A stretch of DNA of 64,000 nucleotides, taken from NCBI GenBank assembly GCA_965216565.1, contig OZ244170.1, positions 2,496,001 through 2,560,000 of the forward strand. Direction: 5' to 3'. Below, piece after piece: positions 1 to 64,000 of this stretch. Made by a program: the position numbers and the translations under genes. This DNA comes from Bythopirellula sp. (GTDB lineage: Bacteria; Planctomycetota; Planctomycetia; Pirellulales; Lacipirellulaceae). Positions within the stretch are counted from its first letter, which is position 1, and every line of letters starts with the position of its first letter. The notes beneath the pieces are model-generated. The model was not told the origin of the DNA and made no database searches. It saw nothing but the letters and a program-made list of their open reading frames with translations.

Positions 1-682
1 GCTTGTCCTTATGCTGCTGGAAGGCGGGGATCTTAGCTGCTTCGATCACTCCGAGCTGATCGTAAATTGTATCGAACCGTGCGAGCACCCGTTCGCGTTC
101 CTCCCGCATACTGCCCGATTGATCGAAAAGCCACACCACTAAGGTCGCCTGCTGCTCCACCGAATCGAGAATCTCGTGCGTCAGCCGGTCGATGGCTCCC
201 ACCGCACCGGTCGTGCCGACGTGGCTCATCCCCTGCACGGGCAAATCGTTGCTGACCTCGGGTCCGTCGAAGATAGGCTCGTCGACTTCGATGGCCATGC
301 GATCGCCGAAGTCGGTGAGATCTTCGGGCTCGTAGATCACCAACGATTGTTCAGCCGCAACACTGGCTAAGGCCTGGGCCGAGTCGAAGCCGCCCTGACT
401 GAGGGCGCCGTATTCTTCCATCGCTTCGTCGGAGGACAGAAACTCTTGCGGCAATGGATCGACTTCTTCCGGCAGCTCCAGGTCATCGTAGACCAAGGCG
501 AGATCCTCAGTATTTCGCGGCAACGCAAAGGTGACGGCTGCCAGCAGAATCAGCAGGCCCAAATGCAACGTGAGGCTCATGAGCCAAGCGCCCACGTCCG
601 CAACGAAGCTTTTGGCTGGCGTTTCTTCCGCATCCGCAGAAACGGGATTGGCAGCAGCAAGGCTACGCACCTCATGGGCCAT
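1..682 (-). CDS. VWA-domain membrane protein (partial, runs off window start)
   Basis: Manual translation from ATG at 682 (MAHEVRSLAA...) is open to position 1. It has a TM segment (AWLMSLTLHLGLLILLAAV), an acidic linker and LVVWLFDQSGSM (DxSxS MIDAS motif). Not in the ORF track because there is no stop in the window. Confidence 0.75.
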   Translation of the reverse strand, partial: MAHEVRSLAAANPVSADAEETPAKSFVADVGAWLMSLTLHLGLLILLAAVTFALPRNTEDLALVYDDLELPEEVDPLPQEFLSSDEAMEEYGALSQGGFDSAQALASVAAEQSLVIYEPEDLTDFGDRMAIEVDEPIFDGPEVSNDLPVQGMSHVGTTGAVGAIDRLTHEILDSVEQQATLVVWLFDQSGSMREERERVLARFDTIYDQLGVIEAAKIPAFQQHKDK

Positions 683-912
683 GCGAGCACCTAGAGAATT
701 TGTTCCGATTAGGTCGACTCAGTCGCGTCGACGACATCTCTATTTTCGCCCATGACTACCAGAGAAGCAAGGCTTGGTGACGAACGGCGGAGAAGAATAA
801 ATCTCTCGTGCCGAGAATTTGTCCTCGTGTTATCATGGAAGTAACGGGGAAAGTCATCGAACCCGGAAAAAACGCAGGACTATTTGCAGTGCAATTTAGG
901 TACGAAGAATTC

Positions 913-1839
913 ATGATTGTTTCTAGAAAAAATTTCGGAACTTTGTTGGCCATGGTGTGTTGCGTGGCGATTGGCTTTGGTGCAAGCGAAGCGTTCGCCG
1001 CGGACTCGCAAGAGATAACGCTCAACACGAAAGACGGAGTCCGGCTAGCCATTACCTACTACCCCAGCGAGAAGGGTAAAGATGCCGTGCCAGTGGTGAT
1101 GCTGCACGACTTCAAAGAGAGCCGCAATGTTTTTCACAGCCTGGCTGAATCGTTGCAATCGCCGAAGAGCATTGGCGGTTCGCGGGCGGTGATTACTGTC
1201 GATCTGCGGGGCCACGGCGAGAGCACGGTGCAACGTTCCCGGGATGGCAGAACGCGCAGCCTGGAAGCGGCACGACTTCGACCTGCCGATTTCCAGGACA
1301 TGGTTGCGGAAGATTTAGAAGCGGTCCGGCGTTTTCTCGTGGAACAAAACAACAAGGGAGAGTTGAATCTCAATTCCCTGTGCCTGATTGGCTCGGGCAT
1401 GGGCGCCAGCGTGGCGACCTATTGGTCGGCAGTCGATTGGGCGGCCCCACGATTGGCCACTCTCAAGCAGGGCCAGGATGTGAAAGCCCTGGTGTTGCTC
1501 TCCCCAGAGTGGGGCTTCAAGGGCCTACCACTACTGAAACCGATCCGCCAACCAGGCGTGCGAGAAAAAGTGTCGTTCCTCATTGTGTACGGCGCGCAGA
1601 TGTCGAAAGCCAAGAAAGACGCCACGAATATCCATAAGAATCTGGCGAAGTATCACCCAGAACCTCCACGCGACAAGATCAAGGAATTCAAAGACCTGTT
1701 CCTGGTCGACTTACCCACTAAGCTGCAGGGCACCGCGCTGCTGACGTCGGGTGAGTTCAACTTGCTGACGGATATCGACGCATTTATAGACGCGCGGATT
1801 TCTGACAAGCACTTCCCCTGGGTAGCGCGCAACAAATAG
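913..1839 (+). CDS. Secreted alpha/beta-hydrolase-fold protein (catalytic residues look substituted)
   Basis: Signal peptide after the ATG at 913; VVMLHD, DLRGHGES and IGSGMGA elbow; ALVLLSP. The track start at 808 is probably too long. Confidence 0.75.
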   Translation: MIVSRKNFGTLLAMVCCVAIGFGASEAFAADSQEITLNTKDGVRLAITYYPSEKGKDAVPVVMLHDFKESRNVFHSLAESLQSPKSIGGSRAVITVDLRGHGESTVQRSRDGRTRSLEAARLRPADFQDMVAEDLEAVRRFLVEQNNKGELNLNSLCLIGSGMGASVATYWSAVDWAAPRLATLKQGQDVKALVLLSPEWGFKGLPLLKPIRQPGVREKVSFLIVYGAQMSKAKKDATNIHKNLAKYHPEPPRDKIKEFKDLFLVDLPTKLQGTALLTSGEFNLLTDIDAFIDARISDKHFPWVARNK

Positions 1840-2423
1840 TCTAGCGGCTTAGTGAGTTGAGAGCCCAACGCGCTATCGTGGAGCAGATTGAACGCCGAAT
1901 AGGGTACTGACCGCATTCGTATAGTTTTGCGCGTTGATGACGGATCCAACAAGCCAATTGCTTACCAGGTATTGTGACTTTCATTCTGAGACAGCTTTCG
2001 CCCCAAGCGTGGAAACGCAAGTCGTTCTGAGGCACATAGTTCTAGAGTTGTCCCAGTGAAGTCCGTTTATTGGGACTCACCAAGCTGCACAGAACGGTGA
2101 ATTAGATGCGGGTTAGCGTCTCGCCGTCGTTTATCCATCAGACGATTCACAATAGGCTCGAGGTTCCTCAATCGCCGCCCAGCAATAGCCAGTGGCTGAA
2201 GATCCGGAACTTATTGCAGTTTCCACACCCCGGCATTATAATTTGAACGCAAGAACTACTTTTTTTCTGTTCTCCTAATTAGAGTATCGCTAAATAGAGC
2301 ACTTCGAATTTCAGCATTTGTCCGCGATAGCGGCATGAATGTGGAGTTCGTGGTGCTTTTTTTGTGGCCATTGAAACTCACGAGCAAGAGTTAGTTCCCC
2401 TCCATCACCGCAATAGATCGATC

Positions 2424-3089
2424 ATGGACCAAGCTATTCGTTTTTTTGTTCTTCTTTTCTTCTTTGTAGCTTTGCCTCTGCCTGCGACTGCTACAGCAAC
2501 GTCAATGTTCGGCGGAGAATTAGATCAAGCCTTCGTACCCACGGGCACAGGTGGAAGCATATTAGGCGGTGAAGGTCTCATTCATGCCCAGACGTTTAAC
2601 TCCGGAATCAGTGGGCAACTCAGGCAGATTGATGTATTCGTGCATACTTTCAACGGCGTACCCCCAGATGATTTAAGAGTCAGAATTCTAGGGATTTCTC
2701 CATCAGGCAAGCCGGATATTGATGATGAAATTGCTAGGGTCGTATTATTACCAGTTCAAGTTGCGAGCGAGCCAGGAACTTTCTTGAGCATTGATCTCAG
2801 AGCTTTTGACATACAAGTTGAAGTGGGCACATCTCTTGCTATCGCGTTAGACACTGGCTCAGTATTAAGGCCTGGATACTCTTGGTTGGCTCGAGGAGAC
2901 AATCCCTACAAAGGAGGGAATCTATTTATATCCCATAATAGTGGGGCTACTTTCCTCGCAAGTGGCCAAACACCTGGCGTCGGCGATGTTGGTTTTCGAA
3001 CTTTCGTTGGAGTGCCGGAACCTGGAACTCTAGCTTTGCTCCTCGGAGCAACCTGCAGTGCTGCGATAAGGCCTCGCCGGTGGAACTGA
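2424..3089 (+). CDS. PEP-CTERM sorting-domain surface protein
   Basis: Signal peptide (MDQAIRFFVLLFFFVAL...) and C-terminal VPEPGTLALLLGA...RPRR. Confidence 0.8.
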   Translation: MDQAIRFFVLLFFFVALPLPATATATSMFGGELDQAFVPTGTGGSILGGEGLIHAQTFNSGISGQLRQIDVFVHTFNGVPPDDLRVRILGISPSGKPDIDDEIARVVLLPVQVASEPGTFLSIDLRAFDIQVEVGTSLAIALDTGSVLRPGYSWLARGDNPYKGGNLFISHNSGATFLASGQTPGVGDVGFRTFVGVPEPGTLALLLGATCSAAIRPRRWN

Positions 3090-3175
3090 AAGTCAGGCGG
3101 ACTCAACTCTGCCACCTTAGTATGCAAAACAACTCTAAGGTAGTCGCGATTCTCGAATCAGCTTTGGCCGTGGGC

Positions 3176-3844
3176 TCAGTCGTTTTCTCGTCGCGGTGGG
3201 ACGGGAATGCGGAGTTCGGCGCCGATTGGCAACAAATGTGGATTGGATAGTTGCTCGCGGTTTAGGTCGAACAGCTCCAACGCTCGGCCTGAATCGCCCA
3301 GGTAACGCTCCGCCAGTTTCTCGAGCGTATCGCCATTGTGTACCACGTGGATCAACTCTTCCGGCCAGGCCGCGGCGTCGCTTTCGGTCGGAAGGGTCGT
3401 GGCGTAGGCGGGGCGTGCGTGGCCCGCGCCGGGGAGAGTTTGCGGCGTGACCGGGCTTTGTTCAAACGTGTCCTGTGTTTGGACTTTGGAAGATTGATCG
3501 AGCTGGCTGGCTGCCCGATCTTTGCGAGCGGTTGCCGGACGAGTGGCCAGGGCAGGGTGGTCGGCCAGGTCGAATCCGTTGGTGCGTCCGGCGGTGAGTT
3601 CATCGTCCCGAGTGCTAGCCATATGGGCTTCGACTTGCTTAGAACGCTGGTTGCCGAGACGGGCAGAACCATTTGCAGTGGGATCCAAACGTTCGTACGA
3701 ATCGGTGCGTTCTGAGGTCTGCAAGGGATTGTCAACGGGGAGTGGCTGAACGCTGTCGCCCGCTTGACGGCGAAAGGGCAGCGCCATGCCGATGCCAATC
3801 GCAAGCACGAAGGTGACGATCAGAAGTTTCTTGACTCGACTCAT
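3176..3844 (-). CDS. LysM peptidoglycan-binding domain protein
   Basis: N-terminal TM anchor and C-terminal HVVHNGDTLEKLAERYLGD...NPHLLPIGAELRIP LysM motif. Start chosen at MSRVKK (3844). Confidence 0.8.
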   Translation of the reverse strand: MSRVKKLLIVTFVLAIGIGMALPFRRQAGDSVQPLPVDNPLQTSERTDSYERLDPTANGSARLGNQRSKQVEAHMASTRDDELTAGRTNGFDLADHPALATRPATARKDRAASQLDQSSKVQTQDTFEQSPVTPQTLPGAGHARPAYATTLPTESDAAAWPEELIHVVHNGDTLEKLAERYLGDSGRALELFDLNREQLSNPHLLPIGAELRIPVPPRREND

Positions 3845-4037
3845 TCTGTTCCACATTTGCCAGGGCAGGGAGAGGATTCCGTCAGCGCAGATCCCCTTAC
3901 AGTCTGGTTCGGAGAAACAGCCCGACGACTTGAGCCAGGGCGGCGACTTGTGCCCTGCGAGGGCAGGGGAGTGAGAAATAAATCGGATTTTACCGATGGC
4001 AGGAGTCAGCGAAGCTGTGCCGGGGACAGCAGAACAC

Positions 4038-4556
4038 CTAGTTTGAGTCCGAGAGTTCGGTTTCCACACGACACAGATAGTCCGCTGCACTATCTCGATG
4101 TGGAATCTGCTTTGCCTCTTCCAGCAACTGCATCGCTTTCTCTGGTTGGTTATTGCTTGCCACGATCTGCGCTAGGGTCGCTTTGGCCAGGCAACGATCG
4201 TGCGATGTTCGCAACGCCCCGTCGACGGCCAACTGCATTTGCTCCTCTGCGAAACTCAGGTTGCTGGAGTCTTGCGCAGCTAACATTGCGTTGACCCAAT
4301 GCCAGTAGGCACGCGATTGGGGGCTTAGTGCATTGGGAAATTTGATCGAATCAAAGTGTCTGCGGGCCTGATCGAGATCTCCCCGAGTCATCGCCATGAA
4401 CGCTGGTCGAATGGCACCATATCGAAAGTAGCCCACCGCAAACAATACTGCCGCAGCAAGCATTATGTACCCTGACTGTTCGCCGAGCGTTAGTTTGTAG
4501 ATTGCATACGCGGCAGCGAGCAACACGACACAAATTCTAACTGGGAGCGAGAACAA
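4038..4556 (-). CDS. Hypothetical membrane protein with TPR-like helical C-terminus
   Basis: Two N-terminal TM helices followed by Ala/Leu-rich helical repeats. Confidence 0.6.
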   Translation of the reverse strand: MFSLPVRICVVLLAAAYAIYKLTLGEQSGYIMLAAAVLFAVGYFRYGAIRPAFMAMTRGDLDQARRHFDSIKFPNALSPQSRAYWHWVNAMLAAQDSSNLSFAEEQMQLAVDGALRTSHDRCLAKATLAQIVASNNQPEKAMQLLEEAKQIPHRDSAADYLCRVETELSDSN

Positions 4557-4648
4557 GTTCGTACCCCGACTATGTTAGGGGTGCCGCGAGTGAAGGCGTC
4601 ACGGCTCACTCCTGGTGCTACGAGACAGCACGGCTGGTAGTTATCCGC

Positions 4649-7600
4649 TTAAGATGTTTTCGGCTGGATTGTTTTGGCGTTGGATAGTTTGTCGTTCGAC
4701 TCGGTCATCTTGCTCATCCACAGCAGGGCAGGGGAGGCGATGAATACCGAGCTGTAGGTACCGACAATCACACCAATTACCAATGCGTAAGCAAAGCCGT
4801 GGATACCATCACCACCGAGGGTGTATAGCAAGATCACCGACAGCAACGTTGTTGCGGAGGTCAGCAAGGTACGCGACAAGGTTTGATTGATACTGGTATT
4901 AATCATATCTGCAGTGAGGTCAGGGCTCTTGCCCTTCACCTCGCGGATGCGGTCGAACACGACAATCGTATCATTGAGCGAATAACCAATGATCGTCAGG
5001 AACGCGGCCACCATGGGTAAGCTGATCTGGAATTTCTCCACCATTAAGCTCGAAGCAAGAGCGGGAATGTTGTCGACAATTAGTGCACTAAACCCGATCG
5101 CACCCAGCGTGACCAGCACGTCGTGAATCAGGGCGATCACGGCGGCAAAACCGTAGATCATCCGCTGGAACCGGAACCAAATGTAACCCACGATGCCGAT
5201 CAAGCTCATGACCACGGCGGCAATGGCCTTGGTCTTCAAATCACCGGCAACACGTCCGCCAATGGCATTGGACAAGGGGAAAATGGGACGGTCGTTCGTG
5301 ACGCTGCGTAGCTGCTGCCAAACCTCTTCGGCTTCAGCCTCGTCGAGTGCGAGTTTCACTTGCCAATCAGTGAACCGGCGGGCACTGCCCACTCGATAGT
5401 CGTCATTGGAAACCATGGCGGCAGCGCCGCTATGGTCGGTCGCCTTCAAGGCGTCATTGAGCATTTGCGAGACGGTTTCGTAGCTGACGCCGGCTGAGGT
5501 CGTCAGCTGGTTTGGATCCGTCTCGACTTCTCCACTAAAGGAGACGGTCGCTTGGGTACCACCGGCAAAGCGATCGCTAGCCGAGTTGTCGGCGTCGTCA
5601 TCCTCTGCATCCGATTGGGGAATCGCACTGATATCGCTGATTTCTAGATTGTAAGTTTTCAGCTTTTCGCCAAAAGTTTCGTGCAGGAGATTCTGCACGC
5701 CTTCAACATCCTGATTCACACTGCTCACGGTGTACCGCAAGCCGGAGCCTGCTTCGCCCACCTCAACCAGGGATAGGTTCTGTTCGGCAAGATCGGTGCC
5801 TTCTAGGGCCGATTTCACGTCGCCGTAGGGCATGCTCGCATCTTCGTCGAGGACCATCGTCACCGAGCTACCACCTGTGAAGTCGATATTCAGCAAGTCG
5901 TCGCCACGTTGATAGACGGCAGCCAGACCGAGCCCGATAATGATCAGCGAACACACGGCAGCGATTCCTCGCTTGCCGAGGAAGTCGAAATTGGCCGAGC
6001 GGATGATCTGGACCATTTTCAGCTCTTTGAGCGACCGCGTTCGCTCGCAGATATCGAAGATTAAGCGCGATAGGAAGATCGCGCTATACATACTCATGAT
6101 AATGCCCAAGATAAGCGTGACGCCGAAGCCTTTCACGTTGTCAGGAGCAATTTTGTAGATCACGATTGCCGTGATCAGCGTGGTCACATTGGCATCGACA
6201 ATGGTTTGAGTGGCGCGGGCAAAACCATTGATGATCGCCATTCTCATAGCCGCACCGCGGGCTCGTTCTTCTCGGATACGCTCGAAGATCAGCACGTTGG
6301 CATCCACCGACATACCAATGGTGAGCACCAAACCAGCGAGACCGGGCAGGGTGAAGGCTGCTTTTAGAAGCACCATCAACCCGAGGATGAGTATCAAGTT
6401 GGCCGCCAAGGCGAGGCAGGCCACGAGGCCGGCAAAGCGATAGTAGAACAGCATGAATACCATCACAGCCACCAACGAGATGATGATGGCAGTCTTGCCC
6501 TTTTCGACTGTCTCGGCACCAAGCGTTGGGCTGATGGTTTCGCGGAAAATTGGTTCCTTGTTCAGCGACGCCGGCAAGCTACCGGCGTTGAGAATACCTA
6601 CCAGAAAGTCGACCTCTTCCTTATTGGGAATGCCTTCAATGATACCCTGCGAGGTAATCTTGCTATTAATTGAAGGAGCGGAGAGCAGCTTTTTATCAAG
6701 CATGATCCCCAGCTGATACTTGAGTCCCGAAGGATTGGGCAAATGGTTGCCGGTAAGTTGGCCGAACTTAAACGCCCCACGGGAGTTGAAACGGAATTGG
6801 ACTTCCGGACCACCTTGCTGACCGAAGCCGGAACGCGAATCGTCTAAGTCGTCACCAGTTACATCTAGCCCATCGTTGGTGAGCACAAGGGCCTGAGGCT
6901 GGCTACCGGCAAGACGTTTCACGATACGCTCGTCGTTGACATCCACGGGGCCAAACTGATCGACACTGTATTCCACCCACTCGGCGATTTTATTGTCGCC
7001 ATCGCGCAACTCACTCACTCCCGGAGGAAGTTCCTTGGCACGCTCGATAATCGGGCGATGACTAATGAACGCTGGGGAGGCAGTAATGCGGAATTCCAAG
7101 GAGCCAGCCGTATAGATGCGACGTTCGATAAACTCGAGGTCTTCAGGCTTGGCCTTAGGAATGATGATCTCAATTTGCCCGGCCCCGTACTTGCGGATAG
7201 TCACTTCCTTGGTACCGCTGGGATCGACGCGCTCGGTGAGGGCGCCAATAAGTTGGTCCAGGATGGCATCACGTTCGGCACTACTACGGGGATCTTCGTC
7301 CTCATCGGCAGCACCAAATGCTGTGTCCTGAAGCTCATAAATCAGGGTAATTCCACCGCTGAGGTCGGGGCCGTACTTGATTTCGCCGGTGCTAATGATC
7401 ACAGCCGCGGCAGCGAGTGTGCCGATGGCCAGGGCAATTTTCCAGCCATGATCCGGCATCCGCAGCGACTTGCCCAATCGGTTGCCAATAAACATCGGCA
7501 CCAAGAACAGGGCGAGAATGATCGCAAAGATCAAAAGTCCTTCCAGGGTATCTTCCACCTCCACTTCGTCAGCACTCTCTGCGTCACCGACTGCTTCTCC

Positions 7601-7954
7601 GGAGACGTTCTCGCCCTCTACATCATTCTCCAGAGACGCTTCCTCACCGCCATCCGACTCGGACGCTTCTGATTCGTCGGCAGAGGCATCGATTTCCTCG
7701 GAGCCCTGGCTCTCGCCAGAATCTTCACTAGTTGTCGAATCTTCCGTTGTTGACTCTGCGGCTGTCGACTCTTCGGCCTTGGCATCATCAGATTGGGGTG
7801 CGTCCGCAGAAATCGTTTGCTCAGCGGGAGCATCGGTCTCTTGGGCCCAAGCGGAAGAACTTATCGAAAAGGTCAAGCCAAATAGCACGACACCGGCGAG
7901 CAAAGTCCGCAAGATCGTGTCGCCGTGGCGGTTGTTATCCATCGTACCTGTCAT
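4649..7954 (-). CDS. secDF: Protein translocase SecD/SecF fusion
   Basis: GPDLSGG, TLPGLAGLVLTIGMSVDANVLIFERIREE, IDFTGG and GYSLNDTIVVFDRIRE motifs; downstream of yajC. Start uncertain (7954 or 7942). Confidence 0.95.
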   Translation of the reverse strand: MTGTMDNNRHGDTILRTLLAGVVLFGLTFSISSSAWAQETDAPAEQTISADAPQSDDAKAEESTAAESTTEDSTTSEDSGESQGSEEIDASADESEASESDGGEEASLENDVEGENVSGEAVGDAESADEVEVEDTLEGLLIFAIILALFLVPMFIGNRLGKSLRMPDHGWKIALAIGTLAAAAVIISTGEIKYGPDLSGGITLIYELQDTAFGAADEDEDPRSSAERDAILDQLIGALTERVDPSGTKEVTIRKYGAGQIEIIIPKAKPEDLEFIERRIYTAGSLEFRITASPAFISHRPIIERAKELPPGVSELRDGDNKIAEWVEYSVDQFGPVDVNDERIVKRLAGSQPQALVLTNDGLDVTGDDLDDSRSGFGQQGGPEVQFRFNSRGAFKFGQLTGNHLPNPSGLKYQLGIMLDKKLLSAPSINSKITSQGIIEGIPNKEEVDFLVGILNAGSLPASLNKEPIFRETISPTLGAETVEKGKTAIIISLVAVMVFMLFYYRFAGLVACLALAANLILILGLMVLLKAAFTLPGLAGLVLTIGMSVDANVLIFERIREERARGAAMRMAIINGFARATQTIVDANVTTLITAIVIYKIAPDNVKGFGVTLILGIIMSMYSAIFLSRLIFDICERTRSLKELKMVQIIRSANFDFLGKRGIAAVCSLIIIGLGLAAVYQRGDDLLNIDFTGGSSVTMVLDEDASMPYGDVKSALEGTDLAEQNLSLVEVGEAGSGLRYTVSSVNQDVEGVQNLLHETFGEKLKTYNLEISDISAIPQSDAEDDDADNSASDRFAGGTQATVSFSGEVETDPNQLTTSAGVSYETVSQMLNDALKATDHSGAAAMVSNDDYRVGSARRFTDWQVKLALDEAEAEEVWQQLRSVTNDRPIFPLSNAIGGRVAGDLKTKAIAAVVMSLIGIVGYIWFRFQRMIYGFAAVIALIHDVLVTLGAIGFSALIVDNIPALASSLMVEKFQISLPMVAAFLTIIGYSLNDTIVVFDRIREVKGKSPDLTADMINTSINQTLSRTLLTSATTLLSVILLYTLGGDGIHGFAYALVIGVIVGTYSSVFIASPALLWMSKMTESNDKLSNAKTIQPKTS

Positions 7955-8106
7955 GGTTCTATTGTTTACTTTGTTAAAGTGTTTTGTATTTGGTGAGATA
8001 CGTGAGTAAGTGAGTAGGTGGATAATTAAGGAAATCAACCGTTGCTAGCGTGGTTGTTGGTTCGTTTCTTTTGCCCGTCTAAGTATTGACTTACTCACCT
8101 ACTCAC

Positions 8107-8559
8107 TTACTCACCGTTATTTTTATCTTTGTCGAGCACGACTCGGGAAATAGCCGATGTGCCGACATGTATCTTTGCACCGGTCGATTCATCGATGCGG
8201 ATGGTTACCATTTCCTGATCGCGTTGCACGTTGGTCACCACTCCGTGGATGCCACCGATTGTGATGACGCGGTCTTTTTCCTTAAGGCTATCGATCATGG
8301 AAGTCGCTTCCTGCTGTTTCTTTTGCTGAGGGCGCAGGATTAGGAAATAAAACAACGCCATGATGATGGCGATCGGCATGAGCATGCTCGGCTGTGAGGC
8401 CGGCGCACCGCCATCCTGGGCGAGCAGAATCCAAGGTTCGAGCAAAGTGATGTTCAAAGAATTGATATCCACATGGTGTTTTTGCTTCTCCGGCTTGGGA
8501 CAAGCCGGTTCGCTGAGGGAACCAGCGAAAGGGTCTGGCCCTACGGGAAGATTCTCCAA
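8107..8559 (-). CDS. yajC: Preprotein translocase subunit YajC
   Basis: FYFLILRPQQKKQ...DRVITIGGIHGVV; tgt-yajC-secDF synteny. True start is probably downstream of 8559. Confidence 0.92.
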   Translation of the reverse strand: MENLPVGPDPFAGSLSEPACPKPEKQKHHVDINSLNITLLEPWILLAQDGGAPASQPSMLMPIAIIMALFYFLILRPQQKKQQEATSMIDSLKEKDRVITIGGIHGVVTNVQRDQEMVTIRIDESTGAKIHVGTSAISRVVLDKDKNNGE

Positions 8560-8689
8560 AACGCGAACCGATTATCATAAATCGAGTCCCCACAAGCAGC
8601 AAGGGCGACTAGCGGAAGTGTGAAGTTTGATTGCTGAAGTTTGAAGTCAGACCGAAATGACAAGAGACTGGAGGCTCCTACTTCAAAAT

Positions 8690-9862
8690 TCAAACTTCAG
8701 ACTTCGCGGTTCCTTCCTCCCAGTTTGCCATCTTTCGCTGCCTGAATTCCTCGAAGGAATCGGCCTCGATGGCCTCGCGGGCCTCGGCCATGAGCCGCTG
8801 ATAATACGTCAGATTGTGAATAGAAGTGAGAATGGGGCCGAGCATCTCGCCCGCCTGGAATAGATGTCGGAGGTAACCGCGGCTATGTCGGCAAGCCGGG
8901 CAAGGGCAGTGAGGTTCCAGCGGGCCCGTATCGAGCTGATGCTTGGCATTGCGCAAACGGATTGGGCCCCGATCGGTAAATGCCAGGGCATTGCGGCCGT
9001 TGCGGGTGGGCATCACGCAGTCGAACATATCGATGCCTCGGGCGATGCCCTCGAGCAGATCTTCGGGGCGGCCTACCCCCATCAGGTAGCGAGGCCGGTC
9101 CGTCGGCAGGCTGGGCACTGTGGCATCCAGCGCGGCATACATTTCCTCGGGCGGTTCACCGACGCTCAAACCTCCGACGGCATAGCCTTGGAAATCGTGA
9201 GACACAAGCGCTGCGGCACATTCGCGGCGCAACTTGGCATCGAGACCGCCTTGAACGATGGCCAGCAACATTTGATCGGGCCGCTTCGCTGCCTTTTGGC
9301 AGCGCTCGGCCCAACGGACGCTCCGCCACATCGCATCGGCTACCACATCCGGTGAGTTGGGAAGTTCGACCACATGATCGAAGGCCATCGCAAAATCGCT
9401 ACCTAAGTTTTCTTGGATTGCGATGGAGCGCTCCGGTGTGATTTCAACCTGGCTGCCATCGATGTGCGAGCGAAACACCACCCCCTGTTCCGTGACTTTG
9501 TTGCGCTCGGCGAGACTGAAAACTTGGAAGCCGCCACTATCGGTCAAGATGGGTCCCGACCACTGCATCATTTCGTGCAAGCCCCCGAGCTTGGCGACCA
9601 CTTCGTCACCCGGTCGTAGCAGCAGATGATACGTATTGGCCAGCACTATCTGCGCACCGGTTTCGGCAACGCGATGGATGTCTACACCTTTGACCGTAGC
9701 CAACGTTCCTACCGGCATGAAAGTCGGCAGTTCAACCGTACCACGTGGCGTATGCAGTCGTGAGCGACGCGCACCGCAATGCGCGTCGGTGTGGAGCGGT
9801 TCCAGTCGAAAGCGCGAAGAGTCGGACGCCGCGGATTCGGATTCTTGGTCGGGAATTGCCAT
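8690..9862 (-). CDS. tgt: Queuine tRNA-ribosyltransferase
   Basis: [38 protein letters not shown] and the CPCPAC zinc motif. Confidence 0.97.
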
Positions 9863-9922
9863 AGGCGATAGCGTATTGGCCGTGCAATCCGGGCGCTGAC
9901 GCTACCGGCTGACGTACTGTTG

Positions 9923-11257
9923 TCAGTCGCCACGTAGCTTGAGATTGTTGAGCGTCAACTTCTCGCGAACCTCGTTGAGGCTCGTGACACCAAAGTTTTT
10001 GCACTCCAGCAAATCGTCACCCGTACGGCGGACGAGTTCGCCGATGGTGGTGAGCCCCAAGCGAACCATACACTTGCGGGCACGGACAGAAAGATTGAGG
10101 TCGGCGATCGGTCGATCGAGCAAGGCCCGTTCGTCGTCGCTGAGCGAGGACGGATCGTAGCTGGGCTCTTCTTCTCGCCAATTGCTGGCAAATTGCCCCA
10201 GTTCCAGGCCCTTGGAGTTAAGCATCTCGCGAATTTCCACGAGCGAGGTCTCGCCGAAGTTCTTACTGGAAAGCAGGTCTTGCTCGGAGGTTTCGGTGAG
10301 GTCGCCGAGGGTCATTACACCCATCTTCTGTAGACAGTTGCGACTACGGACAGAAAGCTCGAAATCGGTGACCGGCACGCTCAGGATTTGAGCTAGTCGA
10401 TCTTGCCGACGGCGGGCTTCTTCGTCGTAATACATGTCGCGGGAAGCTTCGGCATCTTTCATAAAGAGCCGTGCTCGCGGATGGTCTGGGTACACTTCCA
10501 AGATACGCTGGTAACATTGCTTAGCACGTTCGAAGTGCTCCATGTCTTCGTACAGCAGCCCAAGATTCAGCAGCGTGCCCGCATGAGCAGGAAACTGGCC
10601 GGAAGCACGCTCGTAGAGTTGGCGAGCATATTCGTCATTGCCATGGCGATCGTTTTCTAAGGCCAAACCAAAGAGTGCACCTGCGTGCGAGTTATCGGCT
10701 TCGACGGCTCGCTCCAGGTAAGCAATGACCTCCGAAGAACTACCACCCATGGCGGCCACGGTGGCCGATCGTTGGTAGAGGTACTCGGCAGTTTGTTCGA
10801 CGGCACCGGACAAACCGTCGAGCACATTGAGTGCTGCATTGGCTTGACCGTTGAGCCGCATTGCTTCGGCTTTGGCAAGTGCCACGTCGTCGCGGTTGTA
10901 ACCTGCTCGTTCGGCAGATTCGAAAGCGGCTTGCGCTTCGGCATAGTTATCCAGGGACAACTGTGCCTTGCCTAAGAAGTAGTGGGTGAGGGCACCACCA
11001 TCGGCATTGGTTAGGGTTTCGATGGCGTCGGAATATCGTCCCAGCAGATACTGGCAAACTCCCAGGCGGGCCGAGGCTGCCGGGGTGCGGCTTTCTTGTT
11101 GGCTCAGCTCGCCAACGGCGTCGCGCAATTGACGAAAGTTCGAAAAGTCACGCGAGATGGCCCCGGTGATTTCCTGGATTTCGTTCGGGCCAAAGGTGCT
11201 GTTGGAAACAACAATCTGTCGGACGTCTACTTCTGCTACTTCCGATACTTCAGACAT
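9923..11257 (-). CDS. TPR protein with two C-terminal RNA polymerase alpha-CTD-like domains
   Basis: TPR repeats followed by ELSVRSRNCL...KNFGETSLVEI and NLSVRARKCM...KNFGVTSLNEV, both matching the alpha-CTD signature. Confidence 0.85.
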   Translation of the reverse strand: MSEVSEVAEVDVRQIVVSNSTFGPNEIQEITGAISRDFSNFRQLRDAVGELSQQESRTPAASARLGVCQYLLGRYSDAIETLTNADGGALTHYFLGKAQLSLDNYAEAQAAFESAERAGYNRDDVALAKAEAMRLNGQANAALNVLDGLSGAVEQTAEYLYQRSATVAAMGGSSSEVIAYLERAVEADNSHAGALFGLALENDRHGNDEYARQLYERASGQFPAHAGTLLNLGLLYEDMEHFERAKQCYQRILEVYPDHPRARLFMKDAEASRDMYYDEEARRRQDRLAQILSVPVTDFELSVRSRNCLQKMGVMTLGDLTETSEQDLLSSKNFGETSLVEIREMLNSKGLELGQFASNWREEEPSYDPSSLSDDERALLDRPIADLNLSVRARKCMVRLGLTTIGELVRRTGDDLLECKNFGVTSLNEVREKLTLNNLKLRGD

Positions 11258-11340
11258 GGGTGACGAATTCCTTAAACGGGTTTTTCAAAAAATTGCTTCC
11301 GAGCGTGTCGGCGATTCTTCTTGGACAGCACAGGGAGGAA

Positions 11341-11414
11341 AGCCAGCGGCGGGAGTCGAACCCGCAACCCCCGCATTACGAATGCGGTGCTCTGCCAATT
11401 GAAGCTACGCTGGC
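11341..11414 (-). tRNA. tRNA-Thr(CGT)
   Basis: Reverse complement GCCAGCG...CCGCA TT CGT AA TGCGG...GGTTCGACTCC...CGCTGGCT folds as a cloverleaf; CCA is not encoded. Confidence 0.95.
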
Positions 11415-11713
11415 GCGTCGGGCGGTGAAGCTCCGCATCTGGGTCGGCTTCGCTCTCGGGTTGTTCTATTCAAGCCCCTCGATTTTTGTTCCCAGTCCCC
11501 TAGGGCACTGGTGTCTTGAGACTTGTTTAATCCGGTAAGTGTAGCATCAAGGCCCTTTCCAGCCAAGGGCCGGACAGGCCCGGGCAACGGTCGCCCGACG
11601 CTCTGAAATCCCGCCGCCGAATCCTGAAAGCAATGACTCTCGAACCGAGGCCACCAGCGTGGTAGATTCAAAGGGTATTCCCGCCCGGCGACGCCTAATG
11701 AGGTTATCAAGAA

Positions 11714-12787
11714 ATGTGCCGCATCCTTCCCCCTGTCTTTTCCCTGCGTGTTAAGTTCCTGTCTTGTACCGGATTGACCTTATTACTATCCATTGGGCTC
11801 ATTGGGCAGGGCAGGGCGGTTGCCGAAACTCAAGTGGGCGACCAGATAGAGCGTGCCGGCGACGAGATTGTGGTATGTGGCCAGTTATTTCACACTACAG
11901 CCCCCGTTGTGCTGTGGATGGATCCCGGCGGGTACGACGCCTATCGGGTGGAACGCCGGTTTGCACCTCAGGAGTCGTCTTCCTGGGAAGCAACGAAGAA
12001 CGAGAATCCAGAGTTCAGCTCGCCAAATCGTTATGGCCTGCGCGCCGAGGGCTTAACTCCCGATCAAATTGAAGCGTTCCGTGGTGGTGGCTGGGACTTG
12101 CCTTCGCTGCAGGATGTCGTGGATCAGTTCGTCATGCACTACGACGTCTGTGGCACCAGCGACGTTTGTTTTAAAGTGCTCCACGACATTCGCTGCTTGA
12201 GCGTCCACTTCATGTTAGATGTTGACGGTACCATCTATCAGACGCTCGATCTAAAAGAACGTGCCTGGCATGCCACGATCTCTAATCCGCGCTCGATCGG
12301 TGTAGAGATCGCCGGGATCGGAGCTTACCCCGCCGCGGATCACGATGTGCTTAAGAAGTGGTACATGGTCGATGAAGGGGGCGACCTGATGATTCGTCCG
12401 CAGCGCACGGTTGGCCATCTGGGTTTACGCGCGAAACCATTCTACGGTCGGCCCGATCGACCGGAGATTGTCGAAGGCACGATCCAAGGCACCAAACTGT
12501 ACCAATACGATTACACCCCCGAGCAGTACGATTCGCTCATTAAACTTACTGCTACTTTGTGCCGCGTTTTCCCGAAGCTCGAATGCGACTACCCCAAAGA
12601 CGACAACGGCGAACTGATTCCACACATGCTCGACAAGCCCGAGTGGAAGGAATTTGCCGGCGTACTGGGACACTATCATGTCCAAAAGAACAAGATCGAT
12701 CCCGGACCGGCGTTCAATTGGGAAAAGGTGATCGGTGGTGCGAGGGAACTAATTGACGAGGCTGAGAAGAGTGAAAAGGCAGAGTAG
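11714..12787 (+). CDS. N-acetylmuramoyl-L-alanine amidase (Amidase_2/AmpD-like), exported
   Basis: VMHY, SVHFMLD..GTIYQ, RAWHA, SIGVEI and GHYH...KIDPGPAFNW motifs; signal peptide. Confidence 0.85.
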   Translation: MCRILPPVFSLRVKFLSCTGLTLLLSIGLIGQGRAVAETQVGDQIERAGDEIVVCGQLFHTTAPVVLWMDPGGYDAYRVERRFAPQESSSWEATKNENPEFSSPNRYGLRAEGLTPDQIEAFRGGGWDLPSLQDVVDQFVMHYDVCGTSDVCFKVLHDIRCLSVHFMLDVDGTIYQTLDLKERAWHATISNPRSIGVEIAGIGAYPAADHDVLKKWYMVDEGGDLMIRPQRTVGHLGLRAKPFYGRPDRPEIVEGTIQGTKLYQYDYTPEQYDSLIKLTATLCRVFPKLECDYPKDDNGELIPHMLDKPEWKEFAGVLGHYHVQKNKIDPGPAFNWEKVIGGARELIDEAEKSEKAE

Positions 12788-12833
12788 GGGGGGCTTCGAA
12801 TTCCACGTCAGGACGGCGTATAGCGGATTCCAT

Positions 12834-12949
12834 CTGTCATTCTGAGTGCAACGAAGAATCTTGCCGGCGTATTGTGAATAGCCTGGAGCCCTGGGGCATC
12901 GCAGATTCGAGGCTTCGCGTAAATCCCTCGGCGGACCTCGGGATGACAG
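12834..12949. repeat. REP-like palindromic element with ends CTGTCATTCTGAG...CTCGGGATGACAG
   Basis: Imperfect terminal inverted repeat in the amidase-asd intergenic region. Confidence 0.6.
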
Positions 12950-13168
12950 GGTGCGAGCTTGTCAGACAGGATGCGAGCTCGTCACTCGAGTAGTTAAGCC
13001 CGACTCGTTGTCCCCTAGGCAGGGGCGACTTATAATACGGGCTTCGTTTGTCGCGACGGGCGTGAGCCTAAACACAGGGCCTTGTGTCTGAGGTTGCTAG
13101 TCGCGTCGCTTAGTAGGGCTAATACCTAAGTTCATTGAGTTTGAATTCATCGAGTTTGGAGAAATGCA

Positions 13169-14182
13169 GTGATTGAGTCGATTGCCATCGTTGGGGCCAC
13201 CGGAGCCGTGGGCACCCTGATCCGTCAGATGTTGGAGCAACGAGATTTTCCTTATAAGAAAATCACGTTCCTCGCTTCGGAACGATCGGCCGGCAAGACT
13301 CTGAAATTCAAAGGGGAAGATCACAAGGTTGAGTTGCTTTGCCCCGAGGCATTCGACGACATCGATCTGGCAATCGGCAGCACCCCCGATCCGGTCGCAA
13401 AAGAGTTTTGTCCCTGGGCGGTGGAACGCAATTGCGTGGTGGTCGACGAGAGCGGTTATTGGCGGATGGATCCCAAGGTGCCGCTGGTTGTGCCTGAGAT
13501 CAATCCGGAAGCGGCGCTACAGCACGAGGGCATCATCTCCAGCCCTAACTGTTCCACCACGCAAATGGTCTTGGCAATGAAGCCATTGCACGAGGCGGGC
13601 AAGATTCGCCGCGTGATCGTCAGCACTTACCAGGCCACCAGTGGAGCAGGGGTCCAGGGACAGGAAGATCTGGTCGCCGGCAGCAAAGCCTTCTTGGAAG
13701 AAGAGCCTTACGATTACCAAGCGTTCGCCCATCCCATCGCCTTCAACTTGATTCCGCAAATTGGTTCGGAAAAGTATAAGGGATACACTAGCGAAGAGAT
13801 GAAGATGGTACACGAGACGCAGAAAATCTTTGGCGACGATTCGATTCAGGTTTGTCCCACCTGCGTCCGCGTGCCGGTAGAGAACTGCCACAGCGAAAGC
13901 ATGTTGGTCGAAACTGAAAAGAAGATCACGGTCGAACTAGCCCGTGAACTATTTGCTGCCACACCAGGAATCAAAGTGCTCGACGACCTGGGCGCAGGCC
14001 TGTATCCCATGCCGCAGGATTGTGCAGGCGACGATGCCACCTTCGTCGGCCGCATTCGCGAAGACATCTCATGCGACAACGGCTTGGCATTCTGGTGCGT
14101 GAGCGACAACTTACGCAAAGGTGCCGCGACGAACGCCATTCAGATCGCCGAGTTGCTGATTAAGAGCGAAGCGGCGGTGTAG
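13169..14182 (+). CDS. asd: Aspartate-semialdehyde dehydrogenase
   Basis: IVGATGAVG, SPNCSTT, TYQATSGAG and DNLRKGAATNAIQIAE. Confidence 0.97.
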   Translation: MIESIAIVGATGAVGTLIRQMLEQRDFPYKKITFLASERSAGKTLKFKGEDHKVELLCPEAFDDIDLAIGSTPDPVAKEFCPWAVERNCVVVDESGYWRMDPKVPLVVPEINPEAALQHEGIISSPNCSTTQMVLAMKPLHEAGKIRRVIVSTYQATSGAGVQGQEDLVAGSKAFLEEEPYDYQAFAHPIAFNLIPQIGSEKYKGYTSEEMKMVHETQKIFGDDSIQVCPTCVRVPVENCHSESMLVETEKKITVELARELFAATPGIKVLDDLGAGLYPMPQDCAGDDATFVGRIREDISCDNGLAFWCVSDNLRKGAATNAIQIAELLIKSEAAV

Positions 14183-14222
14183 CGGTAGCGAAACGGATTG
14201 CTGCTAGTTGGTTCCAATAGCC

Positions 14223-14537
14223 TCAATCATCCAGCGGGCTGGGGAGCTGGCTGCCGTGCCGGAATTTCAGCACCCGCACAACTTTAAGTTCTTCGTCGAT
14301 GGTATAGATGAATAAACAGCGGTCGACGACCAACACACGCAGACCAAGGTTCTCGAAGTCGTTTTCTGGAGCATACGGGCAACGGTGAGGCATGTGCTCT
14401 AGTGACAATATTCTGCGAACAGATTTCTCCCACTAGTTAATCGCAACTTGAGGGGAACCGTGTTCGGAGATGTAGTCCAGGTAGCTTTCCACTCCGGCCA
14501 GCATTTTGTCAGAAAGGATGACGCGATATTTCTTCAT
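14223..14537 (-). pseudogene. RelE/ParE-family toxin with in-frame TAG at codon 35
   Basis: MKKYRVILSDKMLAGVESYLDYISEHGSPQVAIN*WEKSVRRILSLEHMPHRCP...VVRVLKFRHGSQ. The stop lies at 14433-14435, and the start overlaps the upstream gene's stop (ATGA). Confidence 0.8.
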
Positions 14538-14803
14538 CGAGGCATCTTGAAGCCGAACTTCTTGCCGAGTTCGCTGAGAGCCTCACGTGCATCGTGGCCT
14601 CCACCTTCCTTCATTTCCTCGTTGATCCTATCGCACTCGGCGGCACTCTGCCGAAGTTCTTCATCCGTCATTCCGCACTTCAGGTCAAATGCGGCTTCGT
14701 CGGCAAGCGACTGCAAGTATGTCGCCACGTTAATAAAACCCGCTGCGGAGGCCTGTTCGCTAAGCTTGGCGAATTGATCGTCAGGTAATTCAATACTTGC
14801 CAT
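14534..14803 (-). CDS. Putative type II antitoxin
   Basis: Small acidic protein (MASIELPDDQFAKLSEQASAAGF..VATYLQSL) translationally coupled upstream of the ParE-like toxin. Confidence 0.7.
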   Translation of the reverse strand: MASIELPDDQFAKLSEQASAAGFINVATYLQSLADEAAFDLKCGMTDEELRQSAAECDRINEEMKEGGGHDAREALSELGKKFGFKMPR

Positions 14804-14906
14804 GCTACAATTCTCGCATCCAATCGAGTTATTTGTCAAAGGGAAACCGTATTCTTCAGCTAGAACCTAATTAATTCTAAGTTATTAAGCCACAGAGCTT
14901 TCTCCC

Positions 14907-15653
14907 ATGCCCACCTTCAAACTCACACTCGCCTACGATGGCACCGACTTTTGTGGTTGGCAGGCGCAGCCGGGGCAGAGAACGGTGCAGGGGGAACTTC
15001 GAAGTGCTTGGCAATCCATTACCGGTGAAGAGGTGCGGATGCACGCTTCCAGCCGGACCGACTCTGGCGTCCATGCGTTGGGGCAGGTGGTGGGCATCCA
15101 AAGCGAAACGGCGTTGACGGCCGACGAACTTCTGGGCGGAATCAATGCCAAGCTTCCGGCAGACGTGTTGCTGCGAAAGATCGAACCGGCGGCGGACGAG
15201 TTTCATGCCACTCACGACAGCACAGGCAAACGGTATCGGTACCGCATCCACAACGAACGATTGCGGCCCTTATTCGATCGTGGTCGTGTGTGGCATGTGC
15301 CGCAACCGCTCGATGCCGCTGCCATGCACTCGGCAGGGCAGGCCATCGTGGGCAAACACGACTTTGCCGGATTTCAAGCCGTGGGCAGTCCCCGCGAAAG
15401 CACCGTGCGAACGATTCACTCGCTTGTCGTGACGCGAGGCGGGGGCGACGAATCGACGCAGGTTTCGATAGAGGTGCGCGGCGATGGGTTTCTCTATAAT
15501 ATGGTCCGCATCATCGCTGGTTCGCTCGTAGATGTTGGCACGGGCCGACGTGACGAGACATTTCTTGCCGAGGCGCTAGCAAGCTGTGATCGTACCAATG
15601 CCGGGATGACTGCTCCCGCACAGGGACTTGTACTGGTGGAAGTCGAGTACTGA
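14907..15653 (+). CDS. truA: tRNA pseudouridine(38-40) synthase
   Basis: LAYDGTDFCGWQ, SRTDSGVHA, GKHDF and GFLYNMVRII. Confidence 0.96.
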   Translation: MPTFKLTLAYDGTDFCGWQAQPGQRTVQGELRSAWQSITGEEVRMHASSRTDSGVHALGQVVGIQSETALTADELLGGINAKLPADVLLRKIEPAADEFHATHDSTGKRYRYRIHNERLRPLFDRGRVWHVPQPLDAAAMHSAGQAIVGKHDFAGFQAVGSPRESTVRTIHSLVVTRGGGDESTQVSIEVRGDGFLYNMVRIIAGSLVDVGTGRRDETFLAEALASCDRTNAGMTAPAQGLVLVEVEY

Positions 15654-15798
15654 GTGAATTCGGATTTCTGGACGGGGATTGCGGATTGTACGTTGGTTTC
15701 TCCGCTCTTTCACGAAGTTTACCAGCAGACTAAACTAAGGTGCTACAGCCGCTCGTGTTTCTATCCGAAATCCGCAATCCCCAATCCGATATTACTGA

Positions 15799-16692
15799 AT
15801 GAGTATCCCTGCTGGCAAAGAAACCGTTGGCTCTTACCGCCTGTATCACTTGATTCGGGCAGGGGCGATGTACGAGATTTGGGCGGTGCGACCCCTGGAT
15901 CGCGACGAGCCGATGGCCATGAAATGGCTACCCAAAGGCAAGAAGCACACGAAAGAAGCTGCCGACGGTTTGAAGCACGAATACGAAGTGGGCAAATCGC
16001 TCATCCATCCTTCGATCATTAAGACTTTCGACTACGGGACAGGCAAAGACGGCGGTTATTTGGTGATGGAGTTGTTTAAAACTCCTAACCTAAAGCAACA
16101 GATTCACGAAGGCGTCGAAAAGCTGCATTATCGGCTCTCTGAAATATTATGCGCCGCGGCACTGGCCCTGGAGCATATGCACAAAGAAGGCTGGACCCAT
16201 CGCGACGTGAAGCCAGACAATTACCTCGTTGACGAAAACAACGACGTCCGGCTGATCGACTTTACGATTGCCCGCAAGATACCGTCGGGGCTGAGCAAAC
16301 TGTTCAAGAGCAAAGCGCCAGTGCAGGGGTCTTATAGCTATATGTCCCCAGAGCAAATTCGTGGCAAAGAAGTCGACGCCCGCGCGGATATTTACAGTTT
16401 TGGTTGTATGGTATACGAACTGATGTCAGGCAAAGTGCCATTCACGGCGACGTCGTCTTCGGAGTTACTGAACAAGCATCTGAAGGCAAGACCGCAACCG
16501 CTCGACATGTTGCAAAAAAACGTTCAACCAGACTTTGCAAAGCTCGTTCATCGTATGTTGGCAAAAGATCCCAAAGATCGTCCCGACTCATTACTTGAGT
16601 TCTATCGCGAGTTGAAAGCGGGACGATGTTTCCATATTTCTCCGAAACCTCCCAAGCCGGAAGACGAACAGTCTGAGCAGGAGGAAGATTAA
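15799..16692 (+). CDS. Cytoplasmic Hanks-type Ser/Thr protein kinase
   Basis: AMK, HRDVKPDN, DFT, YMSPEQ and DIYSFG motifs; no TM segment or sensor domain. Confidence 0.92.
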   Translation: MSIPAGKETVGSYRLYHLIRAGAMYEIWAVRPLDRDEPMAMKWLPKGKKHTKEAADGLKHEYEVGKSLIHPSIIKTFDYGTGKDGGYLVMELFKTPNLKQQIHEGVEKLHYRLSEILCAAALALEHMHKEGWTHRDVKPDNYLVDENNDVRLIDFTIARKIPSGLSKLFKSKAPVQGSYSYMSPEQIRGKEVDARADIYSFGCMVYELMSGKVPFTATSSSELLNKHLKARPQPLDMLQKNVQPDFAKLVHRMLAKDPKDRPDSLLEFYRELKAGRCFHISPKPPKPEDEQSEQEED

Positions 16693-16694
16693 TC

Positions 16695-17687
16695 ATGGCA
16701 AGTACCGCATTTCGTTTACCGTTTGAACAGCCAATCTACGAATTGTCTGAGCAAATTGATGACCTTGAGAGCAATGACTCAAAGACGCCCGAAATGCACG
16801 ATCGCATTCGCGGTCTGCGGAAACAGCTCACCGAGACAACCAAAACGATCTACAAGAATCTCGGTCCTTGGGAAACGGTACGCGTTGCGCGTCATCCAGA
16901 TCGTCCCATGTTCACCGACTATATGAATTTGGTGTTTGATGAATTTGTCGAGCTACACGGCGACAAGTTTTTTGGCGACGATCGCGCACTCCGCACAGGT
17001 TTTGCCAAGATCGACCAATTCAAAGTGTTGGTAGCCGGGCATCACAAAGGCAAGACCCTCAAGGAGCGCAATGAGTGTTACTTTGGTTGTGCGCATCCAG
17101 AAGGGTATCGCAAGGCCATGGAAAAGATGCAATTGGCGGCTAAGTACGGCTTGCCAATCATCACGCTGATCGATACGCCAGGTGCCTATCCGGGAATTGG
17201 CGCCGAAGAACGGGGCCAGGCCCAGGTGATTGCCGAAAGCATGCTTGCCATGTCGCGACTGCCGGTGCCAATCATATGTATTGTGATTGGCGAAGGTGGC
17301 TCGGGCGGTGCTTTGGGAATTGGCGTTGGCGATCGTGTTGCCGTTTTGCAACACGCCTATTATTCGGTGATCAGTCCCGAAGGCTGCGCCGGCATCCTCT
17401 GGAAAAGTCACGACTACGCCGAGCAAGCGGCCCAAGCCTTGCGAATCACTTCCAGCCATCTGGAGAAGTTTGGAGCCGTCGACGACGTCATTGAGGAGCC
17501 CCTGGGTGGTGCCCATCGCGACCACCATCAGACGGCGGGTCGATTGAAGATGTATCTCATCAAAACGCTCCGCGAATTGTCGAAATTGCCCACCGACGAG
17601 CTGCTGAGTCAGCGGTACGAACGATTCCGCAAAATTGGCCCGTTCAGCGAGGCTGCGGACGATTCTGGGAGCAATTCTGAGGGCTGA
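16695..17687 (+). CDS. accA: Acetyl-CoA carboxylase carboxyltransferase alpha subunit
   Basis: ARHPDRP, LHGDK.FGDD, IDTPGAYPGIGAEERGQ, GEGGSGGAL and YSVISPEGCA. Confidence 0.97.
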   Translation: MASTAFRLPFEQPIYELSEQIDDLESNDSKTPEMHDRIRGLRKQLTETTKTIYKNLGPWETVRVARHPDRPMFTDYMNLVFDEFVELHGDKFFGDDRALRTGFAKIDQFKVLVAGHHKGKTLKERNECYFGCAHPEGYRKAMEKMQLAAKYGLPIITLIDTPGAYPGIGAEERGQAQVIAESMLAMSRLPVPIICIVIGEGGSGGALGIGVGDRVAVLQHAYYSVISPEGCAGILWKSHDYAEQAAQALRITSSHLEKFGAVDDVIEEPLGGAHRDHHQTAGRLKMYLIKTLRELSKLPTDELLSQRYERFRKIGPFSEAADDSGSNSEG

Positions 17688-17955
17688 TTCTCTCGGGCCC
17701 GGCGGTCCATCGGATCGCGGCTGTTTTCCAGAGATTTAGACTTTGCTTGCTCCTTCTAAATCCCCTTTGCTGCATTCACATTCATGGTGCATGCTTCGCT
17801 ACTTCGGGGTCATTTTCGGACGCGCCAAATCGTTCCATTTACGGACAGATTTCTGACGTCAGCATGCGGCTGGTTCATTGCAATTTAGGTGACGGTTTGA
17901 GGCCGTAGGGTGGGGCGTGAGATGCAAATAGCATGTATTCCAGACTCTAGCCCCA

Positions 17956-17983
17956 ACGTCCGATAATCATAGTGGAGTATGGC
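17956..17983 (+). other. Left junction (attL-like): XerC arm + hexamer + degenerate XerD arm
   Basis: ACGTCCGATAA TCATAG TGGAGTATGGC. Confidence 0.8.
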
Positions 17984-18085
17984 GTAAGCTGGCACTCATT
18001 CTAGGTTTCTCAGACCTGGACAGGGCAGTGCGGATCAGTCCCCGTGGGCGAGTCCGCACTGCCAATTTTCTAGGAGTGCCACTAG

Positions 18086-19207
18086 ATGTTCTCTATGAAG
18101 CTCAAGGACCGCGAGTCCTGGCTTGATCCGGAGTCTGCCGGAATTTTGGGGTGGAAGTTGGGTAAGCGTCTGTGGGCCCGTTGCAAGGGCCACGAGGGAC
18201 GTTTCATCACGCTCACGTACGATCGTAAGAATTACCTAGATGCCCAAGATTGTTTCGACAAGTCCAGGGCACAGAAGCATGTCTCTCGTTTCATGCGGAA
18301 GCTAGGAGCAGCTATCAATTGCGATCTGCGTGGTAAGTGGATTTGCAAGTTGGAGTTCCAAGAGGGCGGGTGGGTCCACTGGCACATTCTGTTGCTGGAC
18401 GTTGGTTACATTCCACAGAAGATCGTTCTTGATATCTGGGGTAAGGGCTTCATCCACCTTAAGCAACTCAACGAAGCGAATGCGATGTATCTGACCAAGT
18501 ACGTTGCGAAGGACGGATCGATTCCAGGTTTCGTATATGACTATCCGTCACGGAGCATCAAGGTTGTCAGAGCGTCACTTGGTTTTTGGAACGATGAGCA
18601 GGCGAAGAGAGCGAGGGAGAAGGCGGCTAAGAGCCGTCGTTCTACTCGTGCTCAACTTATGAAGGGAGCGAAGCGGGAAGAACAGTTCTATGTTCCGGTT
18701 GGTGAGAAGCTGCGACAAGAGGCAGTGTTGTTCCGAACTGGGAGGCGAACATTCTCACTTAAGTGCTCTCGTCTTAAAGTACTGCAAGCTCTTCGTAAGT
18801 ACTGCGGACAACCCAAGGTTGAGGGAACATGGCGACACTACGCAGATGGTGATCAAGTACTGGATCGAGTGGTAGTGGAGTGTGATCCGGCGAGGACGAG
18901 CAGCGTGCGGAAGCAATCGCCCGCAGCCGGAGCAACAGCTCCGCATGACACCCGACCACTATTCTTGAAAGGAACCGGTAATCGTGTCGGATGGTGGTTG
19001 GTCCTGGTAAAGGGCAAGTATCGTACTGTTAGCCCTGCTGACATTGCTGGCAGATTGTCCAAGTGGTGGGCTAAGAATGCTCCGTGGTGGACGCTGCAGT
19101 GGATCGAGCAGGAAGCTAGATATCAGCTTGGAATGACGATGCACGGACATTGGGGTGAACCCTCGGATGCTCGTCCTAATTTGGAGAAGGCCTCATGCAA
19201 TTACTAA
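18086..19207 (+). CDS. HUH rolling-circle replication initiator (Rep), copy 1
   Basis: Motif I FITLTY, motif II HWHILL (HUH) preceded by LEFQ..G, and motif III YLTKYVAK (two tyrosines). Confidence 0.9.
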   Translation: MFSMKLKDRESWLDPESAGILGWKLGKRLWARCKGHEGRFITLTYDRKNYLDAQDCFDKSRAQKHVSRFMRKLGAAINCDLRGKWICKLEFQEGGWVHWHILLLDVGYIPQKIVLDIWGKGFIHLKQLNEANAMYLTKYVAKDGSIPGFVYDYPSRSIKVVRASLGFWNDEQAKRAREKAAKSRRSTRAQLMKGAKREEQFYVPVGEKLRQEAVLFRTGRRTFSLKCSRLKVLQALRKYCGQPKVEGTWRHYADGDQVLDRVVVECDPARTSSVRKQSPAAGATAPHDTRPLFLKGTGNRVGWWLVLVKGKYRTVSPADIAGRLSKWWAKNAPWWTLQWIEQEARYQLGMTMHGHWGEPSDARPNLEKASCNY

Positions 19208-19857
19208 CAGACATTCAACGAGATTACCTTAGCTGCATTCATTCGCAATGGGAGAGATCAGCTTTGACGTTTTGTCGTAAGAAGCTCAAGGTGTCCTCTG
19301 AATTTCTTCGGCGAGATGAGTTCGAGGAGCATTGGCAAGCTGCGATGGTTGAGATTGCGTATTTAATTCAGCGAGGCGAGTGGGACATCGTGAAGGAAGC
19401 TGAACGTGGCAATGGTCGAATTTGCTGGATAGCTTTGCAGACGTTTTATCGTTCACGGTATGAGCATAGGTATATGGAACGTGTGCTCGCTGATTCTAAT
19501 GAAGCCCTAATCTCCTTAGTTGAGTCCGAAGAACCAGTTGTTGGAGGAATTAAAGCGTCGAGAGTTGTAAACGAATTAAAGATGTTAATATCTGGTCTTC
19601 CAGAGAAGCGTCGATTGGTGATGGAGATGCTGGTTGAAGTGGTAGAAGACGCTAGATTTGATTTGGATGACATGATGCACTGCGTGAAGCTACGCATACG
19701 TGAGGGACTGTCTGAACGTGGTTATGAGTTCACGCCGATTCAAGTACAGAACGCGTTGTTCTCGGGGCGTAAGCAACTATGGGAACAACTTAGAGAACGT
19801 GGCTTGGTTTCAGGTGAAAGACCCCGCCTTGGAAGAGGTGGCGTTGGAAGTAAGTAG
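19195..19857 (+). CDS. Divergent sigma-70/ECF-like helical protein, copy 1
   Basis: Region-2-like EFEEHWQAAMVEI...WIALQTFYRSR and region-4-like LISGLPEKRRLVMEM...QVQNALFSGRKQLWEQL. It overlaps the rep stop and has GGAG upstream. The ORF is convincing; the function is inferred. Confidence 0.55.
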   Translation: MQLLTDIQRDYLSCIHSQWERSALTFCRKKLKVSSEFLRRDEFEEHWQAAMVEIAYLIQRGEWDIVKEAERGNGRICWIALQTFYRSRYEHRYMERVLADSNEALISLVESEEPVVGGIKASRVVNELKMLISGLPEKRRLVMEMLVEVVEDARFDLDDMMHCVKLRIREGLSERGYEFTPIQVQNALFSGRKQLWEQLRERGLVSGERPRLGRGGVGSK

Positions 19858-19875
19858 TTTGGTTGTTTTCGTGTA

Positions 19876-20037
19876 GTTGTTGCACACTATGGGGTTGCCG
19901 CGTGAGATCGCGAAGGCGAGGCGGCGGAAGAGTTCGGTCCGTGTACAAGGGGCATGGAGAAGCTGAGCACGCCGCCTCGCCGTTAGCGACTCGGGGCAGT
20001 CGAACGCGGCAACAGGGTCCCATAGTGTTGCAACAAC
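19876..20037. other. Long imperfect hairpin, candidate single-strand origin (copy 1; copy 2 at 22749-22910)
   Basis: Nested inverted repeats GTTGTTGCA/TGCAACAAC, CACTATGGG/CCCATAGTG, GTTGCCGCGT/ACGCGGCAAC and GGCGAGGCGGCG/CGCCGCCTCGCC. Confidence 0.7.
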
Positions 20038-20060
20038 GGTTCATTTGAAAGGAGTTTGTA

Positions 20061-20348
20061 GTGTCTAATTTGTTTGGAGTTGCTAAAGCAGGTTTTGATA
20101 TTGTTGGGGAGGTCACTGAGGAGCGTATTCTTCGAAGTACCAAGGAGTCGGCCAAGGATTGGAAACAACCTGTGTGTAAGGTAGTTACAGCCGGCTCAAC
20201 TTTAGAGGTCCAACTAACTGAAGAACAGCATTCGCAGGTGTTGGTCGGGAATGCTTACCAGTTCGTTGGCAGAATTGCTAAGGAAGGAGGGAGAATCAAC
20301 CTAGTTGTTGAAGAATTAAGGAAGCTGGCGACGCCGAAGGCGTCTTGA
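20061..20348 (+). CDS. Small beta-rich protein, probable ssDNA-binding (OB-fold) protein, copy 1
   Basis: GTG start with a strong AAAGGAG RBS; 95 aa with an alternating beta-strand pattern (FDIVGEV, VCKVVT, TLEVQL, YQFVGRI, INLVVE); located in a Rep module. Confidence 0.55.
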   Translation: MSNLFGVAKAGFDIVGEVTEERILRSTKESAKDWKQPVCKVVTAGSTLEVQLTEEQHSQVLVGNAYQFVGRIAKEGGRINLVVEELRKLATPKAS

Positions 20349-20349
20349 G

Positions 20350-20595
20350 ATGAAGATTCGACCGTACCGAAAGGATGGATATCGCCGACGTCGGCGAGTT
20401 CATGTGAGGATGGACGAATCGTTAGTAGATGCAATGGATGAGTTGGCTAGAGCACTCTCGCTGAGTCGTTCGCATCTCTGTGATCTGATTCTCGGCATAG
20501 CTGTCGAGGAGGGTGGTGAATGGTTACGGTCCGCAATCAACAAGCGTGTAAAACAGGCTCTTAATCGAAAACGTGACAGCACTTTTCAAGAATGA
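20350..20595 (+). CDS. Ribbon-helix-helix (CopG/Arc-like) DNA-binding protein, copy 1
   Basis: RVHVRMDESLVDAMDELARALSLSRSHLCDLIL fits the RHH pattern. Confidence 0.8.
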   Translation: MKIRPYRKDGYRRRRRVHVRMDESLVDAMDELARALSLSRSHLCDLILGIAVEEGGEWLRSAINKRVKQALNRKRDSTFQE

Positions 20596-20828
20596 GCTTG
20601 ATCTTTGATGATTGCTATCCGTATGATTTTGGAAGGTCGTTCGGGGTGTTCCTGAGCGCGAGAGTGTCTGAGAAATCGACGCGCATAAAATGGGCCCACA
20701 TACTCTCTGACGGGGGAACATGTGAGCCCAATGATTAAGCACGTCACTGAAAGAAATTTCACATCCAGATGACGCATCTACATGATACGAAATCGTCGCT
20801 GCAGGGCAAAGCCTATTCGGTAGCCCCA

Positions 20829-20856
20829 ACGTCCGATAATCATAGTGGAGTATGGC
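20829..20856 (+). other. Internal junction, equivalent to attP of the circular form
   Basis: ACGTCCGATAA TCATAG TGGAGTATGGC with element sequence on both sides. Confidence 0.8.
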
Positions 20857-20958
20857 GTAAGCTGGCACTCATTCTAGGTTTCTCAGACCTGGACAGGGCA
20901 GTGCGGATCAGTCCCCGTGGGCGAGTCCGCACTGCCAATTTTCTAGGAGTGCCACTAG

Positions 20959-22080
20959 ATGTTCTCTATGAAGCTCAAGGACCGCGAGTCCTGGCTTGAT
21001 CCGGAGTCTGCCGGAATTTTGGGGTGGAAGTTGGGTAAGCGTCTGTGGGCCCGTTGCAAGGGCCACGAGGGACGTTTCATCACGCTCACGTACGATCGTA
21101 AGAATTACCTAGATGCCCAAGATTGTTTCGACAAGTCCAGGGCACAGAAGCATGTCTCTCGTTTCATGCGGAAGCTAGGAGCAGCTATCAATTGCGATCT
21201 GCGTGGTAAGTGGATTTGCAAGTTGGAGTTCCAAGAGGGCGGGTGGGTCCACTGGCACATTCTGTTGCTGGACGTTGGTTACATTCCACAGAAGATCGTT
21301 CTTGATATCTGGGGTAAGGGCTTCATCCACCTTAAGCAACTCAACGAAGCGAATGCGATGTATCTGACCAAGTACGTTGCGAAGGACGGATCGATTCCAG
21401 GTTTCGTATATGACTATCCGTCACGGAGCATCAAGGTTGTCAGAGCGTCACTTGGTTTTTGGAACGATGAGCAGGCGAAGAGAGCGAGGGAGAAGGCGGC
21501 TAAGAGCCGTCGTTCTACTCGTGCTCAACTTATGAAGGGAGCGAAGCGGGAAGAACAGTTCTATGTTCCGGTTGGTGAGAAGCTGCGACAAGAGGCAGTG
21601 TTGTTCCGAACTGGGAGGCGAACATTCTCACTTAAGTGCTCTCGTCTTAAAGTACTGCAAGCTCTTCGTAAGTACTGCGGACAACCCAAGGTTGAGGGAA
21701 CATGGCGACACTACGCAGATGGTGATCAAGTACTGGATCGAGTGGTAGTGGAGTGTGATCCGGCGAGGACGAGCAGCGTGCGGAAGCAATCGCCCGCAGC
21801 CGGAGCAACAGCTCCGCATGACACCCGACCACTATTCTTGAAAGGAACCGGTAATCGTGTCGGATGGTGGTTGGTCCTGGTAAAGGGCAAGTATCGTACT
21901 GTTAGCCCTGCTGACATTGCTGGCAGATTGTCCAAGTGGTGGGCTAAGAATGCTCCGTGGTGGACGCTGCAGTGGATCGAGCAGGAAGCTAGATATCAGC
22001 TTGGAATGACGATGCACGGACATTGGGGTGAACCCTCGGATGCTCGTCCTAATTTGGAGAAGGCCTCATGCAATTACTAA
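20959..22080 (+). CDS. HUH rolling-circle Rep, copy 2
   Basis: Translation identical to 18086-19207. Confidence 0.9.
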   Translation: MFSMKLKDRESWLDPESAGILGWKLGKRLWARCKGHEGRFITLTYDRKNYLDAQDCFDKSRAQKHVSRFMRKLGAAINCDLRGKWICKLEFQEGGWVHWHILLLDVGYIPQKIVLDIWGKGFIHLKQLNEANAMYLTKYVAKDGSIPGFVYDYPSRSIKVVRASLGFWNDEQAKRAREKAAKSRRSTRAQLMKGAKREEQFYVPVGEKLRQEAVLFRTGRRTFSLKCSRLKVLQALRKYCGQPKVEGTWRHYADGDQVLDRVVVECDPARTSSVRKQSPAAGATAPHDTRPLFLKGTGNRVGWWLVLVKGKYRTVSPADIAGRLSKWWAKNAPWWTLQWIEQEARYQLGMTMHGHWGEPSDARPNLEKASCNY

Positions 22081-22730
22081 CAGACATTCAACGAGATTAC
22101 CTTAGCTGCATTCATTCGCAATGGGAGAGATCAGCTTTGACGTTTTGTCGTAAGAAGCTCAAGGTGTCCTCTGAATTTCTTCGGCGAGATGAGTTCGAGG
22201 AGCATTGGCAAGCTGCGATGGTTGAGATTGCGTATTTAATTCAGCGAGGCGAGTGGGACATCGTGAAGGAAGCTGAACGTGGCAATGGTCGAATTTGCTG
22301 GATAGCTTTGCAGACGTTTTATCGTTCACGGTATGAGCATAGGTATATGGAACGTGTGCTCGCTGATTCTAATGAAGCCCTAATCTCCTTAGTTGAGTCC
22401 GAAGAACCAGTTGTTGGAGGAATTAAAGCGTCGAGAGTTGTAAACGAATTAAAGATGTTAATATCTGGTCTTCCAGAGAAGCGTCGATTGGTGATGGAGA
22501 TGCTGGTTGAAGTGGTAGAAGACGCTAGATTTGATTTGGATGACATGATGCACTGCGTGAAGCTACGCATACGTGAGGGACTGTCTGAACGTGGTTATGA
22601 GTTCACGCCGATTCAAGTACAGAACGCGTTGTTCTCGGGGCGTAAGCAACTATGGGAACAACTTAGAGAACGTGGCTTGGTTTCAGGTGAAAGACCCCGC
22701 CTTGGAAGAGGTGGCGTTGGAAGTAAGTAG
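22068..22730 (+). CDS. Divergent sigma-70/ECF-like protein, copy 2
   Basis: Identical to 19195-19857. Confidence 0.55.
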   Translation: MQLLTDIQRDYLSCIHSQWERSALTFCRKKLKVSSEFLRRDEFEEHWQAAMVEIAYLIQRGEWDIVKEAERGNGRICWIALQTFYRSRYEHRYMERVLADSNEALISLVESEEPVVGGIKASRVVNELKMLISGLPEKRRLVMEMLVEVVEDARFDLDDMMHCVKLRIREGLSERGYEFTPIQVQNALFSGRKQLWEQLRERGLVSGERPRLGRGGVGSK

Positions 22731-22933
22731 TTTGGTTGTTTTCGTGTAGTTGTTGCACACTATGGGGTTGCCGCGTGAGATCGCGAAGGCGAGGCGGCGG
22801 AAGAGTTCGGTCCGTGTACAAGGGGCATGGAGAAGCTGAGCACGCCGCCTCGCCGTTAGCGACTCGGGGCAGTCGAACGCGGCAACAGGGTCCCATAGTG
22901 TTGCAACAACGGTTCATTTGAAAGGAGTTTGTA

Positions 22934-23221
22934 GTGTCTAATTTGTTTGGAGTTGCTAAAGCAGGTTTTGATATTGTTGGGGAGGTCACTGAGGAGCGTA
23001 TTCTTCGAAGTACCAAGGAGTCGGCCAAGGATTGGAAACAACCTGTGTGTAAGGTAGTTACAGCCGGCTCAACTTTAGAGGTCCAACTAACTGAAGAACA
23101 GCATTCGCAGGTGTTGGTCGGGAATGCTTACCAGTTCGTTGGCAGAATTGCTAAGGAAGGAGGGAGAATCAACCTAGTTGTTGAAGAATTAAGGAAGCTG
23201 GCGACGCCGAAGGCGTCTTGA
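22934..23221 (+). CDS. Probable ssDNA-binding protein, copy 2
   Basis: Identical to 20061-20348. Confidence 0.55.
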   Translation: MSNLFGVAKAGFDIVGEVTEERILRSTKESAKDWKQPVCKVVTAGSTLEVQLTEEQHSQVLVGNAYQFVGRIAKEGGRINLVVEELRKLATPKAS

Positions 23222-23222
23222 G

Positions 23223-23468
23223 ATGAAGATTCGACCGTACCGAAAGGATGGATATCGCCGACGTCGGCGAGTTCATGTGAGGATGGACGAATCGTTAGTA
23301 GATGCAATGGATGAGTTGGCTAGAGCACTCTCGCTGAGTCGTTCGCATCTCTGTGATCTGATTCTCGGCATAGCTGTCGAGGAGGGTGGTGAATGGTTAC
23401 GGTCCGCAATCAACAAGCGTGTAAAACAGGCTCTTAATCGAAAACGTGACAGCACTTTTCAAGAATGA
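23223..23468 (+). CDS. Ribbon-helix-helix protein, copy 2
   Basis: Identical to 20350-20595. Confidence 0.8.
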   Translation: MKIRPYRKDGYRRRRRVHVRMDESLVDAMDELARALSLSRSHLCDLILGIAVEEGGEWLRSAINKRVKQALNRKRDSTFQE

Positions 23469-23701
23469 GCTTGATCTTTGATGATTGCTATCCGTATGAT
23501 TTTGGAAGGTCGTTCGGGGTGTTCCTGAGCGCGAGAGTGTCTGAGAAATCGACGCGCATAAAATGGGCCCACATACTCTCTGACGGGGGAACATGTGAGC
23601 CCAATGATTAAGCACGTCACTGAAAGAAATTTCACATCCAGATGACGCATCTACATGATACGAAATCGTCGCTGCAGGGCAAAGCCTATTCGGTAGCCCC
23701 A

Positions 23702-23729
23702 ACGTCCGATAATCATAGTTATGTTCGTT
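23702..23729 (+). other. dif: Chromosome dimer resolution site dif (also attR of the element)
   Basis: ACGTCCGATAA-TCATAG-TTATGTTCGTT has the 11-6-11 layout and ATAA-N6-TTAT core of E. coli dif (GGTGCGCATAA TGTATA TTATGTTAAAT). It is intergenic, and KOPS-like octamers converge on it. Confidence 0.85.
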
Positions 23730-23916
23730 TCCGGGGCGTTTTTCCCCGGGATTTAAGCCATTGGCTCTCTCCTGCTCTGCGAAGTGTGTTCTGTGGCGGA
23801 TAGCTTGATTGGTGGAAGAAGTCGAGCTAGTCTGTCGTCTCACGGCGGCTACCAATCCCCCACAATGAATCCTCAGTTTGCCCCCCCTCTCGCCACTTCA
23901 AAAGGATGTGAATTGC

Positions 23917-25977
23917 ATGCTCTCTGCGACACGATTTCTGTTATCGATTGCCGTCATTTTGGTTGGGATTTTATTCCCAAATCGGGCCTATTCCGACGAA
24001 GGAATGTGGCTGTTCGAGGACCTGCCCAAAGACGCTCTGAAGCGGCAATATGACTTCGAGCCCACAGAGGAGTGGGCCCGGCACGTCATGCTCTCCAGCG
24101 TCCGATTTAGCTCCGGGGGATCGGCCTCTTTTGTCTCCAGTAACGGCCTGGTTTTGACCAATCACCACGTGGCCGAGGACACGCTGCATAAGCTCTCCAC
24201 GCCCGAGCAAAACTACATGAAAAACGGCTTCCTGGCCCAATCGCAGGACGATGAGATTCCAGCCCCCGATTTGGAGCTGAATCAGCTTGTTTCGGTCGAA
24301 GATGTGACCGACCGCGTCGAGGCGGCAGTGTCTGACGAGATGGATACTTCGGCCGCAAAGCAGGCCCGCAGGGCCGTGATGGCGCAAATCGAACAGGAAT
24401 CGCTCGACGCCACGGGTCTGCGAAGCGATGTGATCACGCTCTATGGCGGCGCAAAGTACCATCTATATCGCTACAAGAAGTACACCGATGTACGCTTAGT
24501 CTGGGCTCCGGAATACAAAGCGGCATTCTTCGGAGGCGACAACGACAATTTCGAGTATCCCCGGTACTGCATGGACGTGACGTTGTTCCGTGTTTACGAA
24601 GACGGCAAGCCAGTGGAAGTCGAGCATTTCCTCCGTTGGTCAGAAAACGGAGCGGCCGAAGGCGAACTCGTCTTCGTTTCTGGCAACCCCGGCTATACCG
24701 AACGAGACAAGACGGCCGACGCCTTGCGATTTGCTCGTGACTTTTCTTTGCCAAGCTATCTACAGTACATCACGCGGATGGAAATTGAGCTGCAGCAGTA
24801 TAGCAACGAAAGCCCGGAACATCGCCGACGCGCCCACGATGATCTGTTTGGAATTCAAAACAATCGCAAACGTTCGCTCGGCATGAGTGAAGGTTTGCAG
24901 AATCCAGCGCTGATCGCCACAAAGGAAGCTGCGGAGAAACAATTGCGTGCTCGGCTAGCAGAACGTGACGATCTGGAAGAGTTCGCCACAGCGTGGGATG
25001 AGATTGCCACCGCCCAACAGGAACGAGAAAAGCTCGTCAACGATTCTTTCTATATTTCATCGCGGCTGTACGAGATTGCTTTAGAACTGGTTCTCATGGC
25101 CACCGAAGATGCGAAACCGAATGAAGATCGTTACGAAGAGTTCCGCAATTCGGGTCGCGAATCGCTCGAACACGAATTGTTCTCCCCTGCGCCTATTTAC
25201 AACGATTTGGAGATTGCAAAGCTTGGAGCGAGTCTCTCGCTAGTGGCGGGCAAGTTGGGTGGCGATCATCCACTGGTCGTCACGATGCTTGCCGGGAAAA
25301 GCCCTCGCCAGCGGGCTGCTGAGCTAGTTGCTGGCACCAAGCTCAACGATGTTGAGTTGCGAAAGACACTCGCTAAGGAGGGCGCAGCTGCCATCGAAGC
25401 TTCAGACGATCCCATGATCGAGTTCGTACGAGCGATTGAGCCCTACTACCGCAAAGTTCGCGATCGCCAGGAAGAGCTTGAGGAAATCGAAAAACAGGCT
25501 TACGGCTCAATCCGCGAGGCCAAGACGGCGCTCGACGGTGCGAGCGGTTATCCCGATGCCACCTTTACCCTGCGGCTGGCTCTTGGTGTGGTGAAGGGCT
25601 ACGAAGAAGACGGCGTGTGGGTACCTCCATTTACGACCATCGCCGGTGCCTTTGAACACGAAGAGAAGCACGAAGCTAAGGAACCATGGCAACTGCCGGA
25701 GTCGTATCACGAGCATCGCGACCAGGTGGATGGTTCGGCACGGCTAAACTTTGTTTGTACGGCGGACATCATCGGCGGCAACTCCGGGAGTCCCGTCGTG
25801 AATCGCGATGGCGAGTTTGTCGGCATCATCTTTGACGGCAACATTCAAAGTCTCACTGCTTCGTACTACTACGACGACGTGATCTCGCGAGCCGTCTCGG
25901 TCCACAGCAGCGGCATCCGTGAAGTGATCCGCAATATCTACGGTGCGGACGATTTGGCTGACGAGTTGGGGGAATGA
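23917..25977 (+). CDS. S46 family dipeptidyl peptidase
   Basis: Signal peptide followed by DEGMW, SASFVSSNGLVLTNHH, YPDATFTLRL, DIIGGNSGSPV and FDGN. Confidence 0.93.
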   Translation: MLSATRFLLSIAVILVGILFPNRAYSDEGMWLFEDLPKDALKRQYDFEPTEEWARHVMLSSVRFSSGGSASFVSSNGLVLTNHHVAEDTLHKLSTPEQNYMKNGFLAQSQDDEIPAPDLELNQLVSVEDVTDRVEAAVSDEMDTSAAKQARRAVMAQIEQESLDATGLRSDVITLYGGAKYHLYRYKKYTDVRLVWAPEYKAAFFGGDNDNFEYPRYCMDVTLFRVYEDGKPVEVEHFLRWSENGAAEGELVFVSGNPGYTERDKTADALRFARDFSLPSYLQYITRMEIELQQYSNESPEHRRRAHDDLFGIQNNRKRSLGMSEGLQNPALIATKEAAEKQLRARLAERDDLEEFATAWDEIATAQQEREKLVNDSFYISSRLYEIALELVLMATEDAKPNEDRYEEFRNSGRESLEHELFSPAPIYNDLEIAKLGASLSLVAGKLGGDHPLVVTMLAGKSPRQRAAELVAGTKLNDVELRKTLAKEGAAAIEASDDPMIEFVRAIEPYYRKVRDRQEELEEIEKQAYGSIREAKTALDGASGYPDATFTLRLALGVVKGYEEDGVWVPPFTTIAGAFEHEEKHEAKEPWQLPESYHEHRDQVDGSARLNFVCTADIIGGNSGSPVVNRDGEFVGIIFDGNIQSLTASYYYDDVISRAVSVHSSGIREVIRNIYGADDLADELGE

Positions 25978-26083
25978 AGCTCTCGCAAAGGCGCAAAGAA
26001 GTTGAGGAAAGCACACCTCGAGTCACACGGATTTTAGTGGTGGCGTGCTAACGCTGAGAACGGCCGAGAACTTTCACAATCCA

Positions 26084-26162
26084 TGAGCCGAACGCGCTAG
26101 CGTCGGGTAGCACCAGAACAACACTTAGACTTACGCTACCCGCGGCTAGCGCCGTCGGCTCA
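26084..26162. repeat. REP doublet (GAGCCGACGGCGCTAGCCGCGG family), copy A
   Basis: Self-complementary; near-identical inverted copy at 30241-30321 and a related copy at 44027-44105. Confidence 0.8.
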
Positions 26163-26275
26163 CTTAGAATTGTTCTCAATTCTTGAAACTGAGTCTGATG
26201 TCTTCGTGTTCTTTGTGTCTTTGTGGTTCACTTCTCTTGTTCTCCGTGCCACTGCGAGTAGTTGAAGAACACCAC

Positions 26276-27016
26276 TCAATAAGCATTGCCGAGGTTGCGG
26301 TCGGCGGTTTGGGGTTGGGTGTCGACGGGGGATGCTGCCGGTTGATTCCAGTTGGAGTTGTCCACGTTTCTTGGCGCGGGTTGCTCTGCGTTGTCGGCAG
26401 ACTGGCTTGGCCATAAGGAACTGGCGTCTGGCAATTGGGGGAAACCTTGCTCGTTTCTCGGCCATTGCACCTGGAAGCCATTTCCCTGGTTCGATTGTCC
26501 ATTGGGGTTGAGTCGCTGTTCGATGCGTTCGACATAGGGATGAATCACTTCGTGGATTTCGGGGGGAACGAATGTTTCGCTGTGGTCGAGCGCGCGGACA
26601 ATGTATTCCCCAGTGCGCGAAGCAATGATCATATCTTTCTGCGCCTGCGGGAGTATCGTTACTGCAAAAAAGGTGATCGCAATGCACAGCAGTGCCCCTT
26701 TGGCCAAGCCAAAGAGTCCGCCCAGTTGCCGATCAAAACTTTCAAGTCGCACTTTGTCGATCACGCCCGAGACCATGCGAAAGATGGTCCAAATGACGAA
26801 GGATGTGCCGATATAGATGGCCAACATCGCTACGAATTTGTTCCAAGGTGCATGGTTGGAAATCATGGGAGCGAGCTGGTCGGCAAATTTTAGCGCGGCG
26901 AAGTAGCTCACGATAAGTGACGCCAGCGAAGCAATCTGCCAGGCCATGCCTTTCCAAAAACCAAACAAGCCGGCGGCCACGAGGACCCCAATCATCAGTA
27001 AGTCGTATGTTTGCAT
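26276..27016 (-). CDS. CvpA family membrane protein
   Basis: YDLLMIGVL...GFWKG...DRQLGGLFGLAKG; low-complexity C-terminal tail. Confidence 0.85.
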   Translation of the reverse strand: MQTYDLLMIGVLVAAGLFGFWKGMAWQIASLASLIVSYFAALKFADQLAPMISNHAPWNKFVAMLAIYIGTSFVIWTIFRMVSGVIDKVRLESFDRQLGGLFGLAKGALLCIAITFFAVTILPQAQKDMIIASRTGEYIVRALDHSETFVPPEIHEVIHPYVERIEQRLNPNGQSNQGNGFQVQWPRNEQGFPQLPDASSLWPSQSADNAEQPAPRNVDNSNWNQPAASPVDTQPQTADRNLGNAY

Positions 27017-27212
27017 CTATCTAGGAGGGGCTAGGAGCTAGGGACTAGGGATTAGGGTCAGAAATGTAGGCTAAACGAGCGCTCCAATCCAGAGAAGACC
27101 TCAATGCTAGCACTGATAGCAGGCTGTTCGACTTCGAACTTTCAGCGATTCCAATCGCCTCCTATACTCCGCCCGCTCTCCCCTAGTCCCTAGCTCCAAG
27201 CCCCAATCCGCA

Positions 27213-28130
27213 ATGGCCGGTTTCAAAACTCATATCACAACCAGTAGTGTACTTGGCGTAGGCTATGCCGGGTTGGGTTTTCATTTGGGAATCCCCTGGG
27301 AGTCTTCACTGCTTGCCGGCGGACTGTGCGGTATTGGTGGGATGCTGCCCGACATCGATAGCGACTCGGGAATTCCCTTTCGCGAATCGATGGGTTTTGC
27401 CGCGGCCATTATCCCTGTGATGATGCTCGATCGGTTACGCGAGTTGGGGCTCAACTACGAACAATTTATTCTCGCCACGGCGAGTATCTATTTATTTGTG
27501 CGATTCGGCCTGGCAAAAATGCTGGCCAAGTATACCGTCCATCGAGGAATGTTCCACAGTTTGCCTGCTGCGCTGATTTTCGCCGGCGTGGCATTCCTAG
27601 TCAGTGGTTCCAACGATCTACAGCTACGCTATTTCAAAGCTTGTGGGGTATTTGCTGGTGTGATGTCGCATCTGATACTCGACGAAATCTATGCCGTCGA
27701 ATGGAAAGGTGGCCGATGGCGATTCAAGAAATCGTTTGGGACTGCCATCAAGCTGTGGGGAAAAAATGGCTGGGCGAACATCTCCACCTACAGCAAACTC
27801 GTTTTGGTGATGTTGATGATTCTTGGCGAGCCGATGGTGATGGAGCGTTATGGCGAAGTCACGCCGCTGGCGATTAAACGCAATAAGCTCAATTCACAGT
27901 TCGCCCAAAACAACCCATTCGCGCCCGCCATGGAAGGCAACGCGCAGTTGCCGCCAACTTCAACCAACATCCTGCCGCCCGGCACACCGATTACTCCGCA
28001 GGCCAGTACGTTGGATCCGAGTCGAATCCCTCCGATCGAAACAGTCCCGATCGACGGCGGCCCTCCCCCGCAAACAGATCGCAACATCTACGACACCGCC
28101 CGGCGATTGTGGAACGAACTCCGCGAATAA
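27213..28130 (+). CDS. Membrane-bound metal-dependent hydrolase (YdjM-like)
   Basis: MAGFKTH, LPDIDS, HRGMFHS and SHLILD motifs. Confidence 0.85.
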   Translation: MAGFKTHITTSSVLGVGYAGLGFHLGIPWESSLLAGGLCGIGGMLPDIDSDSGIPFRESMGFAAAIIPVMMLDRLRELGLNYEQFILATASIYLFVRFGLAKMLAKYTVHRGMFHSLPAALIFAGVAFLVSGSNDLQLRYFKACGVFAGVMSHLILDEIYAVEWKGGRWRFKKSFGTAIKLWGKNGWANISTYSKLVLVMLMILGEPMVMERYGEVTPLAIKRNKLNSQFAQNNPFAPAMEGNAQLPPTSTNILPPGTPITPQASTLDPSRIPPIETVPIDGGPPPQTDRNIYDTARRLWNELRE

Positions 28131-28319
28131 GTTGCTGCTCTGCTGAGCAATTTCTCTGACAGGATTACAAGATGAGCAGGATCAACAGGATGTAGTTTTA
28201 CTTTCTGTATCCTGTTGATCCTGCAAATCCAGTCATCCGGTCCTTCTCATAAATCTCCGTTCCCTCTGTTCCCTCCTGTTCAAAAATTTCCGTGCCTCTT
28301 CGCGTTTACGTGGCGGACT

Positions 28320-28763
28320 TCAATCCTCCGAGTCAATCCAGATCGTCACCGGCCCGTCGTTGGTAAGTTCGACTTCCATGTGCGTTCGGAATCGGCCCGT
28401 GCCGACGGAGATGCCTTGGCTGCGGACATATTCGACAAAGTCGTTGTACATCATCTCGGCCTTCTCCGGCGGCGCGGCGTCGATAAAGCTGGGCCGCCGT
28501 CCCTTGCGGCAATCGCCGAATAGGGTGAATTGGCTCACCACCAGCATCTCACCGCCGACGTCGGCTAGCGAGAGATTCATCTTGCCGGCTTCATCTTCGA
28601 AGATCCGCAGGCCCACAATCTTGTCGGCCAGCCACTTCAATTGCTTCTGCTCATCCGCACCGGCAACGCCCAGCAACACCAGCAGCCCGCGCTTGATTTC
28701 GCCCGTGATTTCGCCATCGACGACCACGCGCGACTGGCTAACTCGTTGGATCAAGGCACGCAT
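28320..28763 (-). CDS. dtd: D-aminoacyl-tRNA deacylase
   Basis: [20 protein letters not shown] and NDGPVT. Confidence 0.96.
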
Positions 28764-28924
28764 AGGGAAAGATTCGAGGTGAGGGGCAGAAGCAGGGGCA
28801 CGGGACGAACCACAACTTAGGCGAAACGAATCCAACTGACAACTGACCACTGACAACGGACAAGGAACCTGCGATACTAGTAGATTCCCCTCCCCTGCCC
28901 TGCCCTATCCTGCTTAAAAAACCT

Positions 28925-29788
28925 ATGAGCCCCGTCGTCCTGATCACCTACTACTGCCTGCTGATTCTCGGGGCGTCGATTGCCGGGGGGATGATTCCGG
29001 TGTGGTTTCATCTGACGCATCGGCGGATGGAGGTGGCCGTGAGCTTCGTCGCTGGGGTGATGTTGGGGGTGGGACTGTTGCACATGCTACCGCACGCGGT
29101 GAGCCAGGTGCTGGCCGAGTCGGACGATGCCGAAGCGAGCCTGATCAACGTGATGCTCTGCGTGCTACTGGGTCTCTTGGCCATGTTCTTGATCGAACGA
29201 TTCTTCTGCTTTCACCATCACGAGGTGGAAGATGGCGAAGTGACTTGCCACCACGATCATGCCCACGATGACCAACACTCCCACGGTCACGATCTTACCT
29301 GGAGCGGAGCCGCACTGGGACTCACTCTGCATAGCGTGATTGCAGGCATCGCACTCGCGGCAAGTGTGGCCCACGGCCATGCCGAGCTGCGACTACCAGG
29401 CCTCGGCACATTCTTGGTGATCCTGCTGCATAAGCCGTTCGATTCGATGACCATCGGCACCCTGATGGCCCGCGGCGGTTGGTCGTTGGCATCGCGGCAT
29501 TTGGTGAACGGACTGTTTTCACTGGCAATCCCGGTTGGCGTCGCAATTTTTTATGTGGGCCTCATGGGCGAAACCGACGGTGGCTCGTTGCTCGGCTACG
29601 TTCTGGCGTTCGCGGCGGGTACATTCCTGTGCGTTTCGCTTAGCGACTTGCTGCCCGAACTGCAGTTCCACGATCACGATCGCTTGCTGCTCACTTCAGC
29701 GCTGGTCGTGGGATTGGCACTGGCGTATGGCGTATGCCAGTTGGAGTCGCTGTTGCACTCGCACCCCCCTACCCCGCCAGTTGGGTGA
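28925..29788 (+). CDS. ZIP family metal transporter
   Basis: LLHMLPHA, a His-rich loop, LHS...G, ILLHKP and DLLPE. Confidence 0.9.
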   Translation: MSPVVLITYYCLLILGASIAGGMIPVWFHLTHRRMEVAVSFVAGVMLGVGLLHMLPHAVSQVLAESDDAEASLINVMLCVLLGLLAMFLIERFFCFHHHEVEDGEVTCHHDHAHDDQHSHGHDLTWSGAALGLTLHSVIAGIALAASVAHGHAELRLPGLGTFLVILLHKPFDSMTIGTLMARGGWSLASRHLVNGLFSLAIPVGVAIFYVGLMGETDGGSLLGYVLAFAAGTFLCVSLSDLLPELQFHDHDRLLLTSALVVGLALAYGVCQLESLLHSHPPTPPVG

Positions 29789-29860
29789 GGGGGTTTGAGC
29801 GGAAGCGGTATTGAGAGCTACGCTGTGAGTCAATTTGCCTAGTAGTTTCACGCTTGTTCA

Positions 29861-30059
29861 TTCCCCGAAGGGGATACATTCGTAAGCCCAGGGTTGCGGC
29901 GTAGCCGCTACCCTGGGTATCAGAGGATACTTTTCCTACCCTGAAAGGGTTGTTCGCGATGTTCAACCCATTCAGGGTAGGTAACTCTCTATCCCAAAAC
30001 CCAGGGTAGATCGTTTCACGATCAACCCTGGGCTGAGGAGTTCAACGCCTTCGGCGTAA
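29861..30059. repeat. Composite REP/BIME-like palindromic element
   Basis: Nested palindromes CCCCGAAGGGG, AGCCCAGGGT...ACCCTGGG (twice) and CCTACCCTGAAAGGGTTG/CAACCCATTCAGGGTAGG between convergent genes. Confidence 0.7.
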
Positions 30060-30206
30060 CATAGGATTGGACATTTTAATAGCAGCCCCATCTTCATCGA
30101 CCTGACGCATTTCTGTATTCGAGCGTGTGCGATCAACCCTCCCCTAGCCCCTCCTGTCCACGGGCGAGTCGCTAAGGCGACCTTTCAAGGGAGGGGGACG
30201 AATTGC

Positions 30207-30344
30207 CTAGAAGCAGTTTCAAGACCGAAAACAATCCCATGTGAGCCGACGGCGTTAGCCGCGGGTAGCGCACGTCCAAGTGTTGTTCTGGTGCTACCCG
30301 ACGCTAGCGCGTTCGGCTCACTGATTTTTTGAAACTGCTTCTAG
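30207..30344. mobile_element. MITE-like element: 16-bp perfect terminal inverted repeats enclosing a REP doublet
   Basis: CTAGAAGCAGTTTCAA (30207-30222) and TTGAAACTGCTTCTAG (30329-30344), with the REP doublet at 30241-30321 inside. Confidence 0.65.
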
Positions 30345-32134
30345 TCGGTTGCGGCTTCTAGCTCTTCCCAACGGGCGTAGGACTTAGCCAGTTGGTCTTC
30401 CAGTTTTTTGAGCTGCGATTGATCGGCGGCAATGACGGTGCCGTCTTGCTGGTAGTATTCGGCTGCGGCCATCTTGCTGTGAAACTCAGCGACCTCGGCC
30501 TCCAAGCCCTCAATGGTCGCTGGCAATTTTTTGAGTTCGTGCTGCTCGTTGAAGCTCAGCTTCTTCTTGCTCGGCGTCGATTTCGTTTTTTGCGGCTTCG
30601 CGGATTGCTCTTTTGTCGCGGTTGATGCTTCTTGAGCTGTTCTTTGCGCCAACCAGTCGTCGTAGCCGCCCACGTATTCCTTCACGCCGGAGGGCTCGAA
30701 AACGATGGTACTGCTTACCACATTGTTGAGAAACGCTCGGTCATGACTCACCAGCAGAATCGTGCCGTCGTACTCCACCAGGCGTGCCTCAAGCATCTCG
30801 AGCGTCTCGGCATCGAGGTCGTTGGTCGGTTCGTCGAGCACAATCAAGTTGGCAGGCTTGGCGAAGAGTTTGGCCAATAGAACGCGGTTACGCTCGCCAC
30901 CGGAGAGAAACTTTACCTGTGTGCGGGCCCGTTCGGGCGTGAAGAGAAATTCTTGGAGGTAGCCGATGATATGCTTCTGCCGACCTCCGATTTTCAGTTC
31001 AGTTTGCCCCTCGCTTACGTTGTGTTCGATGGTTTCGTCTTCGTCGAGTTGATCGCGGAGTTGATCGAAATAAGCGATTTGCAAATTTGTGCCGGTGCGG
31101 ACCGTGCCTTGCTGCGGATCGAGTTGGCCAAGGAGAATCCTCAGCAGCGTCGACTTACCGACACCGTTGGGTCCAATGATGCCGATCTTATCGCCCCGCA
31201 TGATAAGGGTTGAAAAATCGTCGAGGATCGGTCGGTCGGGGTAGGCGAACGTAACATTCTTGGCTTCAACCACCAGGTTGCCACTTCGCTGGGCTGATTG
31301 AATGGTGAGTTGTGCGGTGCCGGTGGCTTCACGGCGTTGACTGCGCTCGACGCGCATTTTTTTGAGTGCTCGTACACGTCCCTCGTTGCGTGTGCGTCGC
31401 GCTTTGATGCCCTGACGAATCCAAACTTCTTCCTGGGCAAGTCTCTTGTCGAACAGAGCATCTTGCTTTTCCTGCGCCGCGAGTGCGGCTTCTTTTCGGC
31501 TGAGGAACGTATCGTAGTCGCACGACCAATCGAAGAGCCGACCGCGATCGATCTCCAGAATGCGTGTAGCAAGCCTGCGGAGGAACATGCGATCGTGCGT
31601 GACGAAGATCAACGTCCCTGGCCAACTGAGGAGGAAGTTCTCTAACCAGCCAATTGCATCGATATCAAGATGGTTCGTTGGTTCGTCGAGTAACAACAGA
31701 TCCGGCTGAGCCACTAATGCTGCAGCGAGCAGGACCCGCCGTTTCATGCCGGAGGAAAGGGTGTCGAATTCAGTCTCTCCCACTAGCTCCATTTGCGAAA
31801 GCGTCTTCTCGACGCGGTGCTCACCCTCCCAAGCCGAATCGGTCTGTCGTAGGCTCGCCGGCAACCCCTCGGCAACTACCTCGGCAACTTTTTTCGCGGT
31901 ATCGCTGGGCACATCTTGCTGGAGATAAGCAACCTGGGCGTCGTTTTCAAAATCGATCGTCCCGTGGTCCGGTTGAACATCGCCGCAGAGCATTTTGAGT
32001 AATGTCGACTTGCCGGCACCATTGCGGCCTAGCAGTCCAATCCGCCCGCTCCGTTCAATTTGGCAGGAGACATCATCCAACAGACTGGGTCCCCGAAAGC
32101 CTATGGAAACATTTTGAATAGAGACTAATGCCAT
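30341..32134 (-). CDS. uup: ABC-F family ATPase (Uup-like)
   Basis: Two ABC domains (GRNGAGKST; GPNGVGKST; LDEPTN twice), WIRQGIKARRTRNEGRVRALK linker and a C-terminal coiled coil. Confidence 0.88.
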   Translation of the reverse strand: MALVSIQNVSIGFRGPSLLDDVSCQIERSGRIGLLGRNGAGKSTLLKMLCGDVQPDHGTIDFENDAQVAYLQQDVPSDTAKKVAEVVAEGLPASLRQTDSAWEGEHRVEKTLSQMELVGETEFDTLSSGMKRRVLLAAALVAQPDLLLLDEPTNHLDIDAIGWLENFLLSWPGTLIFVTHDRMFLRRLATRILEIDRGRLFDWSCDYDTFLSRKEAALAAQEKQDALFDKRLAQEEVWIRQGIKARRTRNEGRVRALKKMRVERSQRREATGTAQLTIQSAQRSGNLVVEAKNVTFAYPDRPILDDFSTLIMRGDKIGIIGPNGVGKSTLLRILLGQLDPQQGTVRTGTNLQIAYFDQLRDQLDEDETIEHNVSEGQTELKIGGRQKHIIGYLQEFLFTPERARTQVKFLSGGERNRVLLAKLFAKPANLIVLDEPTNDLDAETLEMLEARLVEYDGTILLVSHDRAFLNNVVSSTIVFEPSGVKEYVGGYDDWLAQRTAQEASTATKEQSAKPQKTKSTPSKKKLSFNEQHELKKLPATIEGLEAEVAEFHSKMAAAEYYQQDGTVIAADQSQLKKLEDQLAKSYARWEELEAATD

Positions 32135-32392
32135 GGAGCGGATGGGCCCGTTGATCAATTGCGGTTTAGTAAAGCTATAGCCACAGAGTTCACAGAGATA
32201 AAAGAGAAAGGATTATCCTCTCGGGCGAATTCTCGGGTACTGCCGGCGACTTCTCTTGGTATTACCTTTAAAGAATAGCCAATGCCAAACATAACAACTG
32301 AGCTTGTTTCAAGCGAGACAAGTAGATGCCTAAATCTACTCGGTGCTCTCTGTGGCTCATCAGAAGTACTGCTCAGGCGAAGCAAGTGTCGA

Positions 32393-33433
32393 TTACACCG
32401 ACTGCGTTTCGAGATTGGCAGCCTGCGATTGTTGCTGCGGCTGGGCCGTGTGTCCTTCGCGAATCCAATCGAGAATTCGCCAATCGAGCCAACGGAAATC
32501 GGGATCGCCGTTGCGAGCAGCCATGAATCCAAGGTGACCGCCACGGGGGACAGTGATGGTTTCAATCCATGAACTCTTTTCTGCTTTCATCAGCGGAGCG
32601 ATGGGCACCACCGGGTCGTCTTCGCTAGTAAAGATGGTCACGGGCTGACGGATCGATGCCAGCTTGGGTCCTGGCGAAGCATCCAGATAGTAGGCTTCGG
32701 TCGATTGATAGCCCCCGCTAGGTGCGATCACCCAGTCATCGAGTTCGCGTAATTTGCGAGGAGGTCGAGTAATGTTAGGCGGCTGTGATTCTGGGAAGTG
32801 AAGCCAACGCTTCAGGTTTTGCTTCCAAAGCAAATTCACAAGATAGCGATCGTATCTACGGCTGATGCCGGAACGAAAATCGATTTCGATCTCAACAAGA
32901 TCTACCGGCGGTGAAATCAGGAACGAGCGATCCAGATTTCCAACCCGCATCTCTCCTGCTTCGACGAGCATATTGAGAGCCAAGGTGCCACTCATTGAAA
33001 ATGCGGCAAGATTGGTATTGGTGTCGGGATACAGTTCGGCAATGTGCTCCAACGCCGCGGCAACGTCTTGCCAGCGTCCGCAATGAGTCGGCTTGCTGGC
33101 CACGCTAATGCCGTCGCCGCAACCGCGCATGTCCATTCGAAAAGCACGGTAACCTCGGGCCCCAAGCTTTTCGACCATTCGGCAAAGATAAGTGCTGGTG
33201 TGGCAACCCGCCAAGCCGTGAATCATCAAGACGTTTGGAAGCGCTGGATCGACGAATTCCGGCTGCTCTTCGTGCAGCACCAATTGATCGCCATCGCTTA
33301 GGTTAACGAAGTGTTTCTTCGCACTGTAAGGAGCATACTTACGCGGCCAGGTGATACCCATCACGGTCTGCGCGTGACGGTTCGCCATCATCGGATGGAC
33401 GTGAAATTTCCATTTTTCACTACGGTCTGCCAT
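32393..33433 (-). CDS. YheT-family alpha/beta hydrolase
   Basis: NRHAQT, IHGLAG, MRGCG, AFSMSG, DDPVV and GGHLGF. Confidence 0.85.
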   Translation of the reverse strand: MADRSEKWKFHVHPMMANRHAQTVMGITWPRKYAPYSAKKHFVNLSDGDQLVLHEEQPEFVDPALPNVLMIHGLAGCHTSTYLCRMVEKLGARGYRAFRMDMRGCGDGISVASKPTHCGRWQDVAAALEHIAELYPDTNTNLAAFSMSGTLALNMLVEAGEMRVGNLDRSFLISPPVDLVEIEIDFRSGISRRYDRYLVNLLWKQNLKRWLHFPESQPPNITRPPRKLRELDDWVIAPSGGYQSTEAYYLDASPGPKLASIRQPVTIFTSEDDPVVPIAPLMKAEKSSWIETITVPRGGHLGFMAARNGDPDFRWLDWRILDWIREGHTAQPQQQSQAANLETQSV

Positions 33434-33784
33434 GGCACTCGTGGGGGAAACGCGGCGGGGAATACTTGAACTTTAACTACCAGTTTACCAGATATATGTT
33501 CTTGTTCGAGGCCTGTACCCGAACAGGCCGATCCACTGTCTTAATTGCTACATGCGTCACGGTTTACCAGCCTCTGCTAACCACTGCCAGCAATCATTTG
33601 GTTGAGAGTGTCTCGCCCTCGGTCCGAAATAACCAACTAGAGCACAGCGTGTCGGCAGGCGACCGAGGCCGATTCTTTCCTTACGGAATCACCCACCGAA
33701 TAGGTCGCTGCCCAGCGTCAGTTGCTCTAACTTTGGCATCGGAAGTCCAAAGCACGCTTCTTGAAACTTAGCGAAAGGCACGTG

Positions 33785-34543
33785 ATGGATCGAGACTTAA
33801 TTGTGCCCCGAGTCGCATTTGTAATCAACCTCGCTTCCAGCGATTCGACTCGACTTAGCCCAGCCCGACTACGTCACTTAATTCATCTGTTCCGCAGCCA
33901 CCGCATTCATGCGACATGGGCGGTAGAAGATGCCAGCATGGCGGCGCTGCTGCAAGAGCAGTCTGCCGAATTGTCCGCCGACCACGTAGCGCTGAATCTA
34001 CGGCATCTCGAAACCGGTCCTCAACTTGCCGGCCGCGAGTTTAGTGCCAAATTGACCACCAGCATGAACGATTTGGCTTCCTCCTTAAGCGAACCCCCTC
34101 GTGTTGTTCTCAGTAATGGTACCGAGCTGCGCTCGCGGTTGCCCCTGCTGTCGAAGTGGGGAATCTGTTCCGTAGTTTCCACTGGGCAACATCGGTCCCA
34201 AAGTGCTCGGCCCCGTGCCCTCTCCTGCGGACTGTGGCAAGTGACGCCCAGCATTGAACTTCCCCGACGTGGCATGTGGCAGCGAATGACTCGACGAGGT
34301 CCTTCGGTACGAGAGATTTCTGCGGCCGCCGTGCAAGACACCGTCCTGGTGAGCGTGAATTCGACTGAATTCGAAAAACAAAGCGCCCGCCATGTTCAGT
34401 CGTTCGAGAAGTTCCTGCGCGAAGCGTCCTGGGGCGCCAGCCGAGGCCAGGTCGACCTGTGTTCGGTGATCGAGATTGTCGAAGGGCTAGCGGAGCGTCA
34501 TCAGGTGCGGCCCCAGCAATCGATTCTGAAAGTGGCTGCCTAA
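33785..34543 (+). CDS. Hypothetical protein (possible degenerate polysaccharide-deacetylase fold)
   Basis: Long ORF; LIHLFRSHRIHATWAV resembles the NodB-type N-terminus, but catalytic motifs are not evident. Confidence 0.55.
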   Translation: MDRDLIVPRVAFVINLASSDSTRLSPARLRHLIHLFRSHRIHATWAVEDASMAALLQEQSAELSADHVALNLRHLETGPQLAGREFSAKLTTSMNDLASSLSEPPRVVLSNGTELRSRLPLLSKWGICSVVSTGQHRSQSARPRALSCGLWQVTPSIELPRRGMWQRMTRRGPSVREISAAAVQDTVLVSVNSTEFEKQSARHVQSFEKFLREASWGASRGQVDLCSVIEIVEGLAERHQVRPQQSILKVAA

Positions 34544-34562
34544 ATTAAACGCAGAGTTCTCC

Positions 34563-34623
34563 GTAGCTGGATTCGCCAGAATTCAGAAACTCCTGCGGAC
34601 TGAATTCTTGCGAATCCAGCTAC
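34563..34623. repeat. GTAG-type REP palindrome
   Basis: GTAGCTGGATTCGCCAGAATTCAG ... CTGAATTCTTGCGAATCCAGCTAC between convergent genes. Confidence 0.75.
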
Positions 34624-34651
34624 CACGGATGAGCCATCTCAGACGGTGGCC

Positions 34652-34864
34652 TTACTTCTGTTCCCGGAAGGTGCTGAAGCTGACGTAGCCGAGAATGATC
34701 CCCGCGATGATGCCGCCGATATTCATGGTCATCTGGGCACCGCCGAAAGGGATGCCGGCGACCAGGTCGAGCGTGAATAGGAGCGTCAATAGCGCGGCGA
34801 CGACCAAACCAAAGATCGTCAACGCCTTAGCCATACCCGCTCCTGTACTCGTGGACACCTGCAT
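34652..34864 (-). CDS. Small two-TM hypothetical protein
   Basis: MAKALTIFGLVVAALL...FTLDLVAGIPF...; the start may be the internal ATG. Confidence 0.7.
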   Translation of the reverse strand: MQVSTSTGAGMAKALTIFGLVVAALLTLLFTLDLVAGIPFGGAQMTMNIGGIIAGIILGYVSFSTFREQK

Positions 34865-35009
34865 CAGAGAAGCCTCAAAACTGGGCTCGAAACCTCTAGT
34901 ATAATTCGTGATTTTCGGCTGTCAGGGCTTGTTGAGGGCAAAGTGAGAAATTTGCTCCCCTTGAGAATCGGCGTAATTGGACGGCGATTGAGAGGAGATT
35001 CGGCTGGTT

Positions 35010-35606
35010 CTAGGAGGCAGTCGTCAGCGAACCGGCAGACTCCGTTGGCTCGACATCCAGGCCTCGCTCTTGGCGAATAACGCGCACTTGAGCCACAATC
35101 TCCTCGATCACCTGTTGATTGAGCATGATGTTTGTCCAAGCCCGAAAGTAAGTCCAACCCACCAGGGCCAGGCCCAATAGCGAGGCAACGAAGTGGTAGT
35201 CGGCCATTGCTTGAGTACCCTCTCGGCCCGTGCCAGGATCGGAGGCTGCTCCCAGGGCTCCGACGCCTACGACGGTTAGCATTCCCACCACGCACCAAGG
35301 GAATGTCTTCCGCTTGAGCTGAGTACTTTTGGCCAGCGATATCGGATCGAGGCCGTAGGTTTCCGTCACTTCCTTGCACCAGCGGCTCGTGCCAATGAAG
35401 TAGGTGACAACCACACTGTGCAGGAACACAACCGCCAATGCGGTAGCCGTGCCGGTGAGCATGTGAACTCCCCGTGCCTGAAGCGTGCCTTCCAACACTT
35501 CCATATCAGATAGATCGTAAAGATCGCCAATCCATAGCCCCAGGACAATCGAAGCCAGAAACAGGCCCAGCGAGAGAAACGCCAGCGTGGTAAATATGCG
35601 GGGCAT
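35010..35606 (-). CDS. Hypothetical four-TM membrane protein
   Basis: Four hydrophobic helices with His residues; TYFIGTSRWCKEV motif. Confidence 0.75.
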   Translation of the reverse strand: MPRIFTTLAFLSLGLFLASIVLGLWIGDLYDLSDMEVLEGTLQARGVHMLTGTATALAVVFLHSVVVTYFIGTSRWCKEVTETYGLDPISLAKSTQLKRKTFPWCVVGMLTVVGVGALGAASDPGTGREGTQAMADYHFVASLLGLALVGWTYFRAWTNIMLNQQVIEEIVAQVRVIRQERGLDVEPTESAGSLTTAS

Positions 35607-35771
35607 TGAGGGGTGAGGATTCAGGGGTCAGGGGATTGAGATTTGCCGGAGGCTTCTCTCTCAATTCTATCCGTCCAAGTCAAGTTGCGTTAGGGCCGTT
35701 GTTTGTTTGGGGGAATCGCTCTAGATTGATAACTGACCTGCCACAGCCCCAAACCTCCACGCATACACACT

Positions 35772-36797
35772 ATGTCGACCAAGCCGCTACTTGCAATCAC
35801 CATGGGCGATGCCGCGGGCGTGGGCCCCGAAGTCATTGTGAAGGCTTGGTCGGATGAACGAATTCACGAAGCCTGCCGACTGGTCGTTTTGGGGCACCCA
35901 GAGGTACTTCGCACCGCGGCCAAACTACTCCAGAGTTCACTTACCATTGAGGAGTGCCAAGACACCACCTCGGTTGCAGACGATCCGCAAATCATCTCGT
36001 GCCTTCCGATTGGCTCGGACGATGTGCTGGATGTGACACCCGGCAGCCTTGATCGGCGCACGGGTCATGCAGCCTACGAGGCAGTCATTCGAGCCGCCGC
36101 GGGCGCCAAATCGGGCGAGTTCCAAGGACTGGTGACCGCTCCCCTAAGCAAAGCCGGGCTGCACGCTGCGGGGCATATGTATCCGGGCCATACCGAATTG
36201 CTAGCCGAGCTTTGCGGTGTGGACAATTTTGCGATGATGCTTTATCTGCCGCCCGAGGAAGTGCCCCAATGTCCGGCCGGTTTGGGCGTGGCCCATGTGA
36301 CCCTCCACATGGCGATGCGGGACGTGTTCGACCACTTATCGTCCGAAGCGATCGCCGCGAAGTGTCAATTAGCTGCGCGGGTAATGGGCGAAGGGTTTAG
36401 ACTCGAAGCTCCGCGCATCGGGGTATGTGCGCTCAACCCCCATGCGGGCGAAGATGGCCTATTCGGCGACGAAGAATCCACCATCATCGCCCCTGGAGTG
36501 CAACAAGCGATCGATGCAGGCGTAAACGCCACTGGCCCCTTCCCCACCGACACCCTGATGGGCCGTGCCCGCGATGGAGAGTTCGACGCGGTTGTGGCCA
36601 TGTATCACGATCAAGGTCACATCGCCTTGAAACTGCTGGGGATGCACCGCGCAGTGAATATCACACTGGGCCTACCCATCGTGCGGACGAGCGTCGCCCA
36701 CGGCACCGCTTACGATTGTGCCTGGCAGGGCGTAGCCGAATCAACGGGCATGGTGGCGGCGATTCTCACGGCGACAAAGCTGGCGAATAAATCTTAG
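35772..36797 (+). CDS. pdxA: 4-hydroxythreonine-4-phosphate dehydrogenase
   Basis: ITMGDAAGVGPE, GHTELLA, LNPHAGE, AMYHDQG, NITLGLPIVRTSVAHGTA. Confidence 0.95.
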   Translation: MSTKPLLAITMGDAAGVGPEVIVKAWSDERIHEACRLVVLGHPEVLRTAAKLLQSSLTIEECQDTTSVADDPQIISCLPIGSDDVLDVTPGSLDRRTGHAAYEAVIRAAAGAKSGEFQGLVTAPLSKAGLHAAGHMYPGHTELLAELCGVDNFAMMLYLPPEEVPQCPAGLGVAHVTLHMAMRDVFDHLSSEAIAAKCQLAARVMGEGFRLEAPRIGVCALNPHAGEDGLFGDEESTIIAPGVQQAIDAGVNATGPFPTDTLMGRARDGEFDAVVAMYHDQGHIALKLLGMHRAVNITLGLPIVRTSVAHGTAYDCAWQGVAESTGMVAAILTATKLANKS

Positions 36798-36875
36798 CCC
36801 CTGGCTCCGCCGGGGGATGATCGTAGGCAATTCGCAACGAAAGAGTGTGTCATCCCCCGGCGGAGCCGGGGGCTA
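36795..36875. repeat. REP doublet TAGCCCCTGGCTCCGCCGGGGGATGA / TCATCCCCCGGCGGAGCCGGGGGCTA
   Basis: 26-bp inverted repeat with one mismatch; overlaps the pdxA stop codon. Confidence 0.75.
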
Positions 36876-36901
36876 TTGACGTTTGCGACTTTCGGACGGG
36901 G

Positions 36902-37831
36902 CTATTGTCGTTTGGCTTCCATCAGTTCAAACACGAGCGCTGTTTCGTCGCTCCACTGGACGTCACCGGGACGGTATTCGAAGAGCGAATCCTTTAAGGC
37001 CGCGGCAAACTGCACTTCGAAGATTTCGTAGCGAAGTAGCGGATCCTTGGTCGGCAAAACTCCCGCTGCGCTCTGAGCCAATGCCGAATCGACAGAGCGG
37101 CGATGCTCGATCACATAGGGGAATAGATTGTTTTGTCCAACGAGTACGAGCACGTGGTGAGGAATTTGCTGGGGCCAAGTCGAAGCGTCCGCATCCTCTG
37201 AAATCTTGGGCCATTGGGATTGTAGTTGGTCAGGTCGCCAGTGACCCACCATCGCGTAGGCCGCCAGACCATTGAGCTGTGTCTTGCGACGGGGTGCGAA
37301 GGTATACCGGCGGAGCAAATCGGCAACCATCTCCGCGAGGCCCCCCTGCCCTTCTGTCATCGCGACCAATGAGGTCCAAGGCAGGGCTTGCCGCTTCGCG
37401 GCCAGGCGCGAGGAACGTCGTAAAGATTGCAGTCGACCTACATCTAACCGCAAGACTCGACGGCCACTGGGCAGTGTGCGATCCGTCCAGAGATGTTCGC
37501 CATCGAACACCTGGACGTAGCTGGCGGTCGTATCGGCAACCTGGCTTTGCATTTCCCAGCGTGTGCGGCGCTGATTGCCCACGCCGAGCTGCCAATACTT
37601 GCCAGACCCCATGACGGTGTCGTCGTAGAGTCGAGCTTGATGCCGTAGCCGAGCAGAAACGCTGGCACGCCGCTGGAGCGTGGCTAGCACTTCAGCCAGG
37701 AAGCGGTCGCCTTCCGACCCTTGCTGCGATGCAGGGACCTGTTTAGGCACAACCAGCGGAGTTTGAGCCACCGCCACAGGCAGGGCGCACACGACCGTCA
37801 GCGATAGCACTATGGCTGGCAAGCGTGGCAA
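36902..37831 (-). CDS. Exported hypothetical protein, possibly LolA-like fold
   Basis: Signal peptide; SVSARLRHQ, GSGKYWQ, QVFDGEHLW and C-terminal DSLFEYRP pattern. Confidence 0.6.
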   Translation of the reverse strand: MPRLPAIVLSLTVVCALPVAVAQTPLVVPKQVPASQQGSEGDRFLAEVLATLQRRASVSARLRHQARLYDDTVMGSGKYWQLGVGNQRRTRWEMQSQVADTTASYVQVFDGEHLWTDRTLPSGRRVLRLDVGRLQSLRRSSRLAAKRQALPWTSLVAMTEGQGGLAEMVADLLRRYTFAPRRKTQLNGLAAYAMVGHWRPDQLQSQWPKISEDADASTWPQQIPHHVLVLVGQNNLFPYVIEHRRSVDSALAQSAAGVLPTKDPLLRYEIFEVQFAAALKDSLFEYRPGDVQWSDETALVFELMEAKRQ

Positions 37832-38147
37832 AGTTTTCTACCTCTAACGGTTTTACCGGTTTTACCAAAGATTCCGCTTCCCATCCGCCGACCATTAACT
37901 TCGAGGAGCGTACTTGAACCAACCCCAGGTACGCGATCGAGTCGCGATGGGTTGGCAGATTCTAGTGGGAGTTTGCCTTGCCGGTCCACGGCAACTAGCA
38001 GAAAGCTGGAGATGTTCGCTCCAACGATTGCTAGCACGGGCATAGCTTGCACAACAATTCACAAGAAGTTGCCATCTGACAGGGATGGGCTTCGAACGAG
38101 AAATCATCACTACACGCTCTCGCTGTTGACATGCGGAGGGGAACAAC

Positions 38148-39437
38148 ATGAACAGAAGAATAGCAATCTACGCCTTATGTACGTTGGCTGCGTTTGCACC
38201 CAGCGCCGGCTATGCCCAAATGTTGGCCGGTATGGGGCCACGCGTGGCACACAACCTGCCACCTGCACAGCGACTCATGGAACCCGGCCCCGGCGTCGGT
38301 GGACCAGGTCCTGGGGTACTGCACCCCATGGCAAGTCGTATGGCTGCCGGCGGAGGCGGAGGCGCTGTTTCGCCTACCATGGGCTACTCCCCAGGATGCC
38401 TGCCTGTGCCAGCGATGAACGCGACCTCTCAAATTGCCTTTCTCGGTGCCGAGGGTACTGAAGTGGCTTGGGATATCAGCGGTCAAGGATTGTTCGACTC
38501 GGTGCCCTTAGTGATGCCAGGTCGACAGAACTTTCCCCAGGCAGCCATCTACCGCTTGAAGCTGACAAATTTGCCGGACCGCCCCGGAACGGAGTTGTTT
38601 CCTACCCTGGAAGTCGCTCCCGTCACTCCGCGGACCGATGCCTATCTGGCACATGCACCAATTCCTATTCAGATTACAGACGAAGATTTGGATCAGGTCC
38701 TCAGTGGCAATTTTGTGACGAAGGTAATTTATCTACCAGATCCGGAGTTTCAAGAATTGGCTCTGGCCGGTGTGGAAACATTGGTGAGCACACGGCTCGA
38801 TCCGGGTGTCGATCCGATTTCCGAGGCCGACCGTCGCGGTTCTATCATGGCGATCTTGCGTATCGGTAACCTCGATCTCCAGCTCCCCGGCAACGGACTT
38901 GCTGGTCAAGGTGGAGTTACACATGCCGGTTACAACGAAGATGGCTCGCCCGTCGATCCGGTTGCCTACGATGGATACGGTTCGCAGTACTGTGGACCTC
39001 AAGGCATGGGCGGCCCTCAGGGAATGCAAACCGCCGGGTTTGCCCCTCAAGCCACTCCGCCACACTTGGTGTCGGGTATGACCACACCTCAATGGGGTAT
39101 GCCGCACGTGGGTACGCCGATTGGGCTACCCGGTCCGCCGCATCTTCCGATGGGTCACGAAGCCGGTTTGACTTCGCACACCATCAAGAACAAGACACGG
39201 GTGCGAATGCCACCTCCGGTTCACAACATGAGCATGACTGTGAAGCAACGTCCCGGAATGAACTATCCGCGTCCCGTCAATCACGTCAGCGTCTCTGAGA
39301 CGAATCGTGCTGGGCTGCGGTTGTTCGGTGGTCCGACCAATAATCGTGACGGCGGCAAGCCAACCTTGTGGCAACGATTGACTTCCAAGAAATGCGACGT
39401 TTGCGATTGTCCTAACGGAGAATGTGTGTGTCAGTAA
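38148..39437 (+). CDS. Exported Pro/Gly-rich hypothetical protein
   Basis: Signal peptide; shares a domain with the next ORF. Confidence 0.75.
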   Translation: MNRRIAIYALCTLAAFAPSAGYAQMLAGMGPRVAHNLPPAQRLMEPGPGVGGPGPGVLHPMASRMAAGGGGGAVSPTMGYSPGCLPVPAMNATSQIAFLGAEGTEVAWDISGQGLFDSVPLVMPGRQNFPQAAIYRLKLTNLPDRPGTELFPTLEVAPVTPRTDAYLAHAPIPIQITDEDLDQVLSGNFVTKVIYLPDPEFQELALAGVETLVSTRLDPGVDPISEADRRGSIMAILRIGNLDLQLPGNGLAGQGGVTHAGYNEDGSPVDPVAYDGYGSQYCGPQGMGGPQGMQTAGFAPQATPPHLVSGMTTPQWGMPHVGTPIGLPGPPHLPMGHEAGLTSHTIKNKTRVRMPPPVHNMSMTVKQRPGMNYPRPVNHVSVSETNRAGLRLFGGPTNNRDGGKPTLWQRLTSKKCDVCDCPNGECVCQ

Positions 39438-39522
39438 GCCTGGAGGTGGGAGGCTGGCGGTATTAGGTCCGAGTTTCCCACCGATCATTAACCAATCTTC
39501 AACTGACGATACACAACTAAAC

Positions 39523-40332
39523 ATGACAACGGTACGCTTTGGCTTAGGTTCCGAACTTGTTCGGACATTGGTCGCTGGCAAACTGCTATGGGCAGCGTTG
39601 GCGGGAATGCTGGTTTGCACTTCGGTGTGGGCCCAGTCTCCTCCAACACACTGGCTTCACGCTGGTGCCATGCCCCCGGGAGCGATTGGTCGTCAGCGAC
39701 TGATCCGAGGCGCTCCGTTGTCAGGGTACTGTCAGCCAGTCGAGATTCGTGCTCCCCAGGGGGCACGAATCGCGGCGGCGGCAGGATCCGGTTTTTACGA
39801 AGGTCGTGAAGACAAGCTACTGGTGGGACTCACGATCGCCACGGTCTATCGATTCAAGGTGACCGATATCCCCGACGCGCCAGGCGTTGAGCTCTTTCCC
39901 ACTCTCGAAGTGATCGATCGCTTGCATCCGCCCTGCGGAATGAAGCTGCGATTTCCTATTCCTGTGGAACTCACGCGGGAAGAATTGCTGAGCGCGGCCG
40001 AGGGACGATTTATCACTCGGGTGATCTATCTGGAAGATCCCCTGTTGGCGCTACCTCTCGACGAACAAGACGAGCAAAGGTGGGTGGAAGCCCGACCAGG
40101 CGACGATCCATTGGTGGTTGCCGATTCGCTCGGGCGACCCATGGCCATTCTGCGGCTCGGGGGTCGCGTGCCGATTGTCGACGCAGAGAATCCGGCATTC
40201 AACTACGGCGCACCACCGGTGCAAGTTTACGACGTACCAAACACGAATCATCGACCGGTCACCGAACGCCCACCCGAAGTGATCGAACTCTCTTCACGGT
40301 TTTCGGCGAAGAAACTACCGGGAAAGAAGTAA
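39523..40332 (+). CDS. Exported hypothetical protein, paralogous domain to the upstream ORF
   Basis: YRFKVTDIP..PGVELFPTLEV...PIPVELT.E.L...GRFITRVIYLEDP. Confidence 0.75.
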   Translation: MTTVRFGLGSELVRTLVAGKLLWAALAGMLVCTSVWAQSPPTHWLHAGAMPPGAIGRQRLIRGAPLSGYCQPVEIRAPQGARIAAAAGSGFYEGREDKLLVGLTIATVYRFKVTDIPDAPGVELFPTLEVIDRLHPPCGMKLRFPIPVELTREELLSAAEGRFITRVIYLEDPLLALPLDEQDEQRWVEARPGDDPLVVADSLGRPMAILRLGGRVPIVDAENPAFNYGAPPVQVYDVPNTNHRPVTERPPEVIELSSRFSAKKLPGKK

Positions 40333-40337
40333 CCCAA

Positions 40338-41744
40338 GTGGCAAGTTTGAACAAACAGAATTCGACTCGTCCGATGGCGATTCCGCCTAGGGGAACAACA
40401 CCCCCAACGTGGTTTCGCTTGGGGTTGGTCGCCGCGGTGACGCTGATTCTCTGTTCGTGTCGCGCGACAAACTCGCCGACAAATTCTTCGACGATTTCGT
40501 TGAATTCTAATCCGGCCAAGTCGGATGCGGAAATCAGAGAATCAATCGTCTCTGCCGTGAAGTTAGTCGAAGACCGGCAAATTGTCCAAGCTGCACACAA
40601 GCAGGCGATACCGCTAAAGAAGGCGGCGGCAAAAGAATTGCCGGGGAAATCTTCCTCAGATAAAACAATTGTCGACCCAGGCGTGGTCAATGCGCTCTAC
40701 ACAGAAAACGTCGGCAGCAAAAAACAGACTTCCAAGACCCGGCAAGTCGCTCATGTCGAGCAAGTGGCTTGCGACTCTTGCAGTCCAGCCACGATGGGGC
40801 CCTGTGTAGTATGTATGCCCGAGGACTGTGGCATTGGCCCAGCCGACGAATACTTGTGCGATGGCGGCGACTTCGGACTGCCCGCAGGTGTGCGAGCTAA
40901 TTGGCAGATCGACGGTTTGGAGCAAGAAGACACTATCGCCCATTACGACACAGTCGATGGTCGTACAATCGTCGCGCCCAGTAACCGCGTTTGCATTTAT
41001 GCTCCGCGCTTTGGAGTCGTACGGAAGGCCATCGACCTGCATGCCTACAATCGCTACGAAATGCCCGGTGGCTTCGAGGCAGATCTTTCCTTGTCAGGCA
41101 TCGAGGAAGACGAACGGGCCGCGACATCGCTCAACCAACTCGAGCCGAACATCAACCGAGCTGAGAATCCTCCGAGCCTGATGCTGGAGCAGCAGAAGGC
41201 GGGTGAGTTGGCGCTGGACATCGAAGTCCGCGAGTACGATGGTGCACTGGCCGCCTATGCCGACTTGCAGATTATTCGCGCCGGCATCATCGACAACGAA
41301 GAGAAGGCCTTGATTGCTGAAGGGGTGGATGCGGCCATCACCTGGGCTGGCGACCAAGCTGCACAAGTGACAATCGACAAACGCAGAGCCCAGGCAGAGG
41401 TGAGCGTTGTCCAACCGGGCGTGGTGTATCACGACGAGCAGCCGAATAATCCAAGATTGCGGCTAGTGAAACTCGCCTCCACGGGCACCGCGTTGCCGGG
41501 CGACGAAGTCGAGTTCACTCTACGATTCGATAACATTGGCGACCGCGTGATTGGCAATGTGACCATCGTCGACAACCTGACAACACGGCTCGAGTACATC
41601 CCCGAGACCGCCCAGGCAAGCGTCGACGCCGAATTCTCGGCCGAGCCCAACAAGCACGGCTCAGTTATCATGCGCTGGGAAATCACCGAGCCCGTCGAAC
41701 CAGGCGAAGGCGGCATCCTGCGATTCAAGTGTCGGGTACGGTAA
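40338..41744 (+). CDS. DUF11-domain putative lipoprotein
   Basis: LILCSC lipobox-like motif; C-terminal KLAS...ALPGDEVEFTLRFDNIG...NVTIVDNL...LEYIP (DUF11 pattern). Start uncertain. Confidence 0.75.
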   Translation: MASLNKQNSTRPMAIPPRGTTPPTWFRLGLVAAVTLILCSCRATNSPTNSSTISLNSNPAKSDAEIRESIVSAVKLVEDRQIVQAAHKQAIPLKKAAAKELPGKSSSDKTIVDPGVVNALYTENVGSKKQTSKTRQVAHVEQVACDSCSPATMGPCVVCMPEDCGIGPADEYLCDGGDFGLPAGVRANWQIDGLEQEDTIAHYDTVDGRTIVAPSNRVCIYAPRFGVVRKAIDLHAYNRYEMPGGFEADLSLSGIEEDERAATSLNQLEPNINRAENPPSLMLEQQKAGELALDIEVREYDGALAAYADLQIIRAGIIDNEEKALIAEGVDAAITWAGDQAAQVTIDKRRAQAEVSVVQPGVVYHDEQPNNPRLRLVKLASTGTALPGDEVEFTLRFDNIGDRVIGNVTIVDNLTTRLEYIPETAQASVDAEFSAEPNKHGSVIMRWEITEPVEPGEGGILRFKCRVR

Positions 41745-41873
41745 GGCTTGAGGCTGTTGGCTGGAGGCGGTAGGCTCTTGGTTTCCGCCTTCGATCGATC
41801 CTGTCGCTGACGCTCGGGGCTAGCTGAGTTTTCCGCTCCCCCCTACCCTCCCGCCTGAAGCCTACCGTCTCAC

Positions 41874-42788
41874 ATGCCCTACCTCTCGTTTCTATTCATC
41901 TGCTGCATGTGGGGCACAAGTTTTATCATGATGGATCGGGCTGCGCATGCCTACGGTCCGCTGGCTATCGGCACGGGACGATTATTGGGTGGGGCGCTCA
42001 CGCTCGCCTTGTATTGGGCGTACACGCGCGAGCCGGCCAGGATTAGCAAACGCGACTGGGGCCACATCGTTTTTGTCGCGGCCATTTCCAATGCCTGGCC
42101 ATTCACAGTGCTGCCCTATGTCATGACGCAAGCCAACGAGCATGGCTACTTTGGGATGTTGGTCACTCTGGTGCCGCTGGTGACGATCGTGTTGGCAATT
42201 CCTATGCTCGGCATTTGGCCTACTGCCCGACAAGTGATCGGAGTGATGGGGGGGCTCATTTGTCTGGCCGGGGTAATGGTCGATGGAACACAACGAGGCA
42301 TCCCCTGGGGACTGTTGGCACTTGGTCTCACCGTGCCACTCACCTACGCCCTGGGCAATATTTATATCAAGTGGAAGCTCGATCACATGCATCCCTTGCC
42401 GTTAACCGTGCTGTTCCTTGCGGTTGGGGGTGTGTCATTGATTCCCCTGCAGTTTATGCCGGGCGTATTGACGGCGCTCAACCTGCAGGGCCCCCCGGAA
42501 CCGCAAGACTGGCTGCTGGCCACTGGCTCGCTGGCACTGCTCGCCATTTTTAGTACGGGTGTGGCGATCCTGATGTTTATCCATTTGGTAAAATACCAAG
42601 GACCACTCTTTGCCGGGATGGTGACGTACGTCATTCCGCTGGTGGCCCTGGCTTGGGGACAGTTCGACAGCGAGAAGATGACTTCGCTTCAACTCGCCGC
42701 CATGGGCGGTGTGCTGGCAATGGTCGCGCTTGTACAATGGGGCGCGGCTGGGGCGAAGCAAGATTTGCCCGAGCCCTTGTTGGATTGA
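41874..42788 (+). CDS. DMT/EamA family transporter
   Basis: About 10 TM helices; MWGTSF; VTYVIPLVALAWG. Confidence 0.88.
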   Translation: MPYLSFLFICCMWGTSFIMMDRAAHAYGPLAIGTGRLLGGALTLALYWAYTREPARISKRDWGHIVFVAAISNAWPFTVLPYVMTQANEHGYFGMLVTLVPLVTIVLAIPMLGIWPTARQVIGVMGGLICLAGVMVDGTQRGIPWGLLALGLTVPLTYALGNIYIKWKLDHMHPLPLTVLFLAVGGVSLIPLQFMPGVLTALNLQGPPEPQDWLLATGSLALLAIFSTGVAILMFIHLVKYQGPLFAGMVTYVIPLVALAWGQFDSEKMTSLQLAAMGGVLAMVALVQWGAAGAKQDLPEPLLD

Positions 42789-42853
42789 AGATCCGGCGAT
42801 CCGTAGGATCGCGGCTACACTAGACCCTAGCCCCTAACACCTAGCCCCTTCTC

Positions 42854-43966
42854 ATGCATCCCTGGCTCGCAGCACGTACTGCTGAATTCGATAGCTCCGG
42901 CATCCGCAAGGTTTTCGACCTGGCGGCGAAGATGACCGACCCGATTAATCTCTCCATCGGCCAACCGGACTTTCCCGTGCCCGACACCGTGAAGGAAGCG
43001 GCAATCGATGCGATCAATGCCGACAAGAATGGCTACAGCGTGACGCAGGGAATTCCCGATCTGCGTGAGGCGCTGCAAGCGAAGATCGATAATCAATTTG
43101 GCCACGACGATCGCAAGGTGCTGGTGACGTCGGGGACGAGCGGTTCGCTGGTGCTGACGATGATGGCACTGGTGGACCCCGGCGACGAAGTGATTTGTTT
43201 CGATCCTTACTTTGTAATGTACCCGCCTCTGGTGGCGATGGTCGGTGGGAAGTGCGTCCTGGTCGATACCTACCCCGACTTTCGAATCGATCCGGAAAAA
43301 GTTGCCGCGGCGATTACGCCTCGAACGAAAATGATTCTGCTCAACAGCCCGGCCAACCCTACGGGCGTAGTTGCCACAGCAGACGAAGTCCAAGCGCTTG
43401 CCGAATTGGGGGACAAACACAACATTGCGTTGATCTCAGACGAAATCTATCGCGAGTTCTGCTACGACGCGCCGCTTGTGAGCCCCACGAAGTGGAACGA
43501 TCAAACACTGGTCGTCGATGGTTTTAGCAAATCGCACGCCGTCACTGGTTGGAGAATGGGGTGGGTCCATGGCCCGGCCGAGGTGATCGACAAGATCACG
43601 ATGCTACAACAGTACACATTCGTGTGCGCTCCGCATCCATTGCAATGGGCGGCACTGGCGGCACTGAAAACCGACATCTCCCCGCAAGTGGCAGAGTATG
43701 CTGAGCGGCGGGACCTGATTGTTGGCGGCCTGCGCGATGCCGGTTACGAGGTTGCCTCCACCGGCGGGGCGTTCTATGTATTCCCCAAGGTGCCTGCAGG
43801 CGGCGGCACTGGCACTGAGTTTGTCGAGCGCGCTATCGCAAACAATCTGCTCGTGATTCCAGGCAATATCTTTAGTGAGCGCAACACGCACTTCCGAATC
43901 TCGTATGCCGCGAGTGTCGAGACGATCGAGCGGGGCCTGGAAGTGTTGCGTGGACTGGCCAGTTGA
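42854..43966 (+). CDS. PLP-dependent class I/II aminotransferase
   Basis: LSIGQPDF, NSPANPTG, ISDEIY and GFSKSHAVTGWRMG. Confidence 0.93.
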   Translation: MHPWLAARTAEFDSSGIRKVFDLAAKMTDPINLSIGQPDFPVPDTVKEAAIDAINADKNGYSVTQGIPDLREALQAKIDNQFGHDDRKVLVTSGTSGSLVLTMMALVDPGDEVICFDPYFVMYPPLVAMVGGKCVLVDTYPDFRIDPEKVAAAITPRTKMILLNSPANPTGVVATADEVQALAELGDKHNIALISDEIYREFCYDAPLVSPTKWNDQTLVVDGFSKSHAVTGWRMGWVHGPAEVIDKITMLQQYTFVCAPHPLQWAALAALKTDISPQVAEYAERRDLIVGGLRDAGYEVASTGGAFYVFPKVPAGGGTGTEFVERAIANNLLVIPGNIFSERNTHFRISYAASVETIERGLEVLRGLAS

Positions 43967-44026
43967 TTTCTGGCCACGAGTGACGCGAATCTGCCCGAAT
44001 GTGCGTAGACGCAGTTTTGGGACTCC

Positions 44027-44105
44027 TAAGCCGACGGCGCTAGCCGCGGGTGCCGTGAAAATAAGTGCCGTTCTGATGCTATCCGCGGCTAGCGCCGTCG
44101 GCTCA
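44027..44105. repeat. REP doublet (AGCCGACGGCGCTAGCCGCGG family), copy C
   Basis: AGCCGACGGCGCTAGCCGCGG / CCGCGGCTAGCGCCGTCGGCT arms. Confidence 0.8.
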
Positions 44106-44196
44106 TCGGTGACTGCTTTATCCTTGAAACTGGCTCTTGTCTTGTAGAATAGGATGAACCTGATACTACCGCTTTTGCACTTAGACCTCGCACTCC

Positions 44197-45642
44197 ATGA
44201 AACGCTTTCCGCAGATACGACCCCTTTGTCTAGCTCTTCTATTGCTAAGTGGCAATTCGATTGCCGGTGGGCAGATTACGCTGTCGCAGGATTTCGATAG
44301 CGGTTCGTTGGATGTCGCTGCGTCGTCGGTTGTGGGAAACAACGTGAGCCTCGTCGGCAGGGAGACTTGGACCACGCGGAATAATTACCGCTGGGTCTAC
44401 TTCGAGGCGTCGAACGTCAACGGTGCCACTCCCCAGTTTTCGATTGACTCGACCAGTTTCTTGGGTTCGCTGACGAACCATCGTTACGTGTATAGCTACG
44501 ATCAAGAGAATTGGGAGTTCTTCGACAACGGGGGGACTTTCGGCGGGAATTATCAGTTCTCTAACAACTCTCCCTTCATACAGAACGATGTCTACATTGC
44601 CTATGGCCTGCCCTACCCTGTGAGTCGCACCGATAGCTATGTGCAGAATCTCGTGGCAAGTCCGCACGTGTCGCCGACAACTTCTGCCAATTCCAGCTTG
44701 GTTTTGGGACAGTCGGCGGCTGGCGTCGACGACGTGGGACGGATCGTGCCCACCCAGAACCTGTACGGCTTTAAGATTACAGATTCCACTTCCACTGCCA
44801 CAAAACAAAAGGTGCTGTTGGCATCGGGAAGTCACAGCGCAGAGACGGCCGGCAACTACGTTCTCGAAGGACTGTTGGACTTTTTGTTGAGTGGAGATTC
44901 CCGCGCCGATGCGTTGCGTCAGCACGCGGAGTTTTTTGTGTACCCACAAACCAATCCGGCCGGCAGATTCGGTGGCTACTACCGCAGCAATCCTGAGAAT
45001 CCAGACAAAGATTTTAACCGTTTCTTCAACAACCCGACAGGCTTTACCGACCTGACGGCGCTCACCTCTGCGATGCAAGCCGATACGTCGGGTGATGTCG
45101 ATGTGCTTCTCGACTTCCATTCCTGGTGGGGACCTTGGACGAACGACAACTTTATTTATACCTTACCGAGTTTGGTGAACGATCCGTTTTTCAGTGCACT
45201 GCAAAACTATCAACCGGAGATCTCTTCCACGGGCTCCAACGGTCAACCCGGAATGCTTCGCATCTGGGGTTCCAGCACTGCGGGCTTGAATGCGGAATTG
45301 GGCATGACGCCCGAGATTGGTTTTCAGCCGTTTGTGTATGAATCAGATCTATTAGGCATCGGCGAATCCTTCGGCCAAGCACTCTACGATACGATCGTCC
45401 CCGAGCCAACGTTTCCTGATGGCGATTTCAACATGGATTTTCGTGTAGACGGCCTCGACCTCCTCGCCTGGCAAACCAGCGGGTTGAGCGGCGCGGACCT
45501 GACTCTCTGGGAAGCCCACTATGGCGAGGTTGGTTCTCAAGTGGCCACAGCATCGACGGTGCCCGAGCCTGCGGGCTTGGTCTTACTACTAATCGCGGTG
45601 GGCACGATCAGCAGAGGACGCGATTGGATAAAACTAGCTTGA
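44197..45642 (+). CDS. Secreted M14-family zinc carboxypeptidase with dockerin-like repeat and PEP-CTERM
   Basis: DFDSG N-domain, HSAE (HxxE), DFNR and LLDFHS; GDFNMDFRVDGLDLLAWQ; terminal VPEPAGLVLLL. Confidence 0.8.
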   Translation: MKRFPQIRPLCLALLLLSGNSIAGGQITLSQDFDSGSLDVAASSVVGNNVSLVGRETWTTRNNYRWVYFEASNVNGATPQFSIDSTSFLGSLTNHRYVYSYDQENWEFFDNGGTFGGNYQFSNNSPFIQNDVYIAYGLPYPVSRTDSYVQNLVASPHVSPTTSANSSLVLGQSAAGVDDVGRIVPTQNLYGFKITDSTSTATKQKVLLASGSHSAETAGNYVLEGLLDFLLSGDSRADALRQHAEFFVYPQTNPAGRFGGYYRSNPENPDKDFNRFFNNPTGFTDLTALTSAMQADTSGDVDVLLDFHSWWGPWTNDNFIYTLPSLVNDPFFSALQNYQPEISSTGSNGQPGMLRIWGSSTAGLNAELGMTPEIGFQPFVYESDLLGIGESFGQALYDTIVPEPTFPDGDFNMDFRVDGLDLLAWQTSGLSGADLTLWEAHYGEVGSQVATASTVPEPAGLVLLLIAVGTISRGRDWIKLA

Positions 45643-45983
45643 CTAGCTAGGATTTTGATCTGCCAGTCTCGCTGCTGCCGACATTCTCGCGACCGTGAAG
45701 AAGTGGCAACCTACTAGCGAGCGATGCACATGTGAGAAGAACTATGGGAGAACGCTCCAATAGTGGTTGCGGCTTTCGTTTTGGGTGCACTAGGATTCTT
45801 TGCTTCAATAGACGTATACAGCAAGACCTTCGAGCTAGAGAAGCGTACCGCCGAACTCGAAGCGACGTTGCGTAAAATCTCTACCACCAAACAAACCGAG
45901 CCCGGGAGAACCAAGATCTCCCGGGCTCGTTCTATAAGCAAGCGTAACTTAACCCCCGGTGCGTATAGCTCCGGGCTTGAACG

Positions 45984-47264
45984 TTACGCGCTCTTGGTCT
46001 GTGGCGGCTCGTCTTTAAAGAGCTTTGCGCGACCTTCGACAATGTCGTCAGTCACGGTGTAGCGATTGCCGCGGGGTTGGTCGGGCAGGTCAAACATGAT
46101 GTCGAGCATCACGTTTTCGATGATCGATCGCAGGCCACGGGCACCCGTCTCTCGTTCGGCAGCGCGACGTGCGATTGCTTGCAATGCTTTCTCTGTAAAC
46201 TTAAGATCGGCATCTTCCATCGAGAACATGTGCTGATATTGCTTCGTGAGCGCGTTTTTCGGCTCTTGAAGTACGCGAACCAGCGATTCTTCCTCGAGCG
46301 GGCCCAAAGAAGTTAGTACGGGCAATCGACCTACCAGCTCGGGAATCATGCCGTATTCGATCAGATCGTCCGAAGTGACGTGGGCCAGTGTTTCGCCCAG
46401 GCTCAAATCTGCCGCATCGGTTTCGTTTTGGCCAAAGCCCATCGATCGGCCACCCAGACGTTTGCCAATCACATCCTGAATGCCATCGAACGTACCGCCG
46501 ACTACAAACAAGATATTCGTGGTGTCGAGCTGGATGTACTGCTGCTCGGGATGCTTACGGCCACCTTGTGGAGGCACGTTGGCGGTGGTGCCTTCGAGCA
46601 TCTTCAAGAGTGCCTGTTGCACACCTTCGCCGGAGACGTCTCGGGTGATCGAGACGTTCTGGCTCGTCTTGCCAATTTTGTCGATCTCGTCGATGTATAG
46701 CACTCCGCGTTGAGCCGCTTCGACATCGAAGTCAGCCGCATGCAGGAGCTTAAGCAGCAAGTTTTCCACATCTTCGCCGACGTAGCCAGCCTCGGTCAGC
46801 GTGGTCGCATCGCCAATGGCGAACGGTACGTTGAGCGAGCGGGCCAAAGTGCGAGCGAGCAATGTTTTTCCGCAACCGGTGGGTCCGACTAGCAGAATGT
46901 TCGACTTGTCGATTTCGACATCCAGCTGTTCTTCGGCGGCCATCAGCCGTTTGTAATGACTATGTACCGCGACAGCCAACACACGCTTGGCAGATTCCTG
47001 ACCGATGACGTATTCGTCTAGCTCGGTAACAATCTCGCGTGGGCTGGGGATCTTGGTGAATAGTTGCTTGCTCGAACCGCGGCGTTTGCGTTCTTGATCC
47101 AAAATGGATTGGCAAAGCTCAATGCACTCGCCGCAGATGTAGACGTCTCCGGGCCCTTCGACCAGGGGGCCGACGTCTCGGTAACTTTTTCGGCAGAAAG
47201 AGCAGAAGGCATTTTTCTTGGACGTACCGCCACGTCTGCCAGTTAAATCTCGCCCTGAAGGCAT
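45984..47264 (-). CDS. clpX: ATP-dependent Clp protease ATP-binding subunit
   Basis: CSFC...ICGEC zinc finger, [33 protein letters not shown] and TGARGLR. Confidence 0.98.
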
Positions 47265-47608
47265 GCTGTCTCCTTTGAGAGTGTGCTCAACTCAAGGGTC
47301 ATCACCGACCAGCGAGTCTTGCGCGAATCAATCATGGGTGTCGCTCGATGGAGTCATTTCGCTTAGTGCTTTGTCATTGCCAACAATAGGCGTTGTCAAA
47401 GCCCTAGAGCAAACTGTGCCATCATGCCTGGCGGGGCGTCCTTGTCCGCTCAGTGTGAGCAGTGCTTCGTTGGTCGTACTTACGCAGCCTCAACGAGAGT
47501 CGTTCATCGACCTTCTCACGGTGATTGTCCACTCCCGCTGTGGGAGGGTGAACAATCGAAACAGTCGGTCCTGCCCTCAACACCGGCCAAGTGCCTGTAA
47601 CAAGGGGT

Positions 47609-47869
47609 TTATCCGTTGCTGTTGTTACTCTTTAACTCCGACTTCAATTCACCTGCTAGCTTCGTTTTAATAGTTCGGAATTCTTCGTCGCTGAGCCCAC
47701 CCTCGGAATGAAGTTCGCGGAACTTTGACATCATCATACTCGACTCGGAGATGTCTTTGGCGGCACGATCCCGATACCTTCGCGCAAGGGCAACGCCTAT
47801 GGCAGTTAGCACGAAGATAACTGCAAACAGGATCGCTGCTTGCGACAAGGATTCTAACGCGTTGCTCAT
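47609..47869 (-). CDS. Small membrane protein with SHOCT-like C-terminus
   Basis: TM helix followed by FRELHSEGGLSDEEFRTIK. Confidence 0.7.
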   Translation of the reverse strand: MSNALESLSQAAILFAVIFVLTAIGVALARRYRDRAAKDISESSMMMSKFRELHSEGGLSDEEFRTIKTKLAGELKSELKSNNSNG

Positions 47870-48243
47870 CTATACCGGTTGCCGGTGACCCGGCTACCTC
47901 TTCTGAGCGCTCTGTGAAGAATTCGTCTGTCCGACTCTTGGTGAGCGCTGGTCCATATCCCCTATTCCCTACTTATTATGTCCCGATTGGCTCATCTCGG
48001 CAAGAAAAGTATCTCCGGGGTTTAGGGCCTCAGGCTGAAATATTGCCAAGTCCGCAAATATTGCCTGACTTGGCTAACTAAGCCCGTGGGCGTGGGTGTT
48101 TCAAGCTGCGGAAGCAGCATTTCCGATAGGGATGATAACGGACAGTCTTGGGAATTTCCGATGGTCGGAGGTTTCTGGGCTAAATTCTCGCACCACCGGT
48201 TAGGACCCTCCGATTTGAGATCCTGACGCTTGGGACACTGATA

Positions 48244-50052
48244 ATGACCGACCAAACGATTCGAACGGCAACTCGACGGGGCAAAGTTCGAACAAATCGG
48301 GGCCCTCGTCTGAACCGACTGCGCTGGCTCTTACTGCTGGTCTGTTGTACGTGTTCGGTGGAAAACGTGTTGGGCGCTGCGGCGCTGGAACCGGTTTATT
48401 GGAAAGAACGTCTCTTCTACGTCCCCTACCGCGTGAGCCAAACCAGTCGCGCGCTCGACCCCGTGCGCAAAGTTCAGCTGCTGATCTCCTCAGATGGCGT
48501 CAGCAACTGGAAGGTTCTGCAGCAGGCAGAACCCAATGTGCAAGGGTTTACCTACAACGCGCCGGCCGATGGGGAATATTGGTTTGCCCTGCGGCATCTC
48601 GATCGTCGCGGCAATCCCTGGCCTTCGCCAACGATCAATCCACAAATGCGAATTGTGATTGATACCGCCCCGCCACAACTGACACTCAATGCCGCCCTCG
48701 ATGCTAACGGTGCCGTGAGTGTTCGTTACGAAGCCAGTGATGTGAGCCTGCATGCCCCATCGCTGCATCTTGAAGTGCGACCCGAGGGCGGATCGTGGAC
48801 ATCCCTTCCTGCTACCTCCCACGATGTATCGCACCCCGATCGACTTGTTGGCCGTGTGAGATGGAACGCACCGGCGAACGCGAGAATGGTTGAGGTTCGC
48901 GGTTCGATAGCAGACCGGACGGGACTGCGGGGGGCGGCCAATGCCGAACTCGGGTTGAGTGGCCCGGCGATGAGTCGGCCTAGCGGCGCCAATATTGCCC
49001 AGAACTCGACAAGGTCGACCGTAGATCCCTTCAAGATTGAGGTTATCGAAAGCCAAGGTGCAACACCAGCATCTCGAGAGTGGCCACAAGCCGGCATGCA
49101 AGCGTCGCTTCCGCCTGCCAATAGCTTGTCGGCCTCAGACGTTCCGCCACCCACGCTCAATCCCTACTGTGCCGATCCCTACCGCAACGACGAAGAGGAA
49201 TTCGGTTCGACCACCCAAAGTGGACGGACGACCCAGGGTAAAACTCCTGCGCGGCTGATCGGCGATCTATCACCGAAAAATAAGCCCTTAGTGATCGAAC
49301 TGCCGGATGACTTTGCACCGACGCCACTTCCACCAATCAGTAAACTCGATAAGGGTTGGCAGGCGCCGAGTGCCACGCAAGTGACGAGCATTCGATCGGT
49401 GAACTCTCGAACCTTCGAAATCGAGTACGATTTAGAAACCATCGGACCCTGGGGAGTTTCCAAGGTGGAGTTATGGGGCACGCACGACGATGGCAACACT
49501 TGGCAGTCGTATGGCGTGGACGACGACAACCGCTCCCCTCTGCGAGTGAGCGTGCCGGGATCGGGAACGTATGGTTTTCGTATTGTCGTGCAGGGTGCCG
49601 GCACTGCCGTGACGCCACCGCCCCGCAATGGGGATAAGCCCGAACTAAATGTCGAAGTCGATCTTCAAACTCCAACGGCTGAAATTGTGTCGGTTGAACC
49701 AGGACGAGACGACCTCACGGGGCACCTGCAGATTCGATGGGCTGCCACCGATAGTAATCTGGAGCGTCGGCCGATTAGTCTGTTTTATGGTTCCTACGCC
49801 GAAGGGCCTTGGTCGGCGATTGCGACGCAACTCCCCAATACGGGAAGCTACACCTGGCGGATGGAGCGGCACTTGCCGGATCGTTTCTACATCCGCCTAG
49901 AGTCTCGTGACATTGCAGGCAACGTGGCCGCGGCCCAAACCGATACACCGTTCGAAATCAAACGCCCTCAGCCAACCGGCACATTGCGCGGTGTACGGCC
50001 TGTGGATAATGTGAATGGACTGTACGAGACAGCAGATAGTAGCGCTAGGTAG
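48244..50052 (+). CDS. Exported hypothetical protein with two repeated Ig/FN3-like modules
   Basis: VQLLISSDG..W...DGEYWF...IVIDTAPP is repeated as VELWGTHDDG.TW...GTYGF...VEVDLQTP; Pro-rich linker. Confidence 0.7.
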   Translation: MTDQTIRTATRRGKVRTNRGPRLNRLRWLLLLVCCTCSVENVLGAAALEPVYWKERLFYVPYRVSQTSRALDPVRKVQLLISSDGVSNWKVLQQAEPNVQGFTYNAPADGEYWFALRHLDRRGNPWPSPTINPQMRIVIDTAPPQLTLNAALDANGAVSVRYEASDVSLHAPSLHLEVRPEGGSWTSLPATSHDVSHPDRLVGRVRWNAPANARMVEVRGSIADRTGLRGAANAELGLSGPAMSRPSGANIAQNSTRSTVDPFKIEVIESQGATPASREWPQAGMQASLPPANSLSASDVPPPTLNPYCADPYRNDEEEFGSTTQSGRTTQGKTPARLIGDLSPKNKPLVIELPDDFAPTPLPPISKLDKGWQAPSATQVTSIRSVNSRTFEIEYDLETIGPWGVSKVELWGTHDDGNTWQSYGVDDDNRSPLRVSVPGSGTYGFRIVVQGAGTAVTPPPRNGDKPELNVEVDLQTPTAEIVSVEPGRDDLTGHLQIRWAATDSNLERRPISLFYGSYAEGPWSAIATQLPNTGSYTWRMERHLPDRFYIRLESRDIAGNVAAAQTDTPFEIKRPQPTGTLRGVRPVDNVNGLYETADSSAR

Positions 50053-51550
50053 ATTCTTGACGTCGACGTGCAAATACGCAAACGCTAGACATTGCCAACA
50101 GCACTCCCGATGACGGTTCCGGAAGACTGTATAATCCCGGGACTGAGTTATTTCCAAAGAATCTGCCGAAACCGGCGCGGCGGGCAAAATCTCTGACGAT
50201 GATCTCGAAGAAATTCGGCGTCGTAGGTAGTGGAGCGCTCAGTTCTAAGCCAAGTTCGTAGAATTGCGCGGCATTCTGGGCACCTTCGACGCTGACGAAA
50301 TAGTCGCCCGGTTCGAAGAGAAACAACTCGTCGATCAATTCGCTACCTCCCAGGCCTGAGCTATTGGCTGACTCTAATATTGTCGTGCCGTCTTGATCCC
50401 ATAAAGTCAGGGAAAGGTCACTCTGTGCTGAGGTATTAAACGGCGACTGCGAACCCCCTTGCGGACCTTCTTGGTAGGTGGGGCCCAGCGGAGTTAGCTG
50501 CAAATCGATGATACTTGGCGCCAAAACCGTAAAGCGGAAGAAGTCGGTATCGCTGTCGTCGTCGATGCTGACAAAGTCGGTCTCATGGAACTCGACTAGC
50601 GTGTCAGCGGCATCCGAACCGAGGGTGACAGACTGCCCAGGCCAAAAGCGGCCAAGAGGGGTTGAGTCGAGATAGCTCTCATTGCCATCGCCTTCCTCGA
50701 AGACATCGCCATACAAGCGGTGGGCACCGAGAATATCGTCCAGTTGGGGGCCATCGAAATCGACTGCCAGGAATGGCCCCATCAAAATATCGGCATCTGA
50801 CGAAATCACGTGATTGAATCCCAATCCATGGCCCACTTCATGCATTATCATGTTGCGAAAGCGAATGAAATTGTTCTCCGGGTTTCCCCAACGGTTGATC
50901 TCGTCCGTATCGATCACCATATCTGAAAAGTTGGGAAAGAAGTTATAGGCCAAGAAAGTCGGGCTGATTTGGCCGTCGATCGAATGACCTCCGATGCGAT
51001 GGTCGCCACGAGCCGTCGAAAATCCTGCAGAATTCGGCAGCCGCGCACCGTCGTCGGGAACATGAGTGAAGTTAATTCCCGAGAGTTCGTCCCATCTTTC
51101 AAAGGACGATTCAAAAAGTTGAAACCAATCGCGCTGAGTAATGTCGGCACCGCCGGGGCTCGTGCCGCCGTGGTGTATACCGTCTAAAAAGGAGATCAGA
51201 TTACTGGGTGTTGCCGGTTCACCAAGTCCACTCGGGAGTTGAGTCCCATCTGGCACGATACTCCAGGTGAGCTCTGCCGGCTGACCGAGGCCAGAGGGAC
51301 CCGAAGAAGTGTTGGTCCAACCTTGGCCAAAGGTTTGAAACGCATCTAGCGCATCGAATTCCTTCCAATCCATATCCGTTTGGGGACTCATCAATCCGTG
51401 AACGTGACATCCACATGCTTGACTGTCTGATGCCAAGCAGTTGTGGCATACCGCTGCATAGCCTACGGAACACAGGAGCGACAGTCCCACACCCAGAATT
51501 AGCCGATAGAAATTGCCGAATCCTTGAACAGAAGTGCACCGACCTAGCAT
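50045..51550 (-). CDS. Matrixin-like (M10) zinc metalloprotease with PPC-like domain and PEP-CTERM
   Basis: HEVGHGLGFNH, Met-turn ILMGP, DDILGAHRLYG, DTDFFRF and LPEPSS...RRR tail. Confidence 0.85.
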   Translation of the reverse strand: MLGRCTSVQGFGNFYRLILGVGLSLLCSVGYAAVCHNCLASDSQACGCHVHGLMSPQTDMDWKEFDALDAFQTFGQGWTNTSSGPSGLGQPAELTWSIVPDGTQLPSGLGEPATPSNLISFLDGIHHGGTSPGGADITQRDWFQLFESSFERWDELSGINFTHVPDDGARLPNSAGFSTARGDHRIGGHSIDGQISPTFLAYNFFPNFSDMVIDTDEINRWGNPENNFIRFRNMIMHEVGHGLGFNHVISSDADILMGPFLAVDFDGPQLDDILGAHRLYGDVFEEGDGNESYLDSTPLGRFWPGQSVTLGSDAADTLVEFHETDFVSIDDDSDTDFFRFTVLAPSIIDLQLTPLGPTYQEGPQGGSQSPFNTSAQSDLSLTLWDQDGTTILESANSSGLGGSELIDELFLFEPGDYFVSVEGAQNAAQFYELGLELSAPLPTTPNFFEIIVRDFARRAGFGRFFGNNSVPGLYSLPEPSSGVLLAMSSVCVFARRRQEST

Positions 51551-51736
51551 GTAGTCTTCCTTGTTTGCTGGAGCCCCTAGACTGGATGTGTGGCCGCAGG
51601 ACCACTTTCTATAAGCTAACGATGGATGTCGGTGTATTCAAGGAAAAATCACAAGTTCGGAGGAGTAGGGACGAGTTTCGCCTGGATAAATTTTGCGTTA
51701 GATTAAGCGAGTCTCTGAATCGATCCGCGAGAAACC

Positions 51737-52849
51737 ATGGCCAAATCGTCTTCAACCATTGTCAGCAGCCTGAATTATCTGTCATCGCCAGATGGTTACG
51801 CTCTAGGTTCAGTCTGTGCGGTTGTGGGCGACGATGCGTTTCTCCGGCAGGAAGTTCGCCAGTCTCTTGCACAGAGCACCGATGAGGGCGATGGGGAACT
51901 CACATTGGAAACCTGCGCAGGGAAGTCGGCCGAGTGGCGAAATATCGTCGACCTGCTAAGAGAACGTTCGTTGTTTGGCGGAGGAAGTCGCACGGTGATT
52001 GTGGAAGACGCCGATCCCTTTGTAAAAAACTATCGAGACAAGATCGAACTATACGTGGAAGAGGCCAGCGGCGATGGGTTGTTGATTTTAGAACTGAATT
52101 CCTTGCCGGGAAACACGCGGCTTGCCAAGTCGATTGCCAAGCACGGACTGACGATTCGATGTTCTGTACCTGATCGTGGCAAAGAGCTCAAAGAGTTTGT
52201 CAATTCGCTCAAGAAGTGGCTCATAGATATCGCCAAAGAAAAGTTTGAGGTAGTCTTGCCGACAGCTGCGGTGGACTTGCTGCTCGATCTATTGCCCACG
52301 GAGGTTGGCATTCTGTATCAGGAAGTCGACAAGCTCTCGCTGCTTGTGGGCGAGGACAGAAAGATTGGGGTAGAGCTAGTCCGCGAACATGTTGGCAGCT
52401 GGCGAACTCGTAAGACTTGGGACATGATCGATGCTGTTGCAGACGGCCAGGCCGACGAAGCACTTCGGCAACTCGACCGATTGATTGCAGCGGGCGAAAA
52501 ACCTCATGCCCTGCTTCCACAAATGGCTTCGACGCTGCGTCGATTTGCCGCGGCTGCTCGGCAAATTGAACAGGCAGAACAACGCAAACAGCGAGTCTCG
52601 CTCCAAGGGGCACTGAAAGAATCTGGCATCATCCCCTTCAAGGTTGCTGCCGCTGAGCAGCAGTTGCGACAAATTGGACGACCTCGGGCCAAGCAGCTCA
52701 ATCGCTGGTTGCTAGCGGCTGACTTAGCCCTGAAAAGCCACAACTCGACGGACGAGCGGGCCCGTCGAGAATTGGAAACCCTCATCGTGCGACTTTCGAA
52801 GCACGCCCAGCCCGTGCGGAGTGCGGCGAAAAGCTCCTCACGCAGATGA
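51737..52849 (+). CDS. holA: DNA polymerase III delta subunit
   Basis: VVGDDAFL, SLFGG...VIVEDAD, LYQEVDKL and LLAADLALKS. Confidence 0.85.
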   Translation: MAKSSSTIVSSLNYLSSPDGYALGSVCAVVGDDAFLRQEVRQSLAQSTDEGDGELTLETCAGKSAEWRNIVDLLRERSLFGGGSRTVIVEDADPFVKNYRDKIELYVEEASGDGLLILELNSLPGNTRLAKSIAKHGLTIRCSVPDRGKELKEFVNSLKKWLIDIAKEKFEVVLPTAAVDLLLDLLPTEVGILYQEVDKLSLLVGEDRKIGVELVREHVGSWRTRKTWDMIDAVADGQADEALRQLDRLIAAGEKPHALLPQMASTLRRFAAAARQIEQAEQRKQRVSLQGALKESGIIPFKVAAAEQQLRQIGRPRAKQLNRWLLAADLALKSHNSTDERARRELETLIVRLSKHAQPVRSAAKSSSRR

Positions 52850-53058
52850 AAGCCCCCTCTGCTAACCCCTCCCCCGAAAACCGAGGAGGGGGGACTTGGA
52901 AGTGATAGCAGTCGCATTTCCCAATGTACTCGAGAGGCACTGAGGTTGTGTTGGGTCGATTCGATTTGTACGATCCCCCCCGCTCATCATCGACTGCTAT
53001 CTCTGATGATAGTACTCCGTCTCTATCACTCAAGGCATTGTTCGCCAATAAACAATCC

Positions 53059-54573
53059 ATGATCTCAGTAGGTTTCAACATACCGGCGTTGTGGCGTCAG
53101 CTTACCTTTGCCTCTTTGATGCTGCCGCTGTTGATCTGTGCCGGATGTCAGGTGCCGGGGTCGACGACAAACTACGCAAAGAACACGGCCAACCCTTTTG
53201 AGACTGGCCAACCAGTCGAAGCGAGTGAAGTCGAAAAGCCCGTGATACAAACAGTCTCGGCAGAAGAGCCCTCTCAAAAAACATCGCAGGCCGATCTATC
53301 GAGCGTATTGGATGAGCTGGACGAAATCGGCGACGTCGATCCGCTGGCGCGAGAAAAACTGACTAACGATCTTCGCGATGTGAAGCCCGAGCTGTGGCCG
53401 TTGATGATCCAGCAGTTCAAGTCGGCTATGGCGTTTCGCAAACAACTCTCTGAGGAAGACACTGAGTTGGTAGGAGCTACGGTCCCCCATCAGCCAGACC
53501 ACGCGCAACAGAACAAAATCAAAGCGTCGACGGCGTCGCACTCAGCCAGTTCGTCAGACAATGAATCAAAGCCGTTATCAAACAAACCAATGGCTGGTGC
53601 AGCAACTGAAACGCCCTCCTCGGCACCGGTGATCGTCAGCGATGCAAGCCCTGCAGCGCCGACGGCAAAGATGATGGCTTATCCCACAACGTCATCGGAA
53701 GCGATGACTACTCCCCCAAGCTCGACATTTGCCGCTAATGATTCGGCATACAATGCCGCTCAGCCCCTGCCGACTCCCCCGACGCACAATCCTTCGCAAG
53801 CGATAGCAACCGCCCACAGCGATCCGCTAATTCGCCCAGCCACCTATGTTAGCACGTCCCCAACGACGACGGGCGACTGGCAGCAACATCTACAACAGGC
53901 CATTGGCAAGCTGGAATCAACTGTCAGCGATCGACCGGCGAGCACGGCTGAACTGCATGAGCACGTGCAACTCCGCATGCTTTATCTGTTGGCCGGCCAG
54001 CGGGGCGAAGCGATGCTACCCGTCCCGGGCGCTACGCCTACGATGCAAGACTATTGGTCGAAACAATTGTTTGCCATTTCCACGCACCTCGATCATCAAC
54101 AACAGCCCGACCAAAAACGGCGCGCGGCCAGCAGTCTCATCCATCTCGATCAGGCGCGGGCCAAACTGGCCGAACTAGCGACGCTGCAGATTCGCAATCT
54201 CAGTTTTGTCGATTCTGTCAGCGGTTACGGTACCTACGAAATTCACGAGTCGAAAGAATTTCGTGCGGGTGACCCGGTCACACTTTATACCGAAGTGGAA
54301 AACCTTCGCAGCGAATCAACACCCAAGGGCTACCAAGCCTCGCTTTCTACCAGCTACGAAGTCGTCGACGCCAGTGGGCAGCGCGTCGATGGCCGACAGT
54401 TCCCCGACGTGGAGGATCTCTGCCAGAATCCTCGCCGCGACTTCCACATGCAATATGGTGTGTCGCTCCCCACGCGGATCTATCCCGGCGAGTACCAATT
54501 GCGGCTGACCATCACCGACCAGCTCAGCCACAAAATCGGCCAGGCCACCGTGCCGTTTGTGATTGTGGAGTGA
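53059..54573 (+). CDS. Hypothetical lipoprotein
   Basis: LICAGC lipobox, Ser/Pro/Ala-rich linker and an Ig-like C-terminus (PGEYQLRLTITD). Confidence 0.7.
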   Translation: MISVGFNIPALWRQLTFASLMLPLLICAGCQVPGSTTNYAKNTANPFETGQPVEASEVEKPVIQTVSAEEPSQKTSQADLSSVLDELDEIGDVDPLAREKLTNDLRDVKPELWPLMIQQFKSAMAFRKQLSEEDTELVGATVPHQPDHAQQNKIKASTASHSASSSDNESKPLSNKPMAGAATETPSSAPVIVSDASPAAPTAKMMAYPTTSSEAMTTPPSSTFAANDSAYNAAQPLPTPPTHNPSQAIATAHSDPLIRPATYVSTSPTTTGDWQQHLQQAIGKLESTVSDRPASTAELHEHVQLRMLYLLAGQRGEAMLPVPGATPTMQDYWSKQLFAISTHLDHQQQPDQKRRAASSLIHLDQARAKLAELATLQIRNLSFVDSVSGYGTYEIHESKEFRAGDPVTLYTEVENLRSESTPKGYQASLSTSYEVVDASGQRVDGRQFPDVEDLCQNPRRDFHMQYGVSLPTRIYPGEYQLRLTITDQLSHKIGQATVPFVIVE

Positions 54574-54736
54574 TTAGGCTGTAGGCTTGAGGCTGGGGGC
54601 GGGAGTGTGGCCACCGCTTGCGGTTTAGCGGCAGCGAGTCGTTACTGCTTTTCCCGCGATTCACTTTCTGCTGTCCCCATGGCTTTCGACTCGCTAAAAT
54701 CAGAACTCTGATTTCTAAGCAGCGAGCGAACCAAGC

Positions 54737-55516
54737 ATGAAAAACACCGCACTTGTTACCGGCGCTTCGGGCGGCATCGGCCGCGATTTGGCGACGATCC
54801 ACGCGGCCCAAGGTGGCGATCTGGTGATTGTTGCCAGGAGCGGCGACGAACTTGAGCAGCTCAAGAGCGAGCTAGAAACTGAGCACGGCACAACCGTGCT
54901 GTGTCTAGCGGAAGATCTAACGGCCGAGGGTGCCATTGAAAGGATCCACGAAGCGATTGAAAAAGAGAATATCGAGATCGAAGTGCTAATCAACAACGCC
55001 GGCTTTGGAGGGCACGGGCTGTTTCATGAAAGGGAATGGGCCAAGGACGAGGCGATGATCGAGTTGAACGTCACCGCGTTGGCAAAGCTGACGCATGTGA
55101 TTCTGCAAGACATGGTTCCGCGCAAGCGGGGCAAGATTCTGAACGTGGCCTCCACGGCGGGAATGGTACCCGGTCCGTTGCAAGCCACCTATTACGCCAC
55201 CAAAGCGTTCGTGCTTTCGTTTTCCCAAGCGCTGGCCGAGGAATTGGCTGACTCGAATATTACCGTGACCGCCCTCTGCCCGGGTCCTGTGAAAACGGGC
55301 TTTGCCGATCGTGCCAATATGGAAGGCATCGATGCGTTTGAGAAAAACGCCGCCGACTCGATGAGCGTGGCCAAGCTCGGCTACTCCGCTATGCAAAAGG
55401 GAAAGCTGGTGGTCATCAACGACTGGATGCTGTCGATCGTACTAAACTGGCTGGTTCCGCTCATGCCACGCCGCTGGGTGCTGAAGTTTTCGCGCCAGGC
55501 GATGGAGAAGAATTAG
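54737..55516 (+). CDS. Short-chain dehydrogenase/reductase
   Basis: TGASGGIG, NNAG and YYATK. Confidence 0.92.
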   Translation: MKNTALVTGASGGIGRDLATIHAAQGGDLVIVARSGDELEQLKSELETEHGTTVLCLAEDLTAEGAIERIHEAIEKENIEIEVLINNAGFGGHGLFHEREWAKDEAMIELNVTALAKLTHVILQDMVPRKRGKILNVASTAGMVPGPLQATYYATKAFVLSFSQALAEELADSNITVTALCPGPVKTGFADRANMEGIDAFEKNAADSMSVAKLGYSAMQKGKLVVINDWMLSIVLNWLVPLMPRRWVLKFSRQAMEKN

Positions 55517-55626
55517 ATTGCAGCGGACAGGATGACAAGATTGGCGGGATTTACTGGATCACAGTTGATCCTTTCATATGTTCATCCAGTTCATCCCAGA
55601 AATCCTGTCATCCAGTCCATATAAAC

Positions 55627-56604
55627 TTATATCTCTACGAGCACCTTGCCCACGGCGTCGCCTTCTACTGCCTCGTGCGCTGCAACGGTTTCGGCCAGGG
55701 GGAATCTGGGGCCCAGGTCGTGGGTGAGTTGGTCTTCCTCCAGCCAGTCGGTGATCTGCAGCACGGCTTGGCGTTCTAGTTCCAGGGGGGTGAGGAACGT
55801 GAGTACGTGCTGAACGACGATCGCTTTGTACATCATCGTGTAGAACGGCACCGTCGGTTCGGGCTCCGCCTGCGAGGCGTAGGTGGCGATGGTGCCGCCG
55901 GGCTTGATGGCGGCGATCGACGCTTCCAGGTTGCCGCCGAATTCGACTTCGACGATGCGGTCGACGCCCTGCCCCGATGTGATTTCTTGAACGCGACTGC
56001 CCACATCTTCGGATTTGTAGTTCAACACATGATCGGCCCCCGCAGTGTGTGCTAGTTCAGCCTTCTCGACACTACTGACCGTAGCGATCACGGAGGCACC
56101 GGCGAGCTTAGCGAATTGCACCGCATAGCGACCCACGGCCCCCGCCCCACCGGTGACGAGAATGGTTTGCCCTTCCACTGACCCATCGGCAAACACACTC
56201 GGATAGGCAGTGAGCGCCGGAATTCCCAAGCAGGCGCCGGCCGCAAGTTCAACATGATCGGGCAGACGAACGGCGCATTCAGCCGGTAGCACAACGTATT
56301 CCGCAGCCGTGCCAAAGTCGCGTTGCCACTGAGCTTTGTAAACCCACACGCGTTGGCCTTCGCGTTCCGAGTCGACATCGTCTCCCACGGCGTCGATCGT
56401 TCCTGCTCCGTCGAAATGCGGGATCACCCGCTGGGCATCCAATCCGCCGCGTCCCCCCTGGCGGCGTTTTACGTCGACGGGGTTCACTCCAGACACTTCG
56501 AGCTTCACCCGTACCTCACCGGCAGCGGGTTGCGGGTCTTCAACGTCGCCGTACTGGAGTACTTCGCGAGCAGTGCCCTGCTTTTCGTACCAAATGGCTT
56601 TCAT
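55627..56604 (-). CDS. NADPH:quinone reductase (MDR, zeta-crystallin-like)
   Basis: GVNPVD, GTAAEY, TGGAGAVG and GKVLV. Confidence 0.9.
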   Translation of the reverse strand: MKAIWYEKQGTAREVLQYGDVEDPQPAAGEVRVKLEVSGVNPVDVKRRQGGRGGLDAQRVIPHFDGAGTIDAVGDDVDSEREGQRVWVYKAQWQRDFGTAAEYVVLPAECAVRLPDHVELAAGACLGIPALTAYPSVFADGSVEGQTILVTGGAGAVGRYAVQFAKLAGASVIATVSSVEKAELAHTAGADHVLNYKSEDVGSRVQEITSGQGVDRIVEVEFGGNLEASIAAIKPGGTIATYASQAEPEPTVPFYTMMYKAIVVQHVLTFLTPLELERQAVLQITDWLEEDQLTHDLGPRFPLAETVAAHEAVEGDAVGKVLVEI

Positions 56605-56745
56605 GAATGGGTCTCCAAAATTTGCTATTTCGAACGATTAGGCTAATGGATTAGAACCACAAAGACAGTTGGACAGGATGACAGGATAGGCAGGATCAAC
56701 GGGATTCAATTCTCACGATATTCTATTAATCCCAGTCATCCTGTC

Positions 56746-57333
56746 TTACTTCGTGCTCTTTGTGTTTTTGTGGTTCAAATTCAAATCATACGTCCTTGCA
56801 CGGATGCTCTCGGGCAAGGTGGTGGGCGAGGCAATGACGATTGTTGTGTCTGTGAGTGTCGATAGTAATTGACAAACCTTGTCCGCCGCCGTTGGGTCGA
56901 GTTCCGCGAGTGGCTCGTCGAGCAACAGCAGCTTCGGACCGGTAGCCAAGGCGCGTGCGAGTGCCACACGGCGAATTTCTCCGCCGGAGAGATTCAAGGT
57001 CGACCGCGAGGCGAGGTGATCGATACCGAGCGCTGTCAGTAGTTCTTGCGGGTGGGTTCCGTTCCGCTGGGCATAGGTGACGTTGCTAAGGACCGTGCCG
57101 CGGAATAGCAGAGGCTGTTGATGGACGAAAGTTTTCTGCGGCAAGCTGGCCTCAACCCGGCATTGCCCGGTGTAGGTATTTTCCAGCCCGGCTAAAACGC
57201 GTAGCAACGTTGTTTTACCCGAACCGTTCGCACCGACGACCGCTACCGTCTCGCCCGCTTCCACCTGGAACTGATCGATCCGGCAGATGGTTTGCGATTC
57301 TTTCTCAACCGTGAGCTGAGCAATCTGGATCAT
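56746..57333 (-). CDS. tupC: Tungstate ABC transporter ATP-binding subunit
   Basis: GANGSGKTT, LSGGE and LLLDEP; starts at MIQIAQ overlapping the tupB stop. Confidence 0.8.
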   Translation of the reverse strand: MIQIAQLTVEKESQTICRIDQFQVEAGETVAVVGANGSGKTTLLRVLAGLENTYTGQCRVEASLPQKTFVHQQPLLFRGTVLSNVTYAQRNGTHPQELLTALGIDHLASRSTLNLSGGEIRRVALARALATGPKLLLLDEPLAELDPTAADKVCQLLSTLTDTTIVIASPTTLPESIRARTYDLNLNHKNTKSTK

Positions 57334-58025
57334 CGCTGTTGCTCCCGGCTTAGCCAACCAATGGTTGCGGCGACCACCAACGCAATAATCAGCAGAATCA
57401 TTCCCAGTGCCATGCCACGGGCCAGTTCGCCTTTGCTGGTTTCCAGGGCGGCGGCTGTGGCCAGTGTGCGAGTGCGGTGGAGAATGTTTCCCCCCACGAT
57501 CATGGCGATGCCCAGTTCCGTCACGCAACGGGCGAACGCGGTGAGCAGCGCGAGAGTCACGGAGGTGCGCGCTTCGGAAATATAGGTGGCCCAACGTCGC
57601 CATCGGCTGACGCCCAGTGTCCAAGCCGTCTCGGCAACGCGAGGGTCGAGCGATTGGATGCCGCCATGGCAGATGCCTACCACAATCGGAATTGCCAGGA
57701 GCAACTCGCCGAAAATGATTGCCTGCGGGGTGTAGAGCAATTCCAAGGCTCCTAGCGGACCGCGTCGGGAGAACAGACCATAACAGAGGATTCCCACAAA
57801 CACCGTGGGTAGTGCCATGCCGGCGCGAAACAGAATCACCAGCAATCGATTGCCTGGGAACTGCGTGCGAGCAAGCCAGATGCCCAGGGGCAACCCTAAC
57901 ACCATGGCCAGCGCAACGGCGGTCGACGAAATCCACAGGCTCCGCCAGGCCGCGGAATAGACGAGCGATTCGCCAGCGAGCATCATGCGGAATGCTTCGG
58001 AAAGTCCGTCGGTGATCTGTTGCAT
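57330..58025 (-). CDS. tupB: Tungstate ABC transporter permease
   Basis: MALPTVFVG..Y.LFSRRGPLG...ELGIAMIVGGNI...TRTLAT...LETSKG. Confidence 0.88.
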   Translation of the reverse strand: MQQITDGLSEAFRMMLAGESLVYSAAWRSLWISSTAVALAMVLGLPLGIWLARTQFPGNRLLVILFRAGMALPTVFVGILCYGLFSRRGPLGALELLYTPQAIIFGELLLAIPIVVGICHGGIQSLDPRVAETAWTLGVSRWRRWATYISEARTSVTLALLTAFARCVTELGIAMIVGGNILHRTRTLATAAALETSKGELARGMALGMILLIIALVVAATIGWLSREQQR

Positions 58026-58033
58026 GCCGGCGT

Positions 58034-58858
58034 CTATTCGATGTGGTGGGCGGGGTGAAACAACTGTTCATCTGCCAAACGGTATTCACCGATGGCGCGT
58101 TGAGTGGAATTGGTGATTAAATACTCGAGCAGCTTCTCGGCGAGGTCGACTCTTACAGCGGAGTGTACCTGAGGGCTGACAACAATTGCACCGTAAGGAT
58201 TCTCTAGCGCTGGCGAATTGCTCACGAGCGGGACCAGCTCGATTTTGGAGCGGAAGTGCAGGTACGTTCCCCGATCGCAGAGAATATAGGCCTGTAGCTC
58301 GTCGGCAATCACTAGCGTGCTGCCCATCCCCTGCCCTGTTTCAATATACTCGGGCCAGTCGGGACGTCCGCCGGTGCTCTCCCAGAGAGCGAGCTCGCGT
58401 TGATGGGTGCCGCTGTCGTCGCTCCGGGAAACGAATCGATGGCCACTGGCGGCAATTGCTTGGAGTGCCTTGCCGGGGTCGAGTCCTTGGATTTTCGCAG
58501 GATCGTCCGCCGGCCCCAGGATTTCGAAGTGATTGAACATAATATCCTCGCGTCGCAACCCAGTGCCTGCGGCAAGGAACGCTTCTTCCGCAGCTCGGGC
58601 ATGCACTAGCACCAAATCGGCATCGCCCGCGGCACCCAGTTTGAGAGCCTTACCCGTTCCGACAGCCACGACGTCGACCCGCACGTTCTGCTGTTGTTCG
58701 AAGGGTGGCAAGAGCATTTCCAGCAGTCCGGAGTCGCGTGTGCTGGTGGTGGTGGCGAGTCTGAGGACCTGTTGCTGAGAATCGGAATCCTTCGCGCAGC
58801 CCAGAGCTGACGTCATGGCGAGAAATAGAACGAGGAAGGTTGATCTTAGGTTTATCAA
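58034..58858 (-). CDS. tupA: Tungstate ABC transporter substrate-binding lipoprotein
   Basis: LRLATTTSTRDSGLL (TTTS signature), AVGTGKAL, SRSDDSGTH, GQGMG; ALGC lipobox. Confidence 0.9.
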   Translation of the reverse strand: MINLRSTFLVLFLAMTSALGCAKDSDSQQQVLRLATTTSTRDSGLLEMLLPPFEQQQNVRVDVVAVGTGKALKLGAAGDADLVLVHARAAEEAFLAAGTGLRREDIMFNHFEILGPADDPAKIQGLDPGKALQAIAASGHRFVSRSDDSGTHQRELALWESTGGRPDWPEYIETGQGMGSTLVIADELQAYILCDRGTYLHFRSKIELVPLVSNSPALENPYGAIVVSPQVHSAVRVDLAEKLLEYLITNSTQRAIGEYRLADEQLFHPAHHIE

Positions 58859-59026
58859 AGTGGAGCCTTGCAGACGGCTGAAATTGTTTTTGCTTTTGGC
58901 GGGGCACCGGCGATCTGTCGGATCGCGGCTATTCGCGGCTAATGCTATTCACGGCTAATATTGTGATATGACGATCTCTTCTGATTGGACATTGTGTCAT
59001 TGATCGAGGAACATTAGACAATATAT

Positions 59027-60667
59027 ATGACTGACTATACCAAGATTTCACAAGGCACCGTGTACGATCCTGCTAATGGGGTAGATGGTGACGTCCGCGA
59101 TTTGTGGATTGCTGATGGCAAGATCGTTGATCCGCCCACCGATCCTGCCGTGCGGCCCAATCGGGTGATCGATGCCGAAGGGCTGGTGGTGATGCCGGGC
59201 GGCATCGATATGCATTGCCATATCGCTGGCCCGAAAGTGAATGCGGCTCGTAGAATGCGTCCCGAGGATCGCGGCGAAGCACTCCGCCGCACCGACACGT
59301 TGCGCAGCGGAACCATGGGGAGCGTGCCCAGCAGTTTCGCTACGGCCTACAAGTATGCGGGATTGGGTTACACCACCGCCTTCGATGCAGCCGTCCCACC
59401 GCTCGGTGCTCGACATGCCCACGAAGAGCTAGCCGACACGCCCTGCATCGACAAGGGATTCTATGTCCTCTTGGGCAACAACCAATACGCCATGCAATCG
59501 ATTGCCGATGGCGAGCCGGAACGTCTCGATGCGTTCGTCGCCTGGCTGCTAGGCACCGTCAAAGGATTCGCACCGAAATTGGTAAACCCGGGCGGCGTGG
59601 AAGTTTGGAAACAAACTGGCGGCGGGCATCAACATGGTCTCGACGAGGCGGTCGATCATTTTGGGGTCACCCCACGGCAAATCATCACCGAGATCACCGC
59701 CGCGGCCAATCGGCTTCGTCTGCCCCACCCGGTTCACATTCATTGCAACCAACTCGGCATGCCGGGGAATTGGCAGACGACACTCGACACGATGAAAGCC
59801 CTCGACAGCCAGCGGGGACACCTCACACATATTCAGTTCCATAGTTACGGTGGCGGCGATGCGGACGAGACGACGTTCTCCAGCAAAGTGCCAGCGCTTG
59901 CCGATTATGTGAATTCCCGGCCCGAGCTCACCGTGGACGTGGGCCAAGTGATGTTCGGCGAAACCACCAGCATGACGGGTGACGGACCGCTGGGGCATTT
60001 TCTTTCGAAGGTGTACGGCCAGAAATGGTTTTCCAAGGACGTCGAGCTGGAGGCCGGCTGCGGCATCACGCCAATCACTTACAAAAACAAGAATCTGGTG
60101 AACGCCATCCAATGGGCGATCGGGTTGGAGTGGTACCTACTCGTCGACGATCCTTGGAAAGTGGTGATGAGCACGGATCACCCCAACGGCGGATCGTTCT
60201 TGGCGTACCCGCAAATTGTACGGCTGCTGATGGATCGCACTTATCGCTCCGATGTGCTGAAGACGTGCCCGCAGGCTGTCCGCGAACGGACTACGCTGGG
60301 AGACCTCGACCGTGAGTACTCACTTAGCGAAATCGCCATCATCACCCGCGCCGGCCCGGCAAAGATTTTGGGGCTTACTGAAAAAGGCCACCTGGGAGTG
60401 GGCGCCGATGCCGACGTGACGATTTACACGCCCAACGAGAATCGCGAAACGATGTTCGAGCTACCGCGGCTGGTGATCAAAGCGGGACAGGTAATCGTAG
60501 AACAGGGCGAAGTGCGCACGCCCATCCAGGGTAAAACGCTCCACGTGGCCCCCGATTACGACCGCGACCGCGAAGTTGATATTCGCAATTGGCTGGAAGA
60601 GAGCTATTCACTTCGACCGTCGAACTACGGCATCGGGGCGATTGAGGGGGCGGAAGTTGTGGGGTAG
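59027..60667 (+). CDS. fhcA: Formylmethanofuran dehydrogenase subunit A / formyltransferase-hydrolase subunit A
   Basis: DPANG, GGIDMHCHIAG, KLVNPGG, HIHCNQLG.PGN, HIQFHSYG, QWAIGLE and STDHPNGG. Confidence 0.9.
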   Translation: MTDYTKISQGTVYDPANGVDGDVRDLWIADGKIVDPPTDPAVRPNRVIDAEGLVVMPGGIDMHCHIAGPKVNAARRMRPEDRGEALRRTDTLRSGTMGSVPSSFATAYKYAGLGYTTAFDAAVPPLGARHAHEELADTPCIDKGFYVLLGNNQYAMQSIADGEPERLDAFVAWLLGTVKGFAPKLVNPGGVEVWKQTGGGHQHGLDEAVDHFGVTPRQIITEITAAANRLRLPHPVHIHCNQLGMPGNWQTTLDTMKALDSQRGHLTHIQFHSYGGGDADETTFSSKVPALADYVNSRPELTVDVGQVMFGETTSMTGDGPLGHFLSKVYGQKWFSKDVELEAGCGITPITYKNKNLVNAIQWAIGLEWYLLVDDPWKVVMSTDHPNGGSFLAYPQIVRLLMDRTYRSDVLKTCPQAVRERTTLGDLDREYSLSEIAIITRAGPAKILGLTEKGHLGVGADADVTIYTPNENRETMFELPRLVIKAGQVIVEQGEVRTPIQGKTLHVAPDYDRDREVDIRNWLEESYSLRPSNYGIGAIEGAEVVG

Positions 60668-60775
60668 TTTTATCTGGCCCGCGAATAATGCGGATGGACG
60701 CGAATCTATTGAAGCTCCGCTCGCAACCATCGAGAGATATTCTCGCCTAACCGCGCACATTCGCGGGCAACGCTT

Positions 60776-62275
60776 TTACTCTTCGCAGCTAACGGTTGCT
60801 TCCACCTCGTGGACGATCACGATGTCGTGTACGCCCTCGGCAAGCTGTGTGTTCGTGGGGCCAGCCGCCAGATGCGAACCGCCAACGATGACGATGCGGT
60901 CGCCCTCTTTCGCTAATCCCTCGTGGACCGCCCAGTTGTTGGTATGCCGAATGAGCTGCTCGACGTCGTTGGCAGGAGCATCGCGTAGCGGCGTGACGCC
61001 CCAGTAAAGGCACATTTGCCGGAGGGTCGTTTCGTTTTCACTAATGCCAATCGTTGGCACAAAACTACGTTGTTGAGATAGAGCCAACGCTGTGCGGCCG
61101 GAATGGCTAGAAACTACCACCAACTTAGCGCCCAGTTTATGGGCCATCGTTCCCGCTCCACGAACCACGGCACTAGTGACCTGATGGAGGCCATCTGCAC
61201 CTTTTGAAGGCAGTTCGCGCAACGGCTGACCGACCATGCTAGCCTCTGTGGCCATAGCGATGCGGTTCATCATCGATACCGCTTGTACCGGGTAGCGACC
61301 GATGGCGGTTTCTCCCGAGAGCATACAGGCATCCGCTCCATCGAGAATGGCATTGGCCACGTCTGTGGCTTCGGCCCGAGTAGGACGCATCGACTCGTGC
61401 ATGCTCTCCAGCATTTGCGTGGCGATGATTACCGGCTTGTGAAATTCCTGGCAGGTACGGATGATTCGCTTCTGTTCCATCGGCATCTGAGCGACGTCGA
61501 TTTCGACACCCAGATCGCCGCGGGCGACCATAATTCCGTCCGCTTCGTTGACAATTTCGTCCAGTCGCTCGAGTGCTTCGCCTTTTTCGATCTTGGCAAT
61601 CACGCGGGCACTGGATCCTTCCGAGTTGACAATATTTTTTAATGACCGCACTTCGTCAGGCGAGCGAACAAAACTGAGGCTGACAAAGTCGACGCCCGCC
61701 TTCGATGCCCAGATCGCATGTTGATGATCTTCCACACTAATAGCGGGAGCACTAAGTTTGACACCCGGGAGGTTAATCCCCTGCCGGCTGCGAATTGTCC
61801 CGCTTTGCACCACACGCATCCGCACACGATCGGCAGAAGTTTCTTCGACCTCCATCGTGACGGTGCCATCGGCCAGCATGATCCGATTGCCTACTTTCAG
61901 CTCGCGGACGAGGGGCTCGTAGCTTGTGGTAAGCTCATTGCGAGAGTTGGATTCTCCTGTGACGAAGAAGTAATCTTCATCGCGATGGCATTCGAGACAA
62001 TCTTCCTGTAGCTCGCCCAGCCGGAACTTCGGTCCCGCCAAGTCGGCCAATATTGCAATGGGTTGATTGAGTTTCTGCCCTACGCTGCGAATCCGCTCGA
62101 CGATCGGCTGCAAATCATCGGGCCCACCGTGGGCCATATTCAAGCGAAACACATCGGCTCCGGCCTCCACGAGAGCCGCCAATTGATCGAACTCCTGGCA
62201 GGAAGGTCCGACTGTCGCGATGATCTTGGTGCGCGAAATCTGATTGTGGACTTGCGCGAATTGATTCTCTGGCAT
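60776..62275 (-). CDS. pyk: Pyruvate kinase
   Basis: RTKIIATVGP, RLNMAHG, DLAGPK, AKIE, MVARGDLGVE, ATQMLESM and MLSGETA. Start at 62275 or 62323. Confidence 0.96.
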   Translation of the reverse strand: MPENQFAQVHNQISRTKIIATVGPSCQEFDQLAALVEAGADVFRLNMAHGGPDDLQPIVERIRSVGQKLNQPIAILADLAGPKFRLGELQEDCLECHRDEDYFFVTGESNSRNELTTSYEPLVRELKVGNRIMLADGTVTMEVEETSADRVRMRVVQSGTIRSRQGINLPGVKLSAPAISVEDHQHAIWASKAGVDFVSLSFVRSPDEVRSLKNIVNSEGSSARVIAKIEKGEALERLDEIVNEADGIMVARGDLGVEIDVAQMPMEQKRIIRTCQEFHKPVIIATQMLESMHESMRPTRAEATDVANAILDGADACMLSGETAIGRYPVQAVSMMNRIAMATEASMVGQPLRELPSKGADGLHQVTSAVVRGAGTMAHKLGAKLVVVSSHSGRTALALSQQRSFVPTIGISENETTLRQMCLYWGVTPLRDAPANDVEQLIRHTNNWAVHEGLAKEGDRIVIVGGSHLAAGPTNTQLAEGVHDIVIVHEVEATVSCEE

Positions 62276-62642
62276 GTAGGACTCTAAAAAGGAAAGAGGG
62301 TCGCCTGATTGGCCGGGCGACATTTTGGTCGACGACCCTGTCGTGGAATCGGTTGTAGATTCGGCTGTAGAAACTGATGCGGTAGACACTATTGTTATCC
62401 TGAACGTTTGTTTTGGGAATAGAAGGTTTATCCAGGGTGACCGTAGAGACTGCGATACAAGGTCTTTAAAATCTTGGAAAACCGACCGACTCTTGCCGCG
62501 GCGGCGGTGTTCAATCATACTCCTCTCCCATACACGGTTTGCGGACGGGCGGCTAAATGTTTCCAGCACCACCGCCCCGATGGACCGTCTTTCTCGCTAG
62601 AATCGTCAAGACCATCACCCTCCCCGAGTCGACCCCTCCCCT

Positions 62643-63467
62643 ATGACTGCGAGTTATTGGCAGAATAAGGTTTGTCTGGTTACAGGGGCATCGTCCGGTT
62701 TGGGGCTAGTGCTCGCCAAGACTTTGGCAAGCCGGGGAGCAACGCTGGTCATGGTTTCGCGTACCGCCGACTCTCTTAAGCAGGCTGCCAGCGAAGTTGC
62801 GATGTGCGGCGGCAAGGTTGAGTTCGAAACCGCAGACGTTACCAGCCAGGCAGATGTTGAGCGGTTGCTGACGAAGATCGACGAGCAGTTTGGGAGGCTC
62901 GATCTGCTTTGCAATTGTGCGGGGAAGTCGACACGCGGAAGTATGCTGGAAACGAGCATTGACGATTTCCAGGCTCAGCTTGATATCAATTTCCTGTCTG
63001 CCGTGCGAATGACACGGACCTTTGCCAAGCTGTTACTCAAGAGCGGCGGTCATGTGATAAACATCGGATCGTTGGCCAGCAAAGTGGCACCGCGCTTCCT
63101 GGGAGGTTATCCGGCAAGCAAGTTCGCGTTGGCCGCATATACCCAACAACTCCGTTTGGAATTGGGGCCCCAGGGTTTGCACGCGATGCTGGTGTGCCCC
63201 GGTCCCATCCAGCGCGAAGACAACGAACCTCGCTATGCGGAAGAGTCCCAGGGACTCCCGGACGAAGCTCAGCGCCCTGCGGGAGGCGCGAAATTGCAAG
63301 GGATCGACCCCGCATGGCTCGCGGAAAAGATCTTAGCGGCCTGTGAATCGCGCCGAGCTGAATTGGTGATTCCCTGGAAGGTGCGCGTTCTGCTATTACT
63401 TAGCCAAATCTCTCCTCGCCTAGGTGACTGGCTACTGCTGAAGTTCACCGGCGGGCGACAAAAGTAG
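62643..63467 (+). CDS. Short-chain dehydrogenase/reductase
   Basis: TGASSGLG, NCAG and YPASK. Confidence 0.9.
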   Translation: MTASYWQNKVCLVTGASSGLGLVLAKTLASRGATLVMVSRTADSLKQAASEVAMCGGKVEFETADVTSQADVERLLTKIDEQFGRLDLLCNCAGKSTRGSMLETSIDDFQAQLDINFLSAVRMTRTFAKLLLKSGGHVINIGSLASKVAPRFLGGYPASKFALAAYTQQLRLELGPQGLHAMLVCPGPIQREDNEPRYAEESQGLPDEAQRPAGGAKLQGIDPAWLAEKILAACESRRAELVIPWKVRVLLLLSQISPRLGDWLLLKFTGGRQK

Positions 63468-63592
63468 CCATTCAAAGAAATGAAGACAAGATGACAAGAT
63501 TTTCAGGATGTACAGGATAAGCTTACCTGGGTTACTACTGAATCTATCCTGTCTACTTTCTCTCGGTGCTACGTGGGGAAAATAGATTTCTT

Positions 63593-64000
63593 TCAAACCG
63601 TAAAGCTCAGCACCATGAACGCCAAATAGAGCCCGAGCAGTACGAAGCCAAAGCCGCGTTTCATTTCATCTTTGGAGAGAAAGATTCCTGCGCGGAAGAC
63701 GATTAGGATCAACAACATACAAGGGAACAGAACACGAAAAAAGTTGTTCGTCGCGGGCAAGCCCGTCGGTGTCACGGCGGCCGAGGCACCAGCCACGAAA
63801 AGGACATTCAAGATATCGGCACCAATCACGTTGCCCACGGCTAGATCGCCGTGCTTTTTCAGCGCTGCAGTAACAGCGGTGACCAGTTCTGGCAGCGAGG
63901 TCCCGAAGGCCACCAGGGTTGCTGCGACAATACCGCTGGGGATCCCCATTCGCGTCGCCGCCACCTTAATCGCTGGTATCAACATATGACTCGCGCCTAC
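63593..64000 (-). CDS. Ca2+/Na+ antiporter (CaCA family), 3' part only
   Basis: AFGTSLPEL and AVGNVIGADILN alpha-repeat; the gene begins beyond the window end. Confidence 0.85.
   Translation of the reverse strand, partial: VGASHMLIPAIKVAATRMGIPSGIVAATLVAFGTSLPELVTAVTAALKKHGDLAVGNVIGADILNVLFVAGASAAVTPTGLPATNNFFRVLFPCMLLILIVFRAGIFLSKDEMKRGFGFVLLGLYLAFMVLSFTV

Follow-up and report, generated by a model that had tools for sequence, protein, structure and literature searches.

Integration of integrase-less elements at the chromosomal dif site is a known strategy, which the locus described here would extend to the Planctomycetes. CTXphi and RS1 commonly form tandem arrays, and rolling-circle replication can then generate new circles from the chromosomal copies; CTXphi integrates as folded single-stranded DNA (ssDNA), with an attP formed by two inverted dif-like sites. 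The gonococcal genetic island and Legionella LME-1 are far larger islands or episomes that lack an HUH Rep core, and LME-1 uses a single recombinase, XerL. The satellite TLCphi needs XafT (HTH + DUF3653), which activates XerD, according to PMC6744903, which reports DUF3653 proteins only from gamma- and beta-proteobacteria. As described in PMC7062461, enterobacterial gokushovirus prophages require xerC and xerD for integration and lie between the bacterial dif and a phage dif-motif whose spacer and XerD arm are its most variable parts; that source detects such prophages only in enterobacteria.

Within the window, the 64,000-nt stretch of planctomycete DNA that we analysed, a 2,873-bp unit stands in two head-to-tail copies between accA and a peptidase S46 gene (Table 1), and chance could not plausibly produce so perfect a 2.9-kb tandem. 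The 26-nt core TAGCCCCAACGTCCGATAATCATAGT occurs three times, at 17948, 20821, and 23694, as a direct repeat spaced at 2873. Unit identity extends 0 nt leftward of 17948, and the third core matches for exactly 26 nt before the sequence continues as TATGTTCGTT. The G+C content is 50.4% in the unit versus 54.7% in the 10-kb flanks. A preliminary description of this DNA had claimed two head-to-tail units with identical ORFs, three 26-bp cores, and a last core running into a complete dif-like site; direct comparison (0 mismatches) and the 28-bp site at the right end bear out all of this. The element is very probably an IMEX, that is, a rolling-circle replicon without its own recombinase, inserted twice at a genuine dif.

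Table 1. Features of the tandem element and its neighbours (window coordinates)
Feature	Position	Strand	Evidence or remark
accA (acetyl-CoA carboxylase carboxyltransferase alpha), left neighbour of dif	16695..17687	+	PF03255, 2.2e-131
Element unit 1 (2,873 bp)	17948..20820	+	0/2,873 differences vs unit 2
attL hybrid site	17948..17983	+	26-bp core 17948-17973, then the element's non-canonical right arm TGGAGTATGGC
40-nt palindrome, 11-bp stem GGCAGTGCGGA / TCCGCACTGCC	18024..18063; repeat 20897-20936	+	just upstream of rep
rep, HUH rolling-circle replication initiator, 373 aa	18086..19207; copy 2 20959-22080	+	PF23343, 6.3e-15
orf2, all-helical accessory protein (putative), 220 aa	19195..19857; copy 2 22068-22730	+	homologue at matching position in G081 element
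orf3, OB-fold protein, probable ssDNA-binding, 95 aa	20061..20348; copy 2 22934-23221	+	AlphaFold model and Foldseek
orf4, ribbon-helix-helix (RHH) DNA-binding protein, 81 aa	20350..20595; copy 2 23223-23468	+	RHH_1, 4.7e-4
Element unit 2 (2,873 bp)	20821..23693	+	starts with unit-unit junction site, core 20821-20846
attR	23694..23729	+	third core, running into intact chromosomal dif 23702-23729
Peptidase S46 gene, right neighbour	23878..25977	+	PF10459, 2.5e-204

The site at 23702-23729, ACGTCCGATAA-TCATAG-TTATGTTCGTT, has the 11+6+11 architecture of dif (XerC-type arm, 6-bp centre, XerD-type arm), and we take it to be the genuine chromosomal dif. Its arms, provisionally assigned by their resemblance to proteobacterial dif, share 8 of 11 (XerD) and 5 of 11 (XerC) positions with E. 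coli dif (PMC3025954) when counted by hand. The site is unique in the 5.2-Mb genome, both as the pattern ATAA-N6-TTATGTT and as the full site at <=6 mismatches. A 21-mer of it, allowed <=3 mismatches, occurs in 28 of the 41 genomes searched, 22 of the 24 congeners among them, and mostly in single copy, while the reversed-pattern control matched in 2 genomes; across relatives the arms are invariant, and variation is confined to the 6-bp centre. The KOPS-like octamer GGGCAGGG is the most strand-skewed of all 65,536 8-mers in the genome (z 6.5), with 113 forward and 19 reverse copies left of dif and 30 forward and 135 reverse copies right of it. Its polarity flips between dif-7,845 and dif+4,359, i.e., within 12 kb around dif, and within +-200 kb of dif in a second genus (G081) the forward/reverse counts change from 17/1 (left) to 0/27 (right). 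Away from the locus, the host encodes XerD (363.8 bits, over the cut-off), an XerC-like paralogue (328.8 bits), and FtsK-gamma (88.8 bits). The preliminary description had allowed for a better dif elsewhere, at the skew switch; the uniqueness of the site and the octamer flip speak against one. GC skew, however, does not switch here, its cumulative maximum lying at 1.38 Mb and its minimum at 3.84 Mb.

The attL core consists of 7 host-matching nt, the XerC-type arm (17956-17966), the central TCATAG (17967-17972), and one shared T, and the left-flank contig crosses this junction in sequencing runs X1 and X4. The unit-unit junction copies the host XerC-type arm and 6-bp centre exactly before passing into the same non-canonical right arm, and it would be the sequence carried by the attP of a free circle. 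Hybrid sites thereby mark the left end and the unit boundary, an intact dif is regenerated at the right end, the element sits on the XerC-arm side of dif, and the crossover falls where the central region ends on its right side. The element's right arm agrees with the XerD arm at just 4 of 11 positions, so XerD binding of this arm is putative.

An empty site in relatives had been proposed as a check, and it was found. At 17 of 20 loci from relatives, accA is followed immediately by one intact dif, without any element gene (accA also directly precedes the dif site in G081, G259, and G383). In contigs from runs X5 and X6, which belong to two other studies, the left flank (574 nt with 7 differences) passes straight into the right flank, continuing after 17973 as TATGTTCGTTTC, the predicted empty sequence. 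The metagenome-assembled genome G013 has one empty-site and one occupied-site contig. Within 1.5 kb of dif, the peptidase S46 gene is absent from all 20 relatives' loci and is thus the right neighbour in this genome only.

Diverged elements lie between accA and dif in G013, G081, G259, and G383, each oriented like the element described here and bordered by the intact dif on its right side; together with the present genome (G000), the carriers span four genera. The Reps of these four are 34-61% identical to ours (61% in G013), and the family ranges from 2.2 to 4.7 kb (G081, 4,681 bp; G259, 3,204 bp; G383, 2,237 bp). Among 120 genomes of the host's family, 5 carry the Rep, as do 6 of 301 from its order. 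A metagenome contig carries a 2,750-bp unit whose terminal 55-nt repeats start with an XerC-arm-like site, and a more distant Rep relative (40% identical) adjoins a large serine recombinase of its own. Empty sites, a unique dif, and encoded XerD, XerC-like, and FtsK-gamma proteins support the earlier reading of an IMEX at dif; judged from sequence, the element represents a new family of IMEX, and its phylum is a new one for such elements.

Each unit holds four co-oriented ORFs of 373, 220, 95, and 81 aa, repeated at +2873. The Rep, whose family PF23343 is related to microvirus Rep, also matches PHROG replication initiation families, and its motifs FITLTY, GWVHWHILL, and YLTKYVAK, along with Y135 and Y139, are invariant across 15 homologues. 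The AlphaFold model of the orf3 product (pLDDT 90.6; topology beta1-3/helix/beta4-5) draws Foldseek matches to PolC OB, RPA, Stn1, LEF-3, PriB, and SSB (TM 0.5-0.66), which points to a probable ssDNA-binding protein; it has 20 relatives at E<=1e-3. The RHH_1 match of orf4 is borderline, at the cut-off, and Arc-like repressor PHROGs match weakly; homologues occur in all four of the other integrated elements (40-72% identity). The orf2 product has a homologue in the ORF at the corresponding position of the G081 element (BLASTP 7e-8), no Pfam or PHROG match, no homologue in a word-indexed search, and a poor single-sequence structure model (pLDDT 47.8); the gene is missing from the G013 and G383 elements. 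By this comparison, the family conserves Rep, OB, RHH, and att as its core, and orf2 is accessory. The earlier calls of an HUH Rep, an "SSB-like" OB-fold protein, and an RHH protein therefore stand, but no search gives significant support to a "sigma-like" ORF2. The unit had also been said to lack a recombinase and Zot, and indeed no recombinase, Zot, or capsid domain appears in any of the four ORFs at E<=1 in Pfam and PHROG domain searches, nor any DUF3653 or XafT-like domain in the Pfam search. The palindrome upstream of rep folds as a hairpin and is a candidate for the replication origin or for an operator; at the corresponding place, the G259 and G081 elements have a semi-conserved AGGGCAG-like motif.

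Lacking a capsid, Zot, and relaxase, the element could be transferred either as a phage satellite or passively as an integrative plasmid. It is somewhat unlikely that it is chiefly an autonomous small rolling-circle plasmid, with a dif-like site for multimer resolution (like cer and psi) and integration as an occasional side reaction, in which case the apparent tandem might reflect a single integrated copy accompanied by roughly one episome per chromosome. Contigs of 1.8-2.6 kb, the size of a free unit, do carry most of the close Rep relatives (51-61% identical), and one 2,843-nt contig (L036) closes on itself via a 55-nt repeat, but assemblers also make small contigs from tandem repeats. In Logan contigs (not reads) of the probable source sample, whose depth is not copy number and which drop rare variants, the element unitig stands at 36.9 against 27.8 for the left flank and at 155.1 against 87 in runs X1 and X4 (1.3-1.8x), and a 34-nt unit-unit junction contig (20817-20850) at 16.1 and 85, or about flank depth. 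These k-mer depths (junction ~1x) fit a single integrated copy with a single-copy circle as well as a tandem, but they contain no high-copy excess. In each run, a single contig connects the left flank with the element; no empty-site contig occurs among the source-sample contigs, and these contigs indicate neither an abundant episome nor excision. Moreover, a closed single-contig assembly places the two copies, and five independent integrated copies in five genomes occupy one place in one orientation. Even if true, the plasmid explanation would still describe an IMEX-type integrative plasmid.

We consider it unlikely that the element is a satellite of an ssDNA phage, its Rep and OB-fold protein making coated ssDNA circles that a helper capsid packages, as TLCphi and RS1 do with filamentous helpers. 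PF23343 is the Rep family of microviruses and inoviruses, the dedicated OB-fold protein is conserved in the family, the G081 relative has two small membrane-protein ORFs, and a tandem permits circle production without excision in CTXphi/RS1 biology. The only Rep relatives on viral contigs are 25-29% identical (nine contigs of 4.1-4.4 kb, seven with terminal overlaps), and one of the two contigs checked encodes capsid F protein. The host genome, however, yielded no Zot, capsid F, or second PF23343 Rep (the capsid F search is weak, with no match in any control genome), and there is no known packaging signal or helper.

Integration by the element's own HUH Rep, through nicking and joining at the dif-shared sequence without host Xer, is very improbable, even though HUH enzymes such as AAV Rep and those of IS91/IS200-type elements can integrate site specifically. 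In its right arm, attP offers a poor XerD site, and the 26-bp host identity extends beyond the Xer-binding arm, reaching leftward into host-specific sequence by 7 nt (G000), 8 nt (G013), and 5 nt (G383); conservative Xer exchange does not by itself explain this identity, which counts against the IMEX reading. The sequence left of the core is, however, not conserved between the G000 and G013 elements, unlike an expected Rep nick site, whereas all five integrated elements carry an exact 11-nt XerC-type arm despite Rep divergence to 34% identity. No hairpin presents the core (101 of 300 shuffles score as high in a nonsignificant inverted-copy test), and the exchange maps to the edge of the 6-bp centre in a canonical 11+6+11 site, which is where Xer cleavage occurs according to PMC6744903. 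Least credible is that assembly produced the tandem artefactually or that resident, immobile chromosomal genes were simply duplicated in place: perfect 2.9-kb repeats are hard to assemble and support is at contig level, but in X1 and X4 the junction forms its own contig at roughly the depth of the flanks, the depth of the element unitig exceeds theirs, near-identical relatives precisely lack the element, diverged relatives of it sit at dif in other genera, and its G+C is below that of the flanks.

Under the IMEX reading, host XerC/XerD would catalyse the exchange, and the poor XerD arm of the hybrid sites would make FtsK-driven excision inefficient, as in the gonococcal genetic island, LME-1, and TLCphi. 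The second copy may have come from re-integration into the regenerated dif or from integration of a replication dimer. The Rep, with two catalytic Tyr, would nick an origin, possibly the palindrome, and could spin unit-length circles out of the tandem array; the OB-fold protein would coat ssDNA, and the RHH protein may regulate.

Among described systems, the Vibrio cholerae IMEX TLCphi is likewise small, lacks integrase and capsid, integrates at dif, and has an attP whose XerD-binding arm departs markedly from the canonical one, as reported in PMC6744903; its likeness in rolling-circle replication rests on the preliminary description's listing of TLC. It differs in host phylum, in needing XafT, for which this element has no match, and in gene set, which here comprises a PF23343 Rep, OB-fold, and RHH proteins in units of 2.2-4.7 kb. 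The gokushovirus prophages (Microviridae) share an ssDNA-type replicon, a VP4-type Rep (PF23343 covers VP4), the lack of an integrase, and the position at dif. They are, however, complete 4.3-4.7-kb viruses with capsid genes, whereas our element has none, and the nearest viral contigs share only 25-29% identity with its Rep. CTXphi and RS1 also integrate at dif, but our unit has no significant inverted core copy, unlike CTXphi, and no morphogenesis or toxin genes. Small rolling-circle plasmids resemble the element in size, in an HUH Rep with intact motifs I-III, and in a small RHH (CopG-like) regulator; typical ones are not known to integrate at dif or to encode an OB-fold protein, and no double-strand or single-strand origin is assignable here. 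The gonococcal genetic island and LME-1 are, as characterized in PMC6744903 and PMC9765430, stable IMEXs that, like this one, have one intact dif and one modified, excision-hindering dif-like site. As with LME-1, the attachment site of the element reveals a dif that prediction had missed, and the element would thereby pinpoint the planctomycete dif site.

The element is integrated at the dif of its host chromosome, a site that is unique in the genome (G000), occurs as a single copy in relatives, and is the point on which a KOPS-like polarity converges both in this host and in G081, a closed genome from another genus. The preliminary description had reported two identical head-to-tail units with three copies of a core, and that observation is borne out as written: a repeat finder recovered from the window a direct repeat with a spacing of 2,873 and three copies of a 26-nt core, TAGCCCCAACGTCCGATAATCATAGT, and direct comparison found that the two units differ at 0/2,873 positions, the left limit of their identity falling exactly at 17948. 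The third core is followed by TATGTTCGTT, where the other cores have GGAGTATGGCG. Each unit carries four co-oriented ORFs of 373, 220, 95, and 81 aa (Rep, orf2, orf3, and orf4, respectively) and has a G+C content of 50.4%, against 54.7% in either 10-kb flank. No recombinase domain was found in the four ORFs (Pfam, PHROGs, and NCBIfam, E ≤ 1), none was called in further unit ORFs of at least 40 aa, and Pfam detected no capsid F or Zot-type morphogenesis domain in the unit. The idea that the 260-nt spacer between accA and attL holds what is left of an earlier element was rejected, as the score of the spacer against the unit (25) lies below the shuffle maximum (30).

The intact site reads ACGTCCGATAA-TCATAG-TTATGTTCGTT, the 11+6+11 architecture of dif described in passages of PMC6744903 and PMC7062461. 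By hand count, it has 8/11 right-arm and 5/11 left-arm positions in common with the E. coli dif, and 7/11 in each arm with the Frankia dif, both as printed in PMC3025954; it is by resemblance to these printed sites that we provisionally name the arms "XerC" and "XerD". The pattern ATAA-N6-TTATGTT occurs once in the 5,211,746-bp genome, as does the full site at ≤6 mismatches, and a whole-genome search found no comparable site near the GC-skew extremes; the better dif elsewhere for which the preliminary description had allowed is thus absent from this genome. The 21-mer core at ≤3 mismatches was present in 28 of the 41 genomes searched (22/24 congeners), nearly always as one copy per genome, and the reversed pattern, used as the control, matched in 2 genomes. 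Seventeen of the 20 loci fetched from relatives read AACGTCCGATAA + TTATGTTCG(T/G)T, with unchanged arms and all differences in the 6-bp centre; the remaining three (L010, L011, and L022) have arm changes. Genes for the Xer machinery are present in the host genome: XerD scores 363.8 bits, above its curated cut-off, an XerC-like paralogue scores 328.8 bits, and the gamma domain of an FtsK scores 88.8 bits.

We ranked all 65,536 octamers of the genome by strand-polarity amplitude. The top octamer, GGGCAGGG (z 6.5), has a cumulative curve that turns at 2.50 Mb, with forward/reverse counts of 113/19 on the left side of the site and 30/135 on the right side. Around dif in G081 (±200 kb), the forward/reverse counts of the same octamer are 17/1 to the left and 0/27 to the right; in that genome it is also ~3.6-fold over-represented relative to the reversed control. 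Its reverse form, GGGNAGGG, is the E. coli KOPS consensus, and in G000 the polarity converges on dif as that of KOPS does in E. coli. Two replication-related signals disagree in this genome: the octamer polarity points to dif, and the cumulative GC skew has no switch there, with its maximum at 1.38 Mb, its minimum at 3.84 Mb, and a flat course from 2.47 to 2.70 Mb. We regard GC skew as unreliable as a terminus marker in G000; its clash with the KOPS-like polarity is unexplained.

As a separate observation on gene order, 17/20 of the relatives' loci, three of them in other families of the order, share the linkage of accA and dif to a serine/threonine kinase gene. The gene to the right of dif varies, which puts dif at a synteny breakpoint.

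Coordinates of features in the window and in other loci
Sequence	Position	Strand	Feature
Window	14223-14839	minus	Adjacent ORFs of 101 and 61 aa, antitoxin-toxin-like pair; the 61-aa ORF ParE/RelE-like by eye
Window	15857	forward	Last forward GGGCAGGG, 7,845 bp left of dif
Window	16695-17687	plus	accA; kinase-accA-dif linkage also followed in loci L009-L028, L065, L066, and L090
Window	17400-17973		Left flank matched by X5 and X6 contigs
Window	17948-20820		Unit 1
Window	17948, 20821, 23694		Copies of the 26-nt core
Window	17974-17983		Hybrid-site right arm, TGGAGTATGG
L066			Hybrid-site right arm, similar, TGGAGTGTGT
L065			Hybrid-site right arm, similar, TGAAGAATGT
Window	18116-18168		Start of rep, resembled by an X5 contig
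Window	20821-23693		Unit 2
Window	23702-23729		Intact dif
Window	28061	reverse	First reverse GGGNAGGG, 4,359 bp right of dif
L030	188-3832		Distant Rep relative
L033	688-2751		13 tandem copies of a 147-bp unit
L033	3681-11258		Distant Rep relative; island of 7.5 kb with 52-nt repeats like a tRNA 3' end
L049	922-2172		PF23343 Rep and class-3 lipase protein
L065	8776-10662		Cargo of the G081 element

The attachment site of the element mimics dif. Its left arm and centre are exact copies of those of the host, its right arm is non-canonical, and identity ends one base into the latter. The crossover lies where the central region borders the right arm, and integration leaves an intact dif at the right-hand end. 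The non-canonical arm, TGGAGTATGGC, matches TTATGTTCGTT at 4/11 positions, and the elements of G259 and G081 have related arms. The right arms are alike in three elements (TGGAGTATGGCG, TGGAGTGTGTCG, and TGAAGAATGTCA), a resemblance that suggests function. An AGGGCAG-like motif, pointing towards dif, also lies 55 to 75 nt beyond the right arm in three diverged elements. Beyond the conserved arm, attP (the junction site of the predicted free circle) matches its own host over 7 nt in G000, 8 nt in G013, and 5 nt in G383, with bases that differ between hosts, and over only 1 to 2 nt in G081 and G259; this host-matching flank may stem from short gene conversion as the junctions are processed.

In the mechanism that we propose, XerC and XerD of the host would catalyse the exchange at integration. 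The hybrid sites would then resist FtsK-driven excision, by analogy with GGI, LME-1, and TLCφ, whose excision-hindering hybrid sites are treated in sections of PMC6744903 and PMC9765430. The tandem could stem from re-integration or from integration of a dimer, and Rep-driven rolling-circle replication across it would regenerate circles. A search of the genome for a helper phage found no Zot, capsid F, or extra Rep, the capsid F search being a weak one that was positive in no control genome.

Empty and occupied sites coexist among close relatives, as expected of a mobile element. The empty site predicted in the preliminary description was found exactly, in contigs of two sequencing runs (X5 and X6) from different studies, one labelled as another organism and the other an algal metagenome. 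Over the left flank, these contigs differ from the window by 7 substitutions, plus a 1-nt insertion in one of them, and after 17973 they go on as TATGTTCGTTTCTGGGGCGTTTTTCCCCGG, identical but for one difference to the right flank in the window. Among the relatives' loci, accA ends ~100 nt before a single intact dif in 17/20; all 20 were negative for Rep, orf2, orf3, and orf4, and the S46 gene, which had been named as the right-hand landmark of an empty site, is the right neighbour in 0/20. Both states occur within the metagenome-assembled genome G013, in which one contig runs from accA through an intact dif into the right flank, and another from an element through dif into the same right flank. 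An X5 contig of 186 nt (depth 3) resembles the start of rep (5 of 53 nt differ), and the N-terminal coding sequence ahead of the rep-like part is a different one; since the main strain of that sample has an empty site, a second element variant is present there at low abundance.

Read depth had been proposed as a check for free circles, and we took it from Logan contigs of two runs, X1 and X4, from the probable source sample. Depths in X1 and X4 were 27.8 and 87 for the left flank contig, 36.9 and 155.1 for the 2,899-nt element unitig, 16.1 and 85 for the 34-nt unit-unit junction, and 18 and 81 for the junction into the right flank. These values, which as contig depths are not copy numbers, show no excess of the kind that would mark abundant circles, and they agree equally well with two copies per chromosome and with a single integrated copy accompanied by one circle per chromosome. 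The X1 and X4 contigs gave no sign of an abundant episome or of an empty-site contig, although contigs drop rare variants, so absence cannot be proved from them.

Rep homologues were found in 5/120 genomes of the family and 6/301 genomes of the order. The four other integrated copies each lie between accA and dif, with rep towards dif, the hybrid site on the left, and the intact dif on the right; in G081, the centre of the hybrid site is TCGCCG, against TCGCTG in its dif. A metagenome contig, L036, contains a 2,750-bp unit that is bounded by a 55-nt repeat beginning AAGTCCGATAA-TACATG and carries OB, Rep, and RHH genes with a true Sigma70_r4_2 protein (1.8e-7). Gene content across these integrated and metagenome relatives establishes that the conserved core of the family is Rep, OB, RHH, and the attachment site, and that orf2 is accessory.

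Other integrated elements of the family
Genome	Genus	Length	Rep identity to window	Other gene content
G013	same genus	incomplete (contig ends within rep)	61%	OB (37% identical), RHH (72% identical); no orf2
G081	g18	4,681 bp	36%	orf2 homologue (BLASTP 7e-8), OB, RHH; PLD-like nuclease, two small membrane ORFs
G259	g28	3,204 bp	34%	Gene order same as window
G383	g30	2,237 bp	34%	OB and RHH only

More distant Rep relatives keep different company. Those that are 40% identical come with integration systems of their own, a large serine recombinase in L030 and, in the 352-kb metagenome contig L033, an island bounded by tRNA-end repeats. The tandem copies that adjoin this island are 64 to 77% identical to the reference copy and are probably a repetitive protein-coding region. 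In IMG/VR, the relatives are only 25 to 29% identical and lie on nine contigs of 4.1 to 4.4 kb, seven with terminal overlaps; one of the two contigs checked encodes the microvirus capsid F. A 4.4-kb circular IMG/VR contig (L049) pairs its Rep with a class-3 lipase protein (2.8e-9) and has no recognisable capsid gene. The cargo of the G081 element comprises a PLD-like nuclease that is extended at its C terminus (PLDc_2, 4.1e-9) and two ORFs of 120 and 71 aa with hydrophobic membrane-like segments, the shorter of which has a coat-protein-like layout of hydrophobic core and basic tail.

Three of the four gene assignments made in the preliminary description hold. Rep is a PF23343 (REP_ORF2-G2P) protein (Pfam E 6.3e-15; 55.7 bits versus a cut-off of 27.8) with HUH Rep motifs I, II (HUH), and III (catalytic Tyr) all intact, and its motifs FITLTY, GWVHWHILL, and YLTKYVAK, with H98, H100, Y135, and Y139, are invariant across 15 homologues. 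PF23343 is found in all 52 database relatives, of which the named ones are annotated as hypothetical proteins, and the closest (51 to 61% identical) lie on contigs of 1.8 to 2.6 kb. A metagenome scan returned relatives of 23 to 46% identity only, and a comparison with solved structures gave one spurious low-complexity match and nothing else. For orf3, called SSB-like, a full HMMER scan found 20 proteins at E ≤ 1e-3, mostly of 82 to 108 aa; the alignment-based model (pLDDT 90.6) has five strands and a helix in OB topology and is matched by Foldseek to PolC OB, RPA, Stn1, LEF-3, PriB, and SSB, a fold from which ssDNA binding may be inferred. The RHH call for orf4 agrees with an RHH_1 match at the gathering score (Pfam).

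The "sigma-like" label of orf2 is unproven. Pfam detects neither sigma region 2 nor sigma region 4 in the protein, its top NCBIfam ECF match has an E value of 0.092, and its hhalign probability against the sigma-r4 ORF of L036 is 1.7%; the reading of orf2 as a sigma factor was set aside. It belongs to no family in Pfam, PHROGs, or NCBIfam, and a word-indexed search of 5.8 billion proteins found no homologue. A single-sequence model was poor (pLDDT 47.8, too low to use for searching), and atlas neighbours at 0.94 are leads only. An analogue of XafT was also considered and rejected: orf2 has neither a family nor a DUF3653 domain, and the elements of G013 and G383 lack it, so it cannot be essential for integration.

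IMEXs (integrative mobile elements exploiting Xer) have been worked out almost only in Proteobacteria, together with microvirus prophages in enterobacteria and Bacteroidetes, and none of the literature matches listed concerns a planctomycete dif or IMEX. The locus provides a well-supported planctomycete dif that adjoins accA across the order, and the KOPS-like motif locates the terminus in the face of an unreadable GC skew, which is of use in a phylum whose cell division is unusual. Planctomycetes are hard to manipulate genetically, and these very small dif-targeting replicons, with a core of ~2.2 kb, are possible single-copy, marker-light integration vectors for them. The element is also a system in which to ask how Xer is activated at a poor XerD arm without XafT, and its mechanistic oddities are worth testing. 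A broader reading, which we offer as speculation and think unlikely to hold, is that these are the smallest IMEXs known (2.2 to 4.7 kb; Rep, OB-fold, and RHH), a capsid-less lineage of ssDNA replicons in Planctomycetota related to microvirus Rep and moving as satellites or by vesicles or transformation. Xer would be driven independently of DUF3653, through the conserved non-canonical right arm (TGGAGTNTG...) and one small DNA-binding protein of their own, short gene conversion would copy 5 to 8 nt of host flank into attP, and dif and the GGGCAGGG KOPS-like motif would be defined as a by-product, for a phylum in which dif had escaped prediction. The genome-wide dif survey of 2011 (PMC3025954) failed for its one planctomycete genome (0/1 predicted).

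The preliminary description had read the element as an IMEX satellite or an integrative rolling-circle plasmid, and the IMEX reading is supported by integration at dif without an integrase, by the dif mimic, and by the site polymorphism. Prophages of the Microviridae and Inoviridae are distinguished by capsid F or Zot genes, found neither in the unit nor in the G000 genome (for capsid F, by a weak search). A CTXφ-type attP, formed in ssDNA from two inverted dif-like sites, is also rejected: the MFE fold pairs the core with an upstream segment, yet the inverted core copy in the unit is no better than shuffles, 101/300 (extended site) and 50/300 (core) of which score as high, and the same test on G013 and L036 likewise gave nothing better than shuffles. 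Dif-integrating gokushoviruses have the Rep family and the integration logic in common with the window element; the capsid is theirs, and the unit has none. TLCφ is the most similar system, being satellite-sized and having an attP with a non-canonical, poor XerD-binding arm, as the window element does; its defining activation factor XafT has no counterpart here, as no XafT-like DUF3653 domain was found in any ORF at E ≤ 1 (Pfam). Judged from sequence, we rate the window element as an IMEX of a new family in a new phylum.

Follow-up and report, generated by a model that had tools for sequence, protein, structure and literature searches.

The window analysed, a stretch of 64,000 nucleotides from Bythopirellula sp. 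contig OZ244170.1 (positions 2,496,001 to 2,560,000 of the forward strand), contains a rolling-circle element consisting of a 2873-bp unit, present as assembled in two identical tandem copies. The two units showed 100% identity across 2873 nt and form an exact direct repeat with a period of 2873, followed by a third copy of the first 26 nt, in agreement with the tiny rolling-circle replicon that an initial reading made from the letters of this DNA (the sequence-only reading) had described. The features, numbered from the first letter of the window, were the following:

17948..20820, + strand: unit 1 (exact direct repeat, period 2873)
17948..17973, + strand: att core of 26 nt (XerC-side arm, central region and one further base), recurring at 20821-20846 and 23694-23719
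18024..18063, + strand: 40-nt palindrome (inverted repeat) just 5' of rep, candidate plus-strand origin or operator
18086..19207, + strand: rep, 373-aa HUH rolling-circle initiator (PF23343; motifs FITLTYD, HWHILL and YLTKY)
19195..19857, + strand: ORF220, divergent ECF-type sigma-like protein (identical copy at 22068-22730)
19876..20037, + strand: imperfect hairpin of 162 nt (DNA fold)
20061..20348, + strand: ORF95, OB-fold protein (AF2 model and structure matches)
20350..20595, + strand: RHH regulator, CopG/Arc-like, 81 aa (PF01402 RHH_1, E 4.7e-4, at the cut-off)
20821..23693, + strand: unit 2, second copy of every part with the same sequence as unit 1; from the ORF list, rep 20959-22080, sigma-like gene 22068-22730, hairpin 22749-22910, OB-fold gene 22934-23221 and RHH gene 23223-23468
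23702..23729, + strand: chromosomal dif site of 28 bp, ACGTCCGATAA-TCATAG-TTATGTTCGTT, single occurrence in the genome

The unit was also recovered as a contig of 2899 nt (2873 + 26) in public run X1, where the depth was 36.9 for the unit and 27.8 for the flank, values that are not convertible to copy number. The gene content of the element is four: Rep, ORF220, the OB-fold protein and the RHH protein. Rep is a member of PF23343 REP_ORF2-G2P (E 6.3e-15, 55.7 bits, cut-off 27.8), with the HUH motif HWHILL and the tyrosine motif YLTKY both present in its translation. It matched the PHROG replication initiators, and its distant matches were the Reps of Microviridae and of small plasmids. A coat-like ORF was seen in L083, a locus with a distant relative of this Rep. 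The AF2 model of ORF95 (pLDDT 80.7) gave LEF-3, PriB, SSB and RPA as its best VIA matches (Z 9.2-11.5), and all 28 Foldseek matches at E ≤ 1e-3 were OB folds; on this modelled structure ORF95 is a probable ssDNA-binding protein, and homologues were present in L007 and L008. The RHH protein showed weak matches to PHROG repressors and has a homologue in L007.

The start codon of ORF220 lies 13 nt inside rep, behind a Shine-Dalgarno-like stretch, GGAGAAGG, and its end is separated by 18 nt from the start of the 162-nt hairpin. The hairpin had a calculated DNA folding energy of −56.2 kcal/mol (z −8.3), and none of 200 shuffled sequences folded as well. The sequence-only reading had placed a 220-aa ORF over the rep stop and a hairpin just downstream of it, and both observations were borne out. 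The hairpin appears to be a backbone feature of the element and is a candidate single-strand origin or packaging signal.

The 26-nt att core, common to the element and the chromosome, was found in three exact copies 2873 nt apart, and the right junction of the element restores the dif sequence. Of 151 genomes of the class, 110 contained the arms of this site with up to 3 mismatches (reversed control, 2 of 151), about 99 of the 110 site-bearing genomes having exactly one copy; as a caveat on its assignment as dif, the site does not lie at a GC-skew extreme. Close relatives have the site empty, as seen in contigs of runs X5 and X6, running through the left flank to the position equivalent to 17973 and then straight into the right flank. 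The host encodes XerD (363.8 bits, above the curated cut-off) and a second Xer-like protein (328.8 bits), and no recombinase gene was found among the four ORFs of the element. Judged from its sequence, the element is an insertion at the host dif site and an integrase-less IMEX with putative use of Xer. A unit of 2873 bp has no room for a morphogenesis ATPase (Zot/pI) and coat genes, which keeps the element outside Inoviridae, and a PF05707 (Zot) scan of the host genome (94% complete) gave no match anywhere.

A sibling element, L007, encodes a Rep 61% identical to the one described here and contains a homologous long hairpin at the same place, the OB-fold gene and the RHH gene. It is integrated at the same dif site and lacks any relative of ORF220, the slot of the sigma-like gene being occupied by an 81-aa ORF. 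This ORF was considered as a member of the ORF220 family and found to be unrelated (probability 0.4), as was the ORF that follows rep in L084 (probability 0.3). Since L007 keeps both the hairpin and the dif integration, the sigma-like gene can be regarded as accessory cargo, and a sigma factor encoded by the element should be dispensable for hairpin function and for Xer integration; in L007 the hairpin would be served by host factors.

A HMMER search of 1.84 billion representative proteins returned six at E ≤ 1e-3, ORF220 itself included. Four of these were related to it over their full length (213-224 aa; E 2.7e-15 to 3.6e-9); a eukaryote-like protein of 1004 aa, with a match of 88 residues at E 1.2e-4, was dropped as due to chance. 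The relatives share 21-27% identity with ORF220 and keep its length and both domains, and the alignment of the five proteins has 13 invariant columns. The frame of 220 codons is intact in both copies of the unit. ORF220 is not a chance frame but belongs to a real, conserved family of genes. The contigs that encode the family measure 2063, 2287, 2732, 3257 and 5755 bp. In a word-indexed protein search, ORF220 alone found itself, and the alignment found two relatives that were already known. ORF220 was detected in none of 400 other genomes of the phylum and had no match in 72,556 plasmid records or, by tblastn, in 50,697 phage records; searches of viral contigs with the alignment and with two single relatives found nothing. 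A metagenomic candidate, L006, obtained with the relative P0003 as query, was a phage region matched in the wrong frame and was rejected.

The layout of ORF220 comprises a sigma2-like domain (residues 1-92), a disordered linker (93-119), a sigma4-like domain (120-201) and a conserved tail (203-214). The AF2 model, with the alignment of five sequences behind it, showed two helical domains (pLDDT 74.8, pTM 0.42). When it was compared by VIA-align with 48,161 chains, sigma factors made up 24 of the best 25 rows by title. The highest Z values, 8.2 for full-length SigL (144 residues aligned, model residues 3-206) and 8.2 for sigmaE region 4 (rmsd 2.4, 69/69 residues, model residues 119-206), are within the range reachable by chance for helical models. 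The sigma4-like domain was further matched by SigR region 4 (Z 7.6) and by CnrH, SigL and SigD, and the N domain by SigR N-terminal sigma2 (Z 6.9, rmsd 3.3, 76/78 residues, model residues 2-89), by sigmaE region 2 (Z 6.4) and by the sigma2 domains of SigW and SigC (Z 5.4-5.5). Ranks 1-8 in Foldseek were the ECF sigmas SigH and SigL, with a best E of just 0.054. In the predicted model, ORF220 has a sigma2 fold followed by a sigma4 fold with a helix-turn-helix (HTH), in the order found in sigma factors.

Profile-profile comparison by hhalign of the ORF220 family with 24 ECF sigmas of the host gave a score of 38.2 (P 3.3e-5, probability 72%) for a colinear match of ORF220 residues 3-212 with ECF residues 27-217, while 22 controls (2 reversed and 20 column-shuffled) scored 9.2-20.9, with a best P of 0.021. 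Taken separately, the C domain reached P 3.2e-4 and the N domain P 0.015. The match places segments of ORF220 on ECF regions 2.2, 2.3/2.4, 4.1 and 4.2, in agreement with the region 2 and region 4 resemblances originally quoted. The insertion noticed in the sequence-only reading within the HTH was also recovered, as about 13 extra residues split over two gaps that lie after the second sigma4 helix and before the recognition helix; in the model it is seen as a first HTH helix 18 residues long (157-174). The recognition helix reads LFSGRK in ORF220 and LRRAR or LRNAR in the relatives, a deviation that may weaken the DNA contacts of ORF220. The invariant residues of the C-terminal tail (G203, G207, R209, P210 and R214) aligned to no solved sigma factor.

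ORF220 fell below the Pfam Sigma70_r2 and Sigma70_r4_2 and NCBIfam sigma70-ECF cut-offs. No sigma family of Pfam was matched at E ≤ 10 by the five family members, a PF04542 scan of the host matched 31 loci without that of ORF220, a PHROGs search with ORF220 returned nothing, and the best hit of a PDB profile search was the unrelated EccE3 (E 0.3). Sub-threshold NCBIfam matches were TIGR02937 sigma70-ECF (E 0.0044, for one of the five family members), an ECF-type sigma model (E 0.092) and ShbA (E 0.19), sigma factors accounting for three of the five families listed. Of the ESM Atlas clusters, the 30 closest were unnamed and the nearest named ones were Sigma70_r2, r4 and r4_2 at 0.94, which is a lead only.

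The complex predicted computationally for ORF220 and residues 1-420 of the host beta' subunit scored 0.76, against 0.00 for the best of three controls, a score that may stem from solved sigma-RNAP structures known to the predictor. Among solved complexes, 116 of 157 attained this mark; among mismatched pairs, 2 of 215 did. Contact agreement between runs was at least 53%, with a partner pLDDT of at least 69, and the predicted interface joins beta' 253-315, the clamp helices, to ORF220 residues 39-59, 2-17 and 93-97. Binding of ORF220 to RNAP may be proposed from this model. The ECF-type sigma reading is derived from the fold, the profile-profile match, the sub-threshold NCBIfam matches and the predicted clamp-helix complex taken together; the sigma-factor likeness first suggested for ORF220 is supported on these four counts, although the cut-offs of the curated families are not reached.

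A scan for sigma70-type promoters returned 5 sites where 2.5 ± 1.6 were expected, and none of the 5 was assigned. A generic ECF-like promoter pattern gave one match against 0.62 expected, two stricter patterns gave none, and the sigma-bearing element showed no −35/−10-like motif of its own. No anti-sigma gene was present among the four ORFs.

These data are probably best explained if ORF220 is a highly divergent ECF-type sigma factor of sigma2 and sigma4 domains, carried as accessory cargo and redirecting host RNAP. In an integrase-less dif element, the gene would fill a variable slot that has rep on one side and the hairpin on the other. Because its ATG lies inside rep, ORF220 would be co-transcribed and translationally coupled with rep and would be made whenever the element switches on replication. 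An acidic helix (residues 40-59), the equivalent of region 2.2, is predicted to dock on the beta' clamp helices of the host core RNAP, and the C-terminal HTH could read a −35-like element, so that the holoenzyme might be redirected to promoters unserved by the sigma factors of the host. The targets would most likely be the element's own promoters, with positive feedback on rep and the sigma-like gene, on the OB-RHH pair, or on both, and the RHH protein may act as a brake on this expression. Direction of RNAP to the element's own promoters, as put forward in the sequence-only reading, remains the likeliest function, although no cognate promoter was identified; the promoter specificity of ORF220 and the identity of its target promoters are inferred.

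Other roles must be weighed against this one. ORF220 could be an ordinary DNA-binding regulator, or an accessory factor of Xer or Rep, with a sigma-like HTH architecture and no binding to core RNAP. The lack of any family model at threshold, the moderate Z values and an invariant tail, G203-R214, without counterpart in solved sigmas would fit such a protein, but the matches of the N domain are specific to sigma2 (SigR, sigmaE, SigC and SigW), the two domains stand in sigma order and the controls of the predicted complex scored 0.00; moreover, an Xer factor of this kind is not required, since L007 integrates at the same dif site without it. We consider this explanation unlikely. It is improbable that ORF220 commandeers host RNAP for a task out of the ordinary, be it the synthesis of a primer on the hairpin or the expression of unlinked genes such as those for helper-phage assembly, in the way that the satellite P4 acts on P2 by means of its delta protein.

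The first of these tasks can be stated more precisely. The host sigma70 holoenzyme primes the Ff minus origin and ssoA, and ORF220 might bring RNAP to the folded 162-nt hairpin so that an RNA primer is laid down for the complementary strand. Such a role would suit a gene that ends 18 nt before the hairpin, an element that makes ssDNA (it has a HUH Rep and an OB-fold, SSB-like protein) and a protein with a sigma-like fold and predicted core binding; against it stand the homologous hairpin that L007 has at the same position without an ORF220 relative and the absence of a −35/−10-like motif particular to the sigma-bearing element, and we regard it as decidedly improbable. In view of L007, the sequence-only suggestion of priming, or of an accessory function for Xer, is not supported as an obligatory role. 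No more probable is a decoy or inhibitor that keeps the clamp-binding sigma2 surface, does not initiate and throttles host transcription while the element replicates. The clamp-helix interface is indeed the strongest in-silico signal, the recognition helix of ORF220 departs from the family consensus and the promoter scans gave no target; however, the sigma4-like domain is conserved in the family, with a recognition helix of the TVK..L.RAR type, and the better profile score belongs to the C domain, which argues for retained DNA reading. That ORF220 is a decaying, non-functional remnant might be thought from its orphan status in the phylum genomes and in the phage and plasmid records searched, but a frame intact twice, with a coupled start and a Shine-Dalgarno-like stretch, and relatives that, at 21-27% identity, have preserved the length, the two domains and 13 invariant residues make this highly improbable.

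Chromosomes, large phages and plasmids of larger size are known to encode alternative sigma factors, and a sigma-factor-like gene is unusual cargo for a mobile element of 2.9 kb. An element of four genes appears to devote a quarter of its coding capacity to a sigma factor made together with Rep. If ORF220 works as a sigma factor, very small ssDNA replicons and satellites would rewire host transcription, beyond the passive use of sigma70 promoters, and a compact divergent sigma family with five members in 1.84 billion representatives would offer a possible orthogonal part for transcription. Should the private commandeering of RNAP be true, no smaller mobile element with a sigma factor of its own would be known. 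L007, without the sigma gene, provides a natural control. In addition, a conserved dif site has been pinned down for the class, and the element is, as far as literature searches show, the first in planctomycetes to exploit Xer, putative as that use is.

The ECF (group 4) sigma factors, such as M. tuberculosis SigH and SigL, E. coli sigmaE and S. coelicolor SigR, consist like ORF220 of sigma2 and sigma4 domains joined by a flexible linker, about 200 aa in all; they are its best structural matches, match its profile colinearly and share the predicted docking on the clamp through the equivalent of region 2.2. ORF220 differs from them in falling below the curated thresholds, in its extra residues, long first HTH helix and conserved C-terminal tail, in having no anti-sigma partner on the element and in being encoded on a mobile replicon of 2.9 kb rather than on a chromosome. 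A second parallel is gp36 of phiEco32, a tailed dsDNA phage of 77.5 kb: its sigma2-like N domain contacts the clamp helices by way of acidic residues, its C domain is sigma4-like and, together with the partner gp79, it redirects the host core RNAP to the phage's own promoters (PMC12276001). Thus described, gp36 is a divergent, phage-encoded sigma factor with the same clamp-helix interface as the one predicted for ORF220 (PMC12276001). No sequence relationship between the two was detected by tblastn against the 50,697 phage records. A literature search found a sigma-like gene reported for no IMEX. Literature searches gave nothing relevant on inoviruses, filamentous or ssDNA phages with a sigma factor of their own, the one sigma encountered belonging to a tailed phage, and titles and abstracts on planctomycetes and inoviruses described no such elements.

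The long imperfect hairpin of the displaced strand is shared with the Ff minus-strand origin and with ssoA, which are read by the host's own holoenzyme. Likewise, the present hairpin is kept in L007, which lacks the sigma-like gene, and it is linked to ORF220 by adjacency only. The TLC and RS1 satellites and the CTX and VGJ phages of Vibrio cholerae use the host XerCD at dif. Like the present element, these Vibrio elements are integrase-less, with att copies made of the XerC-side arm and the central region, and occur in tandem copies, with a rolling-circle Rep and no morphogenesis genes; the element described here differs from them in its planctomycete host, in having four genes only and in the sigma-like gene that it carries.

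The rolling-circle element consists of a 2873-bp unit at 17948–20820, followed by an exact repeat at 20821–23693; the first 26 nt of the unit are present a third time at 23694–23719. All the element genes lie on the + strand, and the GC skew of the unit is strongly positive (0.16–0.28). The following features were assigned in the unit:

18086–19207, + strand: rep, the HUH initiator gene, matching PF23343 REP_ORF2-G2P
19195–19857, + strand: ORF220, a divergent sigma-like gene of 220 codons
19876–20037, + strand: long hairpin, between ORF220 and ORF95
20061–20348, + strand: ORF95, a gene for a protein with an OB barrel fold
20350–20595, + strand: an 81-aa ORF, ribbon-helix-helix (RHH_1)

The Rep protein matched PF23343 over the cut-off (E 6.3e-15) and contains HUH and two-tyrosine motifs. 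Its annotated relatives were only Reps of Microviridae/inovirus type and of small plasmids (17 phage and 59 plasmid records), with less than 60% identity over the catalytic core. The ORF95 model is an OB barrel (pLDDT 80.7) whose best structural matches were SSB, PriB, RPA and LEF-3 (Z 9.2–11.5), with 28 Foldseek matches at E ≤ 1e-3, and the 81-aa ORF encodes a ribbon-helix-helix protein (RHH_1, E 4.7e-4). A 40-nt palindrome with 11-bp perfect stem ends (18024–18063) follows the att core and precedes rep; it may serve as a nick-site hairpin or as an operator for the RHH protein. In the public sequencing run X1, which contains the whole stretch, the unit assembled as a 2899-nt contig (2873 + 26) at a depth of 36.9, versus 27.8 for the flank. 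This is below the twofold depth expected of a fixed tandem dimer, although contig depth is not copy number.

The ATG of ORF220 lies 13 nt inside rep and is preceded by a GGAGAAGG stretch. A HMMER search of 1.84 billion representatives gave four full-length relatives of 213–224 aa (E 2.7e-15 to 3.6e-9), and the five-protein alignment showed 13 invariant columns, including F43, W63, R192, L195, W196, G203, G207, R209, P210 and R214. Together with the overlap with rep, these results confirmed the gene proposed in the sequence-only reading: ORF220 is a real gene. The contigs encoding the relatives measure 2063 to 5755 bp, as would suit small replicons, and the family was not found in 400 other genomes of the phylum, nor in 50,697 phage and 72,556 plasmid records. 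One viral-contig stretch encodes a relative of P0004, a metagenomic member of the family. A 1004-aa eukaryote-like protein matched by HMMER over 88 residues was discarded as a chance hit.

The AlphaFold2 model of ORF220, from a five-row alignment (pLDDT 74.8, pTM 0.42), showed two four-helix domains, at residues 1–92 and 120–201, joined by a disordered linker. When this model was compared with 48,161 chains in a structure search independent of Foldseek, 24 of the 25 top rows were sigma factors by title. Model residues 119–206 matched region 4 of sigmaE (Z 8.2, rmsd 2.4, 69/69 residues) and of SigR (Z 7.6), residues 2–89 matched the SigR N-terminal fragment (Z 6.9, 76/78 residues) and sigmaE region 2 (Z 6.4), and full-length ECF sigmas aligned over residues 3–206. 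The first eight Foldseek ranks were SigH and SigL, with weak E values (0.054 or worse). As Z values below 8 are common among helical models, the weight of the predicted fold lies in the consistency of the matches and the correct domain order, and in no single score.

With hhalign, comparison of the ORF220 family with 24 aligned ECF sigmas of the host (from 31 PF04542 loci, seven with frames outside 160–260 aa being left out) gave a score of 38.2 (P 3.3e-5, probability 72%), whereas two reversed and 20 column-shuffled controls scored 9.2–20.9 (best P 0.021). The match was colinear, family positions 3–212 against ECF positions 27–217, and was obtained at P 3.2e-4 with the C domain alone and at P 0.015 with the N domain alone. 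In the alignment, region 2.2 was matched by EFEEHWQAAMVEI, a segment singled out in the sequence-only reading, and the WL..IA of region 2.3/2.4 by CWIA; ISGLPEKRR faced the L..L....R of region 4.1 and TPIQVQNALFSGRKQLWEQL the recognition helix, with about 13 extra ORF220 residues between the region 4.1 match and this helix. Two features call for caution on the mechanism proposed below. The recognition helix of ORF220 reads LFSGRK where the relatives have LRRAR. Behind the sigma4-like domain, a tail at residues 203–214 (19801–19836) has the consensus GVVSGERPxIDR, with the family-invariant G203, G207, R209, P210 and R214; model confidence drops in this tail, and it aligned to no solved sigma.

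A predicted complex of ORF220 with host beta' residues 1–420, the latter entered as a 25-row alignment, scored 0.76, versus 0.00 for the best of three controls; 116 of 157 solved complexes and 2 of 215 mismatched pairs attained this mark. Contact agreement across the runs was at least 53% and partner pLDDT at least 69. The predicted interface, between the clamp helices (beta' 253–315) and ORF220 residues 39–59, 2–17 and 93–97, corresponds to the contact typical of region 2.2 in canonical sigmas. Since sigma–RNAP complexes have already been solved, the predicted complex shows the likeness of ORF220 to clamp-helix-binding sigmas, not proven binding.

Curated models gave no threshold match. No sigma family of Pfam was found at E ≤ 10 in any of the five family members, PHROGs had no match to ORF220, no relevant match came from a profile search of the PDB, and a host-wide Sigma70_r2 scan found 31 loci, ORF220 not among them. 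Below threshold, ECF-type sigma models made up three of the five NCBIfam families listed for the ORF220 family: sigma70-ECF (E 0.0044, in one of five members), an ECF-type sigma model (E 0.092) and ShbA (E 0.19). The nearest Pfam-bearing clusters in the ESM Atlas were Sigma70_r2, r4 and r4_2, at 0.94, a lead only. The sigma-like character proposed from the sequence is thus supported in silico by the fold, the profile match, these weak family matches and the predicted complex.

The right junction of the element reads ACGTCCGATAA-TCATAG-TTATGTTCGTT, with the two-arm layout of a Xer site. Of 151 genomes of the class, 110 had such a dif site with at most three arm mismatches, about 99 of them with exactly one copy and 11 with two; the reversed control matched in 2 of the 151. 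The dif site at 23702–23729 is a single occurrence in the host genome, which encodes a XerD scoring over the curated cut-off and another Xer-like protein. Against the dif reading counts its position, at 2.52 Mb of the 5.21-Mb chromosome and away from any GC-skew extreme (maximum at 1.4 Mb, minimum near 3.9–4.2 Mb). The cumulative GC skew does not close over this genome, which points either to a skew with a cause other than replication or to a rearranged chromosome. In two other public runs, X5 and X6, contigs match the left flank up to 17973 with 13 differences and then run directly into right-flank sequence; since they join both flanks, close relatives have an empty site and the element is an insertion. 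As it carries no recombinase gene, the element is an insertion in dif of the IMEX type (integrative mobile element exploiting Xer). Run X6 also contains a 186-nt contig of low depth with about 90% identity to the rep start (18116–18168), suggesting that the sample includes a diverged relative of the element. Searches of the host genome gave no Zot-type assembly gene and no additional copy of Rep; should the element be a satellite, it has no helper resident in this host.

A sibling element on a Planctomycetales MAG contig (L007) has a Rep 61% identical, homologues of ORF95 and of the RHH gene, and, at the matching position, a homologous long hairpin (−62.5 kcal/mol, z −6.9). Its right end is likewise homologous, and it adjoins a dif site with identical arms. 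Between its rep and hairpin there is only an 81-aa ORF, unrelated to the ORF220 family (probability 0.4). The stretch from the Rep C-terminus to the hairpin is thus a variable slot with the sigma-like gene as its cargo, and neither the function of the hairpin nor Xer integration depends on this gene. That the sibling keeps its hairpin and adjoins dif without a sigma-like gene weighs against priming through the hairpin and a Xer-accessory function, both suggested for ORF220 from the sequence, as obligatory roles; these functional proposals found no support.

A search of 400 genomes of the phylum gave two Rep relatives at greater distance. Behind the rep of L083 (35% identity) lies an ORF of 77 aa (L083:1188–1418, +) which has no Pfam match; with its signal peptide, hydrophobic core and basic tail it resembles an inovirus major coat protein and ties the Rep lineage to filamentous-phage-like elements. 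In L084 (Rep 37% identical over 130 aa) the 3′ end of rep is overlapped by a 147-aa ORF (L084:2522–2962, +) with two HTH-like repeats and a sub-threshold Sigma70_r4 match (E 0.01, 15.8 bits versus a cut-off of 24.1). This arrangement, rep plus a sigma4-like gene, is a weak hint that rep genes of this kind are repeatedly followed by genes of HTH or sigma4-like type. The 147-aa ORF was rejected as a relative of ORF220, being unrelated by hhalign. A further contig (L008:188–3626) encodes a Rep relative with 40% identity over 210 aa, next to a serine recombinase, a 182-aa ORF of RHH/NikA-like type and a 100-aa OB-like homologue of ORF95, apparently the same replication module joined to a different integration strategy.

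In the most likely mechanism, ORF220 is translationally coupled to rep and so would appear on activation of the element. It would then dock on the clamp helices of core RNAP and divert the polymerase to promoters beyond the host sigma repertoire; the economical guess is that these promoters belong to the element itself and that the RHH protein represses them. A sigma70-type promoter scan gave 5 sites versus 2.5 ± 1.6 expected, generic ECF promoter patterns were not enriched, and no cognate promoters were identified on the element.

ORF220 is like the ECF sigmas in fold and profile similarity but fails curated sequence membership, and is therefore classed as a new, divergent family within the sigma70 superfamily, outside the existing ECF groups. 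Literature searches gave no account of a sigma gene carried by an IMEX, by an inovirus-like element or by a small rolling-circle replicon. Mobile elements with a sigma of their own are known, among them plasmids and phages with sigmas of the TcdR/UviA type. Phage phiEco32 likewise encodes a divergent sigma, gp36, whose clamp-helix contact is like that predicted for ORF220 (PMC12276001).

Follow-up and report, generated by a model that had tools for sequence, protein, structure and literature searches.

The site at 20821..20856 of the window (the whole stretch of 64,000 nucleotides analyzed, corresponding to positions 2,496,001-2,560,000 of the single 5,211,746-bp contig of the source genome, G000) is best explained overall as the attP of an IMEX (a mobile element that integrates by exploiting Xer) of 2873 bp, which would recombine with the chromosomal dif as a duplex, in the manner of the Vibrio cholerae satellite phage TLC-phi; we put the probability of this reading at about 0.6. 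Judging from its gene content and location, the element is an IMEX: it lacks an integrase, encodes a HUH replication initiator (Rep) together with predicted OB-fold and ribbon-helix-helix (RHH) proteins, and is placed at dif.

Two element copies, 100% identical (0 mismatches), lie head-to-tail on the plus strand, directly on the XerC side of the chromosomal dif. In the register of the repeat, the two 2873-bp units occupy 17948..20820 and 20821..23693, and the full dif, ACGTCCGATAA TCATAG TTATGTTCGTT, is located at 23702..23729 (23694-23729 with its 8-bp flank, TAGCCCCA). Because the repeat spacing is exactly 2873 bp and the copies are identical, the reported site, which reads TAGCCCCA ACGTCCGATAA TCATAG TGGAGTATGGC, is the copy-copy junction and equals a regenerated attP. 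The left junction, attL (17948..17983, plus strand), joins the chromosomal 8-bp flank, the chromosomal XerC arm ACGTCCGATAA and the hexamer TCATAG to the non-canonical arm of the element, TGGAGTATGGC; the arms and hexamer of this hybrid (17956-17983) are identical to those of the copy-copy junction. The 17-mer composed of the XerC arm and the hexamer is present in three copies in the window, at 17956, 20829 and 23702 (0.00 expected, 100 shuffles), and the stretch common to all three sites spans 26 bp, made up of the 8-bp flank, the 11-bp arm, the 6-bp hexamer and one further base, the T that opens the right arm. The GC content of the element is 50.4%, compared to 55.0% for the window, with a GC skew of about +0.2.

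The comparison of 20821-20856 with 23694-23729 bears out the original prediction of an intact XerC arm and hexamer next to a XerD-side arm that is not that of dif: the right arms agree at positions 1, 5, 6 and 9 (4/11), the inner positions 2-4 are altered as well, and the inner TTAT is gone. The prediction that exactly one full dif is left, at the right end of the array, also held, the dif 28-mer occurring once in the 5.2-Mb genome even when as many as 6 substitutions are allowed. A 76-amino acid (aa) ORF (20769-20999) spans attP, exists only in the circular or tandem form of the element and translates the XerC arm as T-S-D-N-H; similar frames cross dif in two related genomes, G013 and G083, and the ORF is probably a spurious by-product of the conserved site.

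The tandem is not an assembly artefact. In the contigs of the source-sample runs, the element forms a 2899-bp node (one unit plus 26 bp) with word depths of 36.9, against 27.8 and 18 for the flanks, and 155, against 87 and 81, which corresponds to roughly 1.6- to 1.9-fold the average of its two flanking contigs, and a 34-bp junction node (20817-20850) is present at approximately the flank depth. Within the limits of contig depths, which are only a rough guide to copy number, these values fit two chromosomal copies. No empty-site or free-circle joint is listed among the source-sample contigs (X4, X7), which are uninformative on excision because contigs drop rare variants.

Close strains differ in whether they carry the element. 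In two public runs of strains whose flanks have diverged by about 1%, contigs connect 17947 directly with 23694 and skip 5746 bp (with 26 ambiguous letters). Those strains thus carry an empty dif with the same left flank, and since the flank TAGCCCCA is contained in the empty-site contigs of related strains, it is chromosomal. In the related assembly G013, contig C80 has an empty site and contig C90 a junction of the element with dif. In run X1, an 81-bp contig of depth 2.7, over window positions 23700-23730, has the XerC arm preceded by another left flank (...GACTCTACCAA), so that a second strain variant of the dif flank is present in that sample.

Five independent lines of evidence, among them the uniqueness of the 28-mer and the empty site of the diverged strains described above, show that the right-hand site is the true chromosomal dif. 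An unbiased polarity scan of all octamers across the genome ranked GGGCAGGG/CCCTGCCC as the most polarised one. Motifs of the family to which GGGCAGGG belongs (KOPS-like) give FtsK its orientation in E. coli. To the left of the site, there are 113 plus-strand and 19 minus-strand copies of this motif, and to the right, 30 and 135, respectively, the polarity being kept in every chromosome segment. The last plus-strand GGGCAGGG, at genome position 2,511,857, and the first minus-strand GGGNAGGG, at 2,524,061, bracket the array at 2,513,948-2,519,729. The host encodes both recombinases, XerD at 363.9 bits (NCBIfam cut-off, 329.6) and XerC at 361.3 bits (cut-off, 335.15), as well as an FtsK whose gamma domain scores 88.8 bits. 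Of 41 related genomes, 25 contain a match to dif with at most 3 mismatches, among them 22 of the 24 from the same genus; each has a single match, apart from G013 with two, located on different contigs. Across all 26 matched sites, the two 11-bp arms do not vary, and the hexamer alone does. In another genus of the same family, each of the seven genomes contains one copy of dif.

The extremes of the cumulative GC skew lie at 1.40 Mb (maximum) and 3.86 Mb (minimum), a quarter-chromosome away from dif, and thus, GC skew gives no support for the dif position, with which the KOPS-like polarity alone coincides. The polarity of GGGCAGGG switches strand at 2.51-2.52 Mb and again around 5.06 Mb, approximately a quarter of the chromosome out of phase with the GC skew, and long ORFs show no strand bias in any chromosome segment. 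Two DnaA-like genes are present, a full-length one at G000:C1:1752994-1754373 (357.6 bits) and a shorter one at 3867165-3868103 (188.9 bits, 348-aa frame); the latter is located at the GC-skew minimum, 3.87 Mb, and the origin inferred from KOPS, near 5.06 Mb, has neither of them. The genome also contains a third tyrosine recombinase resembling Xer (G000:C1:1431256-1432080; 112.9 bits to the XerD model, 343-aa frame), some 30 kb away from the GC-skew maximum. About 25 bp adjoining the XerD arm of dif on its right (23730-23760; also loci L012-L029) are conserved across the genus (T-Y-S-G-R-G ... TTTT ... GGGAAA) and can fold into a short stem-loop, CCGGGG/CCCCGG here and GAGG/CCTC in L012; this stretch may extend the functional dif region or act as a terminator.

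The element carries four genes, all on the plus strand. The first one, rep (18086..19207; copy 2, 20959-22080), encodes a 373-aa protein assigned to the HUH rolling-circle replication initiators (PF23343 REP_ORF2-G2P, E 6.3e-15; phrog_942, phrog_3419). Residues ~20-166 of Rep are distantly related (27-36% identity) to the Rep proteins of Microviridae and small plasmids; the C-terminal ~200 residues have no match, and no close relative of Rep was found in phage or plasmid collections. These Reps of Microviridae and small rolling-circle plasmids share the HUH domain with the element Rep, but the element has no capsid gene. ORF2 (220 aa, 19195..19857; copy 2, 22068-22730) is predicted to be all-helical and matches no Pfam or PHROG family; its AF2 model, built from an alignment of 3 sequences, is of low confidence (pLDDT 55.5), too poor for a structure search. 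ORF3 (95 aa, 20061..20348; copy 2, 22934-23221) has a predicted OB fold (AF2 pLDDT 81.6), with Foldseek matches to the OB domains of RPA, Stn1, PriB, SSB and LysRS (E 5e-4 to 2e-3), and is likely a single-stranded-DNA-binding protein, as suggested by the model. ORF4 (81 aa, 20350..20595; copy 2, 23223-23468), the nearest gene upstream of attP, is predicted to be a RHH protein (PF01402 RHH_1, E 4.7e-4, at the cut-off; CopG-like Atlas clusters), not a helix-turn-helix (HTH) one, with an invariant N-terminal P-x-R-K-D-G-Y motif. Between attP and rep, there is an 11-bp inverted repeat without mismatches, GGCAGTGCGGA/TCCGCACTGCC, enclosing an 18-nt loop (20897..20936; other copy, 18024-18063; plus strand), a candidate double-strand origin or operator, at the left edge of which AGGGCRG is kept in three left ends. 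No recombinase or integrase was detected by Pfam and PHROGs scans among the 7 element ORFs, and DUF3653/XafT (PF12375) is absent both from the element ORFs (E up to 1) and from the six-frame translation of the genome.

Homologs of Rep were detected in 2 of 27 genomes of the genus and 8 of 401 genomes of the order (E up to 1e-5, G000 counted). The G013 Rep is 62% identical to that of G000, and the G013 contig shows the right end of the element joined to dif; the left end (attL and the arm) is unassembled, and a DNA search of the G013 genome returned only contig C90. Two genomes of other genera in the same family, G083 and G261, encode Reps with 36-39% identity by BLASTP (38% and 37%, respectively, in the order-wide search) in elements of 4681 bp and 3204 bp, respectively, each located between a hybrid attL and a full dif. 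Rep, ORF3 and ORF4 (40-72% identity for the latter) are common to all four elements, and homologs of ORF2 are present in three, being absent from G013. The G083 element additionally contains, between ORF3/ORF4 and its right end (L052 10776-12662), ORFs of 120 aa and 71 aa (both hydrophobic), 103 aa and 258 aa, cargo without counterpart in the 2.9-kb element.

Beyond these four elements, other relatives of Rep (one Planctomycetota genome contig, L036, and six metagenome contigs; 34-44% identity) have no convincing dif-like site adjoining them, and a search of a viral-contig collection with Rep yielded nothing. Of the Planctomycetota contigs whose Rep relatives have 40% identity, L036 carries an upstream ORF of 417 aa, and in L039 a CCATACTACCCATAATGACCATG motif is repeated at a distance of 1 kb; these may represent a related replicon with a different integration system. 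A scan for the attL-like pattern ACGTCCGATAA N6 TGRAGWRTG, in a collection that did not return G083 and G261, gave three matches in genome contigs and one in viral contigs, none with dif or element proteins nearby; we attribute these to chance, having expected about 9 by our own estimate.

In all four elements, the junction lies at the hexamer of the host dif, and the XerC arms are exact. The hexamers of attL/attP and dif are identical in G000 and G261; in G083, TCGCCG in attL and TCGCTG in dif differ at position 5, on the XerD side (5/6 match), TCGCTG being the hexamer in 6 of the 7 genomes of the G083 genus. The XerD-side arms, TGGAGTATGGC (G000), TGGAGTGTGTC (G261) and TGAAGAATGTC (G083), share the consensus T-G-R-A-G-W-R-T-G-K-C, with 7 of 11 positions invariant in the three elements, compared to 2 of 11 in the next 11 bp. 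Such conservation among distant relatives indicates a selected recognition sequence rather than decay. The arm, originally described as degenerate, is not simply so, given that TGRAGWRTGKC is kept in three divergent elements, the Reps of which share only 36-40% identity.

Three classes of IMEX are tabulated in PMC4246890, and the element most closely resembles TLC-phi in its small size, rolling-circle replication module and lack of morphogenesis genes. Both have a duplex 28-bp attP with a good XerC arm, a dif-matching center and a XerD arm that deviates at 8 of 11 positions in TLC and 7 of 11 here, integrate on the XerC side, rebuild dif on the right and occur as successive or tandem copies. 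According to PMC9226527, 8 bp in TLC attP's XerD arm deviate from the canonical sequence, XerD hardly binds this arm, and integration requires XafT, with T1 and G5 of the arm weighing most in XafT-driven integration. T1 and G5 are also kept in all three known arms of the element family, and the inner TTAT is changed as in TLC. This attP design is found in G000 and G261, and G083 matches it at five of six hexamer positions. Unlike TLC, the element resides in a Planctomycete, its non-canonical arm is conserved across three divergent elements, and it lacks XafT/DUF3653 (the TLC proteins were compared by the XafT family only). In the account of PMC6744903, XafT consists of a HTH domain and DUF3653 and is reported in gamma- and beta-proteobacteria only.

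The likeness to the gonococcal genetic island (GGI), which the original prediction had placed alongside that to TLC, is weaker. Like the element, GGI resides at dif, flanked by a full dif and by a site whose XerD arm is altered, and escape from FtsK-driven excision has been proposed for it (PMC9226527). However, the GGI attP deviates at 4 positions, all in the outer 6 bp of the XerD arm, whereas in the element the inner TTAT is replaced as well; furthermore, GGI is described in the same source as unusually long for an IMEX, compared to 2.9 kb here. The earlier statements on TLC, GGI and XafT as such agree with PMC9226527 and PMC6744903 as far as these sources describe them.

With attP composed of the host XerC arm, the host hexamer and an 11-bp arm of the element, recombination gives a hybrid attL on the left and a full dif on the right. 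A second copy could enter the rebuilt dif, regenerating attP between the copies. The site architecture suggests that integration is carried out by the host XerCD without FtsK; that it proceeds as a complete, in principle reversible, FtsK-independent TLC-type reaction between duplex attP and dif strikes us as nearly an even bet. XerC would bind its normal arm, and XerD would be weakly held on the non-canonical arm through contacts with T1 and G5 and with XerC. Catalysis would be triggered by a factor other than FtsK, for which ORF4 would be the first candidate and the C-terminal region of Rep the second; an activator encoded by the element is pure inference. A complex prediction for host XerD and ORF4 scored 0.01 in both runs against a mark of 0.32, but, coming from a 4-sequence alignment without controls, counts neither way. 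Since neither attL nor attP has a proper XerD arm, FtsK moving along the converging GGGCAGGG motifs would not stop there and activate XerD; deviant XerD arms are described as escaping FtsK-driven excision (PMC9226527). Such a bypass of FtsK would spare the prophage copies from excision at each cell division. The site architecture speaks for the TLC-type reading through the identity of the hexamers in G000 and G261 and the replacement of the inner XerD arm. The G083 mismatch at hexamer position 5, which should hinder XerD-first exchange, argues mildly against it, although this could also be a later mutation.

That same mismatch is better accommodated if an IMEX with this duplex attP is integrated XerC-first, as in the VGJ phage, a route that is the main rival and that we consider possible but somewhat unlikely. 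The top strands would be exchanged at the border between the XerC arm and the hexamer, XerD would play only a structural role on its poor arm, the Holliday junction would be resolved by replication, and either no element-encoded activator of XerD would be needed or a XafV-like helper would act. In G083, the hexamer of the element stays with attL and that of the host with dif, which is the pattern of top-strand exchange at the XerC border. XafT is absent, and the XerC-first route is used by many IMEXs (PMC4246890, Table 2). A second activator, XafV of VGJ, is encoded beside attP and, as described in the 2026 preprint 10.64898/2026.06.12.731946, acts only on XerC-initiated reactions. VGJ-phi and CTX-phi also resemble the element in their location at dif, reached via host XerCD without an integrase of their own, and in the rolling-circle Rep. 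The specific likeness to VGJ is a gene adjoining attP, in VGJ that of the activator XafV (ORF136; same preprint), and that to CTX is the tandem arrangement of prophages. What counts against XerC-first integration is the center of the site: VGJ-type sites, as defined in PMC4246890, lack homology in the XerD-side part of the central region, which is 7 bp long in the VGJ attP, whereas the hexamer of the element is the same as that of dif in two of three cases, G000 and G261. Besides, the XerD-side arm, with 7 of 11 positions changed and the inner TTAT lost, is far more deviant than 'several non-canonical base pairs'.

The outer flank of the XerC arm bears on the origin of the site as well as on its recombination. 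Identity between element and cognate host extends beyond the XerC arm for 8 bp in G000, 9 bp in G013, 2 bp in G083 and 1 bp in G261; by comparison, contiguous flank identity reaches at most 6 bp in 253 host-host pairs and at most 5 bp between elements and non-cognate hosts. Among the hosts, the flank is semi-conserved, position -1 being A in all 23 sites and C occupying -2 in 19 and -9 in 22 of them (consensus C-T-A-C-C-n-n-C-A; window 17942-17955 plus 23 genomes), so that the functional XerC-side site probably extends beyond 11 bp. The lineage-specific matching is real in the two closely related pairs and missing in the other two, and could be due to capture, to co-divergence with conversion or to selection. 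Thus, the 8 shared outer base pairs noted in the original prediction stand, being lineage-specific in two of four pairs; the capture of the site from the host lineage is only one possible reading, given that flank identity fails in the remaining two pairs and that the flank is semi-conserved in hosts. The left flank was also considered as a decayed older copy of the element and rejected as such: the local alignment score of 17688-17947 was 25, with 21.3 +/- 2.2 for shuffled sequences (maximum 28).

The conserved arm and the flank identity can be combined in another reading, an improbable one in our judgment, under which the arm TGRAGWRTGKC is a docking site for an element protein and the flank identity a footprint of branch migration. 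The arm would then not be a weak XerD site but would be bound by ORF4, through its invariant P-x-RKDGY tail, or by Rep, and the bound protein would replace the XerD-DNA contacts and recruit or activate XerD (or XerC). The 8-9 bp of identity would result from Holliday-junction branch migration and mismatch correction over repeated rounds of integration and excision, through which the element and host sites would homogenise each other. If the docking-site part is true, this would be a type of DNA-bound Xer activation factor unrelated to XafT and XafV.

It is considerably harder to reconcile the data with a CTX-type process, in which the rolling-circle single strand, with attP (20823-20849) hairpinned with 20618-20647, would be recombined with dif by XerC; integration would be irreversible, and new circles would arise from rolling-circle replication across the tandem array. 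The stretch at 20618..20647 (other copy, 23491-23520; plus strand) is an imperfect inverted partial copy of the flank, XerC arm and hexamer, and its pairing with attP appears in the minimum-energy and centroid DNA folds of both strands (24 pairs, z ~ -3 in a 371-nt region), with a duplex energy of -15.2 kcal/mol, compared to -10.0 +/- 1.6 for shuffled sequences, a value reached in 4 of 500 shuffles and 6 of 300 in a second test. The HUH Rep and the OB-fold protein make a single-stranded stage likely, and the tandem arrangement is what CTX requires for production (PMC4246890). Nevertheless, when the whole element serves as the background, the pairing lacks significance (31 of 200 shuffles), and no comparable inverted copy is present in the other three elements (95/500 and 45/300 for G013, 257/300 for G083, 93/300 for G261), so that the second inverted site, which in CTX forms the folded single-stranded site together with the first, is seen weakly and in one of four members of the family. 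The hairpin itself would be interrupted by a bulge of 4 nt within the XerC arm, and its XerD side would comprise no more than 3 pairs. Moreover, the duplex hexamer of the element, TCATAG, already matches dif, unlike the dif-incompatible centers of CTX attP1 and attP2. Finally, insertion independent of Xer, by the HUH Rep or by homologous recombination via the 26-bp identity with the dif likeness a coincidental target preference, is highly implausible: in two pairs, the identity between element and chromosome does run 8-9 bp past the XerC arm, which Xer chemistry does not require, but all four elements have the junction at the host dif hexamer with exact XerC arms, the two pairs with 1-2 bp of flank identity share 18-20 bp in total, too short for RecA-type recombination, and the architecture is that of known IMEXs.

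To our knowledge, neither dif nor IMEXs have been described so far in this phylum, and a literature search found no paper uniting IMEX, Xer and Planctomyc-. In the 2011 survey, as presented in PMC3025954, no dif was predicted in the one Planctomycete genome included. A well-supported dif with converging GGGCAGGG motifs is now available for a family of Planctomycetales. As far as can be judged from the sequences, the elements found there constitute a new IMEX gene family of TLC-like site design in a new phylum. With its 2.9 kb, four genes and natural relatives with empty sites, the element offers a compact experimental system. The conservation of the arm in three divergent elements turns what had been termed a degenerate arm into a testable recognition sequence. 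The TLC-like non-canonical XerD arm thus occurs far outside proteobacteria, without XafT, which leaves two options for these bacteria: XerC-first integration is enough, or there is another Xer activator of an unrelated kind.
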